A stretch of 60,299 nucleotides of DNA, the filler included. It is 6 parts of 6 records of this genome, joined end to end, with 100 filler letters (N's around TTAATTAATTAA, not from the genome) between each part and the next. Parts side by side here need not be neighbours in the genome. Positions count along the whole stretch, not along the records: positions 7,624 to 30,328 come from SRR31147125_51925; 5 more parts are not named here. One strand, given 5' to 3'. A program made the position numbers and the translations under genes. The notes below the pieces were generated by a model. The model did no database searches. It was not told the origin of the DNA and saw nothing but the letters and a program-made list of their open reading frames with translations. Of the stretch, positions 1 to 60,299 are shown piece after piece (the first letter of the stretch is position 1; each line of letters starts with the position of its first letter).

Positions 1-72
1 TGTTTAGAGTTCAAGCTTCAGCTTGTCTTCGCTTTGCTTTCGCTCCCACAATCCAAGCTGAGAGTAGAAAGT

Positions 73-112
73 AAAAAACGCCCGGCCTTGGAGAAGTCCA
101 GGGCCGGGCGTT
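73..112 (-). terminator. Intrinsic terminator after LOG gene
   Basis: Inverted repeat aacgcccggcc/ggccgggcgtt with an A6 run on + (U-tract on -), just downstream of the LOG stop. Confidence 0.8.
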
Positions 113-130
113 CTATTCAGGTCATTGAGC

Positions 131-991
131 CTATAAATAATGCCGGGTGAGTTCTTCCTGGAGGTACTCAAAGGCGTCATCGACTGTGTCGCAGATGCGG
201 AAGAGATCCAGGTCTTCCGAGGAGATAACCCCCCATTTTTTCAGGGCCTCAAAATTCATCACCTCATTCCAATAGTCTGCGCCATAGATGACTACCGGGA
301 TGGGGTGGCCGGCCTTTTCGGTTTGGATGAGGGTCAGCACTTCAAAAAGCTCATCAAAGGTGCCAAAACCACCGGGAAAGACCACCAGGGCCTTGGCCAG
401 TGAGACAAACCAAAATTTGCGCACAAAGAAGTAGTGAAACTCAAAGCTGAGTTCTTTATCCTGATAGGGATTGGGATGTTGTTCAAAGGGTAGACTGATA
501 TTCAGGCCGATAGATTGCCCCCCGGCTTCATGCGCGCCTCGGTTGGCTGCTTCCATAATGCCGGGTCCGCCACCGGAACAAATCAGAAATCGATGATGCG
601 AATTCTCCAGCGACAAGGCCCATTCGGTTATGCGTTGGGAAAGCACGCGCGCGTCTTCATAATACCGCGCCATCGTAGCTTCGCGTTGCGCTTCTTCTAC
701 GGCCTTTTCCAATTCCTTTGTATCTGTTTGGCCTGCTTCCAAGGCCGCCTTCGCTTCCTCAAGTTGTTCGGCGGCGACTTCAGGGGGCAAGGTGCGCGCC
801 GAGCCGAAGAAGCAGACGGTGTCTTTCACCCGATACGCCGAAAAGCGGCTGCGCGGCTCCATGAATTCACACAGCACCCGCACTTCACGGGCGTCATCCG
901 AATTTAAAAAGATACCATTCTTATAAGCCTTTTCCGGCCAACGTTCCAATTGTGGGGCCTCAGATTTCGGGCGGGGTATTTTTTCTGCCAT
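131..991 (-). CDS. LOG family (TIGR00730-type) nucleotide phosphoribohydrolase
   Basis: FFGSAR, SGGGPGIMEAANRGA, FFVRKFWF and PGGFGTFDE motifs. Confidence 0.9.
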   Translation of the reverse strand: MAEKIPRPKSEAPQLERWPEKAYKNGIFLNSDDAREVRVLCEFMEPRSRFSAYRVKDTVCFFGSARTLPPEVAAEQLEEAKAALEAGQTDTKELEKAVEEAQREATMARYYEDARVLSQRITEWALSLENSHHRFLICSGGGPGIMEAANRGAHEAGGQSIGLNISLPFEQHPNPYQDKELSFEFHYFFVRKFWFVSLAKALVVFPGGFGTFDELFEVLTLIQTEKAGHPIPVVIYGADYWNEVMNFEALKKWGVISSEDLDLFRICDTVDDAFEYLQEELTRHYL

Positions 992-1121
992 AGGGTCAAC
1001 CTCTTTCCTTTCTATGCATCAACACAAGCGCAACGCTTGCCACTTCAATGAAGACAAGCTGCGTCTAGCCTAGCGGAATCGAGGGGCTAAAAACCATTTT
1101 TTAAGTAGGCGTTGTACATAG

Positions 1122-1152
1122 AAAAACGGGTGAAGCCTGTCGGCTTCACCCG
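1122..1152 (-). terminator. Intrinsic terminator of the oxidoreductase operon
   Basis: cgggtgaagcc/ggcttcacccg hairpin with an A5 run on +. Confidence 0.75.
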
Positions 1153-1178
1153 CGCTTTGGTCTTTGTGGTGATAGGGA

Positions 1179-1550
1179 CTAGTCCACGCTTCGTGTGACA
1201 GCGACATCCACGCCCGTATCTTTGAAGTTATTTAGGATGATGTCTCCGCATCTTTTCGGAGGGGTAATCTCCAGGCCATAGATGGTCGCCAGGAGTTCAG
1301 GGATGAGCGCGATTAAGAGTGGTTTGGTGGATTTGACCGGGATATAGGGCGTCTCGGCTGAGGTGCAGCGCGCGACCGCAGTCACCACCCGCTTGGGTTC
1401 AAAATATTCTTCCTGGGCGTAGACTTCGCCTCGGTCACATTTGGCCCCTTCAATCGTGAGGTTATTGTTATCGTCACAGGCAACCGTGAGGTGGCACCCG
1501 TTGGGGCAGCCCAGACAAATCATATTTTTAGTTGTTGTATTGTTAGACAT
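1179..1550 (-). CDS. DUF1667 family small metal-binding protein
   Basis: ICLGCPNGC...CDRG..YA..E...PKR motif; start re-called at MSNNTT; third gene of the cassette. Confidence 0.85.
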   Translation of the reverse strand: MSNNTTTKNMICLGCPNGCHLTVACDDNNNLTIEGAKCDRGEVYAQEEYFEPKRVVTAVARCTSAETPYIPVKSTKPLLIALIPELLATIYGLEITPPKRCGDIILNNFKDTGVDVAVTRSVD

Positions 1551-1554
1551 CGTG

Positions 1555-2823
1555 CTACTCCTGTTCCACGGCAATTTCGATAGCGCCCGGTTCCGATCCT
1601 TCGGAGGCGGGCACTTCATCCGCTTTGAGGGTGAAGTGAATCATCTCGGCCGGCTTGATGTGGCGCAGCGTTTTCTTCTTGATCACCGCCCCATCTTTTT
1701 TGACCCGCAGCACGCCCTTTTCCTTAACCACCATGGCGCGCAGGGAGAAGATGCTGTCTTTGTCCGGCGCATAGCGCTGGGGCACCACATATTTGACGTT
1801 GGCCCCCGCCAGCACTTTGCCTTGATGCTTTGCGGCGCTTTCGCCCGCCAGGTAAGACAAGACAAAGTCGCCGCAACGAGAGGATTCTTCGGAAGCCCAG
1901 TCCACCAGGTCATGGACATGGAGGACATTACCACAGGCGAAGATGCCGTCCACATTGGTCATCATTTTCGAATCGACCACGGGACCATTGGTGTCGAAGG
2001 AAAGATCCACACCCGCCGCTTTGCTTAACTCATTCTCAGGGATGAGCCCGACTGAGAGCAGGATGGTGTCACAGGGGATATAGAAGGCCTTCTCCGTGAT
2101 CAGCTTGCCTTCTTCCAAGGGGGTCACTTCCAGGCCTTCCACCCGATCTTTGCCTTCAATTCGGGTGACCAGGTGACTCAGATACAGGGGGATATCAAAA
2201 TCGTTGAGACACTGCACGATGTTGCGCGTGACGCCGGAGGGGTGGGGGAGGATTTCGATGACGGCGGAGACCTCGGCGCCGACCCAGGTCATGCGGCGGG
2301 CCATAATCAGACCGATATCACCTGATCCTATAATGACGACCTTCTTACCGGGTACATAGCCTTCGATATTGATGAGGCGTTGCGCCAGGCCGGCGGTAAA
2401 GACGCCGGCGGGGCGGGTGCCGGGGATGCCCAGGTTACCGCGATTACGTTCGCGACAGCCCATGGCCAGCACCACGGCGGGCGCACGCAGGACAAAGACC
2501 CCATGGTCCGGACCGCAGGCCATCAGAATTTTATCGCCCTGTTCCTGGGTGATTTCCATAATGGTCGTGTTCAGAAAGACATCGATATCTTCACAGGCCT
2601 GTACCCGTTGCGCATAGCGCTCAGCGAATTCAGGGCCGGTAAGCTCTTCGTTGAAGTTATGCAGGCCAAAACCATTGTGAATACATTGCAGCAAGATACC
2701 GCCCAAATGGCCTTCCCGTTCTGCAATCGCCACACGTCGTCCCGCTTCAGCGATGCGCAAGGCAGCCGCCATACCGGCCGCGCCGCCACCAATCACGATA
2801 GCATCATAATTTTTTTCAATCAT
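1555..2823 (-). CDS. NAD(P)/FAD-dependent pyridine nucleotide-disulfide oxidoreductase
   Basis: GGGAAG dinucleotide fold, QCIHNGFG, GSGDIGLIMARR, GNVLHVHDLVD; start MIEKNY overlaps the upstream stop. Confidence 0.88.
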   Translation of the reverse strand: MIEKNYDAIVIGGGAAGMAAALRIAEAGRRVAIAEREGHLGGILLQCIHNGFGLHNFNEELTGPEFAERYAQRVQACEDIDVFLNTTIMEITQEQGDKILMACGPDHGVFVLRAPAVVLAMGCRERNRGNLGIPGTRPAGVFTAGLAQRLINIEGYVPGKKVVIIGSGDIGLIMARRMTWVGAEVSAVIEILPHPSGVTRNIVQCLNDFDIPLYLSHLVTRIEGKDRVEGLEVTPLEEGKLITEKAFYIPCDTILLSVGLIPENELSKAAGVDLSFDTNGPVVDSKMMTNVDGIFACGNVLHVHDLVDWASEESSRCGDFVLSYLAGESAAKHQGKVLAGANVKYVVPQRYAPDKDSIFSLRAMVVKEKGVLRVKKDGAVIKKKTLRHIKPAEMIHFTLKADEVPASEGSEPGAIEIAVEQE

Positions 2824-4288
2824 TGTCCGTCCTCCCCGCCATAGCAGAGGCCGATAATTTTTCCAAGACCAAACGACTTCCGGCGCCCCGCTTCGTGATG
2901 GCTTCAATCGGCATGCCGGTTTCCCGAGCGATTATTTTGAGAATTTTATAGGTGCAGAAGCCTCCCTGGCAACGGCCCATGCCTGATCGCGTATAAAATT
3001 TGATACCATCAAGCGTGGTGTGGCCCTGGTGAATCGCCTCGACAATCTCCGCCTCGGAGACCGATTCACAGCGGCACACAATATGGCCGTATTGTGGGTT
3101 CTCCCCCACCAGAGCCTCAAGTTCCTCGGGCGATTTCTCCCGCACCCGCACCTTTTGGGAGATGGTGGGATCGTAGTCGGCCTTTTCGGTCAGGCTCAGG
3201 CCTGCCGTTTTAAGGAGGTCTTTTACATAGTCGCCAATCGCCGGTGAGGCGGTCAGCCCCGGACTCTGAATGCCGGCGGCTTGAATGAACTGCGGGGCTT
3301 TCTTGGAAATATCGATGAAGAAATCATTGCCCTCCATGACCGGGCGCAGGCCCACGAAGGAAGTAATGATTTCCCGTCGTGAGATGCCCGGCATCAAATG
3401 CATGGCTTGGGAGAAGACCGTGTCCAGATTTTCTTGGGTGGTGGCCTTATCTTCCTTGTCGTCAATCGCAGTTGCCGTTGGCCCTATCATCATGGTGCCT
3501 TCCACCGTGGGAATGACGAGCATGCCTTTGGTGTGTCGGCCGGGCACTGGGAAAATGACTTGATTGGGGAAGCCCGTGGCATTGCGTTCCAGCAAGAATT
3601 CCTCCCCTTTTCGTGGGGTGATTTCAAAGCTTTCGGCGGAGAAGGCTTTGGAAACCTCATCGGCGAATAAACCACCGGCATTGATCGCGTAACGGGCCTG
3701 CACCCTTTCACCACTGGCGGCGTGAATGGTGTGGACGCCGTCAGAAAAATCGGTCTTATCCACCTGGAAATCGGTTCTGAGATCCAGGCCGTTTTTTTTG
3801 GCCGATTCCACCAGCGCAAAGACATAGCGATAGGGCTCAACAATGCCACCGGTCGGGGCGTAAAGTGCGCCGACCACATCCGGGTTGAGTTTAGGCTCCA
3901 TCATCAGCAAGCGTTCCCGGCCACAGATTTCCAGGTTCGGCACGCCGTTGGCCACGCCCTGTTCATAGAGCTGCTCAACAGTCTTCATCTCTTCATAGGA
4001 GAAAGCCACGACCAGGATGCCCACCCGCTTGAAGGGGAAGTCCAGTTCATGATGCAACTGCTCGAACATCAGGTTGCCCTTGATTTCGAGCTTTGCTTTC
4101 AGTGAGGTGGCCGGGTGGTGAAAACCGGCATGCACAATGCCGGAGTTGGCTTTGGAAACGCCAAAACAGACATCCGCGCACTTCTCCAAGAGCACCACAT
4201 CCAGCGCATAGGCCGAGAGTCGCCGGGCGATGGAGGCGCCCGTTGCTCCTGCGCCAACAATGGCAACGTCATAAATCTTGTCAGACAT
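2816..4288 (-). CDS. FAD-dependent glycerol-3-phosphate dehydrogenase-like (GlpA/LhgO family) with C-terminal BFD-like [2Fe-2S] domain
   Basis: GAGATG, SKANSGIVHAG, GIQSPGLTASPAI, C-terminal CRCE...GMGRCQGGFC. Confidence 0.88.
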   Translation of the reverse strand: MSDKIYDVAIVGAGATGASIARRLSAYALDVVLLEKCADVCFGVSKANSGIVHAGFHHPATSLKAKLEIKGNLMFEQLHHELDFPFKRVGILVVAFSYEEMKTVEQLYEQGVANGVPNLEICGRERLLMMEPKLNPDVVGALYAPTGGIVEPYRYVFALVESAKKNGLDLRTDFQVDKTDFSDGVHTIHAASGERVQARYAINAGGLFADEVSKAFSAESFEITPRKGEEFLLERNATGFPNQVIFPVPGRHTKGMLVIPTVEGTMMIGPTATAIDDKEDKATTQENLDTVFSQAMHLMPGISRREIITSFVGLRPVMEGNDFFIDISKKAPQFIQAAGIQSPGLTASPAIGDYVKDLLKTAGLSLTEKADYDPTISQKVRVREKSPEELEALVGENPQYGHIVCRCESVSEAEIVEAIHQGHTTLDGIKFYTRSGMGRCQGGFCTYKILKIIARETGMPIEAITKRGAGSRLVLEKLSASAMAGRTDND

Positions 4289-4446
4289 GATCCTAGAAAT
4301 CCCTTACTTCGGTTGTGGCTCCTCTTACCCGATTTGGTGGCGGTGGAGGGCTTCACAGGATGGAACTCAAATTATTACGGCTGGCGAGGGATCGCCAGCC
4401 GTACCTGCAAAAGATATTCCTTCTTAGCTTGCTGCGCTAAGTGGCC

Positions 4447-5124
4447 TTATTGATTCGGGCCTTCAACAATCCAGGGATCATTGATGGGCTTATAGAGCAG
4501 CTCGACGGATTGCTTGTCGCCGATGATCCGGATCAACTGAACAACCTCATGAAAATCTTCACCTTCTCTAATCTTATAGGTCTCTTTCTCTTTGGTCTTG
4601 GGATCGAAGACTTCAAGAAAGGCGTAGAGTTCATTGTCGACATCCATAAAGCCCGTGACTTTCACCACAGGACGCGCCAACATGATATCCGCACGCTCGA
4701 CGAGACGCTTGTATTTCGTGTCGCCCGGCTTCATAGCAAGATAGAGATCCACGCCCGCTTTGACCAAATACCAGCGCTTGGTGTCGCGCGCCTTGCGCAC
4801 CAAGTCACTCACCTTGGAAGGCATTTTACTTAAGGCTTCGGTGGCATTCTCTTCTTGGTTGTGTTTCGTCTTGGTTCTGCGGTATTCATCCAAGGCGCTT
4901 TTCTTTGCGGTTTCAACCTGCACCTTGCTTACGCCCAAGGCCGCATTGTCCCCCATACTGATCAAGGGAGCAATGGCCTTGTTCAAACTCCGCACAATCT
5001 GATCCACGGTCAGCGGAATGGGTTCGGGCTTTTCCTCCTCAGGTGGTTTCTCCGGGGTACAGCCCAACAAGCCGCCGCACAGGGCGATAGTGAAGACTAA
5101 GCTAATTATGAGAATATTGCGCAT
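4447..5124 (-). CDS. Hypothetical lipoprotein
   Basis: Signal peptide with LLGC lipobox, Pro/Glu linker, 225-aa ORF with agagagga RBS. Confidence 0.7.
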   Translation of the reverse strand: MRNILIISLVFTIALCGGLLGCTPEKPPEEEKPEPIPLTVDQIVRSLNKAIAPLISMGDNAALGVSKVQVETAKKSALDEYRRTKTKHNQEENATEALSKMPSKVSDLVRKARDTKRWYLVKAGVDLYLAMKPGDTKYKRLVERADIMLARPVVKVTGFMDVDNELYAFLEVFDPKTKEKETYKIREGEDFHEVVQLIRIIGDKQSVELLYKPINDPWIVEGPNQ

Positions 5125-5571
5125 ACTTGTATCCTCTCTTTCGGGTTAAATCATGCCGTATCCTAGCATAGCTTTGGGGAAAGTTACAATGACCTTGCCC
5201 GGCGGATTTAGCGAGCCAAGAGAATTGGCAGGGCGCTTTTTTTGCAGGTCCGGGACCTAAAGTGGAAGGGGCTTTCGAGGGAATATGGGTGGCGTGTAAA
5301 AAGCGACTTTATTGTTTTCATTGTACAGGGGGGACACAATAGTGTAGGATATAGGAAGGCGTGCATGGCTCTATATTAACTGTCAAGAGTTTCCCTTGGG
5401 TGGGGCCAAGCGCTGCTCTAGGAGCACAAGGCTGATTTTGGCCTTTGTGCCGAGGCTGTCAATGTGGGGCGGATGAAGGAGGGGCGTGGGCAGGGGGATG
5501 CGAGACGGGTTCTCGCCATCACCCAGAAGGCTGAAACACGCTCCCTTTTTAACACGGAAAAGGCTGCGATC

Positions 5572-6507
5572 ATGAGCAAAATTTTGCTGGTAGATGATGA
5601 TGTCGATCTTGCGGAACTGATTAAGACCAAGCTCTCGGCAGAGGGGCATCAAGTTTTTGTCATTAATACCGGGGAAGGCGCGTTTGAATACGCCAAACAA
5701 GTCAAACCCGATATTTGTATTTTAGATATCATGTTGCCCGGCATGACCGGCTATCAGGTCTGCCGCAAGCTGCGTAAGGATCCCGAACTCTATCGGGTGG
5801 CTATTTTGATCCTGACGGCTTTAGGCGAGGAACCCGAGATTCTCCATGGACTGGAGCAAGGTGCGGATGATTATTTGGTCAAGCCCTTCCGCCTGGATCG
5901 CTTGATGGACAAGATAGCGTCGCTCAAGACTTTGATGAAAGCGGTGGCTAGCACTAATCGGCTGACCAACCTGCCCGGTACGGATGCCATCAAACGTGAG
6001 ATCAATCATCGTCTGGCGCGCAATACCGCCATTGCCGCGATCTATATTGACGCCAGCGGTTTTAAGCCCTACGTGGCCGCCCGAGGAAAAGAAGGCCAGC
6101 AAAAAGCCTTGTCTTTTCTTTCCCAAATGCTGACTTCACTGACCCGTGATATGGGCGTATATGAATGCTTTACTGCGCATATGGGCGGGGAGCATTTTGT
6201 CTTGTTGATGAAGCTGGAGGATTATGAGCGCTTTTGCAGCACCTTGGTGCAAAGCTTTGATGATCGGCGTCAGGAACTCTATACCCCCCAAGAAATCCAG
6301 AATGGCTACATTATGGCCAAGGACCGCAATGGCAGTGAGGTGCGTTGTCCTCTCATGGCCCTTTCCGTCGGGGTGGCCCATACACAATACCGCAACTATA
6401 AAAGCGCCAAGAAGATTTTTGAGGTGCTGGCCCAAGTGCGGCAAAAGGCCCAGCCCCAACAGGGTAAAAGCGTGCTTTTCGTGGACCGCCGACGCAGCGA
6501 CCGCTAA
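5572..6507 (+). CDS. Response regulator: REC domain plus degenerate GGDEF domain
   Basis: ILLVDDD, LDIMLPG, LTA, GADDYLVKPF; then LTNLPG, YID..FK, HMGGEHF, LSVGVA. Confidence 0.85.
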   Translation: MSKILLVDDDVDLAELIKTKLSAEGHQVFVINTGEGAFEYAKQVKPDICILDIMLPGMTGYQVCRKLRKDPELYRVAILILTALGEEPEILHGLEQGADDYLVKPFRLDRLMDKIASLKTLMKAVASTNRLTNLPGTDAIKREINHRLARNTAIAAIYIDASGFKPYVAARGKEGQQKALSFLSQMLTSLTRDMGVYECFTAHMGGEHFVLLMKLEDYERFCSTLVQSFDDRRQELYTPQEIQNGYIMAKDRNGSEVRCPLMALSVGVAHTQYRNYKSAKKIFEVLAQVRQKAQPQQGKSVLFVDRRRSDR

Positions 6508-6513
6508 GGGACT

Positions 6514-7029
6514 ATGCAGCGACTGCTTGAAAGGAGGATGGGTGTGGGACGGCTTTTGATGGGTATCCTGGTAATCCTTTTCGTGCTTGCTGTTTCCATT
6601 ACCGCCTACATTAAAGCCCAAGACCTGGATCCCCAAGAGCTCCTGCAGCGCTGCCAAAAGAGCCGACCACAATGGCAAAGCTACCAGGAAGACATCAAAG
6701 GCCAGGTCGGGGCAAGTCCCGTGGCCAAGTGGAAAGGGCGGATTTTACGGGTGGCCCAAGTACAGGCCGGCGTGGAAGTCACCGTCCTGCTCGAAACGCC
6801 GTGGGATAGCTATGCCGCAAATCTCCCCATCCTCCTGCGCGATCCCTTGGGCGCAGTCTACACCCAAAGCCATGTCGATGGACAGGGCAAGCAACGTATC
6901 TATCACTTTGCGCTTGAAACGCACAGCGCCGCACAGACCCTGCCTTGGATTGAAATCCACTATCCCCACACCGAACGGCGCATCTCCCTGGATCAGGAAG
7001 GGGCTTGGCAGCAGCCGGATACGCCGTAG
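6514..7029 (+). CDS. Hypothetical membrane-anchored protein
   Basis: N-terminal hydrophobic helix; begins 6 nt after the upstream stop (alternative start 6538). Confidence 0.6.
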   Translation: MQRLLERRMGVGRLLMGILVILFVLAVSITAYIKAQDLDPQELLQRCQKSRPQWQSYQEDIKGQVGASPVAKWKGRILRVAQVQAGVEVTVLLETPWDSYAANLPILLRDPLGAVYTQSHVDGQGKQRIYHFALETHSAAQTLPWIEIHYPHTERRISLDQEGAWQQPDTP

Positions 7030-7225
7030 CCGCGCACGCACCCTTTTTTTAGCCCCTTTCCGATATCCAAGCCCCGTCATACCCGATCCCGGCCATATTG
7101 CATGCGCTGGCGTGGTATGGTATAAGTATTGAAATTATTGAAAACCTTGGAAAAATAGATATGGCTTTGGCCGCAAGTGCGGTGATTTCGTCGCACCGGA
7201 CAACCCTTCATTGCAGGATACGAGG

Positions 7226-7523
7226 ATGGATTTGAATCGCTTTATTCGCTTGACTTGCGGGGTGCTGCTGAGTGCGCTGTGTTTGTGTGCTTGTCCCGCG
7301 TGGGACTGGGCCTTTGATAACAAGGTGGAGGGGCTGGCCCTGTATCATCTTTCCGAGGCGGCGCTTGCTCTGAGCACGGTGGTGCAGGATCCGGATAGCA
7401 CAGAGACGCTGGCTCTATTTGGCGCCCACTCTGAAGACGGGCTTCTATTGCAAGTCGGCGGGGTCTGCTATACGGGCGTGGCGGGAACGTGGGTGACGGT
7501 CTATCAGGGGGAGGATGGGCGGC
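7226..7523 (+). CDS. Exported/lipoprotein, 3'-truncated by contig end
   Basis: gagg RBS, signal peptide with LCAC lipobox-like motif, open to the spacer. Confidence 0.5.
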
Positions 7524-7623
7524 NNNNNNNNNNNNNNNNNNNNNNNNNNNNNNNNNNNNNNNNNNNNTTAATTAATTAANNNNNNNNNNNNNNNNNNNNN
7601 NNNNNNNNNNNNNNNNNNNNNNN
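7524..7623. other. Artificial contig spacer
   Basis: 100 nt: N-run, ttaattaattaa (stops in all frames), N-run. Confidence 0.98.
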
Positions 7624-8043
7624 AAGATCAATTTGCGGGATTACTACCCGTTTTATCAATATGACTGTGTTATCGAAGTTCCTGACGATGTTGCTGATGC
7701 ATTGCATGAATTGGACCGGTTTGAGGCCAACTATCGGCGTAGATTATACCGAAACAAAGCGTTTTATTCCCTGGACTGCAATGACGGCATTGAGCATGAC
7801 ATTCTTTTTATTTCACGCTCGCCATCTGAGATTTATGAGCGCAAAGTTACATACGGACAACTTCATGCTGCCATAGCATCTCTGCCGGACAAGCAGGCCA
7901 AGCGTATCTATGCCCATTATATTTTAGGCATGAGTAAGGCATCAATAGCCAAATCTGAAGGAATTAGCGATAAGGCAGTCCGAATTTCTATTGAAAAGGG
8001 ATTGAAGCATTTAGAAAGAATCTTAAAAAATATTTTGGACTAG
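7624..8043 (+). CDS. Sigma-70 region-4 type regulator typical of Firmicutes conjugative elements; start lost at contig edge
   Basis: KINLRDYYP N-terminus, YSLD..DG, LPDKQAKRIYAHY.LGMS.ASIA..EG.S.KAV..SI HTH. Confidence 0.85.
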   Translation, partial: KINLRDYYPFYQYDCVIEVPDDVADALHELDRFEANYRRRLYRNKAFYSLDCNDGIEHDILFISRSPSEIYERKVTYGQLHAAIASLPDKQAKRIYAHYILGMSKASIAKSEGISDKAVRISIEKGLKHLERILKNILD

Positions 8044-8104
8044 GGGGTCCGGTTTTGGCCCAAAAATGTCACGGTTATTGAGAGGGCTATTCAAAACTCT
8101 TTTT

Positions 8105-8550
8105 GCAACTTGAAAACTGAATATACAATATTGTAGGCACAAAACCCGCGTGACCGTAAGGTCAGCGAAATAAGGCGCGTCGCCAAGACGATGACTTTGA
8201 GGGGGGATCGATAAAAGCCATCTGAGCGATCAACGTATGCCTTAAACTCGATTTGGCAGATCGGGCGCGATGAAATCGCGGGGGATAATGAAACTTTCTC
8301 ACGACCTCCTAAAGACTTGGGGGGAACCCTGAGATATTCGCCAGTCTTACAAACGGCGGTATCACGGAGTTATGACAGCCTCGCCAGAGGCGGCCTGCAA
8401 TATTCCCATGTCGTTGGGGGCGCGTGGCAAATACGACGATAAAGTGATAATCAGTATGCTAAATGATATAGGACAGCCGCGCCATAATCTTACAAAAGTC
8501 TCATCGATAACGTATGGACATTGGTAGAATGAGCGCGGCTGTTTTCTTTA
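8105..8550 (+). ncRNA. Candidate large structured RNA (family unassigned)
   Basis: No ORF of 60 aa or more; about a dozen manually identified helices, including nested ones, ending in a 10-bp GC-rich stem plus U-tract. Confidence 0.6.
8473..8549 (+). terminator. Long hairpin, terminator-like, upstream of xis
   Basis: acagccgcgc (8473-8482) pairs with gcgcggctgt (8533-8542), followed by tttcttt. Confidence 0.55.
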
Positions 8551-8650
8551 TAACAACATTGCATCAGATAGCACAATACAATACAATTAATTTGTAGGAA
8601 TCAAACAGACGTGAGTGCTATCGGTGATTCTGCTTTGAAAGGAGGTCCCA

Positions 8651-8863
8651 ATGAACACTTCAGCAACAGATAACACTCAAACAGCCTCTGTGCTCACTCA
8701 GCGAACTTATAGGGTTGATGAGATAGCCAGTCTTTTAGGAATTGGCCGCACCTCAGCATATAACCTTGTAAAACAGGGGCTATTCAAGACAGTACGAATT
8801 GGTACATCCATACGAGTGTCAAAGAAGTCCTTTGACGAATGGTTGGACAGTCAAACCTGTTAA
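8651..8863 (+). CDS. xis: Excisionase (HTH_17 family)
   Basis: YRVDEIASLLGIGRTSAYNLV...VRIGTSIRVSKKSFDEWL; aaggagg RBS; directly upstream of the integrase. Confidence 0.9.
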   Translation: MNTSATDNTQTASVLTQRTYRVDEIASLLGIGRTSAYNLVKQGLFKTVRIGTSIRVSKKSFDEWLDSQTC

Positions 8864-8886
8864 ATCATTATTAAAGGAGAATAAGT

Positions 8887-10289
8887 ATGGCATCTATAAC
8901 AAAACGCAAATCCAAATATGCTGTCGTTTACAGCTACTATGATGAACACGGGGAAAAAAAGCAAAAATGGGAAACGTGGGGGACTTTGAAAGAAGCAAAA
9001 AAAGGAAAACAGAGATTGAGTACCAGCAAAGTAATAATACCTTTATCCCTCCGACAGTAAAAACGGTATCGGACTTGCTTTATGAGTTTGTACAAACCTA
9101 CGGTGTTAACAAATGGGCCTTGTCCACCTACACATCAAAAAAAGGGCTTATTGACAACTATGTAAATCCATATATCGGTGACTGGAACCTTGATGATGCA
9201 ACACCACGCGCGATGGACGAGTACTATAAAAAGCTGCTGACAGTCAAGGCGAAAACAGGTTTCCAACAGCCAGAAGCAGAAAAGACCATTTCGGCGCGTA
9301 ATATACGGGAAATACACAAAGTATTGCACTGTGCATTCAATCTGGCGGTTAAGTGGGAGTATATCTCCCGCAACCCCGTAGAAAATGCCACTCTCCCGAA
9401 GTCAGAATCAAAGAAGCGTGAAATCTGGACAGCGGAAACGCTCTTTCACGCGCTGGAGCTTTGTGAGGATGAACGATTGGCGTTGGCTATCAATCTGGCG
9501 TTTTCTTGTTCTTTAAGAATAGGTGAACTGACTGGCCTTACGTGGGACTGCGTAGACATATCCGAGCAAAGCATCTCCAATAATAACGCCTCAATTTACA
9601 TTGAGAAAGAGCTTTCCAGAGTCTCTAGGGATGCGATGAATATACTGGACAACCGGGACGTGATCCAAGTGTTTCCCGCAGTCCTTTCTTCACCGGCCAC
9701 AGCATTGGTGCTGAAAAAACCAAAAACGAAAACTAGTGTCCGACGCATTTGGCTACCGCCAACAGTGGCACAAATGCTTGTCCGGGCAAAGCAGATACAA
9801 AATGACTGGAAGGATATTTTGAGGAACGAATATCAGGACTATAATCTTGTGTTCACATTGTCCAACGGACGTCCCTGCGAGGAACGGGTTATTGTAAAAT
9901 CCTTTAAGAAGTTAATTAACGACAACAACTTGCCCGACGTAGTGTTCCACAGTCTGCGGCACACCAGTACGACTTACAAGCTGAAACTAACAGGTGGTGA
10001 TATGAAAGCGGTTCAGGGTGACACTGGTCACGCTCAGCTTAAAATGGTAGCGGATGTGTATTCACACATTATTGACGAAGATAGAAGAAATAATGCCATT
10101 TGCTTTGAGAAGGTGTTTTATCAAAAACACCAACCAAAGTTACCCGTAGAAGAACCAGCCACCCCAACAGAGCAGACACCAGCACCGGCCTCTGATACGA
10201 TCATTCAGATGCTTCAAAATTCTCCAGACCTTGCAAACCAATTGCTTAAGGCGTTAGGCAATTTGGCTGCAACACCGATTAGCAAATGA
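8887..10289 (+). CDS. int: Tyrosine recombinase/integrase with apparent -1 frameshift at the A7 run 8997-9003
   Basis: aaggag RBS and MASITKRK start at 8887; catalytic R (SLRIGE), K (PKTKTS), HSLRH, GH and Y (VYSH) intact in the -1 frame. Confidence 0.9.
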
Positions 10290-10358
10290 GCTGTTTCGGG
10301 CGGATCAATTTAGCAAAGGAAATGGCTGATTAGCAAAACAGCCATTTCGATTAGCAAA
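10277..10358 (+). repeat. Four ttagcaaa direct repeats, putative integrase arm-type sites
   Basis: Copies start at 10279, 10310, 10330 and 10351; three are preceded by ga. Confidence 0.65.
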
Positions 10359-10481
10359 AACGGTTCGTAACCCTCAAACCGATTAGCTGGTGACAGAAGT
10401 CTCACGTTTCTGATATTTCCAAAAATCCCAATGCTTAAGTTCATTATAAATGCTTTCTTCACAGAAAGCGTCCAGAAATAA

Positions 10482-10527
10482 AAGAAGCTGAAAACCCGCA
10501 TAAATACAGGCTTCCAGCTCGTTTTTT
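10482..10527 (-). terminator. Hairpin after tRNA-Arg
   Basis: Imperfect stem agctgaaaacc...ggcttccagct with an A-rich flank on +. Confidence 0.5.
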
Positions 10528-10603
10528 TGGCACCCCAGAGACGACTTGAACGTCCGACCCTTCGCTTAGGAGGCGAATGCTCTATCCACTGAGCTACTGG
10601 GGC
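10528..10603 (-). tRNA. tRNA-Arg(CCT), complete with CCA
   Basis: Reverse complement GCCCCAG-TAGCTCAGTGGATAGAGC-A-TTCGC CT CCT AA GCGAA...GTTCAAGTC..CTGGGGT-G-CCA folds as a cloverleaf. Confidence 0.95.
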
Positions 10604-10654
10604 ATATTAACTTTTTTCCATGTTGTGCCGTCCGAAAAGCGGATGAACCGTTTA

Positions 10655-10697
10655 TCGCTTAGGAGGCGAATGCTCTATCCTGCTGAGCTACGGGGGC
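10655..10697 (-). pseudogene. 5' half of a second, non-identical tRNA-Arg(CCT); att-site scar candidate
   Basis: GCCCCCG-TAGCTCAGCAGGATAGAGC-ATTCGCCTCCTAAGCGA, then no T-arm or acceptor 3' strand. Confidence 0.85.
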
Positions 10698-10806
10698 TTA
10701 TTTACCTCAAGGCGTAAAAGGCTTAGAACGTGCTTGCGTTCAAATACAACAGCGTATGAACGATTTGGCCCGGATGCCCAAGACACGGCCTTTTACGGCT
10801 CCAACA

Positions 10807-10835
10807 ATTTTAGCTTATCCGAGCGAGTGTGTCAA
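10807..10835 (-). promoter_or_regulatory. Sigma-A promoter of the tRNA-Arg locus
   Basis: TTGACA-17 nt-TAAAAT on the minus strand. Confidence 0.7.
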
Positions 10836-10879
10836 GAAGATTCAGCCCTTTATAGATCGGGCAGGCGAGCGTGCCCGAG

Positions 10880-10908
10880 TTGACAGATATTCTATACGTA
10901 TGTATGAT
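10880..10908 (+). promoter_or_regulatory. Sigma-A promoter of murI
   Basis: TTGACA-17 nt-TATGAT. Confidence 0.7.
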
Positions 10909-10976
10909 TATGGAACGAGCTGTCTAAACTCTGATTGTCGTGATTTCAGGACAATTCTTACATACGAGGTGTCTTT

Positions 10977-11750
10977 ATGCTGATTGGTTTTTTTGATTCC
11001 GGCGTCGGCGGCCTTACCGTCCTGCACGAGGCCATGAAAAAGCTTAAGCAGTCTGACTATATTTACTACGCCGATACGCAGGGTGTCCCATATGGGGAAA
11101 AGACGAAAGAACAGGTCCGGGCGTATGTTATCAAAGCCGCGGATTTTATGACGCGCCAGGGCGTAGACGCACTTGTCGTGGCCTGTAATACGGCCACGAG
11201 CGTGGCGATTGAGGACCTGCGTCAAGCGTACAAGATACCGATTATCGGTATGGAGCCGGCTGTCAAGCCCGCTGTGGAAAATCACAAGGATAAGCGCGTA
11301 CTCGTCACAGCTACGCCGCTGACGCTCCAGGAGGAAAAGCTCAAACAGCTCATCACGCGGCTTGACTGCGAGGATATCGTCGATCTTCTGCCGCTGCCGG
11401 GACTCGTCCGATTTGCCGAAGAGGCCGTCTTCGATGAAAACATCGTTTTAAAATACCTGAATGAAGCGCTCGGCGCGCGTAATATCGGCCAGTATCAAAC
11501 GATTGTGCTGGGATGTACGCATTTTATATTCTATAGGGATGTCTTTAAAAAGCTGCTGGGTCCCAATATAGATATTATTGACGGCAACGGCGGGACGGTG
11601 CGGCGGCTGATGCAGACATTGGAGGCCGGCACAATCCCGTACGGGGGGGCCGGACGGATTGCTTTTTACGCGTCTGGTGAGTTTACGAGCGACGACGTTA
11701 TGCTCCGCCATTACAAAGGCCTGCTGCAAAGATTGGAAAACCATAGTTAA
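10977..11750 (+). CDS. murI: Glutamate racemase
   Basis: FDSGVGGLTV, VACNTAT, LGCTH. Confidence 0.95.
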   Translation: MLIGFFDSGVGGLTVLHEAMKKLKQSDYIYYADTQGVPYGEKTKEQVRAYVIKAADFMTRQGVDALVVACNTATSVAIEDLRQAYKIPIIGMEPAVKPAVENHKDKRVLVTATPLTLQEEKLKQLITRLDCEDIVDLLPLPGLVRFAEEAVFDENIVLKYLNEALGARNIGQYQTIVLGCTHFIFYRDVFKKLLGPNIDIIDGNGGTVRRLMQTLEAGTIPYGGAGRIAFYASGEFTSDDVMLRHYKGLLQRLENHS

Positions 11751-11760
11751 CCGACATAAT

Positions 11761-11801
11761 AAAAAGGGCTGTAGCAATTTCCGTTTTGCTACAGCTCTTT
11801 T
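11761..11801. terminator. Bidirectional terminator
   Basis: aaaaagggctgtagcaa...ttgctacagctctttt between convergent genes. Confidence 0.8.
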
Positions 11802-11813
11802 CCGTATTCGATT

Positions 11814-12182
11814 TTATTCCTGAGAAGTGGTTTCCTTGAGCTGGATTTTAAGGCCGTTGGGGTCCTGTATGAAGAAGTATTTGACAGTGGGGTGGATAAC
11901 CGGGCCGCTGTAGATGGGAATGTTGTTTTCCTCAACCATCTTGAGCGCCTCGTCCAGCGAGGGCACCTCAAATCCATACGAGACGGCGTCGCCGACGACA
12001 GCATGGACACTTTCGGCGTTGTATACAAGCTCAATCTGCATTTCGCCGGCGTCAAAAAAAGCCAGCTCTGTGCCTGGAATGGGGCTGAACCGGGCAGTAA
12101 GCTTGAGGCCGATGATATCCCGATAAAACTTTAGTGACGCGTCCATATCCTTAACCAGAAGTGTTGCCCAGCAAAATTTCAT
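11814..12182 (-). CDS. VOC/glyoxalase family protein
   Basis: LLVKDMDASLKFYRDIIGL...FFIQDPNGLKIQL. Confidence 0.85.
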   Translation of the reverse strand: MKFCWATLLVKDMDASLKFYRDIIGLKLTARFSPIPGTELAFFDAGEMQIELVYNAESVHAVVGDAVSYGFEVPSLDEALKMVEENNIPIYSGPVIHPTVKYFFIQDPNGLKIQLKETTSQE

Positions 12183-12261
12183 TTTGATGACCTCCAGACA
12201 GTTTTACACGTCAGGCGACGGCGCCTTGGAATGCTGTCTTACGTAATAGAGGACTGCTGTC

Positions 12262-13488
12262 TCAGCTTTGTATAGCGCGGCATTCCAGATAATAACGTTT
12301 GTCGCGTGCTTCGCCGATGGAAAAGCTCTTGCGGGGAAACACACCGCCGCTGACAACGGTCTTGAAAAATTCGGATTTATCCATCCTCGGCAACAGGAAA
12401 CCGACACGCTCGTCTTCGCTGGCCAGCTCTTTGAGAGAATCCTCGCCGTGTATGAAGTCGATATCGCCGTCGTTTTGTGCCAGATATTCATCCAGCAGTG
12501 TCTGCAGCCTTTTAATCATGCCGCCGATGCTTTCAGCACGGACGGTAAGCGTGCCCGAGTCACCGGCAGTATGCCACTGTACGTCGTAATCGCGGCCGCT
12601 GCCGCCCGAAAGGTCTGCTTCGAGTGCCGGAATCAACGCATTGGGGTCTATACCGGCTACGAGACGGTGTATCGCTTCAAAGCGGATGGCCGGGTCGTAG
12701 ACGTTGCAAAGCTCCATGAGCGCGTATCGGGCGGGATGACCGGCGCGTTCGCTGTCGCTGAGTGTTTTTTTGAGCGCGTCCCAGTAATCCTTGGCGGCGG
12801 CCAGCGAATGGTTACCGTCGCCGATGATAATCTGGACACTGCTGCCGGAAAATAGCGACGCCAGCCGGGCGGCCGTCTCGTCGCACTCTAAGCCCTCGAC
12901 GCGCCAGCCTTTGACGCGTCCGCCGCCCTCTAGGAGGTCAAAATCATAAACCGACTCCAGCCGATTTTTCCGCTCGGAAAGCGTCTCAATGACGCTTTGC
13001 GCCGCGTCGTCAATAAGCGCCATGATATGCGGCAGCTCAAGCGGCGCGCGCTTTCTGATTTCCATTCGCGCCGGCAGGCGGGAGACAATCGTCTTTTCAC
13101 TGGCGCGTACAACGGAGGCTGAGCCGGGACGGTAATCGTAGGACTCCAGATCGAGCATTCCTACTAGGCCGCGGCGGATACCGCCGTCCGTCAGAGTTCG
13201 CTCAAGGTAGATGAAGGAGCGGCTGAGCGTGCGCATCAGACCCGACTTTATGTAATAGTCCATCTCGGCGCCTGCCGCATCTGCCCGAGCAACGGGGTCA
13301 ATGGAAGACAGGCGCGCCTCGGGTACAATGAGCTTTAAAGTAGACGGATTGTCGCCGACGGCCGTTTCAACCCGGTCCCAGTATGCGGGCTCCGATGAAA
13401 ATTGGTCGCAGGCAATGACGCTCCATTTGGTCATATCCACGCCGGCAGGGAGCAAAATGTCGGCCGGTAAAAAAGCGTTTTCAGTCAC
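12262..13488 (-). CDS. DUF1015 family protein
   Basis: WSVIACDQF, IGDGNHSLAAAK, FPRKSFSIGEARDKRYYLE. Confidence 0.85.
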   Translation of the reverse strand: MTENAFLPADILLPAGVDMTKWSVIACDQFSSEPAYWDRVETAVGDNPSTLKLIVPEARLSSIDPVARADAAGAEMDYYIKSGLMRTLSRSFIYLERTLTDGGIRRGLVGMLDLESYDYRPGSASVVRASEKTIVSRLPARMEIRKRAPLELPHIMALIDDAAQSVIETLSERKNRLESVYDFDLLEGGGRVKGWRVEGLECDETAARLASLFSGSSVQIIIGDGNHSLAAAKDYWDALKKTLSDSERAGHPARYALMELCNVYDPAIRFEAIHRLVAGIDPNALIPALEADLSGGSGRDYDVQWHTAGDSGTLTVRAESIGGMIKRLQTLLDEYLAQNDGDIDFIHGEDSLKELASEDERVGFLLPRMDKSEFFKTVVSGGVFPRKSFSIGEARDKRYYLECRAIQS

Positions 13489-13524
13489 TTGGAGGATCTC
13501 CTGATTATAAGATAAATATAGAAG

Positions 13525-14775
13525 CTATATAATGACGGCGCCGTATTTTGAAACGGCCTCCTCGAGCTTTGAACGCTCGCATTTGGGGCAGGAAACGGCA
13601 GCAATACCGGTTATGGCGCGCATCGATGACGACAGTACGTCCGTATCATCGGAGATGAGATACAGCGGCTTGTCGCTTTGATACTGTATTGTTTTAACGG
13701 CGCTGACGGCGTCCTCGCGGGAAATGCCGTCCGGGAGCATGACTGTGAGGATATTTTCCCCGGCGTCGGCCTGCTCCAGCGCGTCTTCAACGATGTCATC
13801 CGGCGTTTTGACGGCGTTACGGCTTGGCAGCGTTTTGGCGCTAAGCCCCTCGATGCTTTCGATCTGCATCGGCGTGCAGATTTTATTCGAAGCGTCCCGC
13901 ACGGCATCTGAAGGCTTGAGAGATGAAAATACGCGGCGAAGCTCTGTAATATATTCCGGCGACGTCCCGCAGCATCCGCCGACGATCTTTACGCCGAGCT
14001 CGGCGTAGTGCGCCATCTGGCGCGCGAATTCAGCGGGGTCAACATCGTAAAGGCCCGTCACACTGTCCGGGAGACCGGCATTTGGCTTAATGATAACCGG
14101 GAGACTTGTGTTTGCCAGGACCTCTTCGGCGATGGGATATATCTCGTCGGGCCGCAGCGAGCAGTTGATTCCAATGGCTGACGCGCCAAGGCCCTCGGCC
14201 ATAACAGCAAAGCTTTCCGGCCGGCAGCCCGTAAAGGTTCGGCCGCTCTTGTCAAACGTCATCATCACAAAGACCGGCAGGTTTGTGTTTTCCCGTGCGG
14301 CCAGCATGACCGCTTTGACCTCCAAAAGGTCGCTCATGGTCTCAACGGCGACAAGATCGGCTCCGGCGGCCTCGCCGGCGACAATCTGGCGGCGGTACAG
14401 CTCATACGATTCGTCAAACGTGAGTGTGCCGAAGGGCGCGATAAACTCGCCGACCGGACCTATATCAAGAGCGGTCAGTGCTTTTCCCATGCCGGCTTTT
14501 TTAGCAATGGATACGCCGGCGTTAATAATCTCTTCCACGCTATAGCCGGTGTCCTTCAGCGCAACGGCATTCGCGCCGAGCGTATTTGTTAGCAGGATGT
14601 CACTGCCGGCTTCATAGTAACTGTGCTGAATATCGTAAACGGCCTCGGGCGCAATAATATTCATAATGTCCGGCCGCTGTCCCGGCTTAAGGCCTTTTCT
14701 AAGTAATATCCAGCCGATTGCGCCATCAAAAAACACGAAATTTTGTTTGAGCAGTTCGTCCACCAATCTGAGCAC
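13525..14775 (-). CDS. Homocysteine S-methyltransferase domain protein with short C-terminal extension
   Basis: FDGAIG, GINCS, KPNAGLP and GGCCGT zinc-ligand motifs. Confidence 0.85.
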   Translation of the reverse strand: MLRLVDELLKQNFVFFDGAIGWILLRKGLKPGQRPDIMNIIAPEAVYDIQHSYYEAGSDILLTNTLGANAVALKDTGYSVEEIINAGVSIAKKAGMGKALTALDIGPVGEFIAPFGTLTFDESYELYRRQIVAGEAAGADLVAVETMSDLLEVKAVMLAARENTNLPVFVMMTFDKSGRTFTGCRPESFAVMAEGLGASAIGINCSLRPDEIYPIAEEVLANTSLPVIIKPNAGLPDSVTGLYDVDPAEFARQMAHYAELGVKIVGGCCGTSPEYITELRRVFSSLKPSDAVRDASNKICTPMQIESIEGLSAKTLPSRNAVKTPDDIVEDALEQADAGENILTVMLPDGISREDAVSAVKTIQYQSDKPLYLISDDTDVLSSSMRAITGIAAVSCPKCERSKLEEAVSKYGAVII

Positions 14776-15111
14776 CCCTTGTGAAGCATTTATATGTGTC
14801 CAATACTAAAGTAACGGCGTATAAATGTAAAGTCATTTTACGACTATTCTATAAAAAATACGTTTAAAATTATCTGGTATTATGGTATGATCAGAAAGCA
14901 AATATCCCTGCAGCCAGACGGTTTTCCGATGTAAAGTCGGTGCGTTTTGCTTATTGTAACAGTCATGTCCACGCGTCAGCACGCGTAAGATTATCAAAGC
15001 GATTTTGGCACGCAATAACATATATAGGGGCCGGCTTCGTGCCGACAGCTTCGAACGTACGGAATTTTAAAGAAATTATTATATGTACATTTAGCGTATG
15101 GGGGTTAACGA

Positions 15112-15741
15112 ATGGATAAATTCATTATTACCATCAGCAGGGAATTTGGCAGCGGCGGCAGAAAAATCGGCGAGAAGCTGGCCGCGCGCCTCGGTGTGGA
15201 GTGTTATGATAAAGTGCTGATACAGCTCGCAGCCGATAAGAGCGGCCTGTCCTATGACTTTATCAAGCAAAATGAGGACCATGCCACCAACAGCCTGCTA
15301 TACAATATCACCGCAGCTACATCGTTTTCAAACTTCAGAACCATGGCGTTTTTTGATACGCCAGTTAACGACAAGGCTTTTTTCGCCCAGGCTGAGGTTA
15401 TTCGCGATCTTGCTCAAAAAAACTGTGTCATCGTCGGCCGTTGCGCCGATTATATCCTTCAGGATGAGCCGGGGCTTGTGCGCCTTTATATTACCGGCAG
15501 CCTGAGCGACCGCGTGCACAGAGCTGTCCAGCACTATGAGGAATCCTGTGAAAAAGCGGACGAGCGCATTAAAAAAATAGATAAAAGCAGAGGGAACTAC
15601 TATAAATACTATACCGGACGCGTCTGGGGCAATATACAAAATTACGATCTTATCATTAACTCTTCTTTTACGGGTATCGACGGGGCCGTAGATGTCATCG
15701 TCACGATGCTGCGCAATAAGGGCGTTGAAATTAAAGCATAA
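15112..15741 (+). CDS. Cytidylate kinase-like family protein
   Basis: ITISREFGSGG, CVIVGRCADY, YYKYYTG..WG...NYDL.IN. Confidence 0.9.
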   Translation: MDKFIITISREFGSGGRKIGEKLAARLGVECYDKVLIQLAADKSGLSYDFIKQNEDHATNSLLYNITAATSFSNFRTMAFFDTPVNDKAFFAQAEVIRDLAQKNCVIVGRCADYILQDEPGLVRLYITGSLSDRVHRAVQHYEESCEKADERIKKIDKSRGNYYKYYTGRVWGNIQNYDLIINSSFTGIDGAVDVIVTMLRNKGVEIKA

Positions 15742-15786
15742 CAGCAATAATACAGCGGCTTAATTAATGGCAATAGAACCACTATG

Positions 15787-15860
15787 AAACATGCAATCTA
15801 AAATTAGATTGCATGTTTTTGTGCAATAATGGTTGACAATGCATTGGCGTGAGTTATAAT
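15787..15860 (+). promoter_or_regulatory. 15-bp perfect inverted repeat followed by a consensus sigma-A promoter
   Basis: aaacatgcaatctaa-aa-ttagattgcatgttt (15787-15818); TTGACA 15833-15838, 16 nt, TATAAT 15855-15860. Confidence 0.75.
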
Positions 15861-15893
15861 GAGGATAATGTTAATTGTAGAGCTGGTGATACG

Positions 15894-18050
15894 ATGTACT
15901 GTGCGGTAATAGGCAGCCTGGCAAATATGGAATGGACAGATGCGGCGGAGCAGCGGCGTTTGTCTGAGCGACTAGGACTGCTCCTAAATCGGATCAACAA
16001 TGAGTACGATCAGCAAATCTCTGAAAAGTTTACGATGACATCCGGGGAAGAGTTTCAGGGTCTTTTAAGAGCGTCCTGGCCAGTTATCGGGATATTTGAG
16101 TGGTTAATAAGGGGATTGTATCCGCAAAGTGTACGAATCGGCGTTGGCATCAGCGAACTGTACACCCGGGTCGACTCGGCTAACACGCTCAGAGTGGACG
16201 GCCCGGCTCAAAAGTATGCCAGAGAAAGCTTAAACAGCCTTAAGTCATTGGACGTAAGCGCGGCCGGCTACTACGTAGCATTTAAAACCGGAACAAACGA
16301 CGCGTTTTTGTTAAACGCGCTTTGTTCGGCTGTGTCGGATATGATGAGCGGCTGGACCGACAAGCAGCGTGAAACAGTCTGGAAAACCACGGAGTACGCC
16401 GGTCAGCAAAAAGTGGCCGCCGAAGCGCTCGGTGTCAATCAGTCAACCGTTACGCGCCAGCTCCAGGCGGCCAATTACACAAGATATAGGGCTCTTTTAA
16501 CGGCGCTGGAAGAATATCTGCGCAATGAGTACGATATGAGCGTGAAAGATGAAACGCCAAGCGTTAAGGCGGAAGGCTATTACAATACCGGCGTTTACTA
16601 TTATAAACGGTTTGATTACGGTAAGGCGCTGGATTATCTGAAAAGAGCCGTTACCTTGAGAGAGAGTGAGCTGGGGCAAAATCATCCCGATACAATTGCT
16701 ACCTTGAACGTACTGGGTGACGTATACCTGGCCCGTGAAGAATATGCCGAAGCGCTTGATAATTATAAAAAAGTCAATCAGGCGCGAAAATCAACGCTGG
16801 GAAACAAGCATCCGGATACGGCAAAGTCCTATAATGATGTGGCAAATGTCTTGAGGCAGATGGGCGAATGCGACGAGGCGCAAAAATGGTATAAAAAAGC
16901 GCTTGTTATTCGAGAACATATGCTGGGCGGGAATGACCCGGACACGGCCAACACCTATGACGACCTGGGCCTGCTGTTCGCCAGGACGGGCGAATACGAA
17001 AAAGCCCTGGATTTAATTGAAAAAGCAATGCTTATCCGGGAAAAGTTACTGGGACCGGAGCATCCGGATACGGCTGAATCTATAAAAAATATGGCCCTGC
17101 TTTTTTACGTTCAGGAACACTATGACCTGTCTTTGCAGTGGCTTGAAAAGGCGTTGGTGATTCAGGAAAAGCATCTGGGACGGGAGCATCCGCGCGTTGC
17201 GGATACCTACGGCAAAATCGCCGATAATTATTTTCGTAAAAAGGCGTTTAACAAGGCCTTTGAGTGGTATAAAAAGGCCCTGGACGTTAATAACAGAACG
17301 CTTGGAGATGAGCATCCGGCAACAGCAGCCTGCTGCAACGGCATTGGTGAGGTTTTCCTAAGCGAAAAAAAGCCGGAGGAGGCGCTCAAATGGTTCAAAA
17401 AAGCATTGAAAATACGCGAAAAAACACCGGGTATGGAGCATCGCGACACGGCGGAGACGTATGAAGGTATTGCCGGTGTCTATAAAGTATCCGGAGAGCC
17501 GCAGCAGGCGGTAGAATGGTATAAAAAAGCGGCGGATGTGCTGGAAAAAGCGCTGGGGGCAACACACCCGGCTTTAGTTGGGACCTATGAAGCCCTGGCG
17601 GAGGTCTATCTAAGCGTCAGTGATAACATCCAGTCGATGCTGTGGCTTAAAAAAGCTCTTCGTATCAACGAAAGGGTTCACGGTCCGGCACACCCGGATA
17701 CGGCGGGGGATTATAAAAAGATTGCTTGGGTTTACTATAATGACGGCGACAGGGATGAGGCGCTCAAATGGATGGAAAGAACCCGAAGAATCTATGAAAA
17801 GCTTCTGGGCGATACGCATCCCGATACAGCCGCAATATACGCCAGTCTGGGTACTCTCTACAGAGAAAACGGCGAAGCTGAAAAATCGCTGCTTTATTTG
17901 CTGAACGCGCTTAGCATTTATTCTAGTGCGGGCCAGTCGGCTGGAGAGCCTGTAAAGCTTCTGCTTAAAAATATCTCGGAACTGTATCAGGAGAAGAAGG
18001 ACTTCGAAAAGGCCTACCAATACATGAAGATGCTCACGGAGATTACGTGA
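15894..18050 (+). CDS. SatD-family N-terminal domain with HTH fused to ~11 42-aa TPR repeats
   Basis: GEEFQG, RIGVG, DGPA, WT.KQ, AEALGVNQSTVTRQL; periodic HPDTA-type motifs. Confidence 0.8.
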   Translation: MYCAVIGSLANMEWTDAAEQRRLSERLGLLLNRINNEYDQQISEKFTMTSGEEFQGLLRASWPVIGIFEWLIRGLYPQSVRIGVGISELYTRVDSANTLRVDGPAQKYARESLNSLKSLDVSAAGYYVAFKTGTNDAFLLNALCSAVSDMMSGWTDKQRETVWKTTEYAGQQKVAAEALGVNQSTVTRQLQAANYTRYRALLTALEEYLRNEYDMSVKDETPSVKAEGYYNTGVYYYKRFDYGKALDYLKRAVTLRESELGQNHPDTIATLNVLGDVYLAREEYAEALDNYKKVNQARKSTLGNKHPDTAKSYNDVANVLRQMGECDEAQKWYKKALVIREHMLGGNDPDTANTYDDLGLLFARTGEYEKALDLIEKAMLIREKLLGPEHPDTAESIKNMALLFYVQEHYDLSLQWLEKALVIQEKHLGREHPRVADTYGKIADNYFRKKAFNKAFEWYKKALDVNNRTLGDEHPATAACCNGIGEVFLSEKKPEEALKWFKKALKIREKTPGMEHRDTAETYEGIAGVYKVSGEPQQAVEWYKKAADVLEKALGATHPALVGTYEALAEVYLSVSDNIQSMLWLKKALRINERVHGPAHPDTAGDYKKIAWVYYNDGDRDEALKWMERTRRIYEKLLGDTHPDTAAIYASLGTLYRENGEAEKSLLYLLNALSIYSSAGQSAGEPVKLLLKNISELYQEKKDFEKAYQYMKMLTEIT

Positions 18051-18186
18051 AAGCAAAAAATCTGCGATAAAAATAGTTGGCATAACATCAAATGTAGAGA
18101 TGCAAGTTATAGATATATTGCATAATAATATGCAATATGATAAATAAATGCACATCATAAATGCGCCTGGAATGGGAGAAATTAAA

Positions 18187-19119
18187 ATGGACTGGCTGGA
18201 AGTCACCGTTTACAGTAATGGCGGCAATCTGGATGAGCTTGTTGAAAAGCTGGAGGAACTAAACGTCGGCGGCCTCGTCATAAATGACGAGGCGTCCATC
18301 CGTGAACATCTGGAGAGCAATCCCGCTGCCTGGGATTACGTGGACGACGAGGTGTTTAAAAACGTACAGAGCGGATCATCGGCGCAGTTTTATCTGGAAG
18401 ACAGCGCTGAAGGCCGCTGTCTGCTGGAAAATTGCCGTGCGTCGCTCCAAAGCGCAACCTTTGAGACGAAAAAAGTCCGCGACGAGGACTGGATGAACAA
18501 TTGGCGGCAGTATTTTAAGCCCATTGAGATTGGCGAGAGGCTGCTGATCGTGCCGGCCTGGGAAGATGTCCCGCCGGATACGGGCAGAATTATACTTCGA
18601 ATTGAGCCGGGGCAGGCGTTTGGCACGGGCGCGCACGCATCTACAAGCCTGTGCCTGTCGGTGCTTGAAAAGGTAACGGGGAAAAGGGTGCTTGATTTGG
18701 GCTGCGGCAGCGGTATTCTTGCCGTTGGCGCTCTGCTTTTCGGCGCAAATGAGGCCATTTGCTGTGATATTGCAGAGGACGCGGCGATTGTTTGCCGTGA
18801 TAACGCACGACTCAATGAATTGGAAGAGCGGCGTATCCGTGCATTTACCTGTGATATCTTAAATGAGCAGGCGCTTCGTGCGGTAACAGGAGGCGGTCGG
18901 TTTGATATCGTCTTTGCCAACATCATAGCCGACGTCATCATTCAGCTGGCGCCCCAAGTCAAGGAGCTTTTAACGCCGGACGGCAATTTTATCTGCTCGG
19001 GCATCATCGACGGCCGTCAGGATGAGGTTAAAGCGGCGCTGAGTGAAAACGGCTTGCAGCTGACGGAAGCGCGCGCGATGGACGGCTGGCATATGATTAC
19101 AGCGCGGCGTGTTGTTTAA
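18187..19119 (+). CDS. prmA: Ribosomal protein L11 methyltransferase
   Basis: DEDW...WRQYFKP, PGQAFGTGAH.ST, LDLGCGSGIL, ANI.AD, SGII. Confidence 0.95.
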   Translation: MDWLEVTVYSNGGNLDELVEKLEELNVGGLVINDEASIREHLESNPAAWDYVDDEVFKNVQSGSSAQFYLEDSAEGRCLLENCRASLQSATFETKKVRDEDWMNNWRQYFKPIEIGERLLIVPAWEDVPPDTGRIILRIEPGQAFGTGAHASTSLCLSVLEKVTGKRVLDLGCGSGILAVGALLFGANEAICCDIAEDAAIVCRDNARLNELEERRIRAFTCDILNEQALRAVTGGGRFDIVFANIIADVIIQLAPQVKELLTPDGNFICSGIIDGRQDEVKAALSENGLQLTEARAMDGWHMITARRVV

Positions 19120-19166
19120 GCTGCTGTGCTGTGATAAAATGGCGGGTACAAAAGGAGGCGGACGGT

Positions 19167-20306
19167 GTGAAAAAGAAAATGTTGATCGTAGTCATCGTGC
19201 TTTGTATGACGCTTACCCTCCTGTCACCGACTGCCACAGCTGTCGGAACGGTCTACTTCTGCGGCGTTAATGATAAGCTGCTGCCGCTCAATGACCAGAT
19301 GATTCCACTGAATACCGGCAGCGAGATATATCTGCCTTATAGGATATTTACAGCTCCCGATACGAAAATCGGCGTTTTCTGCGCCGTTTCAGGCGATCAA
19401 AGCAGTCTGCTTTTATATAATACGGAAAAGCGTCTGATTTTTGATATTGCGGGGGGGACGATAACGGATCAAAACGATTCGACGTATTATTACTCCGTGC
19501 GTGTTGCCAATGGCACGGTCTATCTGCCGGCATCACTTGTCTGTTCTTTTTTCGGCCTGACGATGGCCGTTGTTCTGGGAGACCCTGCACCGATCATCCG
19601 GATTAAAAACGCGTCCGCCGTCTATAATGACAAGACGTTTCGCGGTATCTACGAGAGCGATATGCAGTCGGCATACAACCAGTACGTCGGATTACCCGAT
19701 AATGGCCAGCCGGCAACCGCCCCTCCATCGACATCGCCCTCGGCCGGACACGCCGCGGCACATGAAAACGACACTGTTTATTTGAGTTTTACGGACCTGG
19801 CTGCGGGACAGCTGGACCTGCTGCTGGACATCCTGGATACGTCGGAATACAAATGCGGCTTTTTTATCGCCGCCAATGAAATTGCCGATAATGCCGATCT
19901 TCTTCGGCGCGCTGCCGGTGCCGGCAATATGCTTGGCATCTGGCTTAACGACGGTACGTATCAGGAATATCGGACGGCATCCGAGCTGCTTTTCGAGGCT
20001 ACGAAGATCCGTACGCTTTTTGTTTCGGCCGGCAGTGAAATGCGCGTACAGGCTGAGGAAATGGCCGGAGAAAAGGGGCTTATATTCTGCAGTACGGACA
20101 GCGCCTACGACGAAACGGCTGAGCTTACGCTGCCGGGTATCACCGAGGGGCTCGGTTCGCCGGGCCGCGACGGACAGAGCCTGAGTTTTGCCTGTTCGGA
20201 AACGATCACAACGATACTTCCGGCACTGCTGACTTACTTAATGAATAATAAATATGACGTGCGGCGGATTACGGAGACGAGCCGGCCGCCCATTCCGGCC
20301 GAATAG
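19167..20306 (+). CDS. Secreted protein with degenerate polysaccharide deacetylase-like C-terminal domain
   Basis: Signal peptide after aaggagg RBS (GTG start), Pro/Ser linker, VYLSF...LLDILD...GFF pattern; catalytic residues not evident. Confidence 0.6.
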   Translation: MKKKMLIVVIVLCMTLTLLSPTATAVGTVYFCGVNDKLLPLNDQMIPLNTGSEIYLPYRIFTAPDTKIGVFCAVSGDQSSLLLYNTEKRLIFDIAGGTITDQNDSTYYYSVRVANGTVYLPASLVCSFFGLTMAVVLGDPAPIIRIKNASAVYNDKTFRGIYESDMQSAYNQYVGLPDNGQPATAPPSTSPSAGHAAAHENDTVYLSFTDLAAGQLDLLLDILDTSEYKCGFFIAANEIADNADLLRRAAGAGNMLGIWLNDGTYQEYRTASELLFEATKIRTLFVSAGSEMRVQAEEMAGEKGLIFCSTDSAYDETAELTLPGITEGLGSPGRDGQSLSFACSETITTILPALLTYLMNNKYDVRRITETSRPPIPAE

Positions 20307-20332
20307 AAGCCGTAACGGAGGAAGGAAACGAT

Positions 20333-21085
20333 ATGGACTATAAGCTCAAGGCGGTTGTGCTGGCCGCCGGAAAAGGTACGCGATTACAGTCCGACGGCGA
20401 GCAGCTGCCCAAGGTTATGCGCCGGGCAAACGGCAGGCCGCTGCTGGAATACGTTTTGGAGGCCATTTCGTTTATCGGCGAACAGAATACCATTTTGGTG
20501 GTCGGTTATAAAAAAGAGGATGTATTATCCCGTTTCGGTGTGTATCCCTTTGCCGTTCAGGACAAACAGCTGGGCACAGGCCATGCAGTCGCGTCTGCCG
20601 GGGAGCAGCTGCGGGGCTTTAACGGCAGCGTATTAGTTTGCTGCGGTGACATGCCGCTTTTAACAAAGGAGACTTATACCGCGTTGGCCGACGTCCATTT
20701 TAAAGAACAAAACGCCTGCACAATATTGTCCGGTACGACGGATGAACGTTTACCCTACGGGCGGCTCGTCCGGGACGACGCCGGCGCGTTTTTGAAGCTT
20801 GTGGAGGAAAAGGACTGTACAAGCGAGGAGCTTATGATCCGCGAGCTCAACGCGGGTGTTTATATATTTGACGCGCAGAAGCTCCTGCCGGCCTTGGCAA
20901 AGCTCAAAAATGACAACGCGCAGGAGGAGTATTACCTGACGGATGTTCCCTCCATTATGCGCGGCGAGGGTGAAAGAATCGGCGTGTGCCGGCGCGAGCT
21001 GGGAAGTGAGCTCATCGGCGTCAACACAGCCGTACAGCTGAGTCAGGTGGAAAGCATTCTGCGATCCCGCCAGCCGGGCAAATAA
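20333..21085 (+). CDS. Stand-alone GlmU N-terminal (GlcNAc-1-P uridylyltransferase-like) domain
   Basis: LAAGKGTR, PKV, QLGTGHAV, GDMPL, ELNAGVY, EYYLTD, GVN; no hexapeptide domain. Confidence 0.88.
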   Translation: MDYKLKAVVLAAGKGTRLQSDGEQLPKVMRRANGRPLLEYVLEAISFIGEQNTILVVGYKKEDVLSRFGVYPFAVQDKQLGTGHAVASAGEQLRGFNGSVLVCCGDMPLLTKETYTALADVHFKEQNACTILSGTTDERLPYGRLVRDDAGAFLKLVEEKDCTSEELMIRELNAGVYIFDAQKLLPALAKLKNDNAQEEYYLTDVPSIMRGEGERIGVCRRELGSELIGVNTAVQLSQVESILRSRQPGK

Positions 21086-21137
21086 CCCTGCGGCGCGATA
21101 TTACTTAAGAAGACCGGCAAGAACATCGTGTTTCATA

Positions 21138-21166
21138 TTGACAACCACCCGGCTAAGTGCTACTAT
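21138..21166 (+). promoter_or_regulatory. Sigma-A promoter of tRNA-Leu
   Basis: TTGACA-17 nt-TACTAT with TGn extension. Confidence 0.7.
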
Positions 21167-21230
21167 TATTCAAGTTTGAGCGCGCGGCCGTTATACTGCC
21201 GACAAGCGCTGAAGCACGCGTTTTTAAAAC

Positions 21231-21319
21231 GCCGGTGTGGCGGAACTGGCAGACGCCCGGGACTTAAAATCCCGTGAGGTTAATTCCTCGTACCGGTTCG
21301 AGCCCGGTCACCGGCACCA
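21231..21319 (+). tRNA. tRNA-Leu(TAA)
   Basis: GCCGGTG acceptor, CGGGA CT TAA AA TCCCG anticodon arm, long variable arm, GGTTCGAGCCC, ACCA end. Confidence 0.96.
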
Positions 21320-21369
21320 AAATCGCTTCGATAGGAATGGAGAGATTCATCCTGTCGGAGCGATTTTTA
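21320..21369 (+). terminator. Terminator after tRNA-Leu
   Basis: aaatcgcttcgatagga...tcctgtcggagcgattttt. Confidence 0.75.
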
Positions 21370-21561
21370 TTGCTGCATGTTTGTCTGCGTGATATATTAA
21401 TAAGGTATATATCAATCGTCCAAAGTGCTGAAAATTGGCGCTGAGCTCTTTGCAAAATAGATCGTATAGGTCATATTAAGCAATTTGTTAGCGACTGTGA
21501 CCATTGCAATGTGAAATGAATTAATCCTCCGTGTTATCAATAAATGAAGGTGGAATAAATA

Positions 21562-22410
21562 TTGGATAGCATCATCACAATGCAAAATACTAAGATGTAT
21601 TTCGGTAAAAAACACGCCCTTGAGGATGTGAATATCAACGTCTCAAAGGGAGAGATTTTCGGACTGCTTGGCCCGTCTGGCGCGGGAAAGACAACGATCA
21701 TTAATATATTGACCGGACAGCTTATAGCGACCGGCGGCCGTGCCAGCCTGTTCGGCGAAGATGTCGCAAGTCTTGACGATGCAATCTATTCGAAAATTGG
21801 CATGGTTCTGGATACAAGCGGCCTTTATGACCGGCTTTCCTGCTACGATAATTTAAAGGTATTTTCGGACATATACGGGATTGAGAAGAGCCAAATTCTT
21901 GACGCACTGGAATCTGTTCATCTTTCAGATGCGGTAAAGCTGCCTGTTTCAAAGCTGTCTAAAGGGATGACACAGCGGCTCGTATTTGCACGAGCCATCC
22001 TCAATAAGCCTGAGCTGCTTTTTCTGGATGAGCCCACCAGCGGCCTCGATCCCATTAGCGCGCAGGAGCTTCACCAGATAATACTTTCACTTCGTGAACA
22101 GGGTACGACAGTGTTTTTGACAACGCACAATATGACTGAGGCGACGCAGCTCTGCGATCATGTTGTTTTGCTCAATGAAGGCAGGGTTGTCGAGTATGGC
22201 GCGCCGGACGTGCTGTGCCGCAAATACAACACGGATCAACAAATACATATTTTACTGAAAGACGGCCGGTCGGAAGCACTTCCGAATACGGCAGACTCAG
22301 CTGAAGCAATATGCGGTTATTTCAAAAACGAGCTGATTGAATCCATTCATTCGTCCGAGCCGAATCTGGAAGCGGTTTTTATCGCTCTAACCGGAAGAAA
22401 GCTGGTGTGA
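21562..22410 (+). CDS. ABC transporter ATP-binding protein
   Basis: GPSGAGKTT, LSKGM, LFLDEPTSGLD, TTH. Confidence 0.93.
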   Translation: MDSIITMQNTKMYFGKKHALEDVNINVSKGEIFGLLGPSGAGKTTIINILTGQLIATGGRASLFGEDVASLDDAIYSKIGMVLDTSGLYDRLSCYDNLKVFSDIYGIEKSQILDALESVHLSDAVKLPVSKLSKGMTQRLVFARAILNKPELLFLDEPTSGLDPISAQELHQIILSLREQGTTVFLTTHNMTEATQLCDHVVLLNEGRVVEYGAPDVLCRKYNTDQQIHILLKDGRSEALPNTADSAEAICGYFKNELIESIHSSEPNLEAVFIALTGRKLV

Positions 22411-23120
22411 GTATGAAAATGAGAAGAATAGGCGCCGTTCTGACAAAGCAGATTAAGGACACCGTCAAAAACAAAACGATTTTGATTCAATTCATCTTGT
22501 TTCCATTAATGGCGGTTATTCTGACGTATTCAATAGCAGGAAGCACGCCGGGTATCCCTCGTAATTATTTCGTTAACTTATTCTCAGCAATGTTTGTCGG
22601 AATGGCGCCGCTTGTCAGCGCGGCGGCTATTATTGGTGAGGAAAAGGAGAAGAACACGCTTCGTGTCCTGATTATGTCCAATGTGAAGCCCTTAGAATAT
22701 CTATGCGCCCTCGCAATTTACTTACTGATTGCTTGTACTGTCGGTGCGTTGGTCTTTGCTGTGGTCGGCGGGGTTGGGGGAGCGGCAGCCTGGCGTTTTC
22801 TTCTGACCATGGTACTGGGTATCATATCGTCTATCCTGGTTGGCGCGGCTGTGGGTGTATACGCAAAAAACCAAATGAGTGCAACCTCTCTTGCTGTTCC
22901 TTTAATGATGGTTTTTTCGTTTATTCCAATGATTTCGCTGTTTAATGATTCAGTGGCTTCCTTTGGTAAGCTCCTGTACACACAGCAAATCTATTATCTC
23001 ATCAATAATTTGTCGGCGTCGAACTTTACGTTGGACAAATTTGCCATCATCGGCGCAAATATTATTATTTTCGCTGTGTTTTTCAGTTTTGCTTATAAAA
23101 AACGCAAGCTAACCGATTGA
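22407..23120 (+). CDS. ABC-2 type permease
   Basis: About six TM segments, EEKEKNTLRVL motif, overlaps the ATPase stop. Confidence 0.88.
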   Translation: MSMKMRRIGAVLTKQIKDTVKNKTILIQFILFPLMAVILTYSIAGSTPGIPRNYFVNLFSAMFVGMAPLVSAAAIIGEEKEKNTLRVLIMSNVKPLEYLCALAIYLLIACTVGALVFAVVGGVGGAAAWRFLLTMVLGIISSILVGAAVGVYAKNQMSATSLAVPLMMVFSFIPMISLFNDSVASFGKLLYTQQIYYLINNLSASNFTLDKFAIIGANIIIFAVFFSFAYKKRKLTD

Positions 23121-23162
23121 GCGATTTAGAAGACTTATTAAATTGGTCTTTATGATATATCT

Positions 23163-23204
23163 AAGGCAGCCATACTCTCATCTTAGCGAGAGTATGGCTG
23201 CCTT
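23163..23204. terminator. Terminator between convergent genes
   Basis: aaggcagccatactctc/gagagtatggctgcctt perfect stem. Confidence 0.8.
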
Positions 23205-23223
23205 GTTGTGGGTTTAAGGAGCT

Positions 23224-24435
23224 TTACACGCCCAGTTCGTCTTTGATGCTTTGGAAATACTGCTTATAGGTATCCTTGGTGACCATTTCGTTGCCAACGT
23301 AATAAAGCGTCACATCGTGGCCGGGGGCGCGCTGGTTGGCCCACAGGGTATCCCAGGTCGCCGTGCCGTCGAGCATAGCAACAAGCCCGCAGACGGCCGG
23401 CGTCACGTAAAGGTAATTGGAAATGGCCAGGCACGAGACCCAGCAGCCGTCATATCCGTTGTCCCATTCCGAGCAAAGCACGTCGCTGCCCACATCGACA
23501 ATAAGGACGCGATCTTCCAGGCCGAGACTTTCAACGGCGCGCGCCGTGCCCTGGGCAAACGTCTCGATGCTGCAGGCGACCCACCAGTATTCCACGTCGG
23601 GGTTGGCTGTGAAAATTGGCGCCGTCTGATTGTAGGCCGTCTCGGCATCAACCTTACTGACAACAGCGGCATCCGTCGTGAAAAATTGCGTGTTGTCCGG
23701 GAAAAGCTCTTTGAATTTAGCAATCGCGCCGTCTGACCGGACCTGAAGATCGGGAAGTACGGAGAAGGTATAGTCCAGCAGGGCGATTTTTGAAGTGTCG
23801 ATATCGCCCCAATACGTCTTATAGTGGTCATACAGCCATTGGATGGTCGTTGCGCCGGCGTCATAGCCGTCCAGCAGGATACAGGGCGCGAGCGGGCTGC
23901 CGTTATCATAAATGCCGGATATAACCGTGAGATACGGTATGCCGAGCTCCTCGTAAACCTCGTGAATCCGGTCTGATACCGCCTGGTCAACCTCGGCGAT
24001 GAAGCCGTCGACGCCGTTTGCTGCCAGCGTTTCGATATTGGTGATGTACTTGTCTGCGTCCAGCTCGCCGGTTGTTTTCGTTACGTGGATGTTGAGCTTG
24101 TCAGACAGGTCAACCATGGATTGATACATCTGTTCCTGAAGCAGCATAGTCATCGTGTAGGCAAAGACGATTTCATATGTATCCCGGGAATAAGGGTCGA
24201 CGCCGCTTTCGAAGAAACCGACAGCATTCTCATTGGCTGAAACGTCTTCGATGGTGGCGCTCGGCTCGTCCGATACGGCGGGCAGTGCGGAATCGGAGGG
24301 GGCGGCTTCGGACGGCGAAGCGGGAGGCGTGGTCGTTTCGGCTGAGGGCGCACCGGACGAGTCGGCTGTCGTACCGCAGGAGAATAGTGCGAAAAACATG
24401 AGCAGCGCGAGTAAAGCTGAGATTGTTTTCTTCAT
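23224..24435 (-). CDS. Sugar-type ABC solute-binding lipoprotein (paralog 1)
   Basis: LFSC lipobox, Ser/Pro/Ala linker, type I periplasmic-binding-protein pattern. Confidence 0.78.
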   Translation of the reverse strand: MKKTISALLALLMFFALFSCGTTADSSGAPSAETTTPPASPSEAAPSDSALPAVSDEPSATIEDVSANENAVGFFESGVDPYSRDTYEIVFAYTMTMLLQEQMYQSMVDLSDKLNIHVTKTTGELDADKYITNIETLAANGVDGFIAEVDQAVSDRIHEVYEELGIPYLTVISGIYDNGSPLAPCILLDGYDAGATTIQWLYDHYKTYWGDIDTSKIALLDYTFSVLPDLQVRSDGAIAKFKELFPDNTQFFTTDAAVVSKVDAETAYNQTAPIFTANPDVEYWWVACSIETFAQGTARAVESLGLEDRVLIVDVGSDVLCSEWDNGYDGCWVSCLAISNYLYVTPAVCGLVAMLDGTATWDTLWANQRAPGHDVTLYYVGNEMVTKDTYKQYFQSIKDELGV

Positions 24436-24662
24436 GATATTCCTCCTTCATAAATGAGCGCATCTTTAGTCGCTTTCGGACACTGCTTGAACGGACGGAC
24501 CGGTAAGGCCTTCTCTGCTAAAGGAAAGCGTCCATGGACTTAGAATATCATTATAGAACATACGAAATATGGAGTAAAATGGAAATAATGTCAACGGTCT
24601 TACGCCCACGGCATACTAATGTACCTAGCATTAAGGGGCCTGCATCATCGGCCCGAAAAAAG

Positions 24663-24697
24663 GAAAGCCCCCGCTTTTACAGCGGGGGCTCGTTTCC
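24663..24697 (-). terminator. Terminator after SBP paralog 2
   Basis: agcccccgct/agcgggggct stem with an A-rich flank on +. Confidence 0.7.
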
Positions 24698-24715
24698 AGT
24701 TTACCTGTTTGGAAT

Positions 24716-25939
24716 TTAGCCGGGGTAGGGAAGCTCGGCGCCAGCCTTTTCGGCATAATCGTTGAAGTAATCCTTATACGTATCCTTGGTGATCATCGTG
24801 CTGTCCGCACCGTAGAACGTGTAAAGGTCGCCGGGGGCGCGCTGGTCGGCCCACAGGGTGTCCCAGGTTGCCGTGCCGTCAATCAAAGCAACGACGGCGC
24901 AGATAGCGGGCGCGGCGTACAGATAGTTGGAGATGGCCAGACAGGATGCCCAGCTGCCGTCATAACCCGATTCCCATTCGGAGCACAGGATGTCGCTGCC
25001 GACGTCCGTGATGAGAACCTTGTCTTCAATCTGCAGCTGCTCAACGGCACGGGCAACGCCCTGCGAATACATCTCAACCGTGTTCGTTGAGAACCAGTAC
25101 TCGATGTCGGGGTTTGCCGAGAATGTCGCGGCGGCCTTATTGTATGCGGTATCCTGCGAGAAATCATTGACCATGTCAATTTCAAAAACGCCGGCGTTAT
25201 TGGGAATCAGCTCATTGAATTTGTCTTCGGCACCAACGGCACGGTCGTTAAGGTCGACGTTGGAGGAGGCGTTGGAGTTGAGCAGGGCGATTTTTGAAGG
25301 ATCGATATCGCCCCAGTATGAAGCGTAATTGTCATAGAGCCACTGAACCGTCGTCTGAGAGGCGGCATATTGATCCAGACCGACGCACGGGATAATTTCG
25401 CTGCCGGATTCGTCGCGCACGGAGTTACACCAGGCCACATACGGGATGCCCGATTCGTCAAGCACTTCCTTAATGCGAACGGACGTGTCCGCGTCAATGA
25501 CGACGATAAAGCCGTCCGTATTGCCCTGAGAGGCAAAAACCTCAATGTTCTGAATGAACTTGTCGTAATCGGCTTCGCTGGTTGAGGGCGTGATGTGACA
25601 ATTGAGCGGCTCGGCATAATGCTCGAAGCATTCCGTCATAAGCTCGTACAGCAGCAGGGTGAAGGGATACATATGAACGATCTCGTATGTATCGCGCGAA
25701 CTGGGATCAACGCCGCTTTCGAAGAAGCCGACCTCGTCAGCGTTCTTGGTGACGTCGGTCATTTCCGGCGGAGTGCTGTCCTCCGCGCTGGGCTCGGCGC
25801 TCGTTTCACTGGGCGTGCTGGGTTCGGCGCTGGCAGGCGTACTGGGCTCGGCGCTCGTATCCGGTGCGGTAGTTTTGTTGCATGCCATAAGCGTAAACAC
25901 CATAAACAGAGCCAGTAGAACTGAGAGTGCTTTTTTCAT
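24716..25939 (-). CDS. Sugar-type ABC solute-binding lipoprotein (paralog 2)
   Basis: aaggagg RBS, MKKALS start, LMAC lipobox, clearly homologous to neighbours. Confidence 0.78.
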   Translation of the reverse strand: MKKALSVLLALFMVFTLMACNKTTAPDTSAEPSTPASAEPSTPSETSAEPSAEDSTPPEMTDVTKNADEVGFFESGVDPSSRDTYEIVHMYPFTLLLYELMTECFEHYAEPLNCHITPSTSEADYDKFIQNIEVFASQGNTDGFIVVIDADTSVRIKEVLDESGIPYVAWCNSVRDESGSEIIPCVGLDQYAASQTTVQWLYDNYASYWGDIDPSKIALLNSNASSNVDLNDRAVGAEDKFNELIPNNAGVFEIDMVNDFSQDTAYNKAAATFSANPDIEYWFSTNTVEMYSQGVARAVEQLQIEDKVLITDVGSDILCSEWESGYDGSWASCLAISNYLYAAPAICAVVALIDGTATWDTLWADQRAPGDLYTFYGADSTMITKDTYKDYFNDYAEKAGAELPYPG

Positions 25940-26250
25940 TTGGATTCCTCCTTGAAAATAATGGTGTAACATGGATGCCAGAGATTCAAAAACATAAACC
26001 ACCCCCTGTTCAAAAACGCCTGCGCGATCTTTTTTGCCGAATGCTTTCAGGATGCTAACGACTATGGTTAATCCTTGAAAGTCACCTCGTACCTAAATAA
26101 TAATAACGCCACTTATATCAATGTAGCTTCATACATGCAATGATAAGAGGCGCTTTATTTCTCAACAGATTTGGCATTGAACAATGCTGGAGAGTCCCCC
26201 CGCCTCGGTAAGAGGCGGGGTAGTACATATTGCTATTTTCTAAGTTTTTG

Positions 26251-27459
26251 TCAGCCGGGGTACGGGAGATCTGCTCCGGCTTTTTCAGCATATGTGTTGA
26301 AGTAATCCTTGTACGTGTCCTTCGTGATCATTGTACTGGCGGTACCATAGAACGTGTACTGGTCACCGGGAGCCCGCATGTCGCTCCAGAGGGTATCCCA
26401 GGTTGCTGTACCGTCTATCAGGGCGACCAATCCGCAGATCGTCGGCGCGGCATACAGGTAGTTGGAGATGGCCAGGCATGACACCCAGCTTCCGGAGTAG
26501 CCTGTTTCCCATTCGGAGCATAATATATCGCTGCCGACATCGGTAATTAGGACTCTGTCCTCAAGCTGCAGGGCTTCGATGGCCCGTGCAACACCCTGTG
26601 AATACATTTCAACACAGTTTGTGGAGAACCAGTATTCGATGTCCGGGTTGGCCGAAAAAGTTGCGGATGCTTGATTATATGCCGTCTCCTGTGAAAAATC
26701 TGCTACCATATCTATATCAAATACGCCGGCGTTGTTGGGGATAAGCTCGTTGAATTTTTCTGCAGCGCCGACAGCACGGTCATTCAAATCAACGTTGGAG
26801 GAGGCGTTGGCATTGAGCAGCGCAATTTTCGATGTATCGATATCGCCCCAGTAGGTTTTATAATTATCGTAGAGCCACTGCACGGTTGTAGCGGAGGCAT
26901 CGTATTGCTCAAGACCGACGCAGGGAACGAGTTCGCTGCCGTTTTCGTCCCGATAAGAATTACACCATGCAATATAAGGTATTCCCGTTTCACCCAGGAC
27001 TTCGTTGATGCGGTCTGCGGCGTCGGCATGAATTACGACGATGAAGCCGTCCGTATTACCCTGTGAGGCAAAAATTTCGATATTCTGAATAAATACGTCC
27101 ATGTCGAATTCTGAGGTAGACGGCGTGATGTCGCAATTGAGCGTTTCGCCAAAATGCTGGAAGCAATCCGTCATATATTCGTAAAGCAGCAGAGTATACG
27201 GATACATGTGGACGATCTCGTATGTATCTCTGGACTGCGGATCGACGCCACTTTCAAAATATCCGATCTCGTCTGCATTTTTTGTGATATCTTCCATTTG
27301 GGCGGGGTCACTGTCTTCGTCGCTGGGCGAGGTGCTGTCATCGGCCGGTTCGCTGGCTTCGGCCGGAGGCTCGGTACTGGGTTGTGTGGATTGGTTGCCG
27401 CACGCAAACAATGCCAGCACTAGTAGAATTGCCAGAAGGATTGAGAGTACTTTTTTCAC
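26251..27459 (-). CDS. Sugar-type ABC solute-binding lipoprotein (paralog 3)
   Basis: GTG start, LFAC lipobox; long stretches identical to paralog 2. Confidence 0.78.
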   Translation of the reverse strand: MKKVLSILLAILLVLALFACGNQSTQPSTEPPAEASEPADDSTSPSDEDSDPAQMEDITKNADEIGYFESGVDPQSRDTYEIVHMYPYTLLLYEYMTDCFQHFGETLNCDITPSTSEFDMDVFIQNIEIFASQGNTDGFIVVIHADAADRINEVLGETGIPYIAWCNSYRDENGSELVPCVGLEQYDASATTVQWLYDNYKTYWGDIDTSKIALLNANASSNVDLNDRAVGAAEKFNELIPNNAGVFDIDMVADFSQETAYNQASATFSANPDIEYWFSTNCVEMYSQGVARAIEALQLEDRVLITDVGSDILCSEWETGYSGSWVSCLAISNYLYAAPTICGLVALIDGTATWDTLWSDMRAPGDQYTFYGTASTMITKDTYKDYFNTYAEKAGADLPYPG

Positions 27460-27534
27460 TTGATTTTCTCCTTGCGATTTATTAACAACGCTAAGCGTTA
27501 TTTATTTTCTGTTTTTATCTCAGCTGCAAAAAAG

Positions 27535-28569
27535 TTATTTTAAATAATAATCCCGTCCATAATTATAGGATTCATCCGCGATCCACTCATTGACTTTTAC
27601 AATGGTTTCATCACCGTGTTTGCCGAGCGCGGCACCAAAAAAGGCATATGCGCCGTCCGGAGCGTACAGGTCTATACAGTCTCTGACAGACTGCCGGACT
27701 TCCTCTTCGCTGACATCGGGATAGGTGGCGGGAGGTACCCAGTTATAGCCGCCCACAATGGCGATTTCTCGCCCATATTTTTTCTTGACGGCAACAAGGT
27801 CGTTCATCGCCTGGGCGGGATCCCAGCTTTTTACACCAAACTCAATCATATCGCCGACAAATTCTTCACACTTTCCGCAGTTGTGGAAATGGATTGGTAT
27901 GCCTCTGTCGACGGCCGGCTTTGTCAGCCTGGCGTAGGCGGGCTTGAGGACATTGCGGTATGAGTCGGGCGAGATGAAGGGGCTGAAGGCCGAGGCCGTG
28001 TCGTCCAGCAGATACAGCATGTCGGGGTCGTAGTAATCGACTGTGGCCTGTACGATCGGCATATAGACGTCGACCATGAAATTAATGAGTTCCTCAAAGG
28101 CCTCCGGATCCTCATAAATAGCCATCAGGCCGTTCGTAAAGCCCATAAACGCAATGACCTGCTGGAACGGCATGAGCCCGATGACACCCATCGCAGCCTG
28201 CTGCGAGCGGTCGATGTCGGCGGCTTCAATATCCGCTTTGGCCAGCTTTTCCCAATCGACATCGGGCATCTCCGGCTTTTTAATGACTTCATGCCATTTT
28301 GAGATGTCCTCCAGCATGAAATTATTCGGTTCCGGGATGCAGGCAAAGTTTGTTTCTTCGTTCGCGATATAGTCGACGCCCCAAAGGTCTTTATAACGGC
28401 CGGCCGGTGCTGCCAGGATATGCGTCTCGTTAAAGAGCGACGGGCCAACAAGCTTGACAGGTACCTCTTTGCCGGGAAAACCCATCGTATAAATCGGTAT
28501 GCTTTCGGGTATTTCTCCCCGGGTCAGTCTCAGAAAGTTTTCTTTTGGCGTCAGTTTGGATTTCGCCAT
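27535..28569 (-). CDS. URO-D / MtaA-CmuA superfamily protein, O-demethylase methyltransferase-like
   Basis: LTPKENFLR, DLWGV, MGF.NGL.A.YEDPE, DD, F.SP..Y, HNCG, ND....KKKYG. Confidence 0.75.
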   Translation of the reverse strand: MAKSKLTPKENFLRLTRGEIPESIPIYTMGFPGKEVPVKLVGPSLFNETHILAAPAGRYKDLWGVDYIANEETNFACIPEPNNFMLEDISKWHEVIKKPEMPDVDWEKLAKADIEAADIDRSQQAAMGVIGLMPFQQVIAFMGFTNGLMAIYEDPEAFEELINFMVDVYMPIVQATVDYYDPDMLYLLDDTASAFSPFISPDSYRNVLKPAYARLTKPAVDRGIPIHFHNCGKCEEFVGDMIEFGVKSWDPAQAMNDLVAVKKKYGREIAIVGGYNWVPPATYPDVSEEEVRQSVRDCIDLYAPDGAYAFFGAALGKHGDETIVKVNEWIADESYNYGRDYYLK

Positions 28570-28630
28570 GGTTTTATTTCTCCTTCATTAAGTGCTATTG
28601 TTATTCCTGCGCCTATAAACGGTATCGGCT

Positions 28631-29323
28631 TTACCAGAAGAATGCCGCGCCGTCCAACGCGTATAGTTTGGCCGGTATCTCAAACGGCGGCTCCTGCGGC
28701 GGGATGTTGCCGGCTGCCACGTTCTGTGCACCGTCAATCAGCCTGTCGATTTTGTCCGGCGCTAAGGGACATGGCCCGTGAGAGGGCAGGATCGTATCGA
28801 AAAGGCTGCCGAGCTTTTTCAGCTTTTCCATGCTGGCGATATACGCGCGGATATTCCGCACGTGGCCGAACATAAAAATCGGTGTATCCGACAGGCTGTC
28901 GCCGGAAACTAGGAGCCGCGCTTCCCGGTCCAGCAGGGCGATGCTGCCCGGGGTATGTCCTGGAATATGTATGACCTCAAAGCATCTGCCGCCCAGATCG
29001 ATAATGTCATGTTCCCACAAGGGACGGACAATGGCGTCCGCCGGGGCATTCTCGAAGTAAAAGGCCATTTCAGCCGGGTGCATATAGGCCGCGTCAAACA
29101 GCGCGTTGCAGCCGGTGTGATCGTCATCGCCGTGCGTATTGACGAGGATGACGGGCTTGTCGGTCAGGCTCTGGACGACCTTTTTAATATCGCCCGTGCC
29201 AAAGCCCGTGTCCACCAGCAGCGCGCGCTCAATGCCGCTGAATAAGAATGTCCGAACGACGCCGTCCTCGATCCGCCAGCTGTCCTCGCTGATTTGTATG
29301 ACTTCATAATTTGATTCTGGCAT
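28631..29323 (-). CDS. MBL-fold metallo-hydrolase
   Basis: THGDDDH, PGHTPGS, SGD, PSHG. Confidence 0.88.
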   Translation of the reverse strand: MPESNYEVIQISEDSWRIEDGVVRTFLFSGIERALLVDTGFGTGDIKKVVQSLTDKPVILVNTHGDDDHTGCNALFDAAYMHPAEMAFYFENAPADAIVRPLWEHDIIDLGGRCFEVIHIPGHTPGSIALLDREARLLVSGDSLSDTPIFMFGHVRNIRAYIASMEKLKKLGSLFDTILPSHGPCPLAPDKIDRLIDGAQNVAAGNIPPQEPPFEIPAKLYALDGAAFFW

Positions 29324-29337
29324 ATACGTGTCCTCGC

Positions 29338-29757
29338 TTAGCTTGGTTTACGCGTCTTTTTCGTGATCTCGATGTAACCCTCGTCGGCGTTGACGAGAAC
29401 CATATCGCCCGTTTCAATATACTGCATCGGGTCCTCTTCAAAATCCGTCATGGACGGCACATGCGCGTTAACCGTGCACAGGACATTGAGCGGGCTTGAG
29501 ACAGTGTGGACGAAGGCGGCGGGCTTGTTTGGCCCGAAGCCGTACATCATAAAGCCGCCTGAGCCGCGCGGTGAGGGGAAAACGAGCACCTTTCCCTTGT
29601 AGGACACCTTAAACAGCGGATGATTGCGCTCTGTCGTATAACCGCGCTCCGGCTTGACATTGGCAAAGCCTTGAAGCGGCATCGGCGAGACGAGGGCTTC
29701 GGCCTCCACGATGCCGGGGTATTCAGCGCGCCCTTTAATTCGGATTTTTTTACTCAT
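29338..29757 (-). CDS. Aconitase X small (swivel, DUF126) subunit
   Basis: EAEALVS, HPL...SYKGKVLVFP..RGS, IETGD.V.VNAD.G. Confidence 0.8.
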   Translation of the reverse strand: MSKKIRIKGRAEYPGIVEAEALVSPMPLQGFANVKPERGYTTERNHPLFKVSYKGKVLVFPSPRGSGGFMMYGFGPNKPAAFVHTVSSPLNVLCTVNAHVPSMTDFEEDPMQYIETGDMVLVNADEGYIEITKKTRKPS

Positions 29758-29760
29758 AGC

Positions 29761-30328
29761 TTACCTCCATTCCCCGTGCCATTTACCGGTCAATGCCGCG
29801 TCAATACAGTCGTCTGTTGAGCCGTAGCAAACCTCCAGCTTGTAATCGTCGTCGGGATAGCAGCCGGTGACGTAATAGGCTTGCTTGGCAGTATCGACGG
29901 CCAGCGTCTTGACGCCTTCGGGTACGGCGCCCATTGCGGCCAGGCAGGCACCCGACATCAGGTGGGCGCCGGCGTCCGCCAAAATCTTTGTATAACCGAG
30001 GTTTCTGGCGACGTCATACAGCCACGGGGCCGTCATAACCCACATTGGGATCTTGCACTTTTTGCCCTCCAGCTTGCGGGCCAGGAGCATCAGATCGACA
30101 ATATTCAGGTGTGGGCAGCCGAGATAAACCATGTCGACGGTGTCCGTCGTGTGGTAATTAAGCGTGTCATAGGCCTTTTTCAGTTCCTTCTCACCGACCA
30201 TGACCTCGCGGGCCGGCTTTTTGCCGCCCAGAGCCCACTCAAGCGTCGGAGCCTCCGGCGTGCTGCCGGGGATGTGGTACATGGGCACGCCGCCGCCCGT
30301 ATGGATGGCGGAATTGAGCTTTTGAAAC
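29761..30328 (-). CDS. Aconitase X catalytic (DUF521) subunit, C-terminal part, 5'-truncated
   Basis: GGGVPMYHIPGSTPEA, VYLGCPH, GAC, D.AKQAYY, DCIDAALTG. Confidence 0.82.
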
Positions 30329-30428
30329 NNNNNNNNNNNNNNNNNNNNNNNNNNNNNNNNNNNNNNNNNNNNTTAATTAATTAANNNNNNNNNNNNNNNN
30401 NNNNNNNNNNNNNNNNNNNNNNNNNNNN
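30329..30428. other. Artificial contig spacer
   Basis: N-ttaattaattaa-N. Confidence 0.98.
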
Positions 30429-30805
30429 CCATCTATCTTGTTACTATCATAAAATCCAAGGCTTAAATTGAACGTCATTGAGCAATAGTTACCCACATCA
30501 ACAAGTGTATTGACTTTATAAAGGGATTTCCGCTGTATAATGCGTCTTAATAAAGCTTCTGAAGATGGTCGATGTTTGGTTGGATCGATACCGATACTTT
30601 TATACAATTTTCTGGCTGCTTCAAAAAGGTGTATTGCTTCGGAAGGTGCCCCATATTCCTGTTGTATCTTTTCACTATAGTTATTAATCTCATCCCATAA
30701 TCCCTGAGAAAACCTGGAATTTGTTACGTCTCGCCAGCTCAGTACAATGATGCTGAGTTTATTCTGGACATCATCGGATATAATAATGTTTTTCGGATTA
30801 ATCAA
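30429..30805 (-). CDS. Stand-alone B3/B4 (PheT editing-like) domain protein, 3'-truncated
   Basis: GIDPTKHRPSSEALLRR, VNTLVDVGNYCS, G.YD; TTG start after aaaggag. Confidence 0.85.
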
Positions 30806-30905
30806 AGCTCCTTTCCTCATTTTTTTGGCATGACAATGCAATAGTGGATACCCGGAATAAAATTCCAGGCACCCACAATTTGTTTTCGAATATATCTTTG
30901 TAGAA

Positions 30906-32297
30906 TTAACCCAGTGAAGCAATAACATCTTCTGGTTTGGGGTGATCTTTTAAAACAGCGGTTGATTTCTTGATATCTTCTTCCGGTAATGGATGATTTG
31001 TAAGTTCACCATTCAAATATTTCTCATATCCGGTAAGATCCATCAATCCATGACCACTCCAGTTAAAGACAATCACTTTTTCTTTGCCTTCTTCTGTGGC
31101 TTTTTTAGCTTCTCTGATAGCTGAGGCAATCGCATGACTTGTCTCAGGCGCTGGAATATGGCCTTCAGTTCTCGCCCACAAGACAGCGGCTTCATAACAT
31201 TCAAGTTGATCAATGGATTGTGGATTCAGTAAACCTTCATTAATCGCCTGACTGATTATGGGAGCCACACCGTGATAACGTAATCCACCAGCATGAATTG
31301 GAGATGGTACAAAACGATGACCTAGGGAATGCATGGGCAACAAGGGAGTCATGTTTGCGGTATCACCAAAATCATAACTAAATGGAGCGCGCGTCATGGT
31401 TGGACATGAAGTTGGCTCCACAGGGATAATGTCAATTTCAGCACCATGGATCTTATCGGCTACAAATGGGAAGGCAAGACCGGCAAAATTGCTTCCACCA
31501 CCAACACATCCAATGATCGTATCCACTTTCTTTTCACCGGCAATTTCCAGCTGTTTCTTGGTTTCCAGGCCAATAATCGTTTGATGCAGCATAACATGAT
31601 TTAAAACACTGCCCAGGGAATAGCGGGTTTTGCCTGTTGTGTCAGAGACTGCTGCCTCAACAGCTTCACTGATAGCCATTCCCAGACTTCCCGGGGTGTC
31701 CGGCATTTCCGCCAGAAAAGCTCGTCCGGATGCTGTTTGATCACTTGGACTCGGGATGCACTTTCCACCCCAGGTTTCCATCATCAAACGCCGGAAAGGC
31801 TTTTGCTCAAAACTAATACGAACCATAAAAACTTTACATGTTAATCCCAAAAGGGAGCAAGCAAAAGAAAGGGCACTTCCCCATTGTCCGGCACCGGTTT
31901 CGGTTGTTAAATTCTCAATTCCAAATTCTTTATTATAATAAGCCTGCGCTATGGCTGTATTCGGCTTATGGCTGCCTGCAGGGCTCACACCCTCGTTTTT
32001 ATAATATATTTTTGCAGGAGTGCCAAGTACTTTCTCAAGTCTTCTGGCACGCATCAAAGGGCTTGGTCGCCAAATGGCTAACATTTCCAGAACCTTTTCC
32101 GGGATATCAATCCATCGTTCCGTGCTGACTTCCTGCTCAATTAAATTCATTGGAAAAACCGGCGCCAACTTGTCCGGTGTCAATGGGTTTCCATCTGGTC
32201 CAAGAGGTGGTAAAGGCGCACTTTTCAGGTCAGCGGCCAGGTTATACCATTGCCTTGGCATGTCTTTTTCATCTAAAAGTATTTTCGTAACGCTCAT
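30906..32297 (-). CDS. trpB2: Tryptophan synthase beta-like protein, TrpB2 type
   Basis: [58 protein letters not shown]. Confidence 0.93.
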
Positions 32298-32370
32298 CAG
32301 TATCCTCCGTCTGTTAAGTATTTAATGATCTAAACTTTAGAAAGTTATTTCAATTTCATTAGGGTATGAA

Positions 32371-32407
32371 CAAAAAAAGCCCGCTGCGATTCATCGTAGC
32401 GGGCTTT
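32371..32407 (-). terminator. Attenuator terminator upstream of trpB2
   Basis: Minus strand aaagcccgctacgat-ga-atcgcagcgggcttttttt. Confidence 0.85.
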
Positions 32408-32438
32408 ATAAATTTCTGTATTTAAATAGTTCTATTTT

Positions 32439-32543
32439 TCAAATAAGTAATTTATCATTCCCACTACATCTAAGCGGACTCCACCACCAGCCCCACCAGG
32501 TGCCCAAATTATTGTTAGATGTTGTGAAAATGTTATTTTGCAT
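32439..32543 (-). CDS. trpL: Trp-rich leader peptide (34 aa)
   Basis: MQNNIFTTSNNNLGTWWGWWWSPLRCSGNDKLLI*; purine-rich RBS; upstream TTGACA at 32595-32600. Confidence 0.88.
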   Translation of the reverse strand: MQNNIFTTSNNNLGTWWGWWWSPLRCSGNDKLLI

Positions 32544-32970
32544 AATTCTCTTCTCTAGTTATATTTTTATTAAATATAAAATAATATCTTTTTATGTCAA
32601 GGTATTATTTCAACATTTCAATATTTATTAAGCAAATTTTCCTGTTTCAGGTTTCAAATTTAAGTTATTTTATTAATTACCTGCAAAATTAAACAAAAAA
32701 CCGAGTGTTTCTTATTAAATTAAAGGATAAAATCCATTTTTAAGAATACCGGATAAAGGTGTTACACAAACAGGATTATTCGAGTACAAAATAAGGATCC
32801 CCGTCAAATAGTCATTACCTTAAAACGTTCGACTTTTCTTTACCACTATTTTACAGACTTTTTTTACTTGAAAAAAAACCGACTAGATTCAAAACAATCT
32901 TGATTTTCTTGCATTCAAGTCTTATCTTTAGCGCTTAATTAATAATAATTTAAAATTAAAGGCTCCTTTT

Positions 32971-33730
32971 ATGATTCAAGAAAAAAACCTTGTTAGCACT
33001 GGATTTTGATGGTGTTATTGCCGATAGCATTAAAGAGTGCCTTGTTATTGCTCACAATGCTTTTACGGAATTTAATAATCAGGGACAAAAGATATCGTTA
33101 TTCGATGAATTAAATCAAAGCAATGTACCCGAGCTTAAAAGACAGCGAAACTTTATCCGATTCAGTGAGGATTACGTCTATATTCACCTGGCCATTCAGC
33201 AAAAAGCAGTGATCCATGACCAGAACGATTTTGATTCATTCACAGAAAAAAATAAAAATTTTCGGGATACCTTTTTAAAATTATTTCTCCAAGAAAGAGA
33301 TGACTTTTCGGATACAAAATTAGAATTGTGGATTAAATTAAATCCCCTTTATGCAGGTATTCGCGACTATTTAAGCAGTTATACCCCAAAATCCGACTTG
33401 TTTGTTATAACAACCAAAAAAATATCCTATGTAAAGAAAATACTTTCCGGCAATAATATTCAATTGCAGGAAAATAATTTGTTTCAGGCAAATTCACACA
33501 GAACCAAACGTGTCATTATATCCGAATTACTTGAAAAACATCAGGTTTCACCGGATCAATTCTATTTTATTGATGATCAGGTGGATACTCTGATAAAGGT
33601 TGTTGATACAAAGGTTAATTGCCTGTTGGCTGAATGGGGATATAATGACCCGGTCCAGCAACAGAACGCCCGATTGTCACAAATAAAAATCATCACATTA
33701 AATGATTTATTAAACAACTCTTTCCTATAG
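32971..33730 (+). CDS. HAD-superfamily hydrolase
   Basis: LDFDGVI.DS, ITTK, FIDD, LAEWGYN; ATG at 32971 is out of frame by one base at an A7 run (alternative TTG start 32990). Confidence 0.8.
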
Positions 33731-33741
33731 AAAGAACTTTA

Positions 33742-34569
33742 CTACATAAAAAATTCGCTATTTGTCTCGCCCTGAACCGGTGTGCTTCCATAAACACATA
33801 CAGGCACACCTGTTTCTTTTCGGGTCATCTGGGCAATTTCATTCAACCGTTCCAAAGGCACCTTTTCAATATCGCGAACTGAGGTGGGTCTGTCTGTTGT
33901 ATAGATTTGCACATTTAATGGTTTTAACTCCCCAATTGTCTCTATCCATTGTTTTATCTGCTTATCACTCGTATTGGATACGGCGCCTTGAAAAAATACA
34001 GCTTGAATGTAATATTTTTCCAGCTGCTTAAGACCATTAATGACCTTACGAAATGTGAGACCATTGGCAGGCCGGTTAATTTTGATAAAATCCTTTTCAT
34101 CCCCGACATCTAATTTCATAATCCTGACATCCACTTTGGACAATGTATCGCACACCTCTTTTTTCCAAACGAATGCCGAGTTTGAGAGAACACAGATATC
34201 TGCAGAGGGTAAATACTGATCTCGTATTTTGATAACATTGTCAATAATGTCGGACAATTCCGGATGAAAGGTAGGCTCGCCGTTACCTGAAAATGTAATA
34301 TAATCTACATGAATATCCCGGGATAGAGCCTTTATCAATTCCTCAGAGATTTGTTTCGGTGAGGGTAAATCCTCAATATATTCATCTACTTTTACAGTTC
34401 GTATATTAGAGCTTCCATACTGACAATACACACAATTATACGGGCACAATTTATATTTCACCGGAAGAATATTGAGCCCCAAAGAGGTGCCGAGACGGCG
34501 TGAATTTACCGGGCCATACACAATAGATTGTTGGGTTTTAAGCGTCTTTTGCACACGTACCTCCTTCAT
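33742..34569 (-). CDS. Radical SAM protein
   Basis: YGPVNSRRLG.SLG, CPYNCVYC, TFSGNGEPT. Confidence 0.9.
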   Translation of the reverse strand: MKEVRVQKTLKTQQSIVYGPVNSRRLGTSLGLNILPVKYKLCPYNCVYCQYGSSNIRTVKVDEYIEDLPSPKQISEELIKALSRDIHVDYITFSGNGEPTFHPELSDIIDNVIKIRDQYLPSADICVLSNSAFVWKKEVCDTLSKVDVRIMKLDVGDEKDFIKINRPANGLTFRKVINGLKQLEKYYIQAVFFQGAVSNTSDKQIKQWIETIGELKPLNVQIYTTDRPTSVRDIEKVPLERLNEIAQMTRKETGVPVCVYGSTPVQGETNSEFFM

Positions 34570-34736
34570 TCAACCTCACAATAAATTCATGATTTAAAAG
34601 ATCAATCGTATTCAACTATGTAATTTGTGCTTTGGTATAAAATCAACACTTTTTGAAAGGATAATATGACGGTACCATCAAATCATTGTCACTTTAATAA
34701 CCCAGTAGAGTATTATAGAAAAACTGATGAGTAAAG

Positions 34737-35623
34737 TCAAATATTTTTTTTGCTATGGCTTTTTTTAAGCGTAAAGACAACAATCTCAGGAGGACAGTTG
34801 AACCGAATGGGCATGGAACTTGTGCCAACTCCATGTGTAGTATAACCCTTCATCCCCTCATATTTCCAAAAGCCTTTTGCATATGGACGGGAATCACGCG
34901 CATTCACAATGATTGGCCCACTATTCTTTAAGGTTATTTGCCCTCCATGCGTATGACCACACAGATATAAATCCGTACCACACTTGCTGGCTTTCCAATG
35001 TACTTCCGGAGAATGAGCCATTAATATCATAAATCGCTCTTCCGGGATATTCTCGATAGCCTTTTCAAGGTCATCATTTTCATAAAAATGAGGATCATCA
35101 ACGCCGACAAACCACAATGACTGACCATTACGCTTTATCTCCAGAGATTCATTCACAAGCATATTTATGCCCATTTTTTTTAATTCCTGAATCATGGAAT
35201 GGTTGTCATGATTACCCCGAATACCGAATATGCCATCTTTGACATCTATAATACTGACCAGTTCCTGCATCATGTCCATAGCCATTTTATGCGATCCAAA
35301 AGCTTTTCCCGGTAATCTCCGAGAAACAGGCAGGCATCCGTTGAGATACCTCGCAATAATTCCTTTGTCCGGGAAAGAGGATAAGGCTCTCCATCAATAT
35401 GCAAATCGCTCAATACCGTGACTCGATAACCATCAAATTCATCCGGTAAATTTTTAAAGGAAATATCATGTTCGTGTACCCGAATATCCTGTGCGTTTCG
35501 ATATCCTCTATTATAAAGTCCACAAAAACGAAGTAAAAAGATCCCGATTTTGCCAAGAACATTAATATTTTCGAGATGAATTACAATATGCCGAACTTTA
35601 TTTTTTGTCACATTATTAGCCAT
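34737..35623 (-). CDS. Metallophosphoesterase, split by an apparent 1-nt deletion near 35308-35310
   Basis: SDLH and GDY in the upstream ORF; GNHD, H.P and GHTHGGQ in the downstream ORF. Confidence 0.85.
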
Positions 35624-35707
35624 AATTACTTAATCCATTCATTAAAAAATAAAGAGAACAGATAACAGATAGGCCTGTTTTATGCAAACACGGATAAAAT
35701 CAATGCC

Positions 35708-37592
35708 TCAGTTGTTTTTTTTAATCTGGAAATAGGATTGATCAAATTCGGCAACGGCATTCAAAAATGCCTTATAATCCGAATAATCCTCAACAGGTAT
35801 ATCTGTTTTATCCATGCGGAAATCCCTGACAATGTGCAGTGTTTGAGATGTATCCACATTATGCTGCATGCGATATCCCCCAAAGGTATTATTTATGAAA
35901 TTGTTTCGTAAATTCAAATCAAATTGCATATTCTCATCCAGGGAAATTCGCAAACTGTCGGTTGTTTGACTTGGACATGTTAACTCTATGCCGTAACGCC
36001 TGTTTTCTTCAACAAATATTTCGTGTAAATGGAAATCACAAAATCGTTGCATTGAAAACTGACTGCTATTGTTTATCGTTAATGGTAAAGCCCATTGAAA
36101 TCGGCAGATAATTTCCAGCGGTTTGTCAAAATCATAAAATCCATTAATAGCAAATTCTCTGATTTTTGCATTCGGAAATTTTGAAAACAACTCTCTCTTG
36201 AACCATGTTTTTTTCTGCTTCTCCCGAAAATCCCAAATTCGATGCCTGAGATTCAGTGCATTCGCACCATGTAATTGCATTCTTATTTCACCACGACAAT
36301 TCCCGGTAGAATCAACAGTTAACGACCAATTTCTTTTAATCAGATTATCATTCGTTTTGGAAACAGGTGTTTTTTTCCAAAACCCTTTGCCCTCTTCATT
36401 CACTAATAAAATCATTCTGTTTTGATCGTACCAGGGCAAAGATCCAAAAGGACAATATTCTTCTGTGGCATCCATCCACACCTCTTCTTTATCTGCCAGA
36501 GCTGTCCTTGCTATAACATGATTAAAATGAACAGGTGAAGCAATCACTGTATCTACTTTGCCGTTTTGGTAGGTCGAAATAATGACGGGGTCTACTTTTA
36601 AACCGACCGAAGAGGCCATGGCCATTATGAGAGTTACTTTATCTTTACAATCCCCATATCGGTTGCTAAAGACATCTGCGGCAAAATGTGGTTGATACCC
36701 GCCTATCCCGATTTCGATAGCAATATAACGAATTTTATCCCTTACAAATTCATATATCTTTTTTAACTTTTCCCGATCTGTCAGACAATCCCGGGTTAAC
36801 CGGATTGTAAAATCAAGTATGTCATTATCTGCCTGGATCCGATCCACGATCAGAGATCTGTACCATCGTGCCACGTCCTGCCATTTATTCATCTCAACAG
36901 GCGAAAACTGAAGAGATACAGCCGATCGTCTGACAGGCGGCATACCCGCTTCAGGGATCAGAGCCGGTAAATCCGTCACTTCCCACAGATATTTTTTCTT
37001 ATCACCTGCCAACGGCCCTTCAACCTGTGGCTTTATATCCAATCGATTTGATTTCCAGTTGACCTCCCATCGCGACGGTGCCTTTATACTGTAACGGGAG
37101 ATCCTGACAGGTACATCATGTTGAAAAAACCATTGATCCCGGTATGAATGGTGCCTTGAAACCGCCTCCCAGGTATACTCTATGATACATCCCTTTTCAA
37201 CCGCCGGTAATGTAAATCGTTTTGCTTTAATATCAGAGTAGAAAATAAAATCCGGATAGAGTGTAATGTCAAATATCTGCTTCTTGTGTAACAGAGTAAT
37301 CTTTCCATTCGGTGAGATGGTGCGGGCATTAATATTTTTTATCTCTGTCAGGCCTGAATAAGGAATTGTAACATTGGCATATCGATATCCTCTTTCATCG
37401 AATAATCTGACCAACCTGTGTCTTTTGAGTACCGTATAGTTAGAATTGTCACTCTGAAAAATATCCAGATCCCCTTCGTCCAGAAGAATAACAGCTCCTT
37501 CATCCACGTAAGCAGATTGAGTCGGTATGGTTTCCATGGTATAATCGTTCCATTCTATACGATTTACCCATGAACCCGGTCCGGCGCAAAAA
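35708..37592 (-). CDS. DUF3857 plus transglutaminase-like protein, probably 5'-truncated
   Basis: IRYIAIE.GIGGYQP, YGDCKDK, FNHVI, WMDAT (Cys-His-Asp). Confidence 0.85.
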
Positions 37593-37692
37593 NNNNNNNN
37601 NNNNNNNNNNNNNNNNNNNNNNNNNNNNNNNNNNNNTTAATTAATTAANNNNNNNNNNNNNNNNNNNNNNNNNNNNNNNNNNNNNNNNNNNN
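37593..37692. other. Artificial contig spacer
   Basis: N-ttaattaattaa-N. Confidence 0.98.
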
Positions 37693-39123
37693 AAAAGAGA
37701 AATAAATCAAGCTGAAAATATGGCTGATGTTATTAGGCGAGAGCTTAGGGCAATAAAAGATGATTGTCCTGGTTTTCTTGTGCGAAAATATGGTATTGGT
37801 GACCAACTGGAAAGAGCTTATTCTAACTCTTGTAGAGTAGAAAATGACTTTGATGAAACAAAATATAAGTTATCTAAGTTTATATGTGAATCAAATCCGT
37901 TAATCAACAGATCGGTATGGGAACTGTTCTTACCTGTTTTTACTCTTGGTATAAACTTGGGTTTTTCTATACTTGCAGTGGACTGGTTTATTGAAACTAT
38001 AAAATTTGAAATAAATGTTCAATCTCAGGAAAAAGTTATTTCAGAATGGGAAGAGTATGCAAAAAAAAATGAAAGTGAATATGCACAAAATAGAAGTATT
38101 GCTGGGAAACCTATAACTTATAGAGTTTTAACAATTAAATTGGTTATAAATGCATATAAAAACCTAGTAAATGCTGGTATTAAATATCTTAATTATAATC
38201 CTGATACAATAAATTTTGCATATTTAGGTGAAAAAGATATAGATTCAATTAACTATAAAGATGAAATGTTTTATCGTGATAATACAAAGTATGATAGTGA
38301 AATTGCAGCATACAATATTAAATTGTACTGCGAAAAAGATAATAGAGAAAATGCATTTAAAAAGAATGGTTACACAATCATTTTTAACGGAGAAGTGGAA
38401 ACAGATGAAGCAGGAGTCGATGGCTTAGATTTTTCTGCACACTATACTTATGCAACAAAATACAACCCTGAAACAAACACAGTGCAACATTATTTAGTAT
38501 TTGAAGGAACACAAGGTGATGAGTGGGGTGATTATATTGATGAAGATGCATTTGCAAAAGTATTCGCAAACTTCAAAAGGAAATTTGAAAAAGATTATGA
38601 AGTAGTAATGGAAATTGCACAGCGAGAATATCCAGGTGCGAAAAGCGAATTTATGCTGACTGGTCATAGTCGTGGTGGAGCCATGGTAAATATGGCGGTG
38701 GATTATTTAAACACTAAGCATGATGAATCTTATGTAACAGGATATGCCTTTGCAGCTCCAAGTGCAATGGATAAGTCGGCTGTAGGGGGAAATAAGAACT
38801 TGTTCAATATCGTTAACGCAAATGATGTTGTTCCGAAAGTTCCAACTAGCGGATATAGAACAGGTAATGAAATTTATTACAATGGTGAAAATACTGATTA
38901 TTATAAAGACAGTACACGGAATGATTATGTTGATACTCTAATCACTCTTGCTAACCCAATTGTTGGGATGGGTAAAGAACATGGTGAAAATTTATACTAT
39001 AATCATGTTTGTGGAAACTATCTTGAAGCTGCATTGCGAATTGATGAAAATGAAGCAAACAGTTTGTTTGAGGAGCCGTCACAAATACTAGGTGAGCCGA
39101 ATAGCGATAATGATTTAGCGTAA
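37693..39123 (+). CDS. Lipase class 3-like domain protein, open to the contig edge
   Basis: VFEGT, TGHSRGGA nucleophile elbow, N..DVVPKVP, late His. Confidence 0.8.
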   Translation, partial: KREINQAENMADVIRRELRAIKDDCPGFLVRKYGIGDQLERAYSNSCRVENDFDETKYKLSKFICESNPLINRSVWELFLPVFTLGINLGFSILAVDWFIETIKFEINVQSQEKVISEWEEYAKKNESEYAQNRSIAGKPITYRVLTIKLVINAYKNLVNAGIKYLNYNPDTINFAYLGEKDIDSINYKDEMFYRDNTKYDSEIAAYNIKLYCEKDNRENAFKKNGYTIIFNGEVETDEAGVDGLDFSAHYTYATKYNPETNTVQHYLVFEGTQGDEWGDYIDEDAFAKVFANFKRKFEKDYEVVMEIAQREYPGAKSEFMLTGHSRGGAMVNMAVDYLNTKHDESYVTGYAFAAPSAMDKSAVGGNKNLFNIVNANDVVPKVPTSGYRTGNEIYYNGENTDYYKDSTRNDYVDTLITLANPIVGMGKEHGENLYYNHVCGNYLEAALRIDENEANSLFEEPSQILGEPNSDNDLA

Positions 39124-39191
39124 AGGAAATAACTATAGAATAATTATGAGAGTAAAAGTAAATATATTCCACCAAAATAAAATAAGAAAGG

Positions 39192-39293
39192 AATAAATCA
39201 AGCTGAAATATGGATGATGTTATTAGACAAGAGCTTCGTGGAATCAAAGATTGCTGTCAAGGTTTTCTGGCGCGAAAATATGGAATTGGATAA
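39192..39293 (+). pseudogene. Diverged fragment homologous to 37701-37799
   Basis: Manual alignment gives about 16 differences in 99 nt; followed immediately by TAA. Confidence 0.8.
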
Positions 39294-39544
39294 AGTATAC
39301 AAGACTATTAAAGGTGAATAGATACTGACGATAAGGTTAATCAAAAATAGATTCAACAATTTCAGATATAGTTTTTTGTAACAAGTGTTATAAGTACTAT
39401 TAGCTGCGAACAATTTGCTATTAGATTTGATGTAGTACGAATTGAATATAAAATTTAGAATGAATATATAATATCAAAGATAATCGTAACAGATTAAATT
39501 AGATTAATATGTATGTATTAATTATTGTTTTAGTTGGAGGGTTT

Positions 39545-39807
39545 ATGCAAAATACTTATATAAAATACGAAAAAATTATATTGATTATATTCATGAATAT
39601 GTTGATGTTAATCCGTATACCGTAGGTTATATAAAAATTGCGAACACAGTTATTGAATATCTTGCTGTTCGAACGGACAATAACGAGTATTATATGAATC
39701 ATGATACCAATATGCAATTGTATAAATATGATATTGTTCTTACTTTATCTACCTGTGCGATGGAAGAAGATAGTAGGTTTGATGTCGTGGCTAAGCTTTT
39801 GAGGTAA
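39545..39807 (+). pseudogene. srtB: Class B sortase remnant with internal deletion
   Basis: ggagg RBS; NPYTVGYIKIANTVIEY..V...NNEYYMNHD joined to LTLSTC...SRF.VVAKL; absent from the ORF track. Confidence 0.75.
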
Positions 39808-40109
39808 TCGAGTATGGGATTGTAGATTATATAATATGTAATATTCATTTTATCTTTCGTGTCTTAAGTTATACCTGATATATTTAAAGTGTCCTGTTGA
39901 TAGTGTTTTGTAGTAATTTACTAACAAGACTGTATCAGCGAGGGTACAGTAATAAGAACGATTTTTATAAATACCTTTCTGTTTTTAAGAAAAAAATAGA
40001 TACATTTATACAATAAAATAATTTAATGCTTATTTAAGTATATATTGCATAATGAGAAATGAAATGGTAATATATCATCGTGTGTTTGAAAACGAAAGAA
40101 GGAAATTAT

Positions 40110-43100
40110 ATGAGAAGTAAATTCTCCCTGAAAATAATAATAACATTAGTAATAGCAATTTTGATGGTTTTTTTATTCAATATTGATGGTACTATAATTA
40201 ATAACAAAGTTTATGCTGAATCTGTTACAACTCCTGAAGGTATTGTTTTTGACACAAATACAGGGGTTATAACTGGCTACTCAGGAAACGCTACAACCTT
40301 GGATATTCCTAGTAGTATTGATGGGTTTGCGGTTATAGAGATTGGCGGGGCAGCATTCAATGGGAAAAATAGTCTCGTCAATGTAAATATCCCTAATAGT
40401 ATTTCAAAAATAGATGCTGGTCCATTTAGACATTGTAGTAATTTGGAAAATATAAATGTTTCGAGCGAGAATTCCGCATATAAATCAGTTGATGGAATTC
40501 TTTATTCAATTTCTGCTGATATACTAATTAGATATCCAGAGGGTAGGACTAACAGCAGTTACACAATTCCGAGTTCAGTTTCTCGAATAAATGATTATGC
40601 CTTTACTAATTGTAATAACAATTTAGGAATAATAATCCCCAGTAGCGTTAAAAGTATAGGGTATGGAGCATTTTATTTTTGTGCTGGAATAACAGAAATC
40701 GTTATTCCTGATAGTGTTACAAGCATAGAAGAATATGCTTTTGCTTTTGCAACAACTTGTCCAGAGCAGATATTTCTGAAAAAGTAATTAAAATTGATTC
40801 AGGTGTTTTCTATAATACAGGTTTAACCTCTGTAACAATACCCTATGGTATAAAGCAAATAGGCTATCAGGCATTTGAGTCATGTGAGAATATAAGTAAT
40901 ATTCAACTGCCAAACAGTTTGCTATCTATTGGAGAAGGTAGTTTTTCTAACTGTAGCGGTATAAAAAATTTAATTATTCCACAGAGTGTTGAAAAGATAG
41001 GATCAAAGGCTTTTTCTGGTTGTAAGCTATTAAACAACCTTATTATACCAAATAACGTTAAAAGCATTGGAAGTTATGCATTTAGAGAGTGTGACGGTCT
41101 TACTAATATCACTCTATCAAGTGGTTTATCTGAATTGAGTGAGGGATTATTTGCGTATTGTGATAATTTAAGTCAAATGGCAATACCAGATAGCGTAAAG
41201 ACTATTAAGCAATTGGCTTTTCATTTTGATACGGGATTGCAAAATATAGTAATTCCAAATAGTGTGTCAACTATCGAAAATGTTGCTTTTTCAGATTGTA
41301 GTGAATTGAAAAGTGTTGTTATTCCAACTAGTGTAACGAGCATAGGGAGTGATACATTTTATAATAGCAATAAACTTACAATATATGGAGAGGTTAATTC
41401 ATACGCGCAAACTTATGCAAATAGTAAGGGGATTACTTTTAGAGAAACAGAGGTTCCAGAAGAAGGTATAAATTTAAAAAATGCAAGTTTATATATTAAT
41501 GATGATACAACTAATTTAACTTATCTAGAGCTGATGGAGTATATTTGCTTATCACAGGTTGCCTATGAGGGCTTAGATTTTTCTTTAGAAACTGTATCAA
41601 ATGAATTGTCAAATCATACAGAATTGCTTAATAAGAGAGTTTTTCTCGATGAAGGTGTAAATATTAAATACAGAGATTTAGTGGATGAATTTGTTGGTGA
41701 ATATGAAATAGTTGGTGTGGCTGTACAAGGAGGATATTTATTTGTTGATAAAAATAGTAATCAACTGTCTGATCTTTCATCAATTAATTGGGCAAACGGA
41801 TTTGAAGCGGTTGCATTAAAACATCCAACAGAAAATAAGGTAATAATTGCTTTTGCAGGAACAGAGGACTTATTGGACTATATGATAGACGGAGGTTTTG
41901 CATTATTTAACAAATTAGGCAACCAATTCGAAAGTGCAGAGGAGTTTAGCAGTATTGTAGAAAATGGGTACGGCGGCTACGAGATTATTTATACAGGACA
42001 TTCACTTGGAGGTGCCTTTGCTACGCATATGTCAATTTTAACAGGTAACAAAGCACATACAATTGATAGTGCAATGGGGCATACACTGGATGCTACATTC
42101 ATTCATAATTATCTCGAAATCAGCAATTTTGAAGGTATTGAGAATAAACAATTTAATAATTATACAGATTTGCCAGATAATGACAGTATTGCTTTTAGTA
42201 TTAAACCTTTATTGATAGAATATAAGTTGAAATCAGACTGGATTCAATATAGTTTTTTAAATGGGAAATATCACTTGGTGCCTTTTGGGAAAAACAATCA
42301 TAATAATGGAGGAACTGATACTCACTCAATCAGTTCAATCTTAAAATACAGTGATGGAGAATTTGCTTTTACAGAAGTTAAAGCTGAAGATGAAATTAAT
42401 CCATCATCCGCGCAGGTTATAAATATACCACAAAACTTGACAAAGCTACACCTTGGTACATCCTCCAATAACATCCTAAAGTCTGACTTTCTGTACCAAA
42501 ATAATATTATTTTTGGTGGATCAGGAAATGATACAATATATGGCACTATAACTTCGGATAAATTTGTCGGTGGAAAGGGTGATGATATACTAGACGGTAA
42601 TGTATATGGTGATGTATATGTATATAACAAAGGTGATGGTTTAGATACCATTAATGATTGGAGAGGTAATGAAAAAATTGTACTTTTAGGGTTTCAAGAA
42701 AATGATGTATTTACAATTAATGATTCAAGCACTTATAAAGCTATAATGTTTGAGGGCGATGAAATAATAAAAATATCAAAAAACAGAAGTAATACATGGA
42801 CAAATTCTGTAGAACTTAAGGTTGGAGATGTTACAAAAAAATTCAGAACTGGAATACATGGACAGATATTAGAGAAATTATTGCACAATGTCCAGTCAGT
42901 ATGGAAGTATACGCTCCGAATGGCGATTTGGTTATTAGATTAGTAAATGGACAAGAAGGTACATGGGTAAATGAACATGGATATTTTTATGTCAGTAAAA
43001 TCGAAGGAACGGATGATTTCTCTAAGATAGCTTATGTTATGGGAGATGACTACACTATAAAGCTTATAGGTGAAGATGGCGGAACAATGAATTATTCTAT

Positions 43101-44268
43101 ATCTGAACTAAATGATGAAGCTGAACCGATTAAAACAGTGACTTTTGAAAATGTTGCGGTTAAGAACGGTACAGTTGTAACGTCCAATAGTGCGGTTTCT
43201 GGTGCTACTGCGCTTGCTGTAGATTTTAATAATGATGGAGAAATCCAGATGCTTGCAGCATCAAATGTTGCAGATGCTCCTCCTGTACCTGCTATGGAGA
43301 GTAAAACCGATACTTCAATAACACTATCAGCAACTGTAGGATATGAGTATATGTGTGTTTCTAATGATGCTGATATATCAACAGGTATATGGCAAGTAAG
43401 TAATGTATTTGATGCTTTATCTCAAAGCACAGCATATGATTGTTATCAGAGAGTAGCGGAGACTTCAACTCTTTTAGCTTCACCGGCATCTTCCAAATTG
43501 GATGTCACTACATTTTCTACAAGAGTGATTACATATACTACAAATAATGGTGCTGGATCTGCAAGTGGAAATCATAGTCCAAGTAGTATTATAAGCCTTC
43601 ATAGTGGAGATGGGTTTTCGAATGCAAATCAAGTTATAGATGGATGGGTGATTTCGGGAACTGAATATAAAACAGGTGCGTTATTCACAATGCCTGAACA
43701 AAATGTTACAGCTGTCGCTAAATGGATTGATGATTCTGATAATGATGGAGTAAGTGACATTGATGAAATAGCAGTAGGTACAGATCCTAATGATGCCAGT
43801 GATAAGCCTCAGATTGGAACGATAACTGGTGAGGTTAATGTACAAAATGGTGATCATGCTGTTGGGTTTGAAGTTGTATTAAACTCCACGGCAAGAACTA
43901 CTGCTACAGATGCAAATGGTAGATTTGTATTCGCTGGTGTTCCGCTCAGTCCACATACTATCTCGGTGAGAAATGGAAATACTCAACTTGGAACATATGC
44001 ACTTAGCTTTAAAAAGGCTGGTATTAACTCAGCTTCTATTACTGACAATGGTTCGAATGACAGCTTTGGTAGTGCTCATGCTTCAGTAAATGCGAGCTTC
44101 TTGACATTTGATTTGTTAATTGAAGAGAATGGAGCAAATCAGTGGCAGTTAATGGAAGTAGGTTATACACAACGTGCAGATGGTACTTGGGTGAAGAATC
44201 CAAAGACTGGAATTGATGAGACAATATTTAGCAAAATATTTTATTGGATAATAACTTTATTTAGATAA
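40110..44268 (+). CDS. Large surface protein (BspA-type LRRs, lipase domain, RTX-like Ca repeats, DxDxDG motif, NPKTG end), split by two apparent frameshifts (~40750, ~42840)
   Basis: Signal peptide; IP.SV..IG..AF repeats continue across the first break; GHSLGG; GGSGNDTIYG/GGKGDDILDG; adding one A at 42835-42841 joins to CPVSMEVY. Confidence 0.78.
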
Positions 44269-44614
44269 AATACAATATGAAGGATGATAATTAAATACTG
44301 TTTATATATGCACAATATAAACAGCTGTTGAATTAATTACTGTTTTCTTTTTTGATAACATTCCGTGAAGTATCCAAGTTTAGTGTTTTTACTTTTGTGA
44401 CAAGGAATTGACTATGTTTGATTGACTATCCACCAAATTACTGTTTTGCGAATAGTTGAGGTTTTGATATATTAAATTCGGTATTTTATCTATAAAATTT
44501 TGTTGATAATGTGATGGTGTAAATATTTTAAGTTGCAGGTGGTTATTTGATATAATCACCTTTTTTCTTGTTAAAAAACAACGCAAAAATAAAAAAGCAA
44601 ATAATGAATAACTC

Positions 44615-44638
44615 AAAGCCGGCGATTGTCGGCTTTTG
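44615..44638. terminator. Hairpin at contig end
   Basis: aaagccggc-gatt-gtcggctttt. Confidence 0.55.
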
Positions 44639-44738
44639 NNNNNNNNNNNNNNNNNNNNNNNNNNNNNNNNNNNNNNNNNNNNTTAATTAATTAANNNNNN
44701 NNNNNNNNNNNNNNNNNNNNNNNNNNNNNNNNNNNNNN
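44639..44738. other. Artificial contig spacer
   Basis: N-ttaattaattaa-N. Confidence 0.98.
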
Positions 44739-45676
44739 GGCTGACGCATTCGGGCAGGCGCAGCGTAAACGCAAACTGGGAACCAACTCCTCTTGCTGTT
44801 GTTGAGAACCCGTACATTGATCATCATAATTCGATAGACGGAAGAAGCGGTCAGATAACATTTGCAACTGACGAGAAGATAGAAGAGATCATTAACGACT
44901 TTATAGAAGCTGCAATACTTGCAAAAGAAGCGGGATTTGATTCAGTCGATATCAAAGTCTGTCACGAGTATATACTTCGTGAATTGCTGGCGGCGTTCAA
45001 CCGTCCGGGCAAATACGGCGGCAGCTTTGAAAACCGCTCACGTGCACTGTTTGATATCATTCACGGAATACGTGCAAGAATAGGCGATGATATAGACATA
45101 TGCGTTCGTCTCAACGCATATGATTGCATACCGTATCCACACGGATGGGGAATGAAAAAAGAAGAAGGCGTGATGGAACCGGATGTCACAGAAACGATTA
45201 AGCTGTGCAACATGCTGGTTGAAGAGAATGTAGAGCTGATAAACCTCTCTACGATGATGCCTAGATATCAGCCGTATGGCAGAGGGTATTTGGCAGAGAT
45301 TGAGCAGTCTGACATACATCCGTATAAAGGTACGTATGACCTGCTTAAGGCTACTAAGGAAATTAAATCACAGGTTCCGGGCGGAGTTTTCGTATGCACA
45401 GGCCTTACATGGCTGGAGCAGTTCGGCGGAAACGTCGGCGCTGGCGGAGTTAACCAGGGCTGGTGGGATATCGCAGGCTTCGGGCGTCAGGCGTTTGCTT
45501 ATCCTGACTACGCAAAAGACATAATGGAACACAATATGATGTTCAGACAAAAGTGCTGTATTACGTGTGACAAATGCTATGACCTGATTCAAAAAGGGCA
45601 TACGATGACCGGATGCGTAATACGGGATCAGGAAGTTTATTTGCCCCTATATCGTGAAAAGGTAATGGGCAAGTAA
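44739..45676 (+). CDS. NADH:flavin oxidoreductase (Old Yellow Enzyme family), 5'-truncated
   Basis: AGFDSVDIKVCH upstream in frame, YGGSFENR, GFGRQAFAYPD, C..C..C tail. Confidence 0.85.
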
Positions 45677-45693
45677 AGAAATGGAGCAGAAAA

Positions 45694-46674
45694 ATGAAAA
45701 AAGTTAAATTCAACGGTACGGATTTGGAGGTTGCGCCGATATGTTTGGGGACAGTGAATTATGACTCGGCTATGTCCAAAAAAGAGTCAAAAAAACAGCT
45801 TTCGCAGTATGTGGAAAAGGGCGGTAATTTCATAGACTCGGCTCATATATACGGAGACTGGAACCCCGGCGTGTTGTGCAGAAGCGAGAGGACTATAGGC
45901 GAGTGGATAAAGGAGAGCGGCTTAAGGGACAAAGTTATAATCTCTACAAAAGGCTCTCACCCCGACTGGGGCAGAATGGATATTCCAAGAGTCAAGCCTT
46001 CGGATATCGAAAAAGACTTAGACGAAAGCCTTGAGTATTTAAATACGGATTATATAGACCTTTACTTCCTGCACAGAGATGACCCAGGCATTCCGGTCAG
46101 CAGCATAATAGATTATCTTGACAAAGCTCAGAAGCAGGGAAAGATAGGCTACTACGGCTGTTCAAACTGGTCGCTGAAGAGAATCAAAGAAGCTGCAGCT
46201 TATGCTAAAGAAACGGGCAAGCAGGGGTTCACGGTCAATCAAATTATGTGGAGCCTTGCGGACATAAACTTTATGGGTCTTCCGGACAAAACGTTCATTC
46301 TGATGGATGAAGAAACGCATGCCTATCATACTGAAACCGGGCTTAATCTGATGGCGTATATGTCTATTGCAAAAGCATACTTCGAGCGCAGGTACAGCGG
46401 AGAAGACCTTCCGACCGGCGTAACAGATGTATACGAGAGCGCAAGCAACGACGCTATTTATGAAAAATGCCTGCCGCTTGTAGAGAAGGGTGAGATATCA
46501 TATATGGACCTTTCCTTTATGTATATCATGGCAGAGAAGGCATTTCCGGCAGTTCCGATAGCATCGTTCGACAATGAGGAGCAGCTTGAGACGGGTCTAG
46601 CAGCTTGGGATAAGCCAATGCCCAGAGAATTGATAGAGCAGCTAAGTGCACTTAAGAAGTTTGTTTACAGATAA
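45694..46674 (+). CDS. Aldo/keto reductase
   Basis: GGNFIDSAHIY, STKG, SL..L.TDYIDLYFLHRDD, GCSNW. Confidence 0.92.
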   Translation: MKKVKFNGTDLEVAPICLGTVNYDSAMSKKESKKQLSQYVEKGGNFIDSAHIYGDWNPGVLCRSERTIGEWIKESGLRDKVIISTKGSHPDWGRMDIPRVKPSDIEKDLDESLEYLNTDYIDLYFLHRDDPGIPVSSIIDYLDKAQKQGKIGYYGCSNWSLKRIKEAAAYAKETGKQGFTVNQIMWSLADINFMGLPDKTFILMDEETHAYHTETGLNLMAYMSIAKAYFERRYSGEDLPTGVTDVYESASNDAIYEKCLPLVEKGEISYMDLSFMYIMAEKAFPAVPIASFDNEEQLETGLAAWDKPMPRELIEQLSALKKFVYR

Positions 46675-46761
46675 ACTGTACAGCACGGGGCTTTTGACTT
46701 GTGGCTTTACTTTGCGAAGCATAAAAGCGCTGCAAAACGGGAAGAGCATTCGGAGGGAAAT

Positions 46762-48021
46762 ATGAAGGATAACACGATACTGAAGGGATACGAGTACGCA
46801 AAAGATGTATATGCAGCTCACGGTATTGATATTGATGCTGCAATGGACAAGATAAACGACATTCCTGTTTCTATGCACAGCTGGCAGGGCGATGATTTGA
46901 TTGGATTTGACGGCATCGGAGAACTAACAGGTGGAATTGCCACAACAGGAAACTATCCCGGAAGGGCGCAGTCGCCGCAGCAATTGAGGCAAGACATCGA
47001 AAAGGCGATAGATATGATCCCGGGCGCTATCAAACTCAACCTTCATGCCTGCCACGGCGAAACAAAAGGCAAGAATGTTGACCGTGACGCATATACTATC
47101 GAGCACTTTCAGGCGTGGGCAGACTGGGCAAAAGAGCGTGGTATTGGGCTGGATTTCAATCCGACGTATTTTTCTCATCCTATGATGGATGGTAACTTCT
47201 CTATCTCGAGCCGTAATAAGGCAAAACGGCAATTCTGGGTTGAGCACGGTAAGCGTTGCCGTGAGATAGGGCAGGAGTTTGGACGCCAGCTTGGAAAGGT
47301 CAGCGTTGTAAACTACTGGATGCCGGACGGATACAAGGATATTACTGCAGATACGGAAATACACAGAAAAATAATGGTCGAGTCCTTAGACGAGATTTTC
47401 TCTGAGAAAATGGATGAGAATCTCGTTCTTGAATCAGTCGAGAGTAAGCTGTTCGGTCTTGGGGTAGAGAGCTATACGGTAGCAAGCCACGAGTTCTCAC
47501 TGCTGTATGCAGCAACCCGCAAAAAGCTATATTGCCTGGATGCAGGACACTTCCATCCGACTGAGACTATAAGCTCTAAGTTCAGTGCAATAATGCAATT
47601 CATCGACAAGGCTATGCTCCATATCAGCCGTGGTGTGCGATGGGACAGCGATCATGTCGTAACATGGGATGACGAGCTGCAGAATATAATGAGCGAAATC
47701 ATAAAAAATGACTATACAGATCGTGTGTTCATAGGGCTTGATTTCTTCGACGCTTCCATCAACCGCCTTGCATGCTGGATAATTGGTGTTAGAAACGCTA
47801 AAAAAGCATTGTTAAAAGCTGCGCTCAACCCCATTGAGCGCATCAAAGAGTGTGAAGCTAACGGAGATTTTACAAGCCGTCTGGCGCTTATTGAAGAGAC
47901 AAAGTCGCTGCCGTTTGCGCCTGTGTGGGATTACTATTGCCTGAAGCAAGGTGTGCCCATAGGTGATAAATGGCTGACAGACATCAAAGAATACGAGCAA
48001 GACGTGTTATTTAAGCGCTAG
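46762..48021 (+). CDS. rhaA: L-rhamnose isomerase family
   Basis: SMHSWQGDD, LDFNPT.FSHP, ESKLFGLG.ESY, LDAGHFHPTE, VRWDSDHV, GLDFFDASINR. Confidence 0.93.
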   Translation: MKDNTILKGYEYAKDVYAAHGIDIDAAMDKINDIPVSMHSWQGDDLIGFDGIGELTGGIATTGNYPGRAQSPQQLRQDIEKAIDMIPGAIKLNLHACHGETKGKNVDRDAYTIEHFQAWADWAKERGIGLDFNPTYFSHPMMDGNFSISSRNKAKRQFWVEHGKRCREIGQEFGRQLGKVSVVNYWMPDGYKDITADTEIHRKIMVESLDEIFSEKMDENLVLESVESKLFGLGVESYTVASHEFSLLYAATRKKLYCLDAGHFHPTETISSKFSAIMQFIDKAMLHISRGVRWDSDHVVTWDDELQNIMSEIIKNDYTDRVFIGLDFFDASINRLACWIIGVRNAKKALLKAALNPIERIKECEANGDFTSRLALIEETKSLPFAPVWDYYCLKQGVPIGDKWLTDIKEYEQDVLFKR

Positions 48022-48063
48022 ATACCAGACAGACGATAAGCATTTTTGAGGACGAAACATTCT

Positions 48064-48432
48064 ATGAAAGTATATGGAAAGAAAACTTGGCTTATACCTG
48101 ATATGTATTGGCCGGAAGTAACTTCTAAGGGACATTATGTCAGCCATGAGTCTATTTGCGTGCTGAATACGTCACAAGAGTATTGTGATATCACAATCGA
48201 TTTGTACTTTGAAAATAAAGAACCAAAAGCAGGTATAAAAAGCAGGTGTGAAGCCATGCGCACACACCACATCCGTATGGACGCACTGAAAGATGAAAAC
48301 GGAGAGCCGGCGGTGCCAAGAGGGGTTCCCTATGCAGCGGTATTGAACTGCAGCATTCCTGTCGTAGTTCAATATACCAGAGTAGACACTACTCAAAGCG
48401 AAAATGCTTTGATGACTGTCATGGCATATTAA
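48064..48432 (+). CDS. Sensory rhodopsin transducer (ASRT)-family beta-sandwich protein
   Basis: GKKTWLIPD, SHESICVLN, RT.HIR, VPYA, PVVVQYTRVDT. Confidence 0.85.
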   Translation: MKVYGKKTWLIPDMYWPEVTSKGHYVSHESICVLNTSQEYCDITIDLYFENKEPKAGIKSRCEAMRTHHIRMDALKDENGEPAVPRGVPYAAVLNCSIPVVVQYTRVDTTQSENALMTVMAY

Positions 48433-48540
48433 TAGTTTTGATCTTCCCTCTTATACAGTGGACATGAATCCACAGGCCCCGCTTAAGACATCTTTTGCGG
48501 GGTTGTTCAACTATTTATCTACATCAATAAAGGAGTTGGA

Positions 48541-49722
48541 ATGGAATTAAATAATAAGAAGGTTTGGCCCCGAATACTGGCAGTAGACCTGCTTATGCTG
48601 TGCGTTTCGTTTTCAATTGCGACAGTAGGGCAGATGAGAGATTATATAGAATCAGCTTATGGTCTAACAGTAAGCCAGGGAGGAATGCTGATATCTATGC
48701 AGAGCATAGGCGGTTTTGCTGTAACTATAATCGCTATTATTTTTATTGACTCGTTCAATACTAAAAAGCTCATAGTTTTAGCGGGTATGCTTACCGGCGT
48801 TTTTATTATCGCAGTAGGTATAAACCAGCCGCTTGCAATGTTATTTGGTGTATTCATACTGCTCGGGTTCTTTGCAGCAATAGTAAAAACTCTCGTTAAT
48901 TCTGTGATGTACCAAACTGTAAACGTAAACATAGAAAGACATATGACATTTTTGCATATGTTGTTCAGTCTTGGAGCAGTTGTTGCGCCTCTGGTCTCTT
49001 TTGCGCTATACCAGTCTCTAAGGCTTTTTGGAGCATTTCTAGTTCTCGGAGGCGTTTCGGTACTGTTTGCCATATATGCATTGTTTGCTTTTCGCAGTAG
49101 TTTTCCAAAAAAACTTATACAGGATGAGATTAGCGTAAAGCACCGTTTCTCGGAACTGATTAAAGTGATTAAAAAGCCGGGAATGCCGGCTATTACTTTT
49201 ATATCGTTTATGGTTAGTGCATGGCAGGTGGTTGCAATATATTCTGTTTCAACTTATTTTACCGGAATCAACAACAACGGTTCACAAGGCGCATTTGCTT
49301 TATCGATATTGTTTCTTGGAATGATGATCTCAAGACTTATATATTCAAGATTCGCAAACAAGTTTTCTCAGTCAAGAGTGCTTGCTATAGGTTGTTTCCT
49401 TGGTTTTTTGGCATGGACTGGAATGATGATAACAGATGGGTACGTTGTAAAAACTGTGCTGGTCGGCCTCACGGCAGTTTTCTGCGGCAACAACATGCCT
49501 ATTACATATGTCGTAGGCTGTAACATAGCGCCAAAAAACGCAGGCACAGCTTCTGCTATAATATCTTTTGGGTATTATCTGGCACTTTTCATTTTCCTGC
49601 CAGTTATAAGCGTAATTGGTGAGGCGACGAGTTTACCTGTATCACTGCTGATATCCGGATTACCGCTGATATTACTTGTTCCGGCGACGTTTTTGCTTCA
49701 TAATAGAATGAAGGCGTATTAA
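48541..49722 (+). CDS. MFS transporter
   Basis: About 12 hydrophobic segments; LH..FSLGAVVAP motif. Confidence 0.85.
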   Translation: MELNNKKVWPRILAVDLLMLCVSFSIATVGQMRDYIESAYGLTVSQGGMLISMQSIGGFAVTIIAIIFIDSFNTKKLIVLAGMLTGVFIIAVGINQPLAMLFGVFILLGFFAAIVKTLVNSVMYQTVNVNIERHMTFLHMLFSLGAVVAPLVSFALYQSLRLFGAFLVLGGVSVLFAIYALFAFRSSFPKKLIQDEISVKHRFSELIKVIKKPGMPAITFISFMVSAWQVVAIYSVSTYFTGINNNGSQGAFALSILFLGMMISRLIYSRFANKFSQSRVLAIGCFLGFLAWTGMMITDGYVVKTVLVGLTAVFCGNNMPITYVVGCNIAPKNAGTASAIISFGYYLALFIFLPVISVIGEATSLPVSLLISGLPLILLVPATFLLHNRMKAY

Positions 49723-49751
49723 GTTAAAATATAATTATAAAAGGAATTAAT

Positions 49752-50588
49752 ATGAAAAGTTATACACTTGGCGTTTATGAGAAAGCATTTCCCAAAGAGC
49801 TAAGTTTTAGTGAAAAATTGAGTGCTGCAAAGCAGGCGGGATTTGATTTTTTTGAACTTAGCATAGATGCAACCGATGAAAAAATTGCCCGGCTTGACTG
49901 GAATTCAGAGCAGATATTCAAGCTCCGGCAGACAAGTGAGAGCGTCAAACTGCCTATATCTACGATGTGCTTGTCCGGAGTGCGCCGTTTCCCTATAGGA
50001 AGCGACCGTGATGGCATTGCGGACAAAGGGGTAGGGATAGTTAAAAAAGCCGTCGATTTTTCTTTAAAACTGGGTATCCGCATTGTACAGGTGGGCGGGT
50101 TCGATGTTAACGACGATTATCCTTCGACTGCGACTTCAAAAGAAAGGTTTCTAAAGAACCTTCAGTTTTGTACCATGTATGCTGCGTCAAAAGGCGTAAT
50201 GCTTGGTATAGAGACGATGGAAAACGACTTTGTAAACACTGTGCAAAAAGCAATGTATTACATAAAAAATATAAATTCCGTGTATCTATCGGTTTATCCG
50301 GACACGGGGAACATAAGTAACGGGACTGATGATATTTACAGTGATATTCTCTGCGGAAGAGGACATGTTTGCGCTGCTCATCTTAAAGAAACAAAACCCG
50401 GAGTGTTCAGGGATCTAAAGTTTGGTGAAGGCAGTGTGGATTTTGACACAGCAATTCGGGCATACCGAAGTATTGGAGTTCATATGTTTAATGCCGAGTT
50501 TTGGTATGACGGAGGCAGCGACTGGATGGAACAAGCAAGGAAAGCGCATGATTACCTCGCTGAAAAGCTGGATGCTTCAGAGCGCTAA
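49752..50588 (+). CDS. ulaE: L-xylulose-5-phosphate 3-epimerase (UlaE/SgbU family)
   Basis: LGVYEKA, ELSID.TD....RL.W, MCLS..RRFP.GS, ETM, YPD.GN, HLKET.PG. Confidence 0.88.
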   Translation: MKSYTLGVYEKAFPKELSFSEKLSAAKQAGFDFFELSIDATDEKIARLDWNSEQIFKLRQTSESVKLPISTMCLSGVRRFPIGSDRDGIADKGVGIVKKAVDFSLKLGIRIVQVGGFDVNDDYPSTATSKERFLKNLQFCTMYAASKGVMLGIETMENDFVNTVQKAMYYIKNINSVYLSVYPDTGNISNGTDDIYSDILCGRGHVCAAHLKETKPGVFRDLKFGEGSVDFDTAIRAYRSIGVHMFNAEFWYDGGSDWMEQARKAHDYLAEKLDASER

Positions 50589-50639
50589 AAGAAGCCGGGT
50601 GATTAGCAATGCTGCGTCCACAAAAGATAGGAGAAGTTT

Positions 50640-52151
50640 ATGAAATATTATCTGGGAATTGACAATGGCGGAACTGTGTCTAAGGCAGTACTATTCAATC
50701 AAAAAGGTGAAACAGTGGCATCAGTTTTTGAAAACGTACCTATGCTGGCCCCAAGGCCAGGGTTCACAGAACGGAATATGGAAGCGCTTTGGGAAGCGAA
50801 TATCCGCTCAATTAAATCGGTGATAGAAAAATCGGGTGTGGATGCTTCCGATATAAAAGGCGTTTCATGCACCGGTCACGGCAAGGGTATCTATCTTTGG
50901 GGAAAGGATAACAAGCCTGCATATAACGGTATCGTATCTACCGATTCAAGAGCTTGGAAGATCGTTGAAGAATGGAAGAAAAACGGAATTGATGAAAAAA
51001 TATACGACCGTACATGCCAGGCGATTCTTGCATGCCAGCCGGTAAGCTTAATAAAATGGTTCATGGAGAACGATCCCGAAGTGCTTGAAAAGACAAAGTG
51101 GATATTCGAGGTAAAGGATTATATACGTTTTCGGTTAACTGGTGAAGCGTTCGCTGAGATTACTGACTATTCGGGTTCTAATATGATGAACATAGTTGAT
51201 GTGAGCTTTGATAAGTCGTTATATGAAGACCTTGGGATAATCAATATTTCAGATAAGCTCCCGCCTCTGAAACGTTCGGACGAATTGTGCGGCAGGATAT
51301 CTGAAGAAACAGCAAATGCAACAGGACTTAAGGAAGGTACGCCTGTAGCGGGCGGCATGTTCGATATCGATGCGTGTGCTATTGCAATGAACGTTATATC
51401 TCCTGAAAAAATGTGCGTTATAGCGGGGACTTGGAGCATAAACGAATATGTAAGCAAAACCCCGGTGACGGATAAAACGGTTATGATGAACTCACTTTTT
51501 TGCATACCTGGGTACTATTTGATAGAAGAATGCAGCCCGACTTCCGCCAGTAACAGCGAATGGTATATCCAGCATTTCATGCAGAAAGAGAAAGAAGAAT
51601 GTGAAGCCAAAGGTGAAACGATTTACGATTTGGCAGACCGGATGGTTCAAAGTGTAAAACCTGAAGACCAATCGATCGTATTCATGCCGTTCATATATGG
51701 CAGTAATGAACGTGATATAGCAAAAGCTTCTTTTGTTGGAATAGACAGCTATCATACAAAAGCCCATATCTTAAGAGCCGTTTACGAAGGAATAGTATTC
51801 AGCCACAAGACGCATATAAACAAACTGCTTATAAATAATAAGGGTGTAGAAGTCATTCGGTTTGCAGGTGGTGCAGCAAAGTCTGGAGTCTGGCCGCAGA
51901 TGTTTGCCGATGCGCTCCAGATACCCATAGAGATAATCGATACTGAAGAACTAGGCGCTCTTGGATGTGCGATGGCGGCAGCTGTAGCAGCGGGCAACTA
52001 TAGGGATTTTGAGCATGCAGCTAAGGACATGGTAAATGTAAAAAAGCGAATTGAGCCAAATAAAGCGCTTGCACAAGTTTATGAGCAAAAGTTTGAAAAC
52101 TACGTTGCAGTGGTAAATGCGCTTGATACGGTTTGGGAGAGGTTGGTATAA
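50640..52151 (+). CDS. lyxK: L-xylulose kinase (FGGY family, LyxK-like)
   Basis: GIDNGGT, GHGKG.YL, STD.RA, GGMFDI, AGTWSINE, SPTSASN.EW. Confidence 0.85.
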   Translation: MKYYLGIDNGGTVSKAVLFNQKGETVASVFENVPMLAPRPGFTERNMEALWEANIRSIKSVIEKSGVDASDIKGVSCTGHGKGIYLWGKDNKPAYNGIVSTDSRAWKIVEEWKKNGIDEKIYDRTCQAILACQPVSLIKWFMENDPEVLEKTKWIFEVKDYIRFRLTGEAFAEITDYSGSNMMNIVDVSFDKSLYEDLGIINISDKLPPLKRSDELCGRISEETANATGLKEGTPVAGGMFDIDACAIAMNVISPEKMCVIAGTWSINEYVSKTPVTDKTVMMNSLFCIPGYYLIEECSPTSASNSEWYIQHFMQKEKEECEAKGETIYDLADRMVQSVKPEDQSIVFMPFIYGSNERDIAKASFVGIDSYHTKAHILRAVYEGIVFSHKTHINKLLINNKGVEVIRFAGGAAKSGVWPQMFADALQIPIEIIDTEELGALGCAMAAAVAAGNYRDFEHAAKDMVNVKKRIEPNKALAQVYEQKFENYVAVVNALDTVWERLV

Positions 52152-52238
52152 ATGAAGGCACTAAAATGCCGTCCTGGCGATTTATTAACGCTTTCTGTTC
52201 GAACCCTAAACTTTTTCACAAGACAATTACAACAAAAA

Positions 52239-52541
52239 TTATAATATATCCTGTGTATATAATAGGAACGCATTATCAATTAATGTGTTCCTATTATATA
52301 TGATAGATAAACTGCCTTGTGAATCGGAACTATCGTCAGGTGTTATTACCATGGTTCGAATAACTACTGAATCAGTGAAAGATATTAAATATCCATTATA
52401 CACTGTCTCTTTTTTAAGCAATACTTCATCAGAATCTTCTGAAAGAAGATCCACACTATCAACAAAACCTTCAAATCCTTCCACCTCACCAAGCATATAT
52501 GAATACCGGCTTAGACTCTTAGATGAAACTTCTATTTTCAT
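52239..52541 (-). CDS. Short hypothetical ORF or gene fragment
   Basis: 100-aa ORF with no recognisable motif. Confidence 0.3.
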   Translation of the reverse strand: MKIEVSSKSLSRYSYMLGEVEGFEGFVDSVDLLSEDSDEVLLKKETVYNGYLISFTDSVVIRTMVITPDDSSDSQGSLSIIYNRNTLIDNAFLLYTQDIL

Positions 52542-52698
52542 TTCGAGAAAAAGAAAGCTATGGAGTATTTGGAATGGGTTATGTTGCTATAAATAAATAT
52601 TTGAAGTTCTATTCTCCAAAATTTAAGTCCGTTTATTAAGCATGAGAGGATATACATTGGATATAATAACCTATAATATATAAGCGCAATTATGTTAA

Positions 52699-53782
52699 TC
52701 AATATGCTATCTTCATGATACTTGAAGCGGCGAGACAGTCTTTATCTTCTAATCTTCCGCTACAATAAGATATAAGCATACTGCCGTCGTTTGTGAAGAA
52801 AGCGGCCGGATAGCAGTATCCAGCATGCGGATCCCCTTCTATAATGATGGGCTCGCTCCAGCTTGTTCCGTCATCCGTACTAACTGCATATACGATGGGG
52901 GTCCTGCCGGTAAAGCCATGGATTATTTTACGGCCGTTATAATTCGGTATGGGATTCCAAACGGAAACAAGTGCACCATCAGGACGACGTATAATATGCA
53001 TTGGGGAATTAGGAGGTGAACCTAGATTGCTGTGCTGCTGTCCAGTGTTCTCCGCCGTCGAACGAAAAGCTCTCATATTGATACATTTTGTCCGTCCTGA
53101 AATATGCCCAAAGTACACCGTTATCCTTTTCGATAACACCTGGTTCCTGGAGGCCTGAATTCGTGTTTGTGAACGGAACTCCGATGGTATCGGCGCTCTC
53201 GTGCCACGTTTTCCCATCGTCGTCAGAAACCCTGAATGAAACGACTCCGCGTTGGTCGAAATATACTTTGTCCGGATTTGATGTATCATATCCTCCCCTG
53301 TGAAAAGCTACAGGCATTATAATCCTTCCGGAAGACGTTCTTATTACCCTATCATTGTTTAAAACATAATAACCTTTTCTGTCTTGAAGCGAACATATTT
53401 CGCAGGAATACCATGTTTCTCCGTCATCGCTCGAACGTACAAGATGATGATATCCAATTGAAGGCGTACTGCGAGAGCCGAAAAACATACCTAAATCGCC
53501 GTTTTGCATGCGAATCAAAGACACGCTCATTATATTGTGTGAATTGAAATCCTTTGGACCAAATAAAAGCTGGGGTCGAGTCCATGTATCACCTTCATCC
53601 GAAGAAAAACAGATAGCAATATGTGAAGGGGCGTCATCGTTAAAGCCATCGGTAAAACGGCTGTAAGCATACATTATTCGTCCGTCAGCTAGACGTATAA
53701 ATGCGCCTTCGCTGTGTCGTGTATATTTTCCGTCTGGACGTAGGTCTAGAACTATTCTACCTGCTTTGCTGTTTAAATCCAT
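52699..53782 (-). CDS. Sialidase-like BNR (Asp-box) protein, split by a frameshift near 53010
   Basis: SSDEGDTW, SSDDGETW, SDDDGKTW, SFDGGEHW, STDDGTSW boxes; QEP, GRTP and YCYP motifs. Confidence 0.85.
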
Positions 53783-54093
53783 GTTAGTCACTCCTTTATA
53801 AGTAATAATAGATGTCATGTTTAGAATTCAACATCATGTTTATTCATCTTTCTTAATATGAGGGTCTATAATACGTTTCTGCATAGGTTCGTTGACAATT
53901 ACGCATATGGCAAGCTGTGTAAAGGAAAAAGCATTAGAAGAAGGAAAGGCAGACTATACGGAAAAAATAGTTTCCAAACAAAGAAAATTCCTATTCCTAT
54001 AAGCATGATCAAGGCGGTTCTTTTCCACTCAAGGAACAGCAGTAAAAAAGCGTTTCTAAGGCATTTAAGCGGCCCAAGCTGAAGTGTGGTTAT

Positions 54094-54193
54094 NNNNNNN
54101 NNNNNNNNNNNNNNNNNNNNNNNNNNNNNNNNNNNNNTTAATTAATTAANNNNNNNNNNNNNNNNNNNNNNNNNNNNNNNNNNNNNNNNNNNN
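54094..54193. other. Artificial contig spacer
   Basis: N-ttaattaattaa-N. Confidence 0.98.
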
Positions 54194-54503
54194 TTTGATC
54201 CACAACTATTGACAATATCTCCAAAATTAAGGATATGGTACCTACAATCCGAATATTTTTAAAAGATCGGATTGCCAAAATCATGGTAACGAATAGAAAA
54301 AAGTGGTTAGCGAACAGATACAACAGACCGTAAAATACAATTACAGCCTCTTTTTCCGGTTTTAATAACCATTCCTTAAAATGTATTATCTCGGTAAAAT
54401 TATAAACCACCCAGATTAATGATGTAATTGAGATAAACACAGATACAAACGCAAAAGCTCGTAATATTTTGGGATTATTATTCTCTTTTGTTTTTGTCGC
54501 CAT
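54194..54503 (-). CDS. Membrane protein, 3'-truncated
   Basis: gagga RBS, MATKTK start, three hydrophobic segments. Confidence 0.65.
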
Positions 54504-54552
54504 TGTTATTTCCTCTTTCACATTTAAAAAATACAATTCTAACCTGTAAAAA

Positions 54553-54762
54553 TCAGTCATTATCAATAATAAAAAAAATGTCCTCAACTTTTTTATCAAA
54601 ATAGCGTGCAATTTTTAAAGCCAGCAATGTCGAAGGAACGAACTTTTCCTTTTCTATGGAAAAGATCGTTTGTCTTGTGACTCCAACTATATCTGCCAGT
54701 TCCTGCTGTGTCATCTCATTGTTGTCAAAACGACAACGCCGCAAACAATTACCCAGTTTCAT
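54553..54762 (-). CDS. XRE-family HTH transcriptional regulator
   Basis: MTQQELADIVGVTRQTIFSIEKEKFVPSTLLALKIA..F...VEDIF. Confidence 0.92.
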   Translation of the reverse strand: MKLGNCLRRCRFDNNEMTQQELADIVGVTRQTIFSIEKEKFVPSTLLALKIARYFDKKVEDIFFIIDND

Positions 54763-54808
54763 AGAATTTATCCTTAATGTAACCATAACAAGTATAGTGC
54801 ACATCAGT

Positions 54809-54870
54809 AATGTAAACTTTATTTTACTTTTGTCAAGTATTTTTTACATTATGTAAATTATTTTTAACAT
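54809..54870. promoter_or_regulatory. Three tandem imperfect palindromes, putative XRE operator
   Basis: tgtaaactttattttact, tgtcaagtattttttaca, tgtaaattatttttaaca at 20-21 bp spacing. Confidence 0.55.
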
Positions 54871-55177
54871 AAATCTTGATAAAATAAAAAAATGGTTAAT
54901 CTTGATATTAATGTAGCTCTATCCCGGGCATAATATCCATGCTATATCCTTACTTTTATTTATTAGATATACACTTGCTATTCTCACTAAATTTTGTTAT
55001 AATTAATTGCTTATTGATTGTCGATCTTTGAAGCGTTTGTCGCAGTATAATTCCAGCTCTCTTTTTCCATTTTTGAAAAAAGTTGTGTTATTCCCTCTTT
55101 TCTCTGATGAATTATCTGCAATCATTTTTCATAATTTGAAAAAACACTTAATTTTTCACAAAGACTTTTCCTCCATT

Positions 55178-56239
55178 ATGGCCATTAAAACTATTAATCC
55201 ATCAAATGATCCCAGATGGGATTCCTTTATTTTTTCACAGGAACAAAGCACAGTCTATCATCACTCTGCCTGGAAAAATGTACTCGAAAAGACTTGTAAA
55301 CATATTCATCCCCTCTATTTTATTAATGAAAATAATAATAAAGAACTAGAATCCGCAATTCCAACTTTTTTTGTAAACAGTTTCATGACAGGTAAGCGTC
55401 TTGTTTCATTACCCTATTCGACGCGATGTAATCCTGTAGGTGATAATGAAGATTATTTAAAAGAGACCATTATAGCGATCAACTCTGAAGCGAAAAAATT
55501 AAACGCAGAGTATGTAGAATTCAGGATGCTGAATCATAATAGTTTATTTGATACAATTTCAGATGGAATATGCAGCCACTATATAACTCATATCCTCCCG
55601 TTAAAAGGAACAAAAGAGGACATCTTTCAGTCATTTCACAGAACCATGATTAAGCAAAAAATAAGAAAAGCCGATCGTTATGGTCTCAAACTTTTTATCG
55701 GAAAAGACCAAAAAGACATGGAAACGTTTTACCGGCTTCATCTCTTAACCCGGAGAAAGCTCGGTCTTCCCGGCCAACCGCATCATTTTTTCACAAACAT
55801 GTGGGATGTTCTTTATCCAAAAGGATTAATGACTCTATTATTGGCAGAATTTTCCGATCAGATTGTGGCAGCTATTATTTTGCTAAAATACAAGGATTCT
55901 ATTTACGCAGAATACTGCGTATCTGATAAGGATTTTTTACATGTGCATCCCAATCACTGGCTTTTCTGGAAATCTATAGAATATGCAATAGATGAAGGCT
56001 ATAATTATTTCGATTTTGGTCGCTCCTCCAAAACAAACTGTGGTTTGGTAAACTTTAAAAAAAGATGGGGCACCGTAAGACATCCCCTCTGTTATTATTT
56101 CTACCCCAAAAATCCACGAATCTCTGCACCAACAGAAGATTCCTGGAAATATAAAACCATGAATACCTTTATTAAACATTCTCCCACAAAAATAACAGAA
56201 TGGTCAGGAAAAATATTGTATCATCATTTAGGTGGATAA
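55178..56239 (+). CDS. FemAB-related GNAT-fold protein
   Basis: WD.F....YHH..W, LVSLPY, IRKA, PN..LFW..I, FDFGRS, FKKRWG. Confidence 0.85.
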   Translation: MAIKTINPSNDPRWDSFIFSQEQSTVYHHSAWKNVLEKTCKHIHPLYFINENNNKELESAIPTFFVNSFMTGKRLVSLPYSTRCNPVGDNEDYLKETIIAINSEAKKLNAEYVEFRMLNHNSLFDTISDGICSHYITHILPLKGTKEDIFQSFHRTMIKQKIRKADRYGLKLFIGKDQKDMETFYRLHLLTRRKLGLPGQPHHFFTNMWDVLYPKGLMTLLLAEFSDQIVAAIILLKYKDSIYAEYCVSDKDFLHVHPNHWLFWKSIEYAIDEGYNYFDFGRSSKTNCGLVNFKKRWGTVRHPLCYYFYPKNPRISAPTEDSWKYKTMNTFIKHSPTKITEWSGKILYHHLGG

Positions 56240-56517
56240 ATATTACATTAATTCATACACACCTTACGATTTTCCTAATATCCACTCGCACGCCCTGTGT
56301 TTCAACTCACAATTAGATTAACAGTTCGTAAATAAATACCTCATCCGTTTCTATAAATTCGATCAGATAAAAAATTCCAGGCATTCATTTTTGCTAATTT
56401 CCTTGCAATTGTATTTCTATTCACTTACAATAAAAGATTAAATAGTTAAACCTAATACTGCACTTTAATCATCAGTTACCCATAATTCAGACACATTCAT
56501 TTAAAAGGTAAATCCAC

Positions 56518-57562
56518 ATGATCAAAAGATATCTGGTTCTTATTCTGTTTCTGGTATCGTGCACGCAGCCTGGTCCTGGAATAGACATTGAAAAAATCGA
56601 AAATTCTACCAGGGCTCAGCAGATCAGTGATATGAAATTCGGGATGTTTATTTGTTGGTCCTTTAGTACTTTTTCCGGCATGGAATGGACCAGGGGTATT
56701 ACTGATGTAAACTTTTTTAAGGCCAGCGGATGTGATACAGATCAATGGTGTAAGACGGCCAAAGAGGCCGGGATGAATTATATATTATTCCTGACCAAAC
56801 ATCATGACGGCTTTTGCTTATGGGATACTAAAACCACAGACTTTAAGGTGACCAATAGTGTTTTAGCCACAGATGTTCTTGCCAAACTAACTCAATCATG
56901 CAAAAAGTATGATTTAAAACTGGCTCTCTATTTTTCTGAAGGAGACTGGACGTGGATCCTGGATGAACTTCCTGCTGACGGAATAATACCAGGCGATAAA
57001 AATTACGGCCATCCGATATGGAGATCAAGTTCAAATTCGGAAATAAAAAAAGCCCAGTTAAAAGAATTATGTACCCAATACGGTTCGATTGAATTTTTCT
57101 GGATGGATCATGCCCAGGGAACAGGCGGTTTATCCCACCAGGAAACCATGCAATGGGTGCACACATTTCAGCCCAATTGTTTTGTGGGCTTTAATCATGG
57201 TGAACCTGCCGGCAGATTGGCTCTTAGAGAAAGAGGCAAACCCGGCACCATTGGAGACACCTCAGCCAGTAAATATAATAAAGACGGAGAGGCTTCGCAC
57301 AAAGAGCCTTGTGGCTGAATTTACCTATCCCATCCTGCCGAAACATAAAAGTGGAGCTGACTGGTTTTACTCCCTACCCATACATGATGGATTATGCCAT
57401 TCACCGGAAAAGATATTCGAGGATTATAAAGGGGCTGTTACGTTCGGTAATATTTTTTCCCTGAATGTCGGTCCGAACTATGAGGGTAAGATAAGAGACA
57501 TTGATGTTCAAACACTGCAAAAAGTGGGTAAAATGATTCAGGAATGGAGCTCTCAAAAATAA
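56518..57562 (+). CDS. Alpha-L-fucosidase (GH29) lipoprotein, split by a frameshift near 57300
   Basis: KFGMFI.W, AGM.Y...TKHHDGF.LW, FWMD nucleophile; C-terminal LNVGP...G.I in the second frame. Confidence 0.87.
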
Positions 57563-57606
57563 AAACCAGCCTCTGAGCTTGACATTATTCATTTTGATTT
57601 CGTCAA

Positions 57607-60182
57607 ATGGAGTTCGAAAAAATGATTACAAAGAGATCGAGAATATACATCCCTATACTTGTGACTCTTTTTGTTCTATTAGCAATCTTGTCCTGTACTT
57701 TACATAAAGAAAAGCAGGAAATCCTCAGACTTTTGTACAAAGAACCCGCCGCCCACTGGATGGAGGCGTTACCTATTGGTAATGGCAGTTTTGGCGCCAT
57801 GATCTTTGGCAAGACTGACAAAGAGATCATTCGTTTAAATCACGACACCTTTTGGTCAGGAGCTCCCAAAGACTGGAACAATCCGGATGCCGTGAATCAT
57901 CTTGATAAAGTTAAAAACCTGCTTAAAAAGAGAAAATACGCAGAGGCAAACGCGCTTGTAAAAAAGATGCAGGGCCCTTTTAATCAATCCTATCAACCTC
58001 TCTGTGATTTACAATTGACCTTTAACCACGGAAATCTGACGACTTATCAGCGTGAATTGGATATCTCAAACGCTCTGGCCAGAGTGAGCTATAAAGTGGA
58101 GAACACCACGTATACAAGGGAACTCTTTTCCAGTTACCCGGATCAGGTGATGGTGATTAAGCTCGGTTCATCTCAAGATGGCAAGCTGGATTTTACCGCG
58201 GGTTTCTCCAGCAAGGTGAAACATAAAGTGACAGTAGCCGGGGACATCCTAAAGATCCGCTGCAAAGCTCCCAAACATGTGGAGCCCAATTATAGAGGAC
58301 AATTTTCAGATGAAGAGGCTGTTTTGTACGACGACTGGGATGGCGAGGGCATGGAAGCGGATGTTTTGTTGAAAATTATTCCTTTTGGCGGTGAAATAAT
58401 TAAAACAGAACATTCCCTGGTAGTAAAGGGGGCTAATGAAGCCATATTGCTCCTCAGCTGTGGGACCAGCTTTGATGGCCGGTTCCGTTCTCCAGGGTTG
58501 GACGGTAAAGATCCCTATCAAATAGCCAACTCGCTTTTACAAAATGCGTCCACCACATCTTATAATGAGTTGAAAAAAATCATCTTGATGATTATCACAG
58601 GTTATTTGACCGGGTTTTACTTTCACTAGGTAATTCCAATAAGTCTGATCAACAAACCACAGACAAACGGCTGGGACTTTATCACGAAAACCAGGATCCG
58701 GATCTGGTGGCTCTGTTGTTCCAGTATGGTAGATATCTGCTCATCTCCTCTTCACGTCCGGGAAACCAGCCAGCTAATTTACAGGGAATCTGGTCGAAAA
58801 AAACGCGTCCGCCGTGGAGCAGTAATTACACACAAAACATCAATACTGAAATGAACTACTGGCCGGCTGAGACGTGTAATCTGTCCGAATTAACAGAACC
58901 GTTGATTTCTTATGTGAAGGATATGGCTGTCAATGGAGCCAAAACAGCCAGGATTAACTATAACAGTCCGGGTTGGTGTTCGCACCACAATGGTGATTTA
59001 TGGGCTCAATCAGCCCCGGTTGGCGATTATGGCCAGGGCAATCCCTGCTGGGCTAACTGGAGTATGGCTGGTCCGTGGTATTGTGAGCATTTGTATGAGC
59101 ATTTTCTCTTTACCGGCAACGAAGAGTATCTACGCACAATCGCATATCCGTTGATGAAAGGTGCTGCTGAATTTTTAATTTCCATGCTTGATGAGAACAG
59201 CAATGGTTATCTGGAAACATTTGCAGGCACATCACCGGAGAATACATATAATATAGGCAATTCAAGAGGATTATCTGTTTGCAGAGGTCCGGCAATGGAT
59301 CTGGCCATGACCAACGAACTGCTAACAAACTGTTACAATGCCGCTAAAAGACTGGAAACAGACCCGGACTTTCAGCAACAGCTTGAGAAACTTTTACCCA
59401 AGCTTCAACCATTTCGTATAAATGACAAAGGCATCCTCATGGAATGGAATGAGGATTTTGAAGAGTCGGATCCGCATCACCGGCACCTCAGTCATTTGTA
59501 CGGTTTCCATCCGGGCAACCAGATAAATCCATGGCAAAACAAAGAATTATTCGTGGCAGTCCGAAATTCTTTATTACGACGAGGCGATAAAGCCACAGGC
59601 TGGTCCATGGGATGGAAAACAAATCTGTGGGCCCGGATGCTGGATGGTGATCATGCATTAAAGATCATTAATAATCTATTCACACCGGTAAATCCCGGAG
59701 AGATCAGGTACAGGGGTGGAGGTTTGTATAAAAACATGCTGGACGCTCATCCACCCTTTCAGATCGATGGTAATTTTGGCGTCACAGCCGGAATCGCGGA
59801 AATGTTGCTGCAGAGTCATGCCGGAGCTGTTCACCTTTTACCAGCCCTGCCAGGTAAATGGCAAAATGGCTTAATCAAGGGTTTAAAAGCCCGCGGTGGA
59901 TTTGAGGTGGATATAAACTGGGAAACGGGTAAGATAAAAAGGGCTATCATAAAATCCTCTATGGGAGGTATGTGCCGCATTCGCTCGGAATGGCCGCTTA
60001 ACATAAAAGGAGCCCAACCAGCTCAGGGCGACTGTCGCAACGAATTCCTTAAATCCATCGATCCCGGCACACCACAGGTATTGGGTTCACCGGATTTATC
60101 TTTGAAAAATGTGAAAAAATATTACGAATACGATATAAACACACAAAAAGAAGATATTGTTACCATTCTGGCAGAAAAATAA
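57607..60182 (+). CDS. GH95 alpha-1,2-L-fucosidase family, split at the A7 run 58573-58579
   Basis: [51 protein letters not shown]; one added A restores [14 protein letters not shown]. Confidence 0.92.
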
Positions 60183-60299
60183 ATCCTTCTTTGGAGTCTC
60201 ATGACTGTGTCATTAGACCTTTTAAATGGATGATGTTCAATCTGGCATTCTTTGAATTGAGCGAACTCACAACCAGGAACGCGAAGCACAGCTTCTCAG

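Follow-up and report, generated by a model that had tools for sequence, protein, structure and literature searches.

Background

The closest described relative of the RNA analyzed here is canT of Tn916 (Wirachman and Grossman 2024, PMC11658703), located between orf8 and xis. It measures 452 bp and acts in cis, in an orientation-specific manner, as a processive antiterminator RNA. According to that paper, canT causes RNA polymerase to ignore terminators, and the transfer genes are on only after Tn916 has excised. canT works without other Tn916 genes, is active on heterologous terminators, and acts from a chromosomal reporter without transfer functions, where it needs an upstream promoter and the proper orientation; its loss does not lower excision of Tn916. 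The authors noted that single-sequence folds fail to explain the activity of fragments, and the structure was left there.

A second point of reference is pemK (RF02913), an orphan RNA motif that Rfam files as "Cis-reg". It is reportedly one of the RNAs described by Weinberg and colleagues in 2017. The main text of that article does not mention pemK, and states that covariation cannot by itself tell single-stranded DNA from RNA (Weinberg 2017).

The locus and its element

The sequence studied is a 60-kb stretch of DNA (the window), of which positions 7,624-30,328 come from SRR31147125_51925; the candidate RNA region spans 8044-8650. On the + strand, the gene order is an Orf7-like sigma-70 region-4 gene (7633-8043; PF08281, E 2.4e-9), the RNA, an xis-like HTH_17 gene (8651-8863; PF12728, E 6.5e-14) and a tyrosine integrase gene (8887-10289); no orf8 homologue separates the first two of these in the window. 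The first codons of the sigma gene are missing at a contig join (N-linker 7524-7623), and its full-length counterpart is found in another locus (L097, 18140-18568). The integrase frame is split at an A-run near 8996, so this copy of the element may be immobile, unless the split is a homopolymer sequencing error; the counterpart in locus L001 is one unbroken frame of 467 aa. The attachment site (attR side) is a tRNA-Arg(CCT) on the - strand (10528-10603), the 3' part of which is repeated at the far end of the element in a relative with a complete chromosome (G004).

G004 is 99.9% identical to window positions 7624-8474 (1 difference in 852 positions), and its element is a 78.6-kb ICE at tRNA-Arg, with the attL repeat 78.6 kb upstream. 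The left end and its terminator are known from this near-identical element and are absent from the window. A terminator with a 12-bp stem lies ~255 nt inside the left end, ahead of the first gene (L096, 747-775), and two more follow; 23 of the 24 ORFs called at this end are on the strand of the RNA, including those for ParA, ParB, RepA_N and the coupling protein. The left end of G004 has the logic of Tn916, i.e. a strong insulating terminator before co-oriented transfer genes; the total number of terminators found there is not above that of shuffled sequences (8 vs 6.2 +/- 2.4).

A conserved structured RNA

The region 8044-8650 does not code for protein; its + strand contains a conserved structured RNA with the core at 8110-8437. 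This bears out an initial annotation of the window that had placed a candidate large structured RNA between the sigma-region-4 gene and xis-int. There is no long ORF, and none of the five small ORFs tested has a Pfam match at E<=0.01; a reading of the region as a decayed coding sequence was rejected. The predicted folds are better than those of 20 shuffles (MFE z-scores -4.28 for the + strand and -4.56 for the - strand), and these values are so similar that folding energy does not separate the strands. The initial annotation had also argued for the + strand from stems that need G-U pairs: this argument holds for the long-range helix P1, in which an excess of G.U over A.C cells (48 vs 8 in the inner 8 columns) favours RNA of the + strand, and leaves helix P2 undecided.

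Comparison across loci demonstrates that the structure is real. Of the 77 loci identified via the sigma protein, 56 have the same element directly 3' of the sigma stop codon, and it also follows a sigma-region-4 gene in all three new non-Tn916 loci checked (L101-L103). P1 and P2 covary across 40+ relatives, and P1 is present with different sequences in each subfamily. In A2, an alignment of 42 sequences, the named pairs (P1 and four pairs of P7) are 75.6% paired vs 63.8 +/- 1.0 after shuffling, 96 cells are changed on both sides vs 38.9 +/- 4.5 (neither value reached in 500 shuffles), and the covariation score is 0.401 vs 0.212, and <=0.171 with the partners slid. MAFFT misaligns the arms of P2, P5 and P8 in A2, and the column statistics cover only the named pairs; for P2, P4, P5 and P8 we found many compensated arm variants. 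A blind all-against-all column scan of the global alignment detected just a portion of P1, and RNAalifold applied to the entire 42- to 45-sequence alignments yielded nothing beyond P1 and short stems. Among 20 representatives, cognate arms pair better than non-cognate ones both in P1 (9.45 vs 5.61) and in P2 (7.45 vs 5.05). The latter control is weak, with 91% of non-cognate pairs reaching the lowest cognate score, partly because subfamilies have arm sequences in common, and two C-type sequences giving hits of only 4 bp; P2 is supported by the arm lists and by comparison of Tn916-type sequences.

According to the alignments, a conserved leader (8044-8109, + strand like all parts below) extends from the sigma stop codon to a conserved box. 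It contains a hairpin (8044-8061) that covaries (GGGG/CCCC vs CTGAGC/GCTCAG) and a conserved block TCACGGTTATTGAGAGG; folding of the leader alone is not significant (z +0.51), and the equivalent part of Tn916 is outside the active canT fragment. At its 5' end the core is bounded by the box TTGAAAACTGAATA (8110-8123), which corresponds to the invariant or nearly invariant columns 1-14 of A2. This box is -35-like, yet no conserved -10 follows it, and the TTGACA box was rejected as a promoter on this ground and because the published canT fragment is active from a foreign promoter.

Two long-range helices of the core had been missed in the initial annotation. In P1, AATATTGTAGGC (8127-8138) pairs and covaries with GCCTGCAATATT (8393-8404); the arms read GGCGTTTCAGGT/GCCTGAAACGCC, GATAACCCGGATA/TGTCCGGGTTATC or GATATTTTGAGT/ACTCAAAATATC in relatives and AGTAATCGAATA/TGTTCGATTGCT in Tn916. 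In P2, CCCGCG (8145-8150) pairs with CGCGGG (8277-8282), with the variants CCGTACG/CGTACGG, CTTATGTG/CACATAAG, TCAATCAAAAGG/TCTTTTGATTGG and ATGCGTGAG/CTCATGCGT, and CGATAAG/CTTATCG identified by eye in Tn916; P2 of loci L079 and L082 was likewise assigned by eye, the motif pattern of our script being too strict. The GNRA-capped hairpin P3, TGACC-GTAA-GGTCA (8151-8164), was correctly recognized in the initial annotation, but it is variable, missing in some subfamilies, and holds only in the window, in L037 (TGGCC-GGAA-GGCCA) and in L078 (GCC-GAAA-GGC). P4 (8190-8222) is a hairpin GATGACTT...AAGCCATC with one A.C mismatch, whose arms in the window (8190-8197/8215-8222) were assigned by reading the sequence; its counterparts have other sequences (CTATCTT/AAGATAG in Tn916, CTCTATT/AATAGAG, GCGGTA/TACCGC, AGCTT/AAGCT), and it lies just 5' of a GAGCGA block (8224-8229) that is near-invariant in A2. 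P5, CTCGATT-UGGCA-GATCGGG (8247-8265), is present in 22 of 22 representatives with ~10 arm sequences, including L066 and L069, in which the script chose another stem and P5 was assigned by eye. The most conserved block of the RNA is AUAAUGAAACUUUC (8285-8298).

The 3' domain of subfamily A (8305-8371) comprises P6 (8305-8309/8319-8323) and a composite P7 (8324-8342/8355-8371), with AUGA next in the sequence; it was obtained by RNAalifold with compensatory changes, and A2 columns 275-276/299-300 within it covary. Immediately 5' of the P1 3' arm lies P8, GCCTC-GCCA-GAGGC (8378-8391), with the counterparts TGCGGC/GCCGCA, CGCGG/CCGCG, GGGCGGT/GCCGCCC and GCTTT/AAAGC. The hairpin P9 (~8405-8420) and the block GCGTGGCAAATACGAC, together spanning 8405-8437, occur in subfamily A only, and in L025, L030, L031, L049 and L101 a second copy of the block is found ~170-235 nt downstream. 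As a repeated arm-type site the block was rejected (4 matches with <=3 mismatches vs 2.72 expected, 1 of them exact). A long-stem terminator-like hairpin followed by UUUUCUUUAU occupies 8470-8554 (-35 kcal/mol, z -6.41); relatives have a hairpin at the terminator position but without the U-run.

Compared with an alignment of 12 subfamily-A sequences and with the arm lists of the individual sequences, about half of the helices proposed initially hold and about half are wrong. The stems at 8247-8265 (loop UGGCA), 8339-8358 and 8378-8391 (GCCA loop) agree with the comparative structure, and the terminator-like stem at 8473-8549, which was judged on its folding energy, is retained as well. The stem at 8305-8324 is right in its core of 5 bp, without the outer tctc/gaga, and ttccca/tggggg at 8405-8420 is right in part. 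Other proposals have to be replaced: the segment 8135-8139 pairs with 8393-8397 in P1 instead of 8238-8242, the stems at 8178-8190 and 8206-8231 give way to P4, and the 3' arm of the stem at 8266-8280 belongs to P2. The helix 8360-8365/8444-8449 fails, and gatagcac/gtgctatc (8567-8622) is not better than shuffles (z -1.11).

Relationship to canT and pemK

We consider it probable that the RNA at 8110-8437 (+ strand), residing on a tRNA-Arg-inserted ICE, is a divergent RNA of the canT family, which comprises processive antiterminators that act in cis. It appears to be a divergent copy of the canT kind and not a new kind; the initial annotation had found no named family for it, whereas it is assignable to canT, with a partial overlap with Rfam pemK. 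A profile of the window family matches 6 of 6 Tn916-Xis loci (E ~7e-17), 170-360 nt upstream of xis, and, in the opposite direction, a profile of 13 sequences that excludes the subfamily of the window finds window positions 8110-8298 (E 8.5e-6) as its sole match in the 60 kb. A single Tn916 sequence used as a query gave no match in the window, so the homology link is made by profiles only, and pairwise identity between the window and Tn916 canT is 40% (107/265). Both RNAs contain the secondary structure P1, P2, P4, P5 and P8, a criterion for canT-type RNAs defined in this analysis, no canT structure having been published. The Xis family of Tn916 (PF09035) is absent from the 4 genomes of the studied loci and from 14 control genomes, and DNA and protein searches of a plasmid collection yielded only Enterococcus plasmid remnants and 3 others, with Tn916 not found.

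In locus L082 the genes are arranged as in Tn916, with orf7 and orf8 followed by an antisense orf5 of 83 codons, xis and an int of 405 aa, and published canT landmarks were mapped on this locus. The active fragment of PMC11658703 starts at +126, precisely where the TTGAAAACTGAATA box begins (L082, 1154), and the inactivating mutation S3 at +283 falls on the ATA of GATAATGATAC in L082, inside the most conserved block AUAAUGAUAC; a published 162-bp deletion takes out P5, the P2 3' arm and the 3' domain. The counterpart of the S3 site, the first ATA of the block, is kept in the window (8285-8287), and subfamilies B and C read ACA or are without the triplet.

We found that pemK corresponds to the 3' domain of the RNA in the Tn916-type sequences and in subfamilies B, C and D, with 49.9, 56.1, 41.3 and 59.7 bits, respectively (L082, L012, L048 and L004), against a cut-off of 34.8. 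The pemK model of 61 positions covers ~1/5 of the RNA; P1, P2 and the entire 5' domain lie outside it. No model of Rfam 15, pemK included, matches the window at E<=1 or the segment 8105-8430 at E<=10. In the window, the pemK opening AUAAUGAnACUU and the closing AUGA are kept, GAUAC reads GAAAC, two hairpins replace three, and GGUGAAAUUCC is absent.

Proposed mechanism and alternative explanations

By analogy with canT, we infer antitermination activity, cis action and RNA polymerase contact for the window RNA; of 17 sequencing runs found, none is registered as an RNA run. Transcription from upstream of the Orf7-like sigma gene would copy the RNA, P1 and P2 would close the nascent chain into a body of several helices, ~280 nt in size, and the folded RNA would stay with its polymerase and render it resistant to intrinsic terminators. 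In the integrated state the transcript would run through xis-int into the chromosome with no further effect; after excision, the circle would join int to the left end, and the modified polymerase would pass the insulating terminator into the replication, partition and transfer genes. The RNA is more likely to be part of a long operon transcript than the discrete species of 430-450 nt suggested in the initial annotation. The activity of the window variant could differ from that of canT, since its 3' domain is remodelled, Rfam finds no match and GAUAC is changed to GAAAC. The terminator between the RNA and xis (8470-8554) might halt even a modified polymerase; on pLS20, stems of 15 bp resist the (different) antitermination system of that plasmid.

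This strong terminator-like hairpin immediately downstream would also suit a local cis-regulatory leader, similar to an attenuator or riboswitch, that gates passage of the terminator into xis-int, perhaps depending on a factor, and is not a processive antiterminator. The "Cis-reg" type of pemK points in the same direction, and in subfamilies B and C the hairpin after P1 has an RBS mimic beside the RBS of the next small ORF, like an expression platform. We regard such a leader as unlikely: relatives do not keep the U-run, the core was not found to pair alternatively with the 8470-8554 terminator, and the Tn916 homologue is processive on unrelated terminators (PMC11658703). The constant linkage of the RNA with the sigma-region-4 gene might instead mean that RNA and protein modify the polymerase together, as an RNP or with a Q-like protein loaded via the RNA. 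pLS20 pairs a protein with an RNA, and the window sigma protein is weakly similar to PF06530 (Phage_antitermQ; E 4.5e-5, under the cut-off, with a second sub-threshold match at 8.9e-5). This partnership is rather improbable, as canT requires no further Tn916 gene to function in a reporter (PMC11658703), and the sigma proteins of the window and Tn916 share 37% identity across just 30 residues of region 4, whereas the RNA core is conserved. The initial annotation had cited RNA-based antitermination as a precedent, and the homologue canT does exactly this; the RNP with the sigma-like protein and the excision gate that it had proposed are not favoured, because canT of Tn916 acts independently of the other genes of the element and excision is not lowered when it is lost.

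Nor do we think that the folded molecule is single-stranded DNA, for instance a single-strand origin or another element of rolling-circle transfer. ICEs do have a single-stranded stage, DNA tolerates G.T pairs, and covariation alone does not separate the two kinds of molecule (Weinberg 2017), but the element sits co-oriented inside an operon, and canT depends on a promoter and on orientation and acts from the chromosome without transfer functions (PMC11658703), which makes this explanation very improbable. We give the least credence to a conserved DNA control region, with promoter, operators or Int/Xis arm sites, for which the folded strand would be irrelevant: the box TTGACAACTGAATA is -35-like and a promoter scan indicated promoter-like sites at 8102-8129 and 8424-8451, but the conserved -10 is missing, and the helices stay paired while their sequences change completely, as binding sites would not.

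Returning to the canT-type antiterminator that we prefer, a wider scheme can be put forward tentatively, as a possibility that we ourselves find doubtful. The canT-type RNAs could constitute one large class with a P1/P2 scaffold and an invariant 5' domain, present in at least 6% of the sampled Clostridia species, in most members of which pemK would be the 3' sub-domain. The subfamily of the window would have swapped this sub-domain and acquired an additional 3' module, composed of P9, the GYGUGGCAAAUWCGRC block and the long-stem terminator, for conditional antitermination. This module would serve as a checkpoint passable only by a correctly modified polymerase, or with the aid of a factor from the element or the host, for instance the neighbouring sigma-region-4 protein.

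canT was defined genetically in one element, and the covarying scaffold of the family (P1, P2, P4, P5, P8 and the invariant blocks) explains two of the findings made there, namely that the active fragment starts at the box and that S3 lies at the junction after P2. It also ties the orphan motif pemK to a function, a link for which our literature searches found no paper. The window variant indicates which parts may be dispensable or exchangeable, and could aid the design of a minimal antiterminator and the search for the polymerase contact. Moreover, it would mark the breadth of ICEs of Clostridia that use an insulating terminator together with an RNA antiterminator.

Comparison with known systems

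The put RNAs of phage HK022 and EAR of the B. subtilis eps operon are reportedly much smaller (~70 and ~120 nt, respectively) and are represented by families in Rfam, whereas nothing in Rfam matches the window. They resemble the RNA proposed here in being RNA-only, cis-acting and processive (PMC11658703). The conAn2 RNA, which acts with the ConAn1 protein on pLS20, is another case of processive antitermination in a Gram-positive conjugation operon, but it differs in being part of a two-component system of protein and RNA, on a plasmid and at the operon start (Miguel-Arribas et al. 2021, PMC8191782).

With respect to canT itself, the window RNA differs in sequence (40% identical), in the lack of an orf8 that separates the RNA from the sigma gene, in a 3' domain that is built otherwise and not recognized as pemK, in its extra 3' module of P9, the GCGTGGCAAATACGAC block and the long-stem terminator, and in its ICE backbone (ParAB, RepA_N, tRNA-Arg site, 78.6 kb). 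On the other hand, both RNAs have in common the box, P1, P2, P4, P5, P8 and the GAGCGA and AUAAUGAUAC blocks, and the distance that the box and the P1 3' arm enclose is similar (~280 nt). Both follow an orf7-type sigma gene and precede xis and int or another recombinase gene on the same strand at the right end of the element, and both belong to an element layout with a left-end terminator, as seen in the G004 copy.

Gene order and folding of the region

The six contigs of the window are joined by runs of N around 'ttaattaattaa' (7524-7623, 30329-30428, 37593-37692, 44639-44738 and 54094-54193), and gene neighbourhood across these five joins is meaningless. Because of the join at 7524-7623, the sigma-region-4 gene (7633-8043, PF08281) lacks its first codons. 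The following 607 nt contain no credible ORF and lead to an xis-like gene (8651-8863, HTH_17), a tyrosine integrase with a split frame (8887-9060 plus 8967-10289, break near 8996) and tRNA-Arg(CCT) on the minus strand (10528-10603). The locus L001, on a Sporobacter MAG chromosome and 99% identical in the search with the sigma protein, encodes the integrase in a single 467-aa frame, from which the window deviates in the length of an A-run near 8996; a second difference is the length of a G-run at 8200, inside the loop of helix P4. Both may represent real decay or homopolymer sequencing errors. The sigma proteins of the window (7633-8043) and of the related locus L101 (1738-2241) show weak sub-threshold matches to Phage_antitermQ in their HTH part (E values 4.5e-5 and 8.9e-5).

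ORFs in the RNA region are not kept between loci, and the small ones have no Pfam match. The minimum free energy of the 607 nt is better than that of shuffled sequences, with z-scores of -4.28 on one strand and -4.56 on the other (20 shuffles each), which supports a structured region but not the choice of strand. The terminator-like stem that the initial annotation placed at 8473-8549 corresponds to a strong hairpin at 8470-8545 (-35 kcal/mol, z -6.41, 200 shuffles), followed by UUUUCUUUAU; the U-run after this hairpin is not conserved among relatives. The segments 8560-8650 and 8044-8110 fold no better than shuffles, and the stem suggested at 8567-8622 is not retained. The Rfam 15 scan gave no match in 7625-9000 (E<=1), nor in 8105-8430 even at E<=10.

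Relatives and subfamilies

A search with the sigma protein retrieved 77 loci from genome contigs. The DNA directly 3' of the sigma stop codon is conserved in 56 of them (iterated nhmmer, E<=1e-3), over ~240 nt in most and ~480 nt in 14. The 21 loci without an nhmmer match include L052, L053, L055, L057, L058, L060, L063 and L065, in which the sigma protein is ~48-51% identical and a small ORF follows immediately. The conserved sequences fall into subfamilies A (the window, L037, the L026 and L066 groups, L050 and L078), B (the L012 group, identical across four genera), C (the L048 group) and D (L004, L039 and L051).

L012, L016, L017 and L021 (as well as L014, L018, L019 and L022) share one sequence over the 300 nt that follow the sigma gene; their hosts are Clostridium tetanomorphum, Desnuesiella, Sporomusa ovata and Faecalicatena contorta, which suggests that a single element has recently spread between genera. 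An ORF upstream in L012, read by eye, is a putative aminoglycoside nucleotidyltransferase. A subfamily-C module of sigma gene plus RNA (L047, OY776214.1 2020904-2027308) is the second one in the Sporobacter chromosome that carries L001; thus, two RNA types can coexist in one genome. The sigma gene is also present in 33 Enterococcus plasmids. On the one examined, from E. faecium (L078, NZ_CP032307.1 102701-110897), a bacitracin-resistance operon is followed by the sigma gene, the RNA (4319-4719) and an IS3 transposase, and this module resembles a leftover of such an element that lacks the recombinase.

P1 is followed by a long hairpin in subfamilies B and C (L012 3765-3860, L048 3775-3875). The 5' arm of this hairpin, ATAGGAGG, imitates the RBS ATAGGAGA of the small ORF that comes next (66 aa, without a Pfam match), an arrangement reminiscent of a translational expression platform. 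Past this ORF, the loci encode DUF6870 and a large serine recombinase. The subfamily-C leader, from the sigma stop codon to the conserved box, carries an inserted palindrome CTTCGGGCC-N5-GGCCCGAAG in L040, L044, L046, L027, L047 and L072, and the same palindrome recurs past the small ORF 3' of the RNA (L012 4062-4085, L048 4093-4116). Upstream of the sigma gene, Rfam SQ2397 (RF03532, "cis-regulator of HTH transcription factor") matches the Tn916-type locus L082 (1-91) and L048 (2381-2621) below its cut-off of 100 bits, scoring 63.7 and 58.8; a further RNA element of the regulatory module may lie here.

An exact pattern (the box, 70-100 nt, GAGCGA, 50-75 nt, TGAYAC) was found at 27 places in 24 of 401 sampled genomes from the class of the Sporobacter MAG (G004), a lower bound since the window's own variant escapes it; the reversed control pattern had no match in this sample. 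L101-L103, the three new loci examined that are not of the Tn916 type, each have a sigma-region-4 gene ending 55-69 nt 5' of the box.

Covarying structure

The RNA is organized by two long-range helices. P1 (12 bp, 8127-8138 with 8393-8404) is present in every subfamily with different sequences. The 5' domain is closed by P2 (8145-8150 with 8277-8282), with the arms CCCGCG/CGCGGG in the window, CCGTACG/CGTACGG in L066, CTTATGTG/CACATAAG in L078, TCAATCAAAAGG/TCTTTTGATTGG in subfamily B, ATGCGTGAG/CTCATGCGT in D and CGATAAG/CTTATCG in Tn916. Covariation was found among homologs: in a MAFFT alignment of 42 family members, P1 plus four P7 pairs has 75.6% paired cells versus 63.8 +/- 1.0 in shuffled alignments, and 96 cells changed on both sides versus 38.9 +/- 4.5 (neither value reached in 500 shuffles), with a covariation score of 0.401 versus 0.212 shuffled and at most 0.171 with slid partners. 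The four outer columns of P1 score poorly because subfamily B receives a one-base gap from MAFFT. With 48 G.U versus 8 A.C cells in the eight inner columns, it is the + strand that folds, as had been argued from G-U pairs; P2 does not discriminate between the strands. Helices formed by cognate arms are longer than those with an arm taken from another subfamily (P1 9.45 versus 5.61; P2 7.45 versus 5.05, for which this is a weak control) in 20 of 22 representatives; two Tn916-type sequences were left out because the search pattern was too strict.

P4 (before GAGCGA), P5 (loop UGGCA/AGC) and P8, which precedes the 3' arm of P1, are recurrent hairpins whose arms exist in many compensated versions. 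For subfamily A, RNAalifold added P6 and a composite P7, with compensatory change in 17 of the 53 predicted pairs. The box TTGAMAAYTKMATA, CGCCAWGAC, GAGCGA, GCGATGA and AATGATACTT are invariant or nearly so. A subfamily-A block, GCGTGGCAAATACGAC, is located after P9. The hairpin and block (TGGCAAATNNGRC) that end the subfamily-A RNAs reappear ~170-235 nt downstream in five loci: L025, L030 (e.g. 1704-1716 and 1939-1951), L031, L049 and L101.

In substance the initial annotation is correct; in its details, about half is. When compared with the arm lists and an alignment of 12 subfamily-A sequences, its helices at 8151-64, 8247-65, 8339-58 and 8378-91 are borne out, as are the core of 8305-24 and part of 8405-20; 8135-39/8238-42, 8178-90, 8206-31, 8266-80, tctc/gaga and 8360-65/8444-49 fail, their bases belonging to P1, P2 or P4 or their pairs not being kept.

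Relationship to canT and to the Rfam pemK motif

The antiterminator canT of Tn916 is a 452-bp region in the orf8-xis interval, required for conjugation and for gene expression past the left-end terminator T1, with excision independent of it; it needs no other Tn916 genes and is cis-acting, orientation-specific, processive and active on heterologous terminators (Wirachman and Grossman, PLoS Genet 2024, PMC11658703). Its structure is not pursued in the main text of that paper. Searching 401 genomes of the class of genome G001 with Tn916-Xis (PF09035), we found matches in 11, seven above the cut-off, including six loci at 69-70 bits (L079-L084). Profiles of the window family match all six, 170-360 nt 5' of xis (E ~7e-17 and ~5e-16). 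L082 encodes orf7 (143 aa, sigma region 4), orf8 (76 aa, HTH_16), xis (67 aa), int (405 aa) and an antisense orf5 of 83 codons overlapping the xis start; Tn916 orf5 likewise has 83 codons and starts inside xis (PMC11658703). With published coordinates counted from the orf8 stop codon and placed on L082, the canT fragment starts (+126) at the first T of the TTGAAAACTGAATA box, the inactivating mutation S3 (ATA to TGC, +283) hits the ATA of GATAATGATAC, and P5, the P2 3' arm and the 3' domain are lost in the 162-bp deletion (+229 to +390).

Conversely, a profile made from 13 sequences of subfamilies B, C and D and of the Tn916 type matches the window only at 8110-8298 (E 8.5e-6); a single Tn916 sequence as query finds no match there, and identity in the 42-sequence alignment is 40%. 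The homology is therefore real but distant, and rests on the 5' domain and the shared P1/P2 architecture. The initial annotation had assigned the RNA to no named family; given profile matches both ways, we consider it probable that it is a divergent canT-family RNA and predict that it acts as an antiterminator.

All four relatives scanned contain the Rfam pemK motif (RF02913, "Cis-reg", cut-off 34.8 bits) inside the RNA: L082 1311-1411 (49.9 bits) and, also above the cut-off, L012 3649-3727, L048 3621-3737 and L004 907-1005. The model begins at AUAAUGAUACUU, its first three bases being the S3 triplet, and its three hairpins closed by one pair equal the 3' domain. The orphan pemK motif is part of the canT region in Tn916-type and related elements. 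Of this motif the window retains the block at the start, AUAAUGAAACUUUC at 8285-98, and the AUGA at the close; between them are two different hairpins, and the model does not match. The main text of the canT paper (PMC11658703) mentions neither pemK nor Rfam, that of Weinberg 2017 does not contain "pemK", although its supplements may, and among the pemK papers listed, mostly on methods and databases, none is on antitermination or conjugative elements by its title or abstract opening. No publication tying pemK to canT was found in this literature. This kind of RNA is already known, while within the reach of our searches the variant, the scaffold and the pemK link are new.

Element layout in comparison with known systems

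Since the left end is missing from the window, we used the G004 chromosome, which holds L001 and is identical over the RNA, xis and int apart from one substitution and the lengths of two homopolymers. Going upstream from the tRNA gene, the 3' part of tRNA-Arg occurs three more times, at distances of 78.6, 100 and 138 kb (G004:C1 2352380-2490099; L090-L094), evidence that several elements are integrated here in tandem. The C-terminus of an integrase is found immediately to the left of the closest of these repeats. On the element side of this repeat, a + strand terminator (L096 747-775; 12-bp stem, TTTTACATAA) precedes the first gene (Fic, 871); further terminators are at 1727-1756 and 3500-3521, and the left-end total is not above shuffles. 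Of 24 ORFs called in the 18-kb left end, 23 lie on the + strand; among the scanned ones are ParA, ParB, RepA_N, a T2SSE ATPase and the coupling protein. A relaxase and a NikA-like gene farther right have this orientation too.

The unusually long-stemmed hairpin at 8470-8554 sits between the predicted antiterminator RNA and xis. In pLS20, terminators with 15-bp stems resist conAn, a different antitermination system. Because the left-end terminator stands before + strand genes, a transcript that crosses the RNA, xis and int after excision would come up against that terminator first and the transfer genes next. The order is the same in Tn916, where after excision the left-end terminator comes next and is followed by the transfer genes.
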